A program made the position numbers and the translations under genes. This document shows, piece after piece, positions 1-31,175 of a stretch of 31,175 bases of DNA; the first letter of the stretch is position 1; every line of letters starts with the position of its first letter. The stretch spans positions 1 through 31,175 of the forward strand of contig DASPJT010000063.1 of the NCBI GenBank assembly GCA_035628455.1, read 5' to 3'. Source of the DNA: Minisyncoccota bacterium. Lineage in GTDB: Bacteria; Patescibacteriota; Minisyncoccia; Phycocordibacterales; JAKFXT01. Below the pieces are notes generated by a model. The model was given only the letters and a program-made list of their open reading frames with translations, was not told the origin of the DNA and did not search any database.

Positions 1-750
1 AAGGAAAAGATACGGGAGTGCGACATCGTCTTCATCGCGGTCCCGACGCCCACGACTCCGGGCGGTTTCGACATGAGCATCGTGGAGGAGGGCGTCTCGC
101 TCGTCGGAGAGGGCAAGACTGTGGTGATCAAGTCCACGATCCTGCCGGGCACCACCGCGAAGCTCCAAGAGAAATACCCCGGAGTGATCCTCATCTACTC
201 GCCGGAATTCCTCTCCGAGAAGACCGCCGCGCATGACGCCGCGAATCCTTTTTCGAATATCATGGGGCTTGCGGTAAGCGACGAGGCGCACCGCGCCGCC
301 GCAGAGGCGGCGCTCGCCGCGCTCCCCAAGGCGCCGTATACCAATATCTGCACCTCTACGGAAGCCGAGCTCATCAAGTACAGTCACAACCTGAACGGCT
401 ATTTCCAGATCATGCTCTCGAACATCCTCTACGACGCCGCGCAGAAGCTCGGGGCCGAGTGGCAGGTGATCGAAGACGCCCTCATACACGACCCGATGAT
501 CACGACCCGCTACATCAAGCCGGTGCACCAGAGCGGATTCCCGGGAGCTGCTCCCGGCCGCGGCGCGGGCGGGCACTGCTTCATCAAGGACTTCGCCGCC
601 TTCCGCTCCCTCTACGTGAAGCTCCTGCCGGAAGATGAGCGCGGGCAGAACCTCCTCACCGCGCTCGAGCAGAAGAACATCTCCCTCCTCCGCTCGAGCG
701 GCAAGGATCTCGATCTCTTGAAGGGCGTCTATGGAGAACCGCCGAATTGA
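1..750 (+). CDS. UDP-glucose/GDP-mannose dehydrogenase family protein, 5'-truncated by the window edge, short form lacking the C-terminal domain
   Basis: Frame 1 is open from base 1 (KEKIRECDIVFIAVPTP...). It contains VVIKST, YSPEFLSE, AELIKYSHN (catalytic Lys/Asn) and GGHCFIKD (catalytic Cys). Confidence 0.9.
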   Translation, partial: KEKIRECDIVFIAVPTPTTPGGFDMSIVEEGVSLVGEGKTVVIKSTILPGTTAKLQEKYPGVILIYSPEFLSEKTAAHDAANPFSNIMGLAVSDEAHRAAAEAALAALPKAPYTNICTSTEAELIKYSHNLNGYFQIMLSNILYDAAQKLGAEWQVIEDALIHDPMITTRYIKPVHQSGFPGAAPGRGAGGHCFIKDFAAFRSLYVKLLPEDERGQNLLTALEQKNISLLRSSGKDLDLLKGVYGEPPN

Positions 751-766
751 GCCTCCGGGATCCGCA

Positions 767-1972
767 ATGAAAAAGAAGATCCTCGTCGTCACGCCGAATT
801 TCCCGTATCCCTCGACCGGCGCGGACGAGCAGGAGCGCGCCGCAGGCATCGAGATGCTCATTGCCCTCGGCTACGAGGTGCGCGTCATCGCCAAGGTGAC
901 GCCGAAGCATGATCAGACCGTGCCCGAAGCGCGTGAGCGCCTGGGCATCCCGATATTTCCGGTCTCTTACAAAGGCGGCAGCTGGCATCCGCGTTTCGGC
1001 ACCTTCCGCTACTACGCCGCGCGCCTCCTCAATCCGCTCCATTGGGACGGAGCTTCGTATGAATATTTTGATCCCGAGATACAAGGGATACTGAAGAGGG
1101 AGCTCGACGGCTTCAAGCCCGATCTCGTGTGGGTGGACTACACCTACCTCTGGCCGCTCTATGGAGAGATACGGAAGCGCGGCATCCCCATCGTCACGCG
1201 CTCCATCAACTTCGAGCCGGTGCATGCCGTGCAGGAGGAAGGCTGGAGCCTCTACAGCCTCCTCACCTTCCCGGCCAAGGTCATGAGCGAATGCCTCTCT
1301 ATCTGGCAGAGCGTCGCCGTCTGCGCCATCACTCCCAAGGAAGAGAAGATCTACCGCTTCCTCGGCGCGAAGAAGGCGATCACCGTCCCACTCCGCTCCC
1401 TGCCGCGGCTCCTCCGGAGCGGACATACCATCTCGGACGCCCGCCCGCTTCATGTCTTCTTCCTCGGTTCGACCTACAACGTCTATCACAACAGCCGCGG
1501 CCTCCTCTTCCTACTCCGGGAAGTGATCCCCCTCGTGGAGCGCCTGGCGCCCGGGGAATTCCGCTTCCACATCCTCGGCAGCAAGGTGCCCGAGAAATTC
1601 AAAGGCTATTTCCCGCCGAGCGCCGCGCATGAAGGCTACGTGCCCGACCTCGGCGCTTTCCTCGCCGGCATGGATATCGCGGTCATCCCCTCGCTCATGG
1701 GCGCCGGCATGCAGCAGAAGATCTTCGAGCCGCTCGCGCAGGGGATTCCCACGGTCACTTCTCCGCGCGGGCTCTCCGGGTATCCTTTCGAGCACGGCAC
1801 GCATCTCCTCCTTGCGGAGAGCGCGCAGGATTATGCCGACCGCCTCCTCGAGATGCGCGACTCCGCGCTCCGCGCGCGGCTCTCCCGGGAAGCCTCGCTC
1901 CGCTCAGCCAAGATCTTCTCCGCGGAGAAGGTCGAGGGCGCGGTGAAGGAGGCTCTCTCCGTACTACGATGA
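767..1972 (+). CDS. Glycosyltransferase family 4 (GT-B)
   Basis: MKKKILVVTP start (ATG 767, after the upstream stop, preferred over 731). C-terminal DIAVIPS...GMQQKIFEPLAQGIPTVTS motif. Confidence 0.85.
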   Translation: MKKKILVVTPNFPYPSTGADEQERAAGIEMLIALGYEVRVIAKVTPKHDQTVPEARERLGIPIFPVSYKGGSWHPRFGTFRYYAARLLNPLHWDGASYEYFDPEIQGILKRELDGFKPDLVWVDYTYLWPLYGEIRKRGIPIVTRSINFEPVHAVQEEGWSLYSLLTFPAKVMSECLSIWQSVAVCAITPKEEKIYRFLGAKKAITVPLRSLPRLLRSGHTISDARPLHVFFLGSTYNVYHNSRGLLFLLREVIPLVERLAPGEFRFHILGSKVPEKFKGYFPPSAAHEGYVPDLGAFLAGMDIAVIPSLMGAGMQQKIFEPLAQGIPTVTSPRGLSGYPFEHGTHLLLAESAQDYADRLLEMRDSALRARLSREASLRSAKIFSAEKVEGAVKEALSVLR

Positions 1973-2997
1973 AGAAGGTCCATATCGAGCTCGTCCCGGG
2001 GCAGCCCCACATCCCGCTCCTCTTCCCGAACCTAGGCGCCATCGACCGCCCCGAGCGGCTCTTCACCAATAGCGCCCTGCAGACGCTCAGGGAGCCTTTC
2101 GTGGAGATCGCGGAGGATCCCGCGGGAGCCGACTATCTCCTCGTCCCGCACGATTTCTACCGCATTGCGGGAGAGACAGAATACCTCGCCCGCGTGGTGG
2201 CTCGCGCCCGCGAGCACGGGAAGAAGGTACTCATCTTCGATTACAGCGACTACGATTCTCCGATCGAGGTTCCGGATTCGATCATCTTCCGCTACTCGCA
2301 GTATCGCTACAAGAAAGCGCCGAACGAGATCATCGCTCCGCCCTTCGTAGAAGACCTCGGCGCAGGCGGCGTGACGCCGCGCATGAAAGGGGAGAGAGCA
2401 GTAGTGGGCTTCTGCGGCTGGGCGGATTTCGATTCTCCGGGCCGCCGCCTCCGCTACTATGCGAAGCTCATCCTCGTAGAGCTCCGCGCTCTCGCACAGG
2501 GCGCTCGACTGAGGGCGCACCGCCCCGGGCTCTACTTCCGGCGCGCCGCGCTCGCGCGGCTCTCCCGCTCCGCGCTTGTCGCCGTCAATTTTCTGATACG
2601 GAAGACCTTCTCCGCGCACGCGCACAGCATCCTCTCCGATCCGCAGACCGCGCGCCGGGAATATATCGAGAACATGAGGGCCTCCGACTTCGTGCTCGCG
2701 CCGAAGGGCGACGGCAACTATTCCATGCGCTTCTATGAAGCGCTCTCTCTCGGTCGCATTCCGCTTCTCATCGATACGGAGACGGTGCTTCCGCTCGAAG
2801 AGCATATCGACTACTCCTCTTTCATCCTGCGCGTCTCCTCTAAGGACATAGACCGCCTGCCGCAGATCGTCGCGGATTTCTACGCCTCCCTCTCGGATGC
2901 GGAATTCAGAGGCATGCAGGAGCGCGCGCGGCGCGCTTTCGATAGTAAGCTCTCGGGCGAAGCCTTCCTCCGCTACGCCTTCCTGCACCTCCTCTAA
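1969..2997 (+). CDS. Exostosin-like (GT47) glycosyltransferase
   Basis: C-terminal SDFVLAPKGDGNYSMRFYEALSLGRIPLLID..LP.E..IDY matches the exostosin F.L.P.G.....R..EA...G.IP pattern. ATGA overlap with the upstream gene. Confidence 0.8.
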   Translation: MKKVHIELVPGQPHIPLLFPNLGAIDRPERLFTNSALQTLREPFVEIAEDPAGADYLLVPHDFYRIAGETEYLARVVARAREHGKKVLIFDYSDYDSPIEVPDSIIFRYSQYRYKKAPNEIIAPPFVEDLGAGGVTPRMKGERAVVGFCGWADFDSPGRRLRYYAKLILVELRALAQGARLRAHRPGLYFRRAALARLSRSALVAVNFLIRKTFSAHAHSILSDPQTARREYIENMRASDFVLAPKGDGNYSMRFYEALSLGRIPLLIDTETVLPLEEHIDYSSFILRVSSKDIDRLPQIVADFYASLSDAEFRGMQERARRAFDSKLSGEAFLRYAFLHLL

Positions 2998-3008
2998 AGG
3001 AAGGGAAA

Positions 3009-3017
3009 TGCTATAAT
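3009..3017 (+). promoter_or_regulatory. Extended -10 sigma70-type promoter (TGcTATAAT)
   Basis: Perfect TGn-TATAAT 32 nt upstream of ATG 3050. Confidence 0.65.
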
Positions 3018-3049
3018 ACGGCCATTATACGCCTCTGGGCGCCCCTACA

Positions 3050-4510
3050 ATGGCTCACTTAGCTCGATTGCCGTGGTATGAGGTCGCTACAGGGGCGCTC
3101 TTCCTCCTCGCCTCCTTCTACGCCTTTTACGTGCTCACAGAGAGTCCCCCGACCTGGTACGACGAGGGTCTTTATATCCAGGTAGCTCAATCCATTAGTG
3201 AAAGGGGTAATCAGACCCTCCAGGTCGCTCCCGGAGAATACATCTCCTCGGGCTTCATCACTGGCGGTTATCCTTTTCTTGCGCCGGTCGCGCTCTCCCT
3301 TTCCGTACTCGGCGACTCGCTTTTCTCCGCGCGCCTTCCGATGGCGCTCTTCATTCTGCTCTTTCTCTGCGCCGCCTGGGGTTTCGTGTATAAAGCCTTC
3401 GGCCGCGAGGCGGCGCTCCTCTCGCTCCTCCTCCTCGCGACCTTGCCGCTCATCTACGGGAACGGCAAGAACGTCCTCGGAGAAGTGCCGGGGCTCTTCT
3501 TCCTCACGATCTCGCTCTACTTCCTCTGGCGCATCGAGGCGCGGAATTTCGCAGGCGTCGGCTCCTACATCGGTGCGGGGCTCGCGGCCGGACTCGCGGT
3601 CGCCACGAAGCCCCTCTTCCTGCTCCTCCCTGGAGCGATCGCTCTCGCGCTCCTTTTCCGCTTCCGCTCGGTCAGCTTTCGCTTCCGGGAGATAGCTGCG
3701 GCAGGAATCGCCTTCGCGCTCCCGGTCGCGCTCTGGCTCTTCCTCCAGTTCGGGGTAGGGGATCGCGCGGGCGCGACGCTCGCGTACTACGCGAATCCCT
3801 ACGGCATCGAGTCGCTCGGAGAGATCATCCTCGGGAACGCGCTCCGCTTCGCGACCGAAGCCACCCCTCTCTATTGCGCCGCCTTCATGCTCCTCTGGCT
3901 CGCAGCCTTCCTCCTCCGCCTCATCCGCCGCGAGCGGATACTCCTCGCCGAATGGACGGCGCTCGCGTTCTCCCTCCTTGTGCTCGCGGCCTACCTCCGC
4001 ACCGCGGGCTGGTACCGCTACCTGTTCCCGGCGCTCGTGCTCGCGCTCCTCTTCGCGCCCTCTAATCTCGCGACCATCCTCGACGCGCTCCGGCGCTTCC
4101 GCCCGTCCTTCGGCTCTCTTTTCTCCCGCGCTCTCCTTATCGGGGCCTGCCTCGGTGTAGGCCTCTTGCAGCTCTATCAGCTCAACTATTCCTCCTGGGT
4201 GGCGGAGCACTACGAGAGCACGGCCGCCCGCGAGCTCGACGCCTACTTCTCAATGGTCTCGCCGGGGGAGACACTCTTCGTCTACAATGTCCCGGAAGCC
4301 GTACCTTTCATCCGCTCGGAGAGTTACTATCAATACATCGCCACCACTGAGACGATGGTCTACGGCGCGGCGGGGCTCGCAGCGCTCCGGGAGGGGATCC
4401 CTGATCGGGTGATCGTGAGCGCTTCCGACTATGCGAGAGAGGCTCCGCTTTTCGCGCGGTACATCCCGGCGGGGCAGCTGGGCTCCTACCTCTCCCTTGC
4501 CAGGAAGTAG
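3050..4510 (+). CDS. ArnT/PMT-like (GT-C, GT83/39-like) membrane glycosyltransferase
   Basis: N-terminal TM followed by WYDEGLY acidic loop, then SARL, E.PGLFF, GLAVATKP, RYLFP. Many TM helices and a soluble C-terminal domain. Confidence 0.8.
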   Translation: MAHLARLPWYEVATGALFLLASFYAFYVLTESPPTWYDEGLYIQVAQSISERGNQTLQVAPGEYISSGFITGGYPFLAPVALSLSVLGDSLFSARLPMALFILLFLCAAWGFVYKAFGREAALLSLLLLATLPLIYGNGKNVLGEVPGLFFLTISLYFLWRIEARNFAGVGSYIGAGLAAGLAVATKPLFLLLPGAIALALLFRFRSVSFRFREIAAAGIAFALPVALWLFLQFGVGDRAGATLAYYANPYGIESLGEIILGNALRFATEATPLYCAAFMLLWLAAFLLRLIRRERILLAEWTALAFSLLVLAAYLRTAGWYRYLFPALVLALLFAPSNLATILDALRRFRPSFGSLFSRALLIGACLGVGLLQLYQLNYSSWVAEHYESTAARELDAYFSMVSPGETLFVYNVPEAVPFIRSESYYQYIATTETMVYGAAGLAALREGIPDRVIVSASDYAREAPLFARYIPAGQLGSYLSLARK

Positions 4511-4531
4511 CTTCCGGGGATAATCAGCACC

Positions 4532-5173
4532 ATGTCTCATCACTTCCACTCCTCACTCTGGTTCGGACTCCTCGCGGGCGCATTCATCGCTATCTTCTCC
4601 TTAATCGTCTTCGGGAATCTAGGTGTTTACGCGGAACTCGGTCTCTCTGGGGCCACCCTAGTCATTGCCGCCGTTCTATGGTGTCTCATCGTGCCTCTCG
4701 GCCTGGCCTCCGGCCTCAAGATCCTTACCCTCCTGCCGCTTCCGGAATCCTTTACGCGGCAATTTGTCAGGTATGGGGTCATCGGCGTGCTGAATACCCT
4801 CCTTAGCCTCACTATCTTCAATCTGCTCATGTCTGCGACGGGCGTCACCCGCGGCTACCTGATCACGGTCTTTTCTGTCATAACCTTCGTCATCGTCATC
4901 AGCCACGCATTCCTCTGGAACAAGTTCCTGGTGTTCCGCTCCGAAGAGCTCGCTGGCGCGCACCGAGAATATACCCGTTTCTTCCTCGTCTCTGGGACGA
5001 CTGCGCTCGTCAATGTCGTGGTTATCTCCCTCCTCGTGAACGTGGTCGGACCTCTTTGGGGCATTGCCCCGAAGCTGTGGGCTAATATCGCGGTGCTCTC
5101 TACCGTCCCTATCTCCGTATTCGGCAATTTCTTCGGGTACAAGTTTCTGGTATTTAGGACCCATCTCATATGA
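4532..5173 (+). CDS. GtrA-family membrane protein with N-terminal TM extension
   Basis: QFVRYGVIGVLNT, FLWNKFLVF and NFFGYKFLVF are GtrA hallmarks. About 75 extra hydrophobic residues at the N-terminus. Confidence 0.85.
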   Translation: MSHHFHSSLWFGLLAGAFIAIFSLIVFGNLGVYAELGLSGATLVIAAVLWCLIVPLGLASGLKILTLLPLPESFTRQFVRYGVIGVLNTLLSLTIFNLLMSATGVTRGYLITVFSVITFVIVISHAFLWNKFLVFRSEELAGAHREYTRFFLVSGTTALVNVVVISLLVNVVGPLWGIAPKLWANIAVLSTVPISVFGNFFGYKFLVFRTHLI

Positions 5174-6309
5174 AGCTGCTCTATCTCGCCAACATGCGGC
5201 TCCCTACGGAGAAGGCGCACGGCCTCCAGGTGATGAAGATGTGCGAGGCCTTCGCGCGCCTCGGCCACGAGGTCACGCTCGCCGTGCCCTGGCGCTTCGG
5301 GAGGGTCGAGAGCGATCCCTACGAGTACTACGACGTGGAGCGGAACTTCCGCATTGTGCGGATCTTCTCCCTCGACCTCATCCCCCTCGGCCCCGTAGGC
5401 TTCTTCATCCAGGTCCTCACTTTCGCCCTCTCTTCTTTCTTCTATTCTCTCTTTTCCCGCGCCGATCTCGTCTATGGGCGCGACGAAGTGGCTCTCTGGG
5501 GCATTACTTTCATCAAGAAAACCGGCTGGGAGGTGCATACGCGCAAGCTCAATTGGTTCGCCCGCGCGCTCCTCTCGCGCGCGGACACCCTCGTCACCAT
5601 CAGCGGCGGGCTGAAAAACCTGCTTGAGAAGGCGGGAGCCACGCGCGAGATCCTGATCGCGCACGACGGCGCGGATCCGTCCAAATATGCCGTGCCCTTC
5701 GACCGCGACGCCTGGCGCTTGTCCAAGGATATCCCCCTCGAGGCCAAGGTCATCGCCTACATCGGCGCGATCCATACCATGGGCAGCGGCAAGGGCGTGG
5801 AGGAGCTCATCGAGATCTTCCCGAAGATCCTCGAGAGGGAGCCGGACGCCTTTCTCCTCCTCACCGGCATGCCGGAGAAGGATCGCGCAGCCGTGCTCGC
5901 GCTCTGCGAAAAAGCAGGCGTGCCTCTCGATAAAGTGCGTGTGGATACGGATCTGCGGCAGAAGGAGGTCATCCCGTACTTCCGCGCGGCGGACGTGCAC
6001 GTGATGAACTTCCCGTTCACAGAGCATTACGCCTACTACATGTCGCCCCTCAAGATGTTCAACTACATGGCGAGTGGCGTACCGATACTCACCACCGATC
6101 TGCCTTCCGTACGGGAAGTGCTCTCTGAAAAGGAAGCCGAGTTCATCCCGCCGGGGGACAGCGAAGCGCTCGCTGAGGGGCTCCTCCGGGTGCTCGCGGG
6201 AGGCGAAGAGATACGGGCCAAGGCGCGCGCGGCGGAAGCCCTCTTCCTCGCGCACTATACCTGGGAAGAGAGGGCCAGGACCATCCTCGAGTTTGCCAAG
6301 GGGCGCTGA
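5170..6309 (+). CDS. Glycosyltransferase family 4
   Basis: MKLLYLANMRLPTEKAHGLQVMKMCEAF start; WEVH; SPLKMFNYMASGVPILTTDLPSVREVL. Confidence 0.9.
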   Translation: MKLLYLANMRLPTEKAHGLQVMKMCEAFARLGHEVTLAVPWRFGRVESDPYEYYDVERNFRIVRIFSLDLIPLGPVGFFIQVLTFALSSFFYSLFSRADLVYGRDEVALWGITFIKKTGWEVHTRKLNWFARALLSRADTLVTISGGLKNLLEKAGATREILIAHDGADPSKYAVPFDRDAWRLSKDIPLEAKVIAYIGAIHTMGSGKGVEELIEIFPKILEREPDAFLLLTGMPEKDRAAVLALCEKAGVPLDKVRVDTDLRQKEVIPYFRAADVHVMNFPFTEHYAYYMSPLKMFNYMASGVPILTTDLPSVREVLSEKEAEFIPPGDSEALAEGLLRVLAGGEEIRAKARAAEALFLAHYTWEERARTILEFAKGR

Positions 6310-6319
6310 TCCCGGAACC

Positions 6320-6347
6320 TTGCTAATAGGCCGTGATTTGCTAGTAT
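6320..6347 (+). promoter_or_regulatory. Putative sigma70 promoter of gmd
   Basis: TTGCTA (6320-6325), 16 nt, TGc-TAGTAT (6342-6347). ATG follows 11 nt later. Confidence 0.5.
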
Positions 6348-6358
6348 TTGAAACCATT

Positions 6359-7444
6359 ATGCCCGCCAAAAAGACCGCCCCAAAGAATAAAAATACTAAG
6401 AAAAAGAAAAAGAGGGCGCTTGTCACTGGCGTGACAGGTCAGGACGGCTCGTATCTCGCGGAATACCTCATCGACCTCGGGTACGAGGTCTGGGGGCTCA
6501 TGCGTCGCACCAGTCTCGAGCCGATGATCCGCATCGAGAAGCTCGTTCGCCCGGAGCGGCGCCTCCGCATCGTCTACGGCAATCTCCGCGATGGGGCGTC
6601 CATCCGCCAGGCGCTCGAGGAGAGCCAGCCGGATGAGATCTACAACCTCGCGGCACAGTCGGATGTGGGCATCTCTTTCAAATGCCCGGACGAGACGATG
6701 GATATCAATTATCACGGTCTCGGCAGGCTCATCCATGAGGCGATCAAGGTGAATCCGAAGGTGAAGATATACCAGGCGTCCACCAGTGAGATGTTCGGGA
6801 GAACCAATCCTCCTCAGAACGAGAACTCCGTCTTCGCTCCGGTGAGCCCGTATGGCGAGGCCAAGCTCCTCGCGCACGAGGATTACGTCAAGGGATACCG
6901 GGAGAAGAAAGGCCTGTTCATCTGCTCGGGCATACTTTTCAATCATGAGTCTCCGCGCCGCGGGGAGCATTTCGTGACGCGCAAGATCAGCATCTCCCTC
7001 GCCAAGGTGAAGCTCGGCATCCAGGAATCCTTCGCACTCGGCAATATGGATGCGAAGCGCGACTGGGGCTTCGCGGGCGACTACGTGAAGGCCATGCATA
7101 AGATGCTTCAGCAGAAGACGCCTGATGACTACGTCATCTCGACCGGCGTGAGCCATACGGTAAGGGAGTTCGTGGAGGAGGCTGCGAAGGTTCTCGATAT
7201 GCCTATCTCCTGGAGCGGCAAAGGCTTCGACGAAGTCGGCAAGACCAAGGACGGGAAGGTCGTGGTGAGGATAGCCAAAGAGTACTACCGCCCTACGGAA
7301 GTCGATTATCTCCTCGGAGACAGCCGCAAGGCCGCGAAGAAGCTCGGCTGGAAGCCCGAGGTGAGCTTCAAGCAGCTCGTGCGCATGATGGTCACGGCTG
7401 ACTATGAGCGCCTCAAGAAGATGAAGGACGCCGGCCTGCTATAA
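6359..7444 (+). CDS. gmd: GDP-mannose 4,6-dehydratase
   Basis: ALVTGVTGQDGSYLAE, YNLAAQSDV, YQASTSEMFG, SPYGEAK, GILFNHESPRRGEHFVTRKI, RDWG, RPTEVDYLLGD. The upstream part of the ORF-track call (6074) overlaps the GT4 gene, so the start is placed at ATG 6359. Confidence 0.95.
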   Translation: MPAKKTAPKNKNTKKKKKRALVTGVTGQDGSYLAEYLIDLGYEVWGLMRRTSLEPMIRIEKLVRPERRLRIVYGNLRDGASIRQALEESQPDEIYNLAAQSDVGISFKCPDETMDINYHGLGRLIHEAIKVNPKVKIYQASTSEMFGRTNPPQNENSVFAPVSPYGEAKLLAHEDYVKGYREKKGLFICSGILFNHESPRRGEHFVTRKISISLAKVKLGIQESFALGNMDAKRDWGFAGDYVKAMHKMLQQKTPDDYVISTGVSHTVREFVEEAAKVLDMPISWSGKGFDEVGKTKDGKVVVRIAKEYYRPTEVDYLLGDSRKAAKKLGWKPEVSFKQLVRMMVTADYERLKKMKDAGLL

Positions 7445-7445
7445 T
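7437..7445 (+). promoter_or_regulatory. Extended -10 promoter giving a probable leaderless mRNA
   Basis: TGcTATAAT overlaps the gmd stop codon and sits 6 nt before ATG 7452. Confidence 0.65.
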
Positions 7446-7451
7446 CCTCTG

Positions 7452-8111
7452 ATGCAAAAGACCACCGAGCAGGCGGGGGAGTGGCAGGAGATCTGGGAGC
7501 GGAGCAACTGGGTGGACACGGTCATCGACTGGGGCCGCACCGTCTATAACTTCTTCTTCCGCCGCATACTCCGCCGCTATCTCTCGCGCGATTCCGTCAT
7601 GCTCGAGCTCGGCTGCGGCCGGGCCTCGCTCTCCCTCTCCCTCGCGCCGGAGATACAGCGGCTCGTCGGGGTGGATATATCCGAGTCCGCGGTGCGCCAG
7701 GCGGCCGCCTCCGCGGAGAAGCAAGGGCTTACCAATACTTCTTTCATAATCGACGATTGCACGAAGCTCGCGACGGAGGAGCGCTTCGATTTCGTATGGA
7801 GCCAGGGACTCCTCGAGCACTTCGAGGATCCCGTCACTGTCGCGCGGGAGCACTACCGCGTGCTGAAGCCCGGAGGGACCGCGCTCCTCTCGGTGCCGTA
7901 TAAGTATTCCTACCACACCGTGTGGTATACCGTTGCTCGCCCCAAGATGCTCCGGTGGGTATGGCCGTGGACGGAGCAGCGCTTCTTCGATAAGGCCGAG
8001 CTGCTCGCCGTCGGCAAGGAAGTGACGCCTACCGCCCGCACCTACTTCCTCCAGCCGTTCCCGCTCGGTATCATCTTCCTCGAGATGAGGAAGCCGCTCG
8101 GGGAGAAATAA
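7452..8111 (+). CDS. Class I SAM-dependent methyltransferase
   Basis: MLELGCGRA, VGVDIS, FDFVWSQGLLEHFEDP, RVLKPGG. Confidence 0.9.
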   Translation: MQKTTEQAGEWQEIWERSNWVDTVIDWGRTVYNFFFRRILRRYLSRDSVMLELGCGRASLSLSLAPEIQRLVGVDISESAVRQAAASAEKQGLTNTSFIIDDCTKLATEERFDFVWSQGLLEHFEDPVTVAREHYRVLKPGGTALLSVPYKYSYHTVWYTVARPKMLRWVWPWTEQRFFDKAELLAVGKEVTPTARTYFLQPFPLGIIFLEMRKPLGEK

Positions 8112-8119
8112 AAAAGGAG

Positions 8120-8146
8120 AAGCGCCCCTGGGAACCAGGGGCGCTT
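8120..8146. terminator. Intrinsic terminator hairpin between convergent genes
   Basis: AAGCGCCCCTGG-gaa-CCAGGGGCGCTT, a 12-bp perfect stem. The A-run at about 8110-8115 gives a U-tract on the minus strand. Confidence 0.8.
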
Positions 8147-8151
8147 GAGTC

Positions 8152-8952
8152 TTACCGATTGTCGGGATCATTGTCGACAAGCGGCGTCGGCTGCGCGGGG
8201 TCGTCGGGCGTGATATTCATAATGTACCCGCCGTCCACCACGATTTCGGTGCCAGTGATGTACGAAGCTTCGTCGGAGGCGAGGAAGGCGATTGCGTTCG
8301 CCACCTCTTCCGGGAATCCCCGCCTTCCGAGAGGAGCGCGCCGGCGATACCGGTCGAGGATGGCGTTGCCGCCGGCGCGTACGGCACCCATGCCTTCCGT
8401 GGCGATGGCGCCCGGCAAAACGGAATTGACCGTGATGCGGCGAGAAGCGACCTCGAGCGCGAGCGCCCGGGTGAGGCCCAAGATGCCGGCCTTCGCTGCT
8501 TGGTAGCTCGTCCCGGGGGAGTGAGCTCCGAGGCCCTGGATAGAGCTCACGTTGATCACCCGGCCGCCATTCTGCATGAGCGGCAGGAACGCCCTCGCGA
8601 CCCGCAGATAGCCGACGAGGTTGACGTTGATGATGTGCAGGAGCTTGTCCCAGGGCATCGCGAGGAGATTGCCTTGATCGTTGTATTCGATCCCCGCGTT
8701 GTTGACGAGGATTTGGATCGGTCCTCGTTTCGCCTGCAGGGCGGCGGCGTTCTTCACGCTCGCGTCGTTCCCCACGTCGGTCCTGATTGTGCGGACCGGG
8801 TGCCGCCCCTGGAGTTCCGTCTTGACCTTCCTGTCGAGTATCAGGACATTGGCTCCCGCGTCAGCGAAGAGGCGCGCTGTCGCCTTGCCGATGCCGGAGG
8901 CGCCGCCGGTGACGACGACGGTCGCCCCGGAAAAATCGAACCTGGCTTCCAT
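8152..8952 (-). CDS. Classical short-chain dehydrogenase/reductase (SDR)
   Basis: TGGASGIG, NNAGI, NVSS, YQAAK, VNSVLPG, TGTEIVVDGG. SD AAGGAG upstream. Confidence 0.92.
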   Translation of the reverse strand: MEARFDFSGATVVVTGGASGIGKATARLFADAGANVLILDRKVKTELQGRHPVRTIRTDVGNDASVKNAAALQAKRGPIQILVNNAGIEYNDQGNLLAMPWDKLLHIINVNLVGYLRVARAFLPLMQNGGRVINVSSIQGLGAHSPGTSYQAAKAGILGLTRALALEVASRRITVNSVLPGAIATEGMGAVRAGGNAILDRYRRRAPLGRRGFPEEVANAIAFLASDEASYITGTEIVVDGGYIMNITPDDPAQPTPLVDNDPDNR

Positions 8953-8978
8953 GACTTAATGTCTCCTTTCTATTTTTA

Positions 8979-9007
8979 ATTATGACAATAAAATAAGACT
9001 TAGTCAA
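8979..9007 (-). promoter_or_regulatory. Sigma70 promoter of the SDR gene
   Basis: Minus strand TTGACT, 17 nt, TGt-CATAAT. Confidence 0.7.
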
Positions 9008-9044
9008 GTACATAGATACGGTTTCTTTTAGTAGTGCGTTTTTA

Positions 9045-9072
9045 TTGACAAATCTTAATTTAGTGGTATTCT
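9045..9072 (+). promoter_or_regulatory. Sigma70 promoter of the 9101 gene
   Basis: TTGACA (9045-9050), 16 nt, TGg-TATTCT (9067-9072). Confidence 0.7.
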
Positions 9073-9100
9073 CCATACAGACTCACTGAGAGAGGATCTC

Positions 9101-9601
9101 ATGACCTTCGCCCTTCCGTCGTTCGGGGAATACCTCCGGAGGTTCCCCTGGCTGCTATCCGCAGCTATCGTGGTGGCTGGTCTTCTCGCCTGGTTCGGCA
9201 AGTCTCTCCTGCCGTATCCTGGGTGGCTTCTCGTCACTCCGGTCATCTTTCTCCTCGCCGGCGCTCACGTGCTCGGCGCCTTCGTCTTCGTCGCGGACTG
9301 TCGTATCGCCGAGGCGGAGGGGAAGTCGAAGCACTCCCCGTTCCGTTCGGAGCCGTGGATCGTGCTCACCTTCCTCTACTATGTGATGGGCCGGCTCATC
9401 TTCGGTGTGCCGCTCTTCAAGCCGCTCGATTTCAGGCCCGAGGGTATCTCGGAGGACGCGCTGGCTCTCTTTGCGTGGATCTGCTTCGCATTCGCCGTGC
9501 TGACCCGGGTGCTCGCCATCCGCGCGCTCATCCGCTTCAAGCGGCCCGAGGCCAGGTTCACCGTCTGGTACCGCACAACGCTCGCCTCGGTCGGCAAGTA
9601 G
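9101..9601 (+). CDS. Hypothetical integral membrane protein (about 4 TM)
   Basis: 166 aa with four hydrophobic stretches, its own promoter, a GAGAGGA RBS and a downstream terminator. No family recognised. Confidence 0.75.
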   Translation: MTFALPSFGEYLRRFPWLLSAAIVVAGLLAWFGKSLLPYPGWLLVTPVIFLLAGAHVLGAFVFVADCRIAEAEGKSKHSPFRSEPWIVLTFLYYVMGRLIFGVPLFKPLDFRPEGISEDALALFAWICFAFAVLTRVLAIRALIRFKRPEARFTVWYRTTLASVGK

Positions 9602-9619
9602 CCGACCGTCCGGCACTTA

Positions 9620-9668
9620 CGCCCCGTCGCAAAACCGCCCCTCGGTTTGCGACGGGGCGGTTTCTTTT
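9620..9668. terminator. Intrinsic terminator with two alternative hairpins
   Basis: Stem A pairs 9620-9633 with 9646-9659. Stem B pairs 9632-9641 with 9654-9663. The U-rich tract runs to 9668. Confidence 0.8.
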
Positions 9669-9681
9669 CCATATCTTCAGC

Positions 9682-10947
9682 TTACCGACTCTCTTTTCCT
9701 ATGACTTCGAATCGCGGGCAGGGGACGATGAACTTGCCGCCGCGCTCCAGGAATTCCTTCTCGCGCCGCACGAAGGATTCGATGAAGTGCCAGGGGAGCA
9801 CGAAGAGATAATCAGGCTTCGCGGCGCGCATGTCTTCGTCGGAGGCGATGGGGATGTCGGTGCCGACAGTCTTCAGCCCGTATTTCATCGGCTGCCGCTC
9901 GGCGATGCCATCGATGAGGGTGTTGTCGATGCCCCACCACTGGAGGAGCGTGTTGCCCTTGGTAGATGCGCCGTAGGCCCAGATCGTCTTGCCCTTGGCT
10001 TTTTCCGCGCGCATGAAGGCGAGCGTCTGGTCGCGGAGGTCGCAGGAGCGCTTGTAGAAATCGAGATAGGTCTGAGGGTCCTTGAGGTTGAGGGTCTCTT
10101 CGTAGGCGAGGATCGAATCGACGCGCATCTCCGCTACGTCGCGGTAGGGCGCGCTCGCGAAGGTGGTGGGGTCCGCCTCGTTCTTGCGTATGGAGACGCG
10201 GAAGCTGCCGCCGTTCACGTCGTTCAGCTCGCAGTCCACTATCTTCAGGCCGTGCTTGTCGAGGAGGTATTTGAAGGATCCGAGGGAATAGTACTCGATG
10301 TGCTCGTGGCAGATGTTATCGAAGGCGAGCTGCTTGAGCATGAGCGGCAGATAGCTCATCTGCACCACCCAGATGCCGTTGTCATCCATGATCTCCTTCA
10401 CGTCCTTCACGAACTCGTGGGGATCCTCGAGGTCGTAGAACATCGCGATCGTCGTCACGACCTTGGCCTTCTTGCTGCCGAAGGGGGATTCGCGGTACGC
10501 CTTGGCCGTGAAGTAGTCGTTGACGAAGAGGCTGAAGCGGCTCTGGTCCGCTTCCCGGTAGGTGTTCTTGGCGGGGTCGAAGCCGATGCGGGTCACGCTC
10601 GGATCGATGAAGGAGAGGAGTGTGCCGTCGTTGCAGGCGATATCCACGTAGACGTCGCCGGGCTTGAGGCTCATGAGCTTGGCCGTCGAGAGGGCGATGT
10701 CCTTGAGCTCCGCCACCATGGATTCGTTCGTGCCCGAGCGGTACCAGTACTGCTCGTACATCGAGTCGAAGGGCGCCGTGTCCGCGAGCTGGACGAGACC
10801 GGATTCCGGCGCGAGCATCATCGTGAGAGGCACTTTCCCGCTCCGCGGGGCCGCATCCTTGGGGAGGAAATCGGAGATGTAGAGGTCGCCTAAGGAGAAA
10901 AGCTCTACCAAAGGCTCGCCGGAAATGCGGCAGGTCGTGCGCTTCAT
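9682..10947 (-). CDS. NDP-hexose C-methyltransferase family protein
   Basis: MKRTTCRISG start, GLVQL, Y.YRSG, DIACNDGTLL, TIAMFYDL, FDNICHEHIEYYS, NGGSFR, YGASTKGNTLLQ, VLPWHF, GGKFIVP.P. Confidence 0.9.
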   Translation of the reverse strand: MKRTTCRISGEPLVELFSLGDLYISDFLPKDAAPRSGKVPLTMMLAPESGLVQLADTAPFDSMYEQYWYRSGTNESMVAELKDIALSTAKLMSLKPGDVYVDIACNDGTLLSFIDPSVTRIGFDPAKNTYREADQSRFSLFVNDYFTAKAYRESPFGSKKAKVVTTIAMFYDLEDPHEFVKDVKEIMDDNGIWVVQMSYLPLMLKQLAFDNICHEHIEYYSLGSFKYLLDKHGLKIVDCELNDVNGGSFRVSIRKNEADPTTFASAPYRDVAEMRVDSILAYEETLNLKDPQTYLDFYKRSCDLRDQTLAFMRAEKAKGKTIWAYGASTKGNTLLQWWGIDNTLIDGIAERQPMKYGLKTVGTDIPIASDEDMRAAKPDYLFVLPWHFIESFVRREKEFLERGGKFIVPCPRFEVIGKESR

Positions 10948-10956
10948 AGTCCGGAG

Positions 10957-11004
10957 ATGATAGCACGCGGCGCGATTGCTAAGCAAGCAAATATGCGGTA
11001 TTTT
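10957..11004. promoter_or_regulatory. Back-to-back divergent promoters sharing a palindromic -35 region
   Basis: Minus strand: TTGCTT, 18 nt, TGc-TATCAT. Plus strand: TTGCTA, 17 nt, TATTTT. The two -35 boxes form TTGCT-A-AGCAA at 10976-10986. Confidence 0.55.
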
Positions 11005-11015
11005 ACGGGCATTAC

Positions 11016-11726
11016 ATGGACAAGACGGTCATCATCATCCCGACGTACAACGAAGCGGAGAACATCGGGAAGATAATCGCCCGCGTCCGCGAATTCCTCC
11101 CCGAGATCGACATCCTGGTGGTGGACGACAACTCTCCCGACGGCACCGCAGACATCGTGCGCGCGCTCATGGCGTCCGACAGCCATGTCCGCATGCTGAA
11201 CCGCAAGGGCAAGGAGGGCCTCGGCAAGGCGTACCTGAACGCCTTCGACGAGGCTATGAAGGATCCGAGCGTCGGCTGGATACAGATGCTCGACGCGGAC
11301 TTCTCGCACGATCCCAAGTACCTGCCGGGGATGCTGGCGCTCCGGGAGAACGCAGACCTGATCATCGGCTCGCGCTATGTCCCGGGCGGCGGCACCATCG
11401 GCTGGGTGCTCTGGCGGCGCTGGCTCAGCCGCTTCGCGAACGCTTACTGCCGCTTCATCACCGGCATGCCGGTGAACGACTGCACCTCGGGCTTCAACCT
11501 CATGCGCACGAGCTTCATGCGGGAAGCGCGCCTCGGAGAGATCCATGCCAAGGGCCACGCCTTCATGATGGAGCTGAAGCATAGGCTCTGGAAAGCCGGA
11601 GCGCGCGTGGTCGAGGTGCCGGTCCTCCTTGAAGACAGGCACGCGGGCAAGTCCAAGATGTCCAAGGGCGTCATCTTCGAGGGCGTGAAGGCTCCCTGGA
11701 AGATGCGGTTCCGCCGCGGCAGCTGA
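11016..11726 (+). CDS. Polyprenol-monophosphomannose synthase-like GT2 (DPM1/Ppm1 family)
   Basis: IIIPTYNEAENI, VVDDNSPDGTAD, GLGKAY, MLDADFSHDP, IIGSRYVPGG, DCTSGF, EVPV...DR..G.SKM. Confidence 0.9.
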   Translation: MDKTVIIIPTYNEAENIGKIIARVREFLPEIDILVVDDNSPDGTADIVRALMASDSHVRMLNRKGKEGLGKAYLNAFDEAMKDPSVGWIQMLDADFSHDPKYLPGMLALRENADLIIGSRYVPGGGTIGWVLWRRWLSRFANAYCRFITGMPVNDCTSGFNLMRTSFMREARLGEIHAKGHAFMMELKHRLWKAGARVVEVPVLLEDRHAGKSKMSKGVIFEGVKAPWKMRFRRGS

Positions 11727-11733
11727 GCGATCT

Positions 11734-13476
11734 ATGCGAAGGCACCTCGCCGCCATCCTGCTCGCGCTCCTCGTCGGAGCGATCCACGCGGCTCCGTTCG
11801 CCTGGCAGCAGCTCTCGCCGGGCTACCGCGGCGTCCCCATGATCGAAGCGGGGGACGCCGATTTCTACCTCACCTTCATCGGGAAAAGCTACGAGGCTTC
11901 GGCGCCCGTAGCGGACCCTTTTCAATATGAATATCAGGATGCCGGGAATCCCTTCCAGTTCTTCCTCATAGAATTTCTCCTGGGGAAGATCGGGAAGGCT
12001 CTCGATCTGCCGCTCGGCGCGCTCCATCTCGGCATGCAGTTCTTCTTCCCGGCAGCCCTGACCCTCCTCCTTTATTTCTTCGCGCTCTCGCTCTCCGGCA
12101 GAATCCCTATCGCGCTCCTCGCAGCCGCCGCAGCCCTCCTCGGGAACGAGTTCGTCCGCTTCAGCGGGATCCTGGATACCCTGCGGACCTTCTGGTTTGA
12201 GGGGCCGTACCGGGAGTTCCTGACGTATTCGCGTCCGGTCAATCCGCAGGCGAGCGCGCTCCTCTTCTTCGGGGCGCTCTGGCTCCTCTCCTCTCTGTAT
12301 CGCAAGCCAGCTCTCCGCATCGCGCTCGGGAGCGGTCTCGCCGTCGGAGCACTCGTTTACATCTATCTCTACTTCTGGGCTTTTGCCGCGACCGTGCTCG
12401 GCGTCATCTTCCTCTTCGCGCTCGTAGCGCGCGAGCGGGAGCTTCTCCGATATTCCTTCTTCGCCGGCCTTGCCGCGCTCGCGGCCATGCTGCCGTTCCT
12501 CTTCCTCAATCTAGGCGTGTTCCTGGGAGAGACCGAGAGCGCGCTCACGACCGCCATCCTCACGCACAAGGTTATATTGGAGAAGATGATCCTAGTGCCG
12601 CTCTTTCTCTATAGTCTCCTCTTCCTCTGGGGGAGGTTCGGCGCGAATCGGAGAGGCGCGGAATGGGCCCGCTATTTCTTTGCTAAGTACCGCTTCGTCT
12701 ACCTCCTCCTTCTCGCCGGCGTCATCGTCTCCAATCAGCAGGTGATCACCGGCCGGATCATCTTCGTGGAGCATTTCCACTTCTTCACGAATATCCCTCT
12801 GTTCCTGCTCTCGATGGCGCTCCTCGGGGGGGAGATCCTGGCGCTCTTCCCGCGCCTGCTGCGCGGAGCGCTTACGGGACTCGCCGTGCTCATGCTCGCC
12901 TGGTTCGCGTTCGGAGTGCAGATGATCTCCTACGATGCCCATAAGGCGGAGGCTCTGCGAAATCAGGATCTTGCGCCTATCCTGGAGCATCTCGCGCAGC
13001 AGGAGGGTGCGGTCGTGTTGACGGATAAGTACCTCTGGACCCGCATTACCGCATATGCGCCGGTGTACGTCTATTCTGCCGGGGGCACGGACGCCACGTT
13101 CGATGTGCCGCGGGAGAGGCTCGAGCATGACCACTTCGTGACGCTCGCGCTGCGAGGGGTCGCTCCGGAGGACGCGCGCGCGTACCTATATGAACCGGAG
13201 AACCGCAAGGAGGTCGGCATGATGCTCTTCGTGGGCACCTACTGGCGGGATCTCTGCGGCTCGCAGGGATGTTTTCCGGATAGTGTGCTCGAAGAGCTCG
13301 TCCCGAAATACCAGGAGTTTGCATCTCGCCCGCTTCTTGAGAATATACATAGGTACAAGGCCGACTATCTCCTCTGGGATCGGAAGAGGGAGTCGTCCTG
13401 GCGCTTTGCGGAAATCGTCGTAGAGCCGCCGATAATAGAAAGCGGGGACTTCCGGCTCTACGCGCTTAAACCATAA
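11734..13476 (+). CDS. Large polytopic membrane protein, probable GT-C-fold glycosyltransferase
   Basis: N-terminal TM, then a loop with GDADFY, roughly ten or more TM segments, and a soluble C-terminal domain ending in YKADYLLWD. Directly follows the polyprenol-P-sugar synthase. The CDS is secure; the function is inferred. Confidence 0.6.
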   Translation: MRRHLAAILLALLVGAIHAAPFAWQQLSPGYRGVPMIEAGDADFYLTFIGKSYEASAPVADPFQYEYQDAGNPFQFFLIEFLLGKIGKALDLPLGALHLGMQFFFPAALTLLLYFFALSLSGRIPIALLAAAAALLGNEFVRFSGILDTLRTFWFEGPYREFLTYSRPVNPQASALLFFGALWLLSSLYRKPALRIALGSGLAVGALVYIYLYFWAFAATVLGVIFLFALVARERELLRYSFFAGLAALAAMLPFLFLNLGVFLGETESALTTAILTHKVILEKMILVPLFLYSLLFLWGRFGANRRGAEWARYFFAKYRFVYLLLLAGVIVSNQQVITGRIIFVEHFHFFTNIPLFLLSMALLGGEILALFPRLLRGALTGLAVLMLAWFAFGVQMISYDAHKAEALRNQDLAPILEHLAQQEGAVVLTDKYLWTRITAYAPVYVYSAGGTDATFDVPRERLEHDHFVTLALRGVAPEDARAYLYEPENRKEVGMMLFVGTYWRDLCGSQGCFPDSVLEELVPKYQEFASRPLLENIHRYKADYLLWDRKRESSWRFAEIVVEPPIIESGDFRLYALKP

Positions 13477-13486
13477 TCAAAAGACC

Positions 13487-14263
13487 ATGCTCACCGTAAC
13501 GACCAGCTGGGACGACGGCCATCAGCTCGATCTGCGCACTGCCGCGCTCCTCGAGCGCTACGGCGTGCGTGGCACCTTCTATATCTCAGAGAAATACGCT
13601 ACGCCGCGCCTCAGCGAGGAGGAGATACGCTCGCTGCGCCCCTTCCACGAGGTCGGCGCTCATACGGTGACGCATCCCGATCTCACCATGCTCCCTGAAG
13701 CCGAGGCGCTCCGCGAGATGGTGGAAGGGAAGGCCTGGCTCGAAGCGGTGCTCGGGGAAGAGGTCCCTCTGTTCTGCTACCCGTCCGGCCGCCTCAATAA
13801 GCGCGTCGTGGAGCTCGCCAAGGAGGCGGGTTTCCGCGGAGCGCGCACCACCGCTTTCGGCGCGACCAGGCCTCCGGAGGACCCGTTCTTCCTCGGCACG
13901 ACGATCCAGGCCTATCCCTTCCCCTTGCGCAAGCTCGATAAGGACCACTATTACTGGGGCAAGATCCTCCAGCCGCTCTCCGAGCGCTATTCCTCGCTCC
14001 GCTCTCTCGGCGTTCCGCTCTCCGCGATGACGAGCTGGGGCGCGGCGGCGGCTGCGGCGTTCGAGCACGCCCTCGCGCACGACGGGATGTTCCATCTCTG
14101 GGGGCACTCCTGGGAGATCGAGCGCTACGGCCTGTGGGATGACCTCGAGGACCTTCTCAAGAGGATGTCGGAGAAGAAAGATAGGGTGCGCTTCGTCACG
14201 AACGGCGAGCTCCTGGGCGTCTTGCCGCTTGCCGCTTCGGATGAGGGAGCGCCAGCCGAATGA
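13487..14263 (+). CDS. Polysaccharide deacetylase (NodB/CE4)
   Basis: TTSWDDG, HEVGAHTVTHPDL, FCYPSG, FHLWGHSWE. Confidence 0.92.
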   Translation: MLTVTTSWDDGHQLDLRTAALLERYGVRGTFYISEKYATPRLSEEEIRSLRPFHEVGAHTVTHPDLTMLPEAEALREMVEGKAWLEAVLGEEVPLFCYPSGRLNKRVVELAKEAGFRGARTTAFGATRPPEDPFFLGTTIQAYPFPLRKLDKDHYYWGKILQPLSERYSSLRSLGVPLSAMTSWGAAAAAAFEHALAHDGMFHLWGHSWEIERYGLWDDLEDLLKRMSEKKDRVRFVTNGELLGVLPLAASDEGAPAE

Positions 14264-15513
14264 CTGCGCGGAAGATACTCATCGTGAATGACGGCTTCCC
14301 GCCCTCTTCCTGGGGCGGAGCCAATACCATCGCGCTGCTCCATGCGCGCGGCCTCCGCGAGCGCGGCTATGAAGTGAAAGTCTTCGCTACGACGCGGGTG
14401 AGGGCGGAAGACGGCTGGACGGAGTATGACGGCCTCCCGGTACGCTTTTTCTATACCGACTATCACCCGCGCTGGTGGGCGTACCGGAGCCTCTACAACC
14501 GAGAGGTCCTCGGCGCCTTTGGAGCGGAACTCGCGGCGTTCGCGCCGGACGTCGTGCATTTTCATAATCTCCATCAGTACTTCTCCTACCACGCTATCGC
14601 GCTCGCCAAGCGCTCCGGCGCCAAAGTCTTTCTCACGGCGCACGACGTGATGAGCTTCGCGTACCAGAAGCTACACCATTTCATCGATTACTCCTCGACC
14701 GCCATCCCTCGGACATTCCGTTACCGGATACCGTGGCAGGTGAACCTGCGCGATGCGCGCAAGCGCTTCAATCCTCTGCGCAACCCGCTCATCCGTTTTT
14801 ACCTGCGGAAGGCGGATCAGGTCTTTGCAGTGAGCGATGCTCTGCGGCAGGCGCTCGAGGAAAACGGCATCCGGGGGAATGTCTCCGTCGCGCATAACGG
14901 CCTGGCGGCAGAGAGTTTCGGAAAGTATTTCGACAAAGAGTCGTTTGCAGAGAGTCTCGGGTTATCCGGCACGAAGGTCGTCCTCTTCGTAGGCCGCTTC
15001 ACGCCGGACAAGGGGCGCGACGTCCTCTTGCGCGCGTTCGCGCGGGTAGCGGAGAGGGTGTCCGCGGCCAAGCTCCTGGTGGTAGGCTTTGACCCCGCGA
15101 AGCAGCAGGAGCCAGTGATGGAACAGCTCATCGATGAACTCGGTATTCGGTCGCGCATCGTCTTCGTGCCGCATTCAGCGCATGAGGATATATATAAATA
15201 TTACCGGCTGGCGGATGTAGTTGCGGTGCCTTCGATCATTTTCGACTCTTTCCCGACGGCGAACCTCGAAGCTATGGCGGCAGGGAAGCCGGTCGTGGCG
15301 ACCTGCTTCGGCGGCTCTTTTGAGGCGGTGGAGGATGGTAAGACAGGCTTTATCGTGAACCCGCTCGATATGGAAATGCTTGCAGAGAAGCTCGCTTACC
15401 TTCTCCAGAATGAGGAACAAGCTGCTGTGATGGGGGAAGCGGGATTAAAGCGCCTGCGCGAGAATTTCTCTCTTGAGAAGCAGCTCAGTGTTTATGAAGG
15501 CTATTACTTATGA
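14260..15513 (+). CDS. Glycosyltransferase family 4
   Basis: DVVHFHNL, LTAHD, FAVSD, LFVGRFTPDKG, DSFPTANLEAMAAGKPVV. Confidence 0.92.
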   Translation: MTARKILIVNDGFPPSSWGGANTIALLHARGLRERGYEVKVFATTRVRAEDGWTEYDGLPVRFFYTDYHPRWWAYRSLYNREVLGAFGAELAAFAPDVVHFHNLHQYFSYHAIALAKRSGAKVFLTAHDVMSFAYQKLHHFIDYSSTAIPRTFRYRIPWQVNLRDARKRFNPLRNPLIRFYLRKADQVFAVSDALRQALEENGIRGNVSVAHNGLAAESFGKYFDKESFAESLGLSGTKVVLFVGRFTPDKGRDVLLRAFARVAERVSAAKLLVVGFDPAKQQEPVMEQLIDELGIRSRIVFVPHSAHEDIYKYYRLADVVAVPSIIFDSFPTANLEAMAAGKPVVATCFGGSFEAVEDGKTGFIVNPLDMEMLAEKLAYLLQNEEQAAVMGEAGLKRLRENFSLEKQLSVYEGYYL

Positions 15514-16268
15514 ATATTGCCCTTCAGTTCAAGGCTCTCTACTACCCGCTTCGCCGCCTGCTCGGACCAGTAGTCGTGACGGATGATTTCGGCATCAAGG
15601 TGAAGTGGTATCCTCATGACAAGATTCCCATAAAGAAGCTCATCACTCGCGAGAATTACAAGTACGAGTTCAGCCAGTATGATAAGTATGCGAAGGGAGT
15701 AGTGGTGGACGTAGGAGCCAATATCGGGATCCATGCCGTTTATCTGAGCCGCTTAGCGACGAAGGTGCATGCCTTTGAGCCGGTCGGGTCTACTTTCAGC
15801 TATCTGCTTGAAACGGTGGCCTTGAATGGAGCGCAGGAAAAGATAGAAACGCACCGTCTCGGCCTCGGAGAGAGCGCCGGGGAGCTTGAGATGCAGATAT
15901 TTTCTCTAGAGCATTCTTCGTGGAATTCAGCCTACGTTCCTAAAAATCAGCAGATCAGTCCTGTGGGCGTCGAGCGTGTCCCCGTGACCACTCTCGACGA
16001 TTTCGCCGAAGATAAGCAATTACAGAAAATCGACTTTGTGAAGATAGATGTAGAGGGGCATGAATTGCAGGTGCTAAGGGGTGCGAAGAAGCTTTTAGGG
16101 GAAAAGAGGATAAGCACCCTTTCGTTCGAGGTGACGCAGATGCATGCGCATGATCCCCAAGAGATTTTCCATCTCTTGCGAGACTGCGGTTATGAAGTGG
16201 AGGATTACGATCCGGCCAGGCCTCATCATAACTACTACGCTCGTCTGCCTAGCCTTTCAGCCGCTTGA
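15510..16268 (+). CDS. FkbM-family methyltransferase
   Basis: VVDVGANIG, HAFEP, IDFVKIDVEGHELQVLRG. Confidence 0.92.
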   Translation: MNIALQFKALYYPLRRLLGPVVVTDDFGIKVKWYPHDKIPIKKLITRENYKYEFSQYDKYAKGVVVDVGANIGIHAVYLSRLATKVHAFEPVGSTFSYLLETVALNGAQEKIETHRLGLGESAGELEMQIFSLEHSSWNSAYVPKNQQISPVGVERVPVTTLDDFAEDKQLQKIDFVKIDVEGHELQVLRGAKKLLGEKRISTLSFEVTQMHAHDPQEIFHLLRDCGYEVEDYDPARPHHNYYARLPSLSAA

Positions 16269-17211
16269 GAAACCGGTGCAGAGCAGGCGCATGCCGCTTG
16301 AGGAAGAAGACCGCTTTCTCCACGAGGCCGGCCTTGATGCCTGAGCTGACCCGCAGGCTGTAACGGTCCGCCTCTTCGTTCACGCGTATCTCGGATGGGT
16401 GGACGAGAGGGAAGCTGAGCGGAGCCGTGCGCATGCGGTGGAAGACGCTCTTTTTCTTGATGTGGGTGCCCTCGTCGTCGCCGACGTTCGAGATGAGGTT
16501 CGTCGCGGGTACGATGGAGAGCCCGTCGTGGAGGAGCTGGGTGAATATCCACTGCGCTCCCCATACGTCGGATTTCGTACGGTCAGTGCCTACGGCGTGC
16601 ACGTGATCGAATCGGTATTCGAGGTGATCAATGACGGCGGGATCCTTGATGCGCTTTGCGAGAAGGCCCGAGCGTTTGGCGTCAGGCCACGCCGACATGC
16701 GTTCGTCATACAGGCGCCAGGCCCTGCGCCAGGTCGCCCAGCCCCAGATCTCGCCGAATTGCGAGAAGTAGTAGCTCTCGCTTATCCGGAAGCGAGGATT
16801 TCGCTCCTGTACGTTCATGGCGGCGATCTGCATCACTCGCGGCTCATCCTTATAACGCTCCAGCAATTCGTTGCAAAAATGGTAGAAGCTCATGTCGGGT
16901 ATGCAGTCGTCTTCGAGGATGATGGCTCTCTCTGTATTTTCAAAAACCCAGTTCAATCCGCTGACAACGCGCTTGCGCAGGCCGAGGTTCGTCTCTGCGT
17001 AGTCCTTGCGCACCGTGCACGGCCAGTCGACCGCGCTCTCGAGGTATTCGCGCACGGCGAGGCACTTCTCCTTCTCGGCTTCATTGCGCCAACCATCTGC
17101 GATGATGAAGAGCTCTTGGGGTGCGGCTTTGCGCACCGTCTCGAACATCTTCTTGGTAGCGTCGAGTCGCTTGAAGACGATGATGGCTACCGGGGTCTGA
17201 AGAGGATTCAT
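16249..17211 (-). CDS. GT-A fold nucleotide-sugar transferase (HlpA-like, GT2-related)
   Basis: TPVAIIVFKR, LFIIADG, NLGL..RV.SGLNWVF, AIILEDDCIP, IWGWATWRRAW, NLISNVG. Confidence 0.8.
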   Translation of the reverse strand: MNPLQTPVAIIVFKRLDATKKMFETVRKAAPQELFIIADGWRNEAEKEKCLAVREYLESAVDWPCTVRKDYAETNLGLRKRVVSGLNWVFENTERAIILEDDCIPDMSFYHFCNELLERYKDEPRVMQIAAMNVQERNPRFRISESYYFSQFGEIWGWATWRRAWRLYDERMSAWPDAKRSGLLAKRIKDPAVIDHLEYRFDHVHAVGTDRTKSDVWGAQWIFTQLLHDGLSIVPATNLISNVGDDEGTHIKKKSVFHRMRTAPLSFPLVHPSEIRVNEEADRYSLRVSSGIKAGLVEKAVFFLKRHAPALHRFLKRLKG

Positions 17212-18455
17212 GAAGGGCGTTTTAGGGCGAGCACGCGCTCGTAGCCTTCTATGAGCATCTTCGCAATGTTGTCCCAGGAGAAGAAGCGGGCAGCGGCGAG
17301 AGCGTGCACGGCCTTCTCGCGGAGGCGTTCGGGGTGCTCGATGAGCTCCGTCATGGCGCGCGCGAGGTCCTCTTCGTTCCCGGCTTCCACTAGGAAACCG
17401 GCATCGTGCTCCTCGACAGCCTCGCCGCTGCCGCTCTCGCGGGTGGAGATGACGGGGAGCCCGGTAGCAAAAGCTTCTGCCATAACAGTGGGAGTCGAGC
17501 CGGAGAGCGGCACGAGGCAGAACACGTCCGCAGAGGCATATGCCCCTGGCAGATCGTCATTTGATACGTTGTCGAAGAAGCGTACCTGCTCCGGGTGTGC
17601 GGAGGCTTTCTGCTTCAGCTCATTGATGAAGTCGGGATGCCCGCGGCCCACCAAGAAGAGCTCGCTCTCAGGATGCTTCGCGAGTACAGAGAGGAACGCG
17701 TTCACGAGGTGGAGCGTGCCTTTGCGGCGCGAGATGCTGCCGACGTGGAGGAAGCGCAGGCTCTTTTGAGTGCGCGGAAAGAGCGGCGTCACATCCGGGC
17801 GGAACGTCGCGGTATCGACTCCGTTCGGCACGTAGAGGAGCTCGCTCTCGGGCCGCAGTTCCTTGAGGGTCGGGATGAGGCTCTTGGCGCGCGGGAAAAA
17901 GATGTCCGTGCCTTTCGGGAATTTCTCATTCACACCGATCATCCGGAAGAAGCGGAGGGCGAGACGGGAGGAGAGATCGAAGGAGGGTTTGACGAAACCG
18001 GCTTCCTGCGACTTCTGCTTGTTATCGAGGCGGAGCTCCTCTCCGAACTTGGGATTGTCGTAGTCCCAGGCGGGGTCCGCGCTCATGGCGAAAGCGCGCC
18101 CGAACGTGAAGCGCGCGAAAGGGTCGGGACCGTTCGTGGGGAGGTGGTGGATGACGTCGATGCCCTTGAGGAAGAGGAGGGGGATGGACCAGAAGAAGAT
18201 CTTCAGGAGCTCTCCGGCGTTGAAGTTGAGGAAGTTCTTCTTGGCGAAGGGTATCTGGTAGAGGCGGATGTTCGGGTGAGGGGAGCCGGCGAGGCGCTTC
18301 ATGGAGGTGATGACATGGACCTCAACACCGGCGCGCGCGAGCGCGTTGGTCGTCTCCCACACCACGCGGCCCTCGCCGCCGTAGCGCGGATCTCCGTCCG
18401 TATAGATGTACGTGAGGATGAGGACGCGGAGCTGACGGTCGCGGGAGCTGGTCAT
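17208..18455 (-). CDS. Glycosyltransferase family 4
   Basis: GGEGRV, VPNGVD, FLHVGSISRRKG, AEAFATGLPVIST, FSWDNIA. Confidence 0.9.
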   Translation of the reverse strand: MTSSRDRQLRVLILTYIYTDGDPRYGGEGRVVWETTNALARAGVEVHVITSMKRLAGSPHPNIRLYQIPFAKKNFLNFNAGELLKIFFWSIPLLFLKGIDVIHHLPTNGPDPFARFTFGRAFAMSADPAWDYDNPKFGEELRLDNKQKSQEAGFVKPSFDLSSRLALRFFRMIGVNEKFPKGTDIFFPRAKSLIPTLKELRPESELLYVPNGVDTATFRPDVTPLFPRTQKSLRFLHVGSISRRKGTLHLVNAFLSVLAKHPESELFLVGRGHPDFINELKQKASAHPEQVRFFDNVSNDDLPGAYASADVFCLVPLSGSTPTVMAEAFATGLPVISTRESGSGEAVEEHDAGFLVEAGNEEDLARAMTELIEHPERLREKAVHALAAARFFSWDNIAKMLIEGYERVLALKRPS

Positions 18456-19735
18456 GGGTTTACAGAGGGTTCCGCGATGTCGTCGTTGCGGTCGGTGAAG
18501 TAGAAGTAGGCGGAGAGGAAAGCGCCCATGAAGCGGGAGGCGACGCGGGAGAGCATGAGGCCGAGGAGCCCTGCAAGCGCGATCCCAGCGAGCACTGCGA
18601 GCACCTGGAAGATGCTCATGAATACATTGATGAAATACTGGGCGCGCACGCGGCGCTTGGCGCTCAAATAGAGTCCCATGGGAGCCGCGGCCATAGCGAG
18701 GAAGGAGACAGCGTAGATCTGCGAGAGTAGGACGGCGTCCATGTACTGCGGGTAGATCAAGCGGAAGACGAAGGGCGCGATGAGGATGTAGCCGACCGCC
18801 ATAGCGAGCCCGAGGAGGAAGAAGCGTAAGGTCTTCTGACCCATCCCCTGCCGGAGCTCTTCTGCAGAGCGTTCCGCGAATCTCGGGAACATGAGGGTCG
18901 AGAGCGCCTTAGTCAGGAGCTTCGACTGGGAGGGGAGGGCGAGCGCGAAGGAATAGACGGCGAGGGGTGCTGCGCCTAAGAGCTGGAAAGCGAGTATCTT
19001 GTCCAGGTTGTCCGCGACGTTCGAGATGACGTTCATCAGGGAGAGGTGCTTGCCGTAGGTCATCGCCGTCTGATCCTGCTCGTTCCCCGGGGCGAAGCGG
19101 CTGTTCACATAGAGGTAGAGTCCTGCAGCAGAGACGAGGTTCGCGGCGAAGTAGGCGAGGATGACATGGAGCGCGCTCGAGGACACGGACATCACTAAGA
19201 GGAGGGAAGCAGCGGGCAGGATATTGTTCACCGCGTAATACCCCGCAGTCACCTGGAACGCCTTCTTGCCGTTTAAAAAGGCGGCGGCAAGCGCGGCGCT
19301 CGTGGTGAGCGGCTGGATGAAGGCGATGAGGAAGAGAGAAATACCCAGCGTGCTGTTGCCATTAACAAAGTAGTAGAGGCCGATCACGACCGCGCCGAGG
19401 GATGCGGGGATGCTCCACTTCAGGTTCTTGAAGAAGGCCTGCCGGAGCACACCTTCCTTGCCGCGGGCCACCGCCTCGATGACGGCGGTCTCGAGCCCGG
19501 TGAGGGTGAAGGAGTTTATGGTGGATGCTACCGAGAGCACGTACTTGTAGACGCCGTAGGCGGTCTGCGGCAGGAGGTTTGCGAAGGCGAGCGAGAGGAT
19601 GAAGGAGGTGGCGCCGGAGACGAAGGAGCCGATGGAGAGCCAGAAGCCGCCCTTGGTGAGGTAGAGCATGTCCGTCTTGGTGTACTTCTCGCTCCAGCGC
19701 AGAAGCCGCACCAATCGCTCCCGAAGAGAATTCAT
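18452..19735 (-). CDS. Wzx-like oligosaccharide flippase
   Basis: About 12 TM. ANLLPQTAYGVYKYVLS, DKILAFQLLGAA.LAVYS.A, IYPQY...V.L.QI pattern. Confidence 0.85.
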   Translation of the reverse strand: MNSLRERLVRLLRWSEKYTKTDMLYLTKGGFWLSIGSFVSGATSFILSLAFANLLPQTAYGVYKYVLSVASTINSFTLTGLETAVIEAVARGKEGVLRQAFFKNLKWSIPASLGAVVIGLYYFVNGNSTLGISLFLIAFIQPLTTSAALAAAFLNGKKAFQVTAGYYAVNNILPAASLLLVMSVSSSALHVILAYFAANLVSAAGLYLYVNSRFAPGNEQDQTAMTYGKHLSLMNVISNVADNLDKILAFQLLGAAPLAVYSFALALPSQSKLLTKALSTLMFPRFAERSAEELRQGMGQKTLRFFLLGLAMAVGYILIAPFVFRLIYPQYMDAVLLSQIYAVSFLAMAAAPMGLYLSAKRRVRAQYFINVFMSIFQVLAVLAGIALAGLLGLMLSRVASRFMGAFLSAYFYFTDRNDDIAEPSVNP

Positions 19736-19741
19736 GGGCTT

Positions 19742-19771
19742 ACTTTAGCACCGAATTAGTAAATTTTCCAA
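19742..19771 (-). promoter_or_regulatory. Probable leaderless promoter of the flippase operon
   Basis: Minus strand TTGGAA, 18 nt, TGc-TAAAGT, then 6 nt to ATG 19735. Confidence 0.55.
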
Positions 19772-19827
19772 GCAAATAAAGGGTTTTTAGGTCATTACCT
19801 GAACCGGTCCCAGCCTCCGAAGGGTAC

Positions 19828-19856
19828 TTGACTTATTTATATTATAATGATATACT
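19828..19856 (+). promoter_or_regulatory. Near-consensus sigma70 promoter
   Basis: TTGACT (19828-19833), 17 nt, TGa-TATACT (19851-19856). Confidence 0.8.
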
Positions 19857-19913
19857 AATCACTAGTTGCCGTATTCCGCGGCAAGAGATCTTAGACAAGG
19901 GGGGATTTATCCC

Positions 19914-20519
19914 ATGAATGCACCGATGTCCGTCGTCTCTCAGCGGGTGAACGGTGGTCCCGCTATCCGTTCCTATCTCCTCGATCCGACCCATCCCGGC
20001 GACATTGCGCTCGGCAGCGGCCGTATCGAGAGGGACGAAGACTACGCGATGGTGGTGAAGAACACCATCGTCACCTGCGCCGACGCGATCTTCCTGGCCA
20101 AGGGTCGGGACGGCAAGATCGAGAAGAAGTTCTATCTCGCGCGCCGCGCGGTCGAGCCCATGAAGGGCCTGTGGGTCTTCGGCGGACGCCTCGCCTTCAA
20201 CATCACCTCCCCGCAGGAGGGCCTCGCGCGCGTCATCAAGCGCGAGACGAAGCTCGACATCTCGCCGGAGCGCTTCGAGTTCCACTCGGTCCACATGTAC
20301 ACCTGGGCCAAGGTCGCGCAGGGCGACTTCCCAGGCCGCAACCTCGCGCTGAATCACCTCTGCGTGCTCACGCAGGAGGAGATCGACGCGATCGTCCTCG
20401 ACAAGGAGTACGAGCCCGACTCTTTCCGCGGCTACGCCCGGGACGAGATCGCCGACGAGATCGAGCGCCGCGGCAGCCACGCCATGCTCCTCGACCTCTT
20501 CGATCAGATCCACGGCTAG
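19914..20519 (+). CDS. NUDIX hydrolase, GDP-mannose mannosyl hydrolase (Gmm/WcaH)-like
   Basis: EDYAMVVKNTIVTCADAI...YLARRAVEPMKGLWVFGGR...LARVIKRE parallels Gmm EDFATVVRSTPLVSLD...LGKRTNRPAQGYWFVPGGR. ATG 19914 follows a G-rich SD; TTG 19866 and ATG 19926 are alternatives. Confidence 0.75.
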   Translation: MNAPMSVVSQRVNGGPAIRSYLLDPTHPGDIALGSGRIERDEDYAMVVKNTIVTCADAIFLAKGRDGKIEKKFYLARRAVEPMKGLWVFGGRLAFNITSPQEGLARVIKRETKLDISPERFEFHSVHMYTWAKVAQGDFPGRNLALNHLCVLTQEEIDAIVLDKEYEPDSFRGYARDEIADEIERRGSHAMLLDLFDQIHG

Positions 20520-20558
20520 TACCTCCGCATCTCTCCAGTCTGTTCCCACCTCGACTCC

Positions 20559-20593
20559 CGGCGCCGCCTCACCCGCGGCGCCGTTTTCTTTTT
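20559..20593 (+). terminator. Intrinsic terminator
   Basis: CGGCGCCGC-ctcaccc-GCGGCGCCG followed by TTTTCTTTTT. Confidence 0.85.
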
Positions 20594-20620
20594 CCATAAA
20601 ACGGCGCTAGTATGGGCGCA

Positions 20621-21343
20621 ATGCTGTCGGTCATCATCCCCTGTTTCAACGCCGCCTCCTCTATCGAAGCGCGGATCGGCAAACTCATCGCCTTTCTCGC
20701 CGACCACTTTCCTGCCTTTGAAGTCATCATCGTGGACGACGGGAGCGCGGATGCTACTCCCGAGCGCCTAGTTGCCCTTGAGAAGAAGGACCCGCGGGTG
20801 TACGCGGTTCTGCTCCCAGAGAACCGCGGCAAGGGCGCGGCGGTTGCCGCGGGGGTAGAGAAGAGTCGCGGAGATTTCATCGTCTTCACCGACGCGGACC
20901 TCCCGTATGACCTCGAGGCTATCCCGCGCTTCGTGGATTCTATCCGTAGCGGCTACGACGTGATCCTCGGGAGCCGCTATCTCGCAGGCACGAGCATCGA
21001 GGGTGTCGAGAATCAGACCATTGACCGCACGCTCCTCAGCCGCGTGTTCGTGTTCCTGGCGAACCTGGCGCTCGCGCATCCGGTGTCCGATACCCAGAGC
21101 GGCCTCAAGGGATTCTCCCGCCGCGCGGCACTCGCCATCTTCTCCCGGATCACCGTCTTCCGCTTCGCCTTCGATGTGGAGGCTATCGCGATCGCGCAAG
21201 CGCTCGGCCTCCGCATCAAGGAATCGCCGGTCTCTCTAGTCAGCCAAGGGCGTTCGACCGTACGCCTCGCGCGGGATGGCTTCGAGATGTGCCTCGATCT
21301 CCTGAAGATCTTCCTGCGCTATCGGCTCTCGCTTTTTAAATGA
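20621..21343 (+). CDS. GT2, dolichyl/polyprenyl-phosphate beta-glucosyltransferase-like
   Basis: MLSVIIPCFN, IIVDDGS.D.T, NRGKG.AV, FTDADL, GSR, DTQSGLKGF, FAFDVE. The start is moved from 20612 because TAGTAT (20608-20613) lies 7 nt before ATG 20621. Confidence 0.88.
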   Translation: MLSVIIPCFNAASSIEARIGKLIAFLADHFPAFEVIIVDDGSADATPERLVALEKKDPRVYAVLLPENRGKGAAVAAGVEKSRGDFIVFTDADLPYDLEAIPRFVDSIRSGYDVILGSRYLAGTSIEGVENQTIDRTLLSRVFVFLANLALAHPVSDTQSGLKGFSRRAALAIFSRITVFRFAFDVEAIAIAQALGLRIKESPVSLVSQGRSTVRLARDGFEMCLDLLKIFLRYRLSLFK

Positions 21344-21906
21344 CTATGGAACAGAAGCCGGAATCAAAAGCGCTGGTCGAGATAGTGGAGGCTGCTCCGG
21401 AGGATGTCCGCGGGATGCAAGAGGTCTACCAAGAGACCTGGCTCGATACCTATCCCGATGAAGAAGCGGGTATCACCCGGGAAGACATCGAGGATTTTCA
21501 CAAAGACATCCTTAGCGAGAAAAGGCTCGCTGAAAGGGCTGAACAGGTCGCGCATCCCAAAGAAGGCCATACGATCCTCTTGGCCAAAGAGGGGAGTAAG
21601 GTCGTAGGCGTGTGCTATCTCATCACTTCGGGAGAACAGAACCGGCTCCGCTCCCTTTATGTGCGGCCCGGTTATCAGGGCAAGGGGGTAGGCAGGAAGC
21701 TCTGGGCGGAAGCCAAGAAGCGCCTCGATCCGGGGAAAGAAACGATGGTGTCTGTGGCGACATACAATAAGAAAGCTATCGATTTCTACGAGAAGCTCGG
21801 CTTTCGGGATACCGGAAGGCGCTTTAGCGACGAGCGGTTCCGGATGAAGAGCGGGAATGTCATCCCGCAGATGGAAATGAAGCTCGAAACCCATGAAGAA
21901 CAGTAA
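21340..21906 (+). CDS. GNAT-family N-acetyltransferase
   Basis: LYVRPGYQGKGVGRKL (acetyl-CoA binding Q/RxxGxG) and YNKKAIDFYEKLGF. Confidence 0.92.
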   Translation: MTMEQKPESKALVEIVEAAPEDVRGMQEVYQETWLDTYPDEEAGITREDIEDFHKDILSEKRLAERAEQVAHPKEGHTILLAKEGSKVVGVCYLITSGEQNRLRSLYVRPGYQGKGVGRKLWAEAKKRLDPGKETMVSVATYNKKAIDFYEKLGFRDTGRRFSDERFRMKSGNVIPQMEMKLETHEEQ

Positions 21907-22051
21907 GCACAAGCTTTCCGTCGAGCGCCTCGCGCATTTCCGCTGCGGGAGCTGCGATAAATGGTGGAGCGTCGGGGACGCGCCTCAGTCAAAAAGAGAC
22001 TGGCATTGCCCCTGGTGCGGACTCCACCAAAGAGCGGTAAAATCGAAGTGA
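21893..22051 (+). CDS. 52-aa CxxC...CPxCG metal-binding protein (zinc ribbon/rubredoxin-like), below the ORF-track length cutoff
   Basis: My translation is MKNSKHKLSVERLAHFRCGSCDKWWSVGDAPQSKRDWHCPWCGLHQRAVKSK*. It fills the 21906-22056 gap, overlapping the GNAT end by 14 nt and stopping 4 nt before the next ATG. Confidence 0.8.
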   Translation: MKNSKHKLSVERLAHFRCGSCDKWWSVGDAPQSKRDWHCPWCGLHQRAVKSK

Positions 22052-22055
22052 TCCT

Positions 22056-22841
22056 ATGTATTACGACACCCTCCGCAAGGACCTCTTCGCGGCAATCGAT
22101 TATCCCAAGGACCTGACCGCGCTCATCGGCGAGGCGGAGCCGTGGCGGGGATTCTGCACGCTCCCGCGCGAAATGAAGGAGAGATACTCTTTCCTCAATC
22201 ACCAGCAATACCATGATCCGGGCTACCGTTTCCGCAGCAAGGCTGAGGGAAGGGAGGACAAGGAATATTTCCATCTCTATCCGGATACGTACGAACTGAT
22301 CGCGGCCAACGGGCTTACCGAAGAGGTGCGGTCCGAGAAGAAGCTTTCCGATTTCTTCAGCTATGCGGACAAGACGTATCATGCCGCGCATGAGTTCGCC
22401 ATGCAGATCGGACGGGATATGGGCAGGGAGATCCCGGAGTTAGGCAGGCTTGTCGAGGAAGGCAAGGTGCGCTCCACCCTCCGCTTCCTCCATTACCTCA
22501 ACGGCGACGATACGGATGTCATCGCCGCCCAGCATTTCGACCGCAGCCTCTATACGCTCCACCTCTACGAGAGCGGACCCGGCCTCCAGTTCATGAACTG
22601 GGATATGCAGTGGACGGATGCGCCAATCGACATTGGGAAGACTGTCGTCTTCAGCGGCTACCGCCTGGAGAAGCTGACGGAAGGGAAGATCCAGAAGACC
22701 TGGCACCGAGTCGCGCGCAAGGATGAAGTGAAAGGCCGCGTGTCTATGGTTCTCTTCGTGTGGACGAGGGAAGTGGAGGATTATCCCCGGGAAGCGCGCT
22801 CTCAGGATATGACGCCTTCGTACGCTCCGCTCTCCGCCTAA
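22056..22841 (+). CDS. 2-oxoglutarate/Fe(II)-dependent oxygenase (isopenicillin N synthase-like superfamily)
   Basis: LRFLHY, HFD (HxD), GPGLQ, VVFSG, WHRV (distal His), RVS (RxS 2OG-binding motif). Confidence 0.85.
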   Translation: MYYDTLRKDLFAAIDYPKDLTALIGEAEPWRGFCTLPREMKERYSFLNHQQYHDPGYRFRSKAEGREDKEYFHLYPDTYELIAANGLTEEVRSEKKLSDFFSYADKTYHAAHEFAMQIGRDMGREIPELGRLVEEGKVRSTLRFLHYLNGDDTDVIAAQHFDRSLYTLHLYESGPGLQFMNWDMQWTDAPIDIGKTVVFSGYRLEKLTEGKIQKTWHRVARKDEVKGRVSMVLFVWTREVEDYPREARSQDMTPSYAPLSA

Positions 22842-23260
22842 GCGGACTCCGCGAGCCTCTTCCGGAGCGCGGTGGTGGAGTGCGCGTGATTGCGCTCGTG
22901 GTAATAGATCTCGTCGGCGAATTCCTGGCCGGTTACGATCTTGCCCTTCCAATCGCTCCCGAGGATGCGGATGTGAGGGCCTAAATTCTTGATAGCTTCC
23001 AAAAGCGCGGGCTCGTCGTCGTAGACGAAGATCTCGTCCACGTAGCGCGTGCCCTCGAGCATGATGCGCCGCTCCTCCAAGGTCATGACCGGAGGATTTT
23101 TCTTTTTTCCACGGTAGCTCGCATCCGTGATGGAGGGATCAATCTGAAGGCCCGCGACGAGATAGTCGCACCTGCTCTTGGCGTCCTTCAGCATGAGCAT
23201 GTGGCCCGCATGCAGGAGATCGAACGCGCTTGCGACAAGGCCTTTTTTCAGAGTTTTCAT
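22838..23260 (-). CDS. Cytidylyltransferase-like nucleotidyltransferase (TagD-like HxGH family)
   Basis: SAFDLLHAGH, YLVAGLQ.D, EER, YVDEI, LGSDWKGK, HSTTALR. SD AAGGAGG 7 nt upstream. Confidence 0.88.
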   Translation of the reverse strand: MKTLKKGLVASAFDLLHAGHMLMLKDAKSRCDYLVAGLQIDPSITDASYRGKKKNPPVMTLEERRIMLEGTRYVDEIFVYDDEPALLEAIKNLGPHIRILGSDWKGKIVTGQEFADEIYYHERNHAHSTTALRKRLAESA

Positions 23261-24120
23261 AATTTTTCCTCCTTAATTTCTTGAATATAGTCGGCGAGAG
23301 ACCGCCGCGCAATCCATCCCAAGGCTTCTGATTTTGTTGTATCCAAAAATCCTCCCATACGATTGCCCTTACGCTCGGGGAGCATCTCTATCTCGCCGCC
23401 AAGCATGCGGGCTACGTCTAAGACCGAATATGCTTCTTTGGCGCCCAGGCCGAATTCATCTCCGTTGCCCTTTTCACCTACGAGCAGGAGTCCGTCGACA
23501 ATATCGTCGACGTGAGTAAAATTTCTTTTTTGGGTGCCTGGCGTGACGACAGACAAAGGCTTTCCTTGGAGGAATTTCTGACGAAATATTTCGATTACGG
23601 AACCGTAGATGCCGGAGCGTTCGCCTGGTCCGTAGACGTTGTAGAAATATGTGATCGCGAAAGGCAGCTCGTACCAATCGTGATAATTCCTGACAAGCTC
23701 CGTATTCGACGCCTTTGTCCAGGCGTAAGGACTTTGATCGCGCCCCAGGCCGCCGTCGGCGAATTTCGTAGAGGATCCGGCGTAAATCAGCTTGGGCTTC
23801 TTCTTGCGCCAGAATTCGAGGACTCCGAATGTGCCGGCTTTGTTTAAATCCCAAACGATATCTGGTTCATCAAAGCTTTTCTCCACGCGGGAGTATTCCC
23901 CGAGGTGATAAAGGATGCCGGGTTTTTCGGGTATATGACGTTCTATATCTCTTGTGTGTCCCTCCCGATATTCCACGCCCGCCGCATGGTTCTCACGCGA
24001 TCCGGTAAAGTAATTATCGAGTGAAATGACTTTGTAGCCCGAGGCGAGCAGTCTCTTACAGAGATGTGTACCGATAAAACCAGCACCGCCCGTGACGACA
24101 GCCAGCTCAGCATTAGGCAT
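23257..24120 (-). CDS. NAD-dependent epimerase/dehydratase (extended SDR)
   Basis: VTGGAGFIGTHL, SLDNY, YAGSS, SPYAWTK (YxxxK), FYNVYGP, RNFTHVDDIV. Confidence 0.9.
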   Translation of the reverse strand: MPNAELAVVTGGAGFIGTHLCKRLLASGYKVISLDNYFTGSRENHAAGVEYREGHTRDIERHIPEKPGILYHLGEYSRVEKSFDEPDIVWDLNKAGTFGVLEFWRKKKPKLIYAGSSTKFADGGLGRDQSPYAWTKASNTELVRNYHDWYELPFAITYFYNVYGPGERSGIYGSVIEIFRQKFLQGKPLSVVTPGTQKRNFTHVDDIVDGLLLVGEKGNGDEFGLGAKEAYSVLDVARMLGGEIEMLPERKGNRMGGFLDTTKSEALGWIARRSLADYIQEIKEEKL

Positions 24121-24132
24121 CGAGTGGGAGAG

Positions 24133-24447
24133 TTAGAACGACAGGCGGCCGGAGGCGACCTTGAAGGCGTCCCGCACTACGAAGAGGCAGAGAGCGATCC
24201 CTGCAAGCGTGGCGACCTGCACCAGGAGGGAAGTATTGAGGAAGGCTTCGGTGTGGAAAGCGAGGAGCGCCGGGAGATCGTAGGGCGCCGGCATATTGCG
24301 GAGCACGTGGCGCACCGAGACAGAGAGGGAGATGGTGAATATGGCTGCGAGGAGCCCGAGCGCGCGGAGCCCGAGAGGCGAGAGCGCGAAGCGGAGCGCG
24401 AAGAGCGCGTACACGCGGAGCATGATGCGATTCTTGAGTGTAGACAT
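24133..24447 (-). CDS. Small membrane protein downstream of the ECF sigma factor
   Basis: 104 aa with two to three hydrophobic segments. It starts 5 nt after the sigma stop, in the same orientation. Confidence 0.75.
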   Translation of the reverse strand: MSTLKNRIMLRVYALFALRFALSPLGLRALGLLAAIFTISLSVSVRHVLRNMPAPYDLPALLAFHTEAFLNTSLLVQVATLAGIALCLFVVRDAFKVASGRLSF

Positions 24448-24452
24448 ATGGG

Positions 24453-25049
24453 TTAAGCGAACATGGTGGACCCGTTCATCTTGTCATTGAGCTTCCGGAA
24501 GAGCGCCTTGGCGCGGTGCACCCTCGCCTTGGTCGCGCCGACCGAGATGCCCTCCTCCCGCGCGATCTCTTCCTGGGATTTCTCCTCGAGGAAGAAGCGG
24601 CGGAGGACGGAGGAGAACTGGAGCGGCATCCGGGCGAGGACGGATTCGATGTGATCGCGGTGCTCTTCGCTCACGCGGAAAGCCTCAGACCCGGGATCCG
24701 CGAGCACCGCCTCGAGCTCCTCCGAGAGCCCCACCGCGCCTGCCCGCTTCCGCTTCTGGTAGAAGCTGAGGCAGGTGTTGATGAGTACGGTGTAGGCCCA
24801 GGAGCGGAAGGAGCCCTCGCCCTCCGGGGTGAACTGCGCGGAGCGGCTGTAGAGCTTCACGAAGGTATCCTGCACGGCGTCCTGCGCGTCCTCCTTGTTG
24901 TAGAGGACGCGCTCGGCGCGGCGGAGGAAGGCCTTCTCGTAGCGCGCGACCAGTGTCGCGAAAAGCCACGGGCGGGTGCGGGAGAGGAGGAAGATCTCCT
25001 CGTCCCCGCGCGTATCCTTCGTTGTCTCTAGGGTGTCTTCAAGAAGCAT
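24453..25049 (-). CDS. ECF (sigma70 group IV) RNA polymerase sigma factor
   Basis: Region 2: DAQDAVQDTFVKLY, FRSWAYTVLINTC. Region 4: LARMP..F..VL, SQEEIA...GISVGATKARVHRAK. ATG 25049 (GGAG 8 nt upstream) is preferred over 25103. Confidence 0.9.
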   Translation of the reverse strand: MLLEDTLETTKDTRGDEEIFLLSRTRPWLFATLVARYEKAFLRRAERVLYNKEDAQDAVQDTFVKLYSRSAQFTPEGEGSFRSWAYTVLINTCLSFYQKRKRAGAVGLSEELEAVLADPGSEAFRVSEEHRDHIESVLARMPLQFSSVLRRFFLEEKSQEEIAREEGISVGATKARVHRAKALFRKLNDKMNGSTMFA

Positions 25050-25055
25050 GGTAAT

Positions 25056-25077
25056 GGCTCCGAGAGCCCTCGGAGCC
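25056..25077 (-). promoter_or_regulatory. 5'-UTR hairpin occluding the SD of the ECF sigma gene
   Basis: Minus-strand GGCTCCGAG-ggct-CTCGGAGCC-attacc-ATG, a 9-bp perfect stem that contains the GGAG. Confidence 0.55.
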
Positions 25078-25106
25078 GGTTTATAATGATCGACCTGCAC
25101 CATTAG

Positions 25107-25132
25107 AACGCTCCCGGTGGACTCGAGGTTAC
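25107..25132 (-). promoter_or_regulatory. Putative ECF-type autoregulatory promoter
   Basis: Minus strand gtAAC, 17 nt, CGTT. Confidence 0.55.
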
Positions 25133-25135
25133 TTT

Positions 25136-25165
25136 TTGTGAAAAAGGGCAGGCCGGGCGTATACT
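25136..25165 (+). promoter_or_regulatory. Putative sigma70 promoter of the ABC operon
   Basis: TTGTGA (25136-25141), 18 nt, TATACT (25160-25165). Confidence 0.5.
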
Positions 25166-25210
25166 GGCTCTACCGTAGGCTCAATTAACGCACGTTTCGC
25201 GCAAATATCA

Positions 25211-26128
25211 ATGTCCGCTCTCGCCGTCACCGATCTCAGGAAGACCTACGCGAACGGGGTGGAAGCCCTCCGCGGCGTCTCTCTCACCGTGGAGAAAGGC
25301 GACTTCTTCGCGCTCCTCGGCCCCAATGGCGCGGGCAAGACTACCCTCATCGGCATCGTGGCGGGGCTCGTGAACAAGACGGGCGGGACGGTCTTCGTGG
25401 ACGGGATCGACGCGGAGAAAGAGCCGGAGCGGGCGCGCACGCGCATCGGCCTCGTGCCTCAGGAGTTCAATTTCAGCATCTTCGAGAAGACGGAAGATAT
25501 CGTGCTCGCGCAGGCGGGCTACTATGGGCTCCCGCGCGCGCTCGCGCGCGAGCGCGCGGAGAAATACCTCACCGCGCTCGGGCTGTGGGAGAAGCGCAAG
25601 GAGCCTTCGCGTACCCTATCAGGGGGCATGAAGCGGCGTCTCATGATCGCGCGTGCCTTGGTGCATGAGCCGCCGCTCCTCATCCTCGATGAGCCGACAG
25701 CAGGCGTCGACATCGAACTCCGTCGCGGAATGTGGGATTTCCTGCGGGAAGTGAACGGGAAGGGTACCACCATCATCCTCACCACGCACTATCTCGAAGA
25801 AGCCGAGCAGCTCGCCAAGAACGTGGCTATCATCAACAAAGGGGACGTCATTGCCCAGGGTACGATCCGCGAACTCCTCTCGCAGCGGAGCGGGGAGTCC
25901 TTCGTATTCGATACGGCTGCGCCGTACCCGTCGGAGTTCCCACAAAAGCTTGCCGCTTTCGCGCCCAAATCCATAGATAAAGACAGCCTGGAGGTTTCGC
26001 TCTCGGGGACGCAGACTTTGAATGAAGTCCTCCGGATCTTCGATGCAGCGGGCGTCTCCGTCCGCAGCATGCGCAACAAGACGAACCGCCTGGAGGAGCT
26101 TTTCCTTACTCTCACTAAACATGCCTAG
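25211..26128 (+). CDS. ABC-2 type transporter ATP-binding protein (YadG-like)
   Basis: GPNGAGKTT, LSGGMKRR, LILDEPTAGVD, TTHYLEEAE, NRLEELF. Confidence 0.95.
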   Translation: MSALAVTDLRKTYANGVEALRGVSLTVEKGDFFALLGPNGAGKTTLIGIVAGLVNKTGGTVFVDGIDAEKEPERARTRIGLVPQEFNFSIFEKTEDIVLAQAGYYGLPRALARERAEKYLTALGLWEKRKEPSRTLSGGMKRRLMIARALVHEPPLLILDEPTAGVDIELRRGMWDFLREVNGKGTTIILTTHYLEEAEQLAKNVAIINKGDVIAQGTIRELLSQRSGESFVFDTAAPYPSEFPQKLAAFAPKSIDKDSLEVSLSGTQTLNEVLRIFDAAGVSVRSMRNKTNRLEELFLTLTKHA

Positions 26129-26894
26129 CCACGCTCTCTTCATCGCTTTCTGGACGCTCCTCCATAAGGAGCTCGTCCGCGTGTTCAGGATCTGGACGCA
26201 GACCCTCCTGCCGCCTGCGATCACCATGTCGCTCTACTACCTCATCTTCGGCGCCTTCATCGGCTCGCGGATAGGGGAGGTGGGCGGCGTCTCCTACATG
26301 CAGTTCATCGTGCCGGGGCTCGTGATGATGACGGCGATCACGAACGCCTTCAGCAATACGGCGAGCTCCATCTTCAGCGCCAAGTTCATGAAGAGCATCG
26401 AGGAGCTCCTGGTCTCGCCCATGCCGCCGTGGGCCATCATCGGAGGGTTCGTCGCGGCGGGCGCTCTGCGGGGCCTCATCGTGGGGCTCGTGGGCATCGT
26501 CATCTCGCTCTTCTTCACCAAGCTCCCCATCGCGCACTTCGGCGTGGTGCTCTTCTTCATCGTGCTCTCGTCGATCGCCTTCTCCCTCGCGGGCTTCTTC
26601 AACGGCCTCTTCGCCAAGGGCTTCGACGGCATCTCCATCATCCCGACCTTCGTGCTCACCCCGCTCACGTACCTCGGCGGAGTGTTCTATTCCGTCTCCG
26701 CCCTCCCGCCGTTCTGGGAGGGGCTGTCCAAGCTGAACCCCATCCTCTACCTGGTGAACGGCTTCCGCTACGGCTTCACCGGGCACTCCGACGTGAGCGT
26801 CGGGGTGAGCGCCGCTATCCTCATCCTCCTCACGGCGGTTCTCGCGACGGTGGTCTATATCCTTTTCCGCCGCGGCTACGGCCTGCGCAATTAA
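26121..26894 (+). CDS. ABC-2 type transporter permease (YadH-like)
   Basis: KELVRVFRIWTQTLLPPAIT..LY..IFG, YMQFIVPGL.MM, SIEELLVSP, LTPLTYLGGVFY, LNP..Y.VNGFRYG. Confidence 0.95.
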   Translation: MPSHALFIAFWTLLHKELVRVFRIWTQTLLPPAITMSLYYLIFGAFIGSRIGEVGGVSYMQFIVPGLVMMTAITNAFSNTASSIFSAKFMKSIEELLVSPMPPWAIIGGFVAAGALRGLIVGLVGIVISLFFTKLPIAHFGVVLFFIVLSSIAFSLAGFFNGLFAKGFDGISIIPTFVLTPLTYLGGVFYSVSALPPFWEGLSKLNPILYLVNGFRYGFTGHSDVSVGVSAAILILLTAVLATVVYILFRRGYGLRN

Positions 26895-26895
26895 C

Positions 26896-27540
26896 ATGCT
26901 TACGAGCCTCATCGCCTTCGTCGAACACACCCTCATCCCGCTCGGGGCGGTGGGGGTATTCTCCGCTTCTCTCATCGAGCAGCTCCTGCCGCTCATTCCC
27001 TCGTCGCTCATAATGCTCCTCTCCGGGTTCCTGTTCCTCTCTCCGCACGAGTTCCTCTCCGCCGATTTCTTCTCCGCGCTCGTCTTCACCATCGTGATCC
27101 CGGTGATGATCGGAGGCACGCTCGGCTCCATCCTCTTCTATTCCATCTGCTACCAGCTGGGAAAGCCTGCGATCGAGCGCTTCGGGAAGTACATGGGCGT
27201 CTCCTGGGAGGAGATTGAGAAGGCGGAGAACAAGCTCCGGAATTCGCCGGTGGACGAGATCGCCTTCCTTGCGATGACCTGCATGCCCATCCTCCCGACC
27301 TCTATCCCGACAGTGCTCGCCGGCACCATCCGCTATCCGCTGAAGAAGTACCTCGCGATCCTGGCGGTGGGCATGGTGGTGCGCTCGGTCATCTATGGCT
27401 CGCTCGGTGCCTCGGCCGGCAGCCTCTATCACGAGCACGTCGCGCTCATCAACACGCTCGAACATTACCTCGTGGCGGTGATCGCCGCCGCGGTCCTCGC
27501 GGGCTTCGCCTGGTGGAGCTACCGCCGGTACCGCACGTAA
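26896..27540 (+). CDS. DedA/VTT-domain membrane protein
   Basis: IEQLLPLIPS, GGTLGS...Y.I...LG, re-entrant helix pattern, AGTIRYP..KY. Confidence 0.85.
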   Translation: MLTSLIAFVEHTLIPLGAVGVFSASLIEQLLPLIPSSLIMLLSGFLFLSPHEFLSADFFSALVFTIVIPVMIGGTLGSILFYSICYQLGKPAIERFGKYMGVSWEEIEKAENKLRNSPVDEIAFLAMTCMPILPTSIPTVLAGTIRYPLKKYLAILAVGMVVRSVIYGSLGASAGSLYHEHVALINTLEHYLVAVIAAAVLAGFAWWSYRRYRT

Positions 27541-27564
27541 GGGCCTGGTGGTATAGTGTTTTCA

Positions 27565-27900
27565 ATGATCGCCACTATCGTCAAAGTCGTCCTGCTCGCC
27601 GTCGTCCTCATGGGAGTGGCGCAGTTCGTGCCGGGCATCACCATCGTCAATTTCTACGGCGCGCTCCTCGCGGCGCTCATCCTGGCGCTCCTCAATCTCC
27701 TGGTGCGCCCTGTCCTCCTCATCCTCACCATCCCCATAAACATCCTGACGCTCGGGCTCTTCACCTTCGTCTTGAACGCGATCCTCTTCGCTCTCGCCGC
27801 CTGGCTCACCCCGGGCTTCGCTGTCGCGGGGTTCATGGCGGCCTTCATCGGAGCTCTCATCGTCGCTATAGCGCACTGGATCATCGATTTGTTCATATAA
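27565..27900 (+). CDS. YvlD-like 4-TM membrane protein (phage holin superfamily IV domain)
   Basis: VPGITI..F.GAL.AALIL.LLN..VRPVL..LT.PINILTLGLF.FV.NA. TGg-TATAGT lies 7 nt before ATG 27565. Confidence 0.9.
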   Translation: MIATIVKVVLLAVVLMGVAQFVPGITIVNFYGALLAALILALLNLLVRPVLLILTIPINILTLGLFTFVLNAILFALAAWLTPGFAVAGFMAAFIGALIVAIAHWIIDLFI

Positions 27901-27913
27901 GCGAGAGAAGCGA

Positions 27914-28786
27914 ATGAAGCGCATCATCACCCACAGCGGCCACTTCCAGCCGGACGAGATCTTCGCCGTGGCGACGCTCTCGATCCTCCTCAACGGCGAA
28001 TACGAGCTCATCCGCACCCGCGATCCCCAGCTCTTCGGGACGGGGGATTTCGTGGTGGACGTGGGCGAGGAATACGATCCCGCGCGCGGGCGCTTCGACC
28101 ATCACCAGAGGGGCGGCGCGGGCAAGAGCGCGGAGGGCATGCCGCTCTCTTCGTTCGGTCTCGTATGGAAGGAGTACGGGGAGAGAGTCGCGGGTTCCCG
28201 GGAGGCGGCGGAGAAGATCGAGAAGACCCTGGTGCGCTCCATCGACGCGGACGACGCGGGCATCGATCCGGACGTCGGCGACGTGCCGGTCTATCCTCTC
28301 GTAGAAGCCTTCTACAGCTTCGTGCCGAGCTGGCAGGAATCGGAGGAGATGTTCGACATGCAGTTCAAGCACGCGGTCGATTTCGCGGAGACCATCCTGC
28401 GCCGGGAGATCGTGCGCGCCTCCGGATCCCTCTCTGCAGTCGCGGCGGTGGAGAAGGCGTATCGCGATGCCGAAGACAAGCGCATCATCGTCCTCGACGA
28501 GGCATATCCTGCGACCGAAGTGCTGACCAAGTACCCCGAGCCTCTCTATGTGGTGAAGCCGGCGCGGCAGCTTTCCGCGTGGAAGGCGAAAGCGGTCACC
28601 GTGGAAGAGAACAGCTTCGAGAGCCGCAAGCTCTTTCCGGAATCCTGGGCGGGCAAGAGGGACGCGGAGCTTCAAGAAGTCACTGGCGTGCCGGATGCGA
28701 CCTTCTGCCACAAGGACCGCTGGGTCGCCGGAGCGCGCACGAAGGAGGGGGCCGTCGCCCTCGCCAAGCTCGCGGCGGACGCGTAG
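27914..28786 (+). CDS. MYG1/UPF0160 family DHH-fold metal-dependent hydrolase
   Basis: IITHSG.F..DE, RTRDP, DVG..YDP...FDHHQ, LSSFGLVW..YG, ID..D.G, FPE.WAG, DA.FCH...W. Confidence 0.88.
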   Translation: MKRIITHSGHFQPDEIFAVATLSILLNGEYELIRTRDPQLFGTGDFVVDVGEEYDPARGRFDHHQRGGAGKSAEGMPLSSFGLVWKEYGERVAGSREAAEKIEKTLVRSIDADDAGIDPDVGDVPVYPLVEAFYSFVPSWQESEEMFDMQFKHAVDFAETILRREIVRASGSLSAVAAVEKAYRDAEDKRIIVLDEAYPATEVLTKYPEPLYVVKPARQLSAWKAKAVTVEENSFESRKLFPESWAGKRDAELQEVTGVPDATFCHKDRWVAGARTKEGAVALAKLAADA

Positions 28787-28796
28787 TATCACCACA

Positions 28797-29780
28797 ATGG
28801 CTTTCGTAGACGAAATTACTGTACATGCGACCGCGGGACGCGGTGGGGACGGCGTGGTGCGCTGGCGCCAGGAGAAGGGCAAGCCGCTCTCGGGAGCGGC
28901 GGGCGGGAACGGCGGCCGGGGCGCGGACGTCTACGTGCGCGGCTCGCGCGACCTCGGCATCCTCGCGCGCTATCGCCACATCAAGGAATTCGTCGCAGAG
29001 AACGGCGGGCACGGGGAGAGCGAAAGCCGCCACGGCAAGGACGGCGAAGACCTGGTCATCGACGTGCCGCTCGGCTCCGTGGTCACCCATTTAGGCATCA
29101 ACCGGAGCATCGAGCTCCTCAACGAAGGCGAGAAGGTGCTCATCCTCTCCGGGGGACGCGGGGGCTTAGGGAACGAGCACTTCAAGGGCTCCCGCAATAC
29201 GACGCCTAAGGAGAGCACGCCGGGAGAGAAGGGCGAGGAGGGCGATTTCCGCATCGAGCTCCGGCTCATCGCGGACGCGGGCCTCATCGGGCTCCCGAAC
29301 GCGGGGAAGTCGAGCCTGCTGAATGCGCTTACCCGCGCTAGGGCCAAGGTGGGGAACTATCAGTTCACCACGCTCGAGCCGAACTTAGGCGAGATCTACG
29401 GCTACATCCTCGCGGACATCCCCGGCCTCATCGAGGGCGCCGCGGAAGGCAAGGGCTTGGGGCACAAGTTCCTCCGCCACGTGACCCGCACCAAGCTCCT
29501 CCTCCACTGCATCTCCGCAGAAGAGGATCTCTCTGCAGCGTACGAGACCGTGCGCACTGAGTTGAACCGCTATTCCTCCGCGCTCACCCACCAGGAAGAG
29601 TGCATCGTCATCACCAAGGCCGACACGGCGGACGAGGCGTCGCTCGCGGGGAAGATAAAAGAAGCGCGGACGTTTACTAAGACCGTCTACTCCGTTACCA
29701 TTCTGGACGACGCCTCCGTGAAGGCTTTTTCCGACGCCCTCATAGAGAAGCTCCGCACCCTGGAGAAACCTAAGAAATGA
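28797..29780 (+). CDS. obgE: GTPase ObgE (short, without C-terminal extension)
   Basis: MAFVDE, Gly-rich AG.GGDG/GGNGG.G, LIGLPNAGKSSLL, YQFTTLEPNLG, DIPGLIEGA, TKAD. ATG 28797 follows TAGTAT plus 7 nt. Confidence 0.95.
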   Translation: MAFVDEITVHATAGRGGDGVVRWRQEKGKPLSGAAGGNGGRGADVYVRGSRDLGILARYRHIKEFVAENGGHGESESRHGKDGEDLVIDVPLGSVVTHLGINRSIELLNEGEKVLILSGGRGGLGNEHFKGSRNTTPKESTPGEKGEEGDFRIELRLIADAGLIGLPNAGKSSLLNALTRARAKVGNYQFTTLEPNLGEIYGYILADIPGLIEGAAEGKGLGHKFLRHVTRTKLLLHCISAEEDLSAAYETVRTELNRYSSALTHQEECIVITKADTADEASLAGKIKEARTFTKTVYSVTILDDASVKAFSDALIEKLRTLEKPKK

Positions 29781-31171
29781 CCTACCTCCTCACCGTCGGC
29801 CTCGAAGTGCACGCAGAGCTCAAAACCGCGAGCAAGATGTTCTGCGGGTCCAAGAACGACCCGGACGAGACGCGCCCGAACGTGAACGTCTGCCCGGTGT
29901 GCATGGCGCACCCAGGCACGCTCCCCGTGATCAACCGGAAGGCGGTGGAGCACGTGCTCCGCATGGGGGTCGCGGTCGGGGGCACGCTCGCTGATTTCAC
30001 AGAATTCGACCGCAAGAACTATTTCTATCCGGACATCCCTAAGGGGTATCAGATAAGCCAGTACAAATATCCGCTCGTCACGGGAGGCAAGCTCGCGGGC
30101 GTGGACATCACCCGCATCCACCTCGAGGAAGACACCGCGCGCACCATCCACAAGGATGACCGCAGCCTCATCGACTACAACCGCGCGGGAGTGCCTCTAA
30201 TGGAGCTCGTCACCGAGCCGGTGATTCACGACGTCGCGACGGCGGTAGCCTTCGCCAAGGAATTGCAGATGCTCCTCCGCGCGCTCGGCGCGGGCGAAGC
30301 CAATCTCGAGAAGGGCGAGATGCGCGTGGAGGCGAACATCTCCGTCGCCAAGGAAGGGGAGATGGGCACCAAGGTGGAGGTGAAGAACCTCAATTCCTTC
30401 CGCTCGGTGGAGCGCGCCATCCTCCACGAGATCGAGCGGCAGAGCGCGCTCCTCGACGCTGGCGGCACGGTGGTGCAGGAGACGCGCGGCTGGGACGACA
30501 TCGGCCAGAAGACCTTCTCCCAGCGCCTCAAGGAGAGCTCGCACGACTACCGCTATTTCCCCGATCCCGACCTGCCCAAGCTCTGGCTCAAGGATGTGCC
30601 GGAGTGGCAGGCGGAGAACATCAAGAAGAACCTGCCGGAGCTTCCCTGGGAGAAGCGCGCGCGGTATCTCGCTCTCGGGATGAAGAAAGAGGATGCGGAG
30701 ATGCTCCTCTCCGACGCGGTCCTCGGAGGACTGTTTGAGGAAGTCTCAAAGACTCTCGACCCGAAACAGCTTCTATTGGGGGTGAATTACATCACTTCGG
30801 ACCTCGCGGGTCTCGGAGGCTCTGCGAACCTGGGCCAGCTCACGCCTACTTCCTTCGCGGCGCTCATTTCCATGATTTCTTCGGGTAAACTCTCTTCCCG
30901 CGGCGGGAAGGATCTCCTCGCCATCCTCTATGCCGAGGGCGGCGAGCCGGAAGCCCTGGCCGCAGAAAGAGGGCTATTGCAGCAGAGCGACGAGGGTGCC
31001 TTGAAGAAGATCGCGGAGGAGATCATCGCTGCGAACGCTTCTGTCGCTTCCGACTACAAGGCGGGCAAGGAATCCGCGCTCATGTTCCTGGTGGGCCAAG
31101 GCATGAAGGCGTCCAAGGGCTCCGCTAATCCGCAGGCGCTCAGGGAGATTTTCATCAGCTTGCTTAAGTAA
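29777..31171 (+). CDS. gatB: Asp-tRNA(Asn)/Glu-tRNA(Gln) amidotransferase subunit B
   Basis: GLEVHAEL.T.SKMFC, HPGTLPV.N, FDRKNYFYPD.PKGYQISQ, IHLEED, DYNRAGVPLMELVTEP, EVKNLNSF, DYRYFPDPDLP. Confidence 0.97.
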   Translation: MTYLLTVGLEVHAELKTASKMFCGSKNDPDETRPNVNVCPVCMAHPGTLPVINRKAVEHVLRMGVAVGGTLADFTEFDRKNYFYPDIPKGYQISQYKYPLVTGGKLAGVDITRIHLEEDTARTIHKDDRSLIDYNRAGVPLMELVTEPVIHDVATAVAFAKELQMLLRALGAGEANLEKGEMRVEANISVAKEGEMGTKVEVKNLNSFRSVERAILHEIERQSALLDAGGTVVQETRGWDDIGQKTFSQRLKESSHDYRYFPDPDLPKLWLKDVPEWQAENIKKNLPELPWEKRARYLALGMKKEDAEMLLSDAVLGGLFEEVSKTLDPKQLLLGVNYITSDLAGLGGSANLGQLTPTSFAALISMISSGKLSSRGGKDLLAILYAEGGEPEALAAERGLLQQSDEGALKKIAEEIIAANASVASDYKAGKESALMFLVGQGMKASKGSANPQALREIFISLLK

Positions 31172-31175
31172 TATG

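Follow-up and report, generated by a model that had tools for sequence, protein, structure and literature searches.

A 52-residue four-Cys protein encoded next to a 2OG-Fe(II) oxygenase in a CPR genome belongs to an unnamed family of predicted zinc ribbons

Between the genes for a GNAT acetyltransferase and a 2OG-Fe(II) oxygenase, the 31,175-nucleotide stretch of DNA from a Minisyncoccota bacterium analyzed here ("the window") contains a short open reading frame (ORF), here termed ZR, with two Cys knuckles. Is it a gene, and does it encode, as originally predicted from the nucleotide sequence, a compact rubredoxin-like Fe/Zn protein, possibly an electron donor or metal-handling partner of the adjacent oxygenase? 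The unlisted 52-aa ORF is indeed where it was predicted to lie: its ATG is at 21893 and its stop codon ends at 22051, it encodes both FRCGSCDKWW and DWHCPWCG, it overlaps the GNAT ORF (which ends at 21906) by 14 nt, and a gap of 4 nt separates it from the start of the oxygenase ORF at 22056. The relevant features are as follows.

20612..21343, + strand: GT2 glycosyltransferase gene, identified by Pfam; conserved upstream neighbor of ZR in the genus
21340..21906, + strand: GNAT acetyltransferase gene, identified by Pfam; situated exactly at the GT2/ZR junction
21893..22051 (including the stop codon), + strand: ZR gene, encoding a 52-aa four-Cys mini-protein, predicted to be a zinc ribbon; evidence from the ORF, homologs, profile, purifying selection and the AF2 model
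21917..21940, + strand: N-terminal lead-in of ZR, S9-V-E11-R-L13-A-H15-F16, running into predicted strand 1 (residues 13-17)
21944..21955, + strand: first Cys knuckle of ZR, C18-G-S-C21, both Cys invariant, at the turn between predicted strands 13-17 and 24-28
21962..21985, + strand: ZR block W24-W25-S-V-G28-D29-A-P31, part of the family signature, after the first knuckle
22001..22021, + strand: second knuckle of ZR with its flanks, W37-H-C39-P-W-C42-G43; C39 and C42 invariant
22056..22841, + strand: 2OG-Fe(II) oxygenase gene, identified by Pfam; opens a 2.1-kb block (22052-24130) that also includes, on the minus strand, genes for a cytidylyltransferase and an epimerase

The GT2, GNAT, ZR and oxygenase genes are co-oriented and tightly packed, and a terminator-like site is found only upstream of them (20559-20583). 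Three sequencing runs contain the stretch, all of them of soil-metagenome DNA and none of RNA.

Conservation of an unannotated gene

The length of the ORF carries no weight of its own: ORFs of at least 50 codons are abundant in all six frames of the window (about 58-60% GC), and since such GC-rich DNA is full of spurious ORFs of similar size, that of ZR is not longer than expected by chance. A chance ORF with a fortuitous Cys pattern would also be in keeping with our failure to find the exact ZR protein in a collection of 15 billion proteins, an absence that also fits a gene that has not been called in this genome. This explanation is, however, already refuted by the conservation data, and we regard its probability as practically negligible. 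Homologs of ZR show 67% identity in the same genus and 42-59% in other families of the order, and a profile of the family, built from seven sequences including the window ZR, retrieves 928 protein clusters, 250 of them at an E-value of 1e-10 or better (the window ZR matches it with an E-value of 4.9e-28, being one of its seven source sequences). Comparison with the same-genus copy reveals 11, 8 and 30 differences at codon positions 1, 2 and 3, respectively; across the comparisons pN is 0.12-0.28 while synonymous sites (pS) are saturated, and the one unsaturated pair yields a dN/dS ratio of about 0.08. The four Cys residues are invariant across 112 members, as is a His, and the confident fold prediction (see below) likewise argues against a random ORF. 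Both a dN/dS ratio below 1 and homologs with conserved Cys, which the original prediction had proposed to look for, are thus observed. The same prediction held that annotation pipelines would probably miss such a gene; this is true of the present genome, in which ZR was left uncalled, but homologs elsewhere are routinely called by gene finders. We conclude that ZR is a genuine, unannotated small gene, which adds a real and strongly conserved protein to a genome of about 0.6-0.7 Mb where each retained gene counts.

Family signature and predicted fold

ZR is a member of a large, as yet unnamed family of very small four-Cys proteins that is common to CPR bacteria and phages and has a predicted zinc-ribbon fold. 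Across 112 members H15, C18, C21, C39 and C42 are invariant and nine further residues are nearly invariant, and the window ZR carries every one of these. Among 81 ungapped members, the E, L and H of the lead-in are conserved in 100% and its F in 95%; in the block following the first knuckle the two W, G, D and P are found in 98%, 85%, 88%, 93% and 83%, respectively; and in the second knuckle P, W and G reach 95% each, with W37 at 91%. The spacer between C21 and C39 comprises 17 residues in ZR, and 16-18 residues in 132 of 146 family members. The resulting signature, E-x-L-x-H-F-x-C-x-x-C-x-K-W-W-S-I-G-D ... W-x-C-P-W-C-G, in which K-W-W-S-I-G-D runs on as A-P, makes the family, with its hundreds of clusters, unusually well conserved for a module of about 40 residues.

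The family is missing from Pfam, NCBIfam and PHROGs. A scan of the window ZR against these databases and PADLOC returned nothing above cut-off (all matches were to zinc-knuckle proteins and were sub-threshold or had an E-value of at least 0.003); its best Pfam match is DUF7836 (E-value 0.0034, 17.6 bits versus a cut-off of 26.7). None of the 112 members has a confirmed match above any family cut-off, their lowest Pfam E-value being 1.5e-06. Our literature searches retrieved nothing on the family.

The AF2 model of ZR (pLDDT 92.7) comprises two hairpins, with strands at residues 13-17, 24-28, 36-38 and 45-47 and knuckles at 18-21 and 39-42, so that each C-x-x-C is located at the turn of a beta-hairpin, as in the Zn-beta-ribbon layout. 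Its best structural neighbors are all zinc ribbons or knuckles (NZF, ZitP, LysW, IBR, archaeal ribosomal zinc ribbons and RbpA), with weak scores throughout, as expected for about 40 residues, and the sub-threshold Pfam matches of the 112 members also fall exclusively into zinc-ribbon families, in particular DUF5817 (59 of 112), Zn_ribbon_8 (39), DUF7836 (32) and HVO_2753 (25). The predicted fold class is therefore the zinc ribbon, within the broad "rubredoxin-like" class. The four invariant Cys at the turns of the two hairpins would most likely hold a single metal ion, and, judging from the fold class, this ion is very probably zinc. The conserved aromatic and acidic surface (E-x-L-x-H-F, K-W-W-S-I-G-D-A-P and W-x-C-P-W-C-G) may serve as a binding face.

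In size, predicted fold class and the layout of four Cys on two hairpins ZR matches stand-alone Zn-beta-ribbon micro-proteins (DUF7836, DUF5817, HVO_2753-like and FmdB/Zn_ribbon_8). It differs from them in that its family possesses an extended signature of its own, with no member reaching a Pfam E-value below 1e-6, and in that its members come from CPR bacteria and phages, not from haloarchaea or methanogens. RbpA, the RNA-polymerase-binding protein of Actinobacteria, accounts for many of the top Foldseek matches in the PDB (probability up to 0.92, TM-score by query 0.55-0.63), but with E-values of 0.3-2 and 13-20% identity there is no sequence relation, and it does not appear in the list from the VIA search. 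RbpA, likewise small, exerts its effect solely through binding to a conserved machine, and we regard its likeness to ZR as an analogy for the mode of action only.

A number of other resemblances were considered and rejected. Protein disulfide isomerases, the top matches of the family profile in a PDB sequence search, are spurious because they have only the P-W-C-G string in common with it, and the weak phylum-wide matches of the profile are RNHCP-domain proteins, the adenylate kinase lid and similar sequences that share the zinc knuckles only. An anti-sigma reading (H-x3-C-x2-C) of H15...C18..C21 fails, as the spacing is one residue short and the predicted structure is a beta ribbon and not helical; the NCBIfam anti-sigma match has an E-value of 0.12. 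One profile match (L015) turned out to be the reverse complement of the 3' end of a tRNA-Ala, which translates by chance to W-W-S-I-G-D. That the DNA of the ZR motif is itself constrained as a tRNA-like site can nonetheless be dismissed, because Ser and Gly at the motif positions use all codon boxes; the conservation is at the protein level.

Rubredoxin, the oxygenase and the glycosyltransferase

Rubredoxins are characterized by the knuckles C-x-x-C-G and C-P-x-C-G, about 29 residues apart, with a conserved aromatic core. ZR resembles them in being small and in having four Cys in two C-x-x-C knuckles, the second of which reads W-x-C-P-x-C-G. The spacer, however, is shorter by far, so that the loop of the aromatic core is missing, and ZR lacks the Gly that follows the first knuckle of rubredoxin (in the family this position is K in 32% and G in 9% of members) as well as any redox partner or redox context. 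PF00301 (cut-off 23 bits) has no match at an E-value of 1 or better in the six-frame translation of the whole genome, while 11 of 14 control genomes respond; it is not listed among the Pfam matches of the window ZR at the same threshold, nor is rubredoxin among the 25 Pfam families most often matched by the 112 members. PDB rubredoxins match the family profile with E-values of 1.3-4, i.e. no better than ribosomal L33 or RpoP, and the structural matches (Foldseek against the PDB, and 23 VIA entries at Z of at least 2), which have weak scores owing to the short model, include the C-terminal domain of rubrerythrin (Z 2.2) and no rubredoxin. By sequence, ZR is not a rubredoxin. Of the "compact rubredoxin-like Fe/Zn protein" there remain the four-Cys metal knuckles and the broad fold class, while membership in the rubredoxin family proper fails on PF00301, spacer and profile.

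The link to the oxygenase can be examined in relatives. The most informative one is G001, a 100% complete genome of the same genus from our panel of 40 relatives. Alignment with the window (blastn and tblastx) reveals counterparts of GT2 (20603-21343) and ZR (21911-22020), followed by those of a membrane protein and a sigma factor (24131-25214); the GNAT region (21344-21892) has no counterpart between GT2 and ZR in these searches, the 2OG block has none between ZR and the membrane protein/sigma factor pair, and no oxygenase homolog was found in this genome. The GT2 stop in G001 overlaps the ZR start by 4 nt. It thus appears that GT2-ZR is the conserved backbone of the locus and that variable insertions flank ZR, the GNAT gene on one side and the oxygenase block on the other, in which case ZR would be neither a dedicated partner of the oxygenase nor an electron carrier.

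The remaining relatives agree with this picture. Among the 40, the oxygenase is present only in G039 and G027, both of which lack ZR, and no oxygenase match was obtained in the ZR-bearing genomes G001, G018, G012, G005 and G029. Within 6 kb of ZR no homolog of the oxygenase, the GNAT or the GT2 was found at any of 160 other loci. For the oxygenase we relied here on tblastn and HMM results, as a loose scan for the H-x-D...H...R-x-S motif gave 59 chance matches near ZR (including SecA) and was uninformative. Tight packing, which had been taken as a sign of partnership, proved to be a habit of the whole family behind many unrelated genes: at 96 of 158 loci ZR closely follows some unrelated gene, and the distance from the upstream stop to the conserved Glu codon has a median of 32 nt.

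These data bear on two explanations that tie ZR to its neighbors in this window. A rubredoxin-like Fe/Zn protein that donates electrons to the adjacent oxygenase, or handles metal for it, and so keeps its iron reduced could appeal to the second knuckle, to the position of ZR 4 nt upstream on the same strand, and to one distant look-alike in AlphaFold DB that bears the automatic name "Rubredoxin-like domain-containing protein". Against this, not only does ZR fall outside the rubredoxins, but it is kept under selection in the same-genus genome and four other relatives devoid of the oxygenase, while the two oxygenase-bearing relatives do without ZR, and in phages the family occurs beside replication genes. 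2OG-Fe(II) oxygenases obtain their electrons from 2-oxoglutarate and are not known to require a protein donor; the rubredoxin-dependent "AlkB" is a membrane di-iron alkane hydroxylase unrelated to them. The absence of linkage between ZR and the oxygenase is shown by the synteny in G001, the relatives and the other loci, and the partnership, already largely refuted by these phyletic and synteny data, strikes us as very improbable. With the proposed redox helper removed, any argument for oxygen-dependent chemistry in this CPR genome must rest on the oxygenase alone. It could instead be argued that ZR is an accessory of GT2, e.g. a small regulatory or assembly subunit in glycan modification, which the GNAT and oxygenase genes joined later. 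The adjacency of GT2 and ZR in G001, with the overlap of stop and start, and the co-oriented packing of the four genes in the window would be in line with this proposal, but no GT2 homolog was found within 6 kb of ZR at the other 160 loci, the closest homologs of ZR sit upstream of uvrA, and packing behind unrelated genes is the rule for the family. Observed in this genus alone, the adjacency amounts to one evolutionary event, and we consider a role as a GT2 subunit decidedly unlikely.

Distribution, genomic neighborhoods and a possible role

The family is patchily distributed among Patescibacteria (CPR), where ZR is usually a tightly packed small gene behind a larger one. Strong matches were obtained in 6 of 41 relatives and in about 3 of 401 genomes of a phylum-wide sample, whereas 28 of 40 relatives have no match at an E-value of 1 or better, i.e. 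the gene is dispensable in many of them. One same-family genome carries a decayed copy. Recoding of TGA in G005, where an in-frame TGA occupies the position of Trp25, was considered and rejected: the standard code leaves the neighboring long ORFs intact, and since two further invariant positions are also changed, decay is the simpler explanation.

A search for loci with a 36-column core alignment of the family also revealed 143 matches in viral contigs, and uncultivated phages carry ZR, among them a group that has T4-like replication and baseplate genes. One may therefore ask whether ZR is a mobile, phage-related accessory (defence, counter-defence or regulatory) cassette that settles behind host genes and has no housekeeping role. 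The patchy distribution, the viral matches and fusion partners typical of phage accessory genes speak for it, as do repeated weak matches (E-values 3e-4 to 6e-3) to the PADLOC candidate defence protein PDC-M14A and, in G012, a 125-nt direct repeat that duplicates the 3' end of ZR around a 2-kb insert. The PADLOC matches are, on the other hand, far from significant and may reflect the zinc knuckles only; no integrase or other mobility gene lies beside ZR in the loci examined; tblastn with the window ZR and two viral members found no match at an E-value of 1e-3 or better in 50,697 deposited phage genomes; and a long-lived SecA-ZR-Nudix-AI-2E-Obg synteny, shared by many genomes, points to vertical inheritance there. 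On balance, a purely mobile cassette seems quite unlikely.

Genomic neighborhoods and fusions suggest a different context. ZR is found fused to NADAR, a YfbR-like HD dNMP phosphatase, ASCH, DUF1653, Ham1/ITPase, and a cytidylyltransferase plus Nudix (one protein has the architecture ZR-cytidylyltransferase-Nudix). A Nudix gene occurs within four genes of ZR at 19 of 80 genome loci; at 15 of the 19 it is directly adjacent. At least four arrangements are seen, and many of the adjacencies are not independent because a single SecA-ZR-Nudix-AI-2E-Obg synteny underlies them. In the closest homologs UvrA is directly downstream; other neighbors include RecR, the MYG1 exonuclease and TatD, and in viral contigs ZR is found behind the gene for the sliding clamp at 19-20 loci and behind that for ribonucleotide reductase at 13. 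Outside this nucleotide and DNA theme stand SecA, GrpE/DnaK and phosphoglucose isomerase, together with GT2 in the present genome; an abundance of housekeeping genes is typical of small CPR genomes. In the window, ZR has neither a Nudix gene nor a repair gene next to it.

A four-Cys ribbon in front of, or directly beside, a Nudix domain is reminiscent of the N-terminal zinc ribbon of Nudix proteins (PF14803), which 13 of the 112 members match weakly and below threshold (best E-value 0.00097) and the window ZR does not match. Unlike PF14803, ZR is mostly a separate gene with many other partners.

Guilt by association would place the role of ZR, tentatively, in the sphere of nucleotide and DNA metabolism, possibly as a zinc-stabilized interaction module (binding protein or nucleic acid) that works with enzymes of the nucleotide pool and of DNA metabolism. 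A simple nucleic-acid binder is not favored, as the family is not basic throughout (its median pI is 7.7, and 27% of members fall below pI 6). Taken as a whole, the explanation that we consider probable combines a structural zinc ribbon of an unnamed CPR and phage family, a GT2-ZR backbone at this locus, the absence of a partnership with the oxygenase, and, more tentatively, an interaction module of the nucleotide/DNA sphere. A more specific version, to which we give little credence, is that of a portable adaptor that would dock house-cleaning and repair enzymes (MutT-like Nudix, Ham1/ITPase, HD dNMP phosphatase, NADAR, UvrA) onto a conserved hub of DNA replication or repair, or else onto nucleic acid that is damaged or modified. 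Unlikely as it is, such an adaptor would account for the many unrelated enzymes of this sphere to which one and the same 36-residue module is fused or adjacent, and for its position behind the clamp and ribonucleotide reductase genes in phages. If the link to nucleotides and DNA is true, the family offers a compact, testable handle on the organization of such enzymes in minimal genomes and phages.

Public records misname members of the family, e.g. as "ribosomal protein S27AE" or "paraquat-inducible protein A", which a family model would end.

The ZR gene and its protein family

The four-cysteine ORF termed here ZR lies between a GNAT gene and a 2OG-Fe(II) oxygenase gene:

21340-21906: GNAT ORF, upstream of ZR and overlapping it by 14 nt (Pfam Acetyltransf_10, E 6e-20)
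21893-22051, + strand: ZR, ATG at 21893, 52 codons, stop at 22051
22056-22841: 2OG-Fe(II) oxygenase ORF, beginning 4 nt past the ZR stop (Pfam 2OG-FeII_Oxy, E 1e-8)

The product includes the strings FRCGSCDKWW and DWHCPWCG, with a knuckle-to-knuckle spacing of 17 residues, and in all these respects (ORF, Cys strings, 17-residue gap, overlap and 4-nt gap) the original prediction matches the sequence exactly. The host assembly (582 kb, 82 contigs, 82% complete) fits an ultra-small genome of the CPR type. The GC content of the window is about 58-63% and spurious ORFs of ZR size are abundant in all frames, so that ORF length by itself is no proof of a gene.

Comparison with homologs shows that ZR is a real gene. 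It is present in a genome of the same genus (G001, 67% identity) and, elsewhere in the order, in three further families (G018, 59%; G012, 49%; G029, 42%), and two proteins from metagenomes match it with 78% and 68% identity. A profile of seven ZR sequences, searched against 1.84 billion representative proteins, retrieved 928 clusters at E<=1e-3, mostly 50-70 aa long, of which 250 reach E<=1e-10. In 112 short members H15 (numbering of the window protein) and the four Cys residues are invariant, and E11, L13, F16, W24, W25, D29, P40, W41 and G43 are at least 90% conserved; the consensus of 81 ungapped members reads S-h-E-x-L-x-H-F-x-C-x-x-C-x-K-W-W-S-I-G-D-A-P-x-x-K-x-x-W-Y/F-C-P-W-C-G. For the 34-codon core pN is 0.12-0.28, with synonymous sites saturated (pS 0.67 to above 0.9), and the sole unsaturated pair gives a dN/dS of 0.08. 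The window gene and the G001 copy differ at 11, 8 and 30 first, second and third codon positions, respectively, and every Ser and Gly codon box is in use in the WWSIGD block, which implies that the protein, not the DNA, is constrained. These sequence comparisons show ZR to be under purifying selection at the protein level.

On the opposite strand, an ORF of 201 codons (21786-22391, -) covers the GNAT end, the whole of ZR and the first part of the oxygenase gene. Substitutions in the ZR frame favor third positions and the plus-strand proteins are conserved, which indicates a shadow ORF due to GC content.

A collection of 15 billion proteins lacks the exact window protein; its homologs are in it, either without a name or mis-named via chance knuckle matches (e.g. 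"ribosomal protein S27AE" or "paraquat-inducible protein A"). Scans of the window protein against Pfam, NCBIfam, PHROGs and PADLOC gave sub-threshold matches only, and the weak Pfam matches of the 112 members scatter over zinc-ribbon families (DUF5817, Zn_ribbon_8, CoiA_N, HypA, DUF7836, HVO_2753, Zn_ribbon_Nudix). None of these curated libraries has the family, which merits a model. Small zinc-ribbon proteins are a very well-known kind; the family of ZR among them is uncatalogued, and ZR itself had not been called before. Six-frame searches with the family profile will meet false positives of the following sort: the 3' end of a tRNA-Ala gene, read on the complementary strand (locus L015, contig G241:C4, 1501-1539; tRNA-Ala at 1516-1592, -), translates to KKWWSIGDSN and is picked up by the profile at E 4e-4.

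Predicted fold and comparison with rubredoxins

The AlphaFold2 model of ZR, calculated from the 112-sequence alignment and confident (pLDDT 92.7), has four short strands (13-17, 24-28, 36-38, 45-47) with Cys pairs at both hairpin turns, and the predicted fold is a classic two-hairpin zinc ribbon. Every structure-search match is weak, as expected with some 40 ordered residues, and every one is a zinc ribbon or knuckle, namely NZF (Z 3.5), ZitP, LysW, IBR domains, archaeal ribosomal and RNA-polymerase zinc ribbons, as well as RbpA (Foldseek probability about 0.9, E about 0.3). AlphaFold DB includes members of the family as unnamed or automatically named entries. The alignment and the model together show ZR as a predicted four-Cys, two-hairpin metal-knuckle protein in a large unnamed family.

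The description "rubredoxin-like" holds for the broad metal-knuckle fold class and for the local sequence of the second knuckle, to which the likeness is limited, and fails for membership of the rubredoxin family. The Pfam rubredoxin model has no match at E<=1 in the whole genome, the same search responding in 11 of 14 control genomes, and it is absent from the 25 families most often matched by ZR-family members. Rubredoxins from the PDB reach E values of 1.3-4 with the family profile and do not outscore ribosomal protein L33 or RpoP. Rubredoxins have about 29 residues between the knuckles, whereas 132 of 146 ZR relatives have 16-18, so that the loop bearing the rubredoxin aromatic core is missing; the Gly that follows the first rubredoxin knuckle is also lacking. 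The structural lists, with weak scores for so short a model, contain no rubredoxin, only the rubredoxin-like end of rubrerythrin (Z 2.2). ZR as a rubredoxin was rejected on the Pfam, PDB, spacer and Gly results. Zinc is the default metal for this fold class, and one structural zinc ion very probably holds the ribbon.

Relationship of ZR to the neighboring oxygenase

The 100%-complete genome of the same genus, G001, served as the reference for synteny. It aligns to the window at 19055-19702, then over the glycosyltransferase gene GT2 (20603-21343), ZR (21911-22020), and a membrane protein and an ECF-type sigma factor (24131-25214); its GT2 stop overlaps the ZR start by 4 nt. Compared to G001, the window contains three extra blocks:

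19703-20602: 217-aa ORF (19866-20519) with no Pfam match, then a terminator-like hairpin (20559-20583)
21344-21892: GNAT gene, exactly at the GT2/ZR junction
22052-24130 (2.1 kb): oxygenase, with a cytidylyltransferase and a NAD-dependent epimerase on the opposite strand from it

Thus ZR belongs to the conserved backbone, with the GNAT gene and the oxygenase as indels beside it, and the stretch of the glycan locus around ZR is a hot spot where genes are gained or lost.

Only two of 40 relatives (G039 and G027) have the oxygenase; neither has ZR anywhere or a ZR-like ORF beside the oxygenase gene. The oxygenase is absent from all five ZR-bearing relatives. For the wider context, contigs representing one genome per species gave 238 genome loci, most of them with the label Patescibacteria, Saccharibacteria or Paceibacterota; 80 of these and 80 of 143 viral loci were fetched. 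In the fetched loci, tblastn detected no oxygenase, GNAT or GT2 homolog within 6 kb of ZR, and an HMM from three oxygenase homologs also had no match in the 160 loci; the expected co-occurrence was not found. Tight packing, noted originally, is a habit of the ZR family: in 96 of 158 loci no more than 90 nt (median 32 nt) separate the end of an upstream gene on the same strand from the conserved Glu codon, and the genes so packed are of many unrelated kinds. The 2OG-Fe(II) oxygenases draw both electrons from 2-oxoglutarate and need no protein reductant, and the rubredoxin-dependent "AlkB" is an unrelated membrane di-iron alkane hydroxylase. Synteny, phyletic pattern and wider context, three independent lines of evidence, agree in showing that ZR is independent of the oxygenase. 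ZR is solid as a gene discovery; the attractive functional story fails testing.

Distribution, genomic partners and possible role

Strong ZR matches occur in 6 of 41 close relatives, the window's own genome included; a phylum-wide sample of 401 genomes has only about 3. A decayed copy in the same-family genome G005 (L005 about 1468-1626, contig G005:C77) has an in-frame TGA at Trp25, Leu at Trp24 and Arg at Gly28; nearby long ORFs are intact under the standard code, which makes a pseudogene likelier than TGA coding for Trp. In G012 (contig C1, locus L185) the 3' part of the ZR gene occurs a second time, 2079 nt further downstream and about 95 nt from a tRNA-Ala, as a 125-nt direct repeat, 97% identical (1349-1473 and 3428-3552); between the repeats lie two genes, one with a weak alpha/beta-hydrolase match and a 305-aa ORF without assignment, and no integrase was found around the repeat. 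The patchiness, the decay, the repeat and the phage copies point to an accessory, occasionally mobile gene, not a core one.

Analysis of the neighbors reveals a recurring order SecA-ZR-Nudix-AI-2E transporter-Obg in many Patescibacteria (L027, L032, L045, L070, L097 and others). By analogy with the secA-mutT (Nudix) pairing known in E. coli, this Nudix protein may be a MutT-type enzyme and ZR may have been inserted into an ancient gene pair. A Nudix gene lies at most 4 genes from ZR in 19 of 80 genome loci, adjacent in 15 of these, in at least four arrangements and on either side. ZR is preceded by RecR in five loci and by DUF1653 in four (SecA-DUF1653-ZR in L069), and followed by UvrA in three (L022, L050, L074), in G029 and beside the closest homolog (78% identity), on whose contig uvrA and the ZR stop overlap by 8 nt; other adjoining genes encode a MYG1-type exonuclease, TatD and a DUF3850/ASCH protein. 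In viral contigs ZR comes after a sliding-clamp gene in 19-20 loci and after ribonucleotide reductase in 13, in surroundings with a DnaB-like helicase and baseplate genes. The 36-residue module is also fused to DUF1653 (three clusters), NADAR, a YfbR-like HD dNMP phosphatase, ASCH, an XRE-type HTH or a second copy of itself, and in two further architectures:

L030, 5971-6996: ZR + cytidylyltransferase-like + Nudix, 341 aa, followed by a second Nudix gene
L081, 3552-4274: Ham1/ITPase with C-terminal ZR, 240 aa

The former may resemble the NadM-Nudix architecture (NMN adenylyltransferase / ADP-ribose pyrophosphatase).

The common thread of these partners is suggestive of nucleotide-pool hygiene and DNA replication or repair, without proving it. 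Against this thread, a single inherited synteny underlies many ZR-Nudix adjacencies, housekeeping genes are densely represented in CPR genomes, other neighbors (SecA, GrpE/DnaK, phosphoglucose isomerase, GT2 in the window) lie off this thread, and family members are not all basic (median pI 7.7). The near-invariant ELHF, WWSIGD and WxCPWCG residues would make a putative binding face, and such strong conservation of about 36 residues, shared by CPR bacteria and phages, speaks for a ligand that is itself very conserved. We tentatively place this ligand, with somewhat less than even confidence, in the sphere of nucleotide and DNA metabolism, as a protein hub or a nucleic acid.

Other readings of ZR fare as follows. 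A genus-specific accessory of GT2 would fit the overlap of the two genes in G001, and is improbable given the 160 loci devoid of GT2 homologs. Redox partnership with the oxygenase, as originally proposed, is highly improbable, being contradicted by synteny, phyletic pattern and context, and the chance that ZR is a non-gene, in a window rich in spurious ORFs, is negligible beside its hundreds of homologous clusters. A phage-derived mobile accessory, e.g. a defence or counter-defence factor, is unlikely; this reading rests on weak matches to PADLOC PDC-M14A, a candidate phage-defence protein.

Five of seven tested members (P0003, P0005, P0006, P0011, L133:4345-4533) give these matches at E 3e-4 to 6e-3, at two separate places of the 152-position PDC-M14A profile, as if two ZR-like repeats were present there; tandem ZR-ZR proteins exist in the family (P0007 and P0125).
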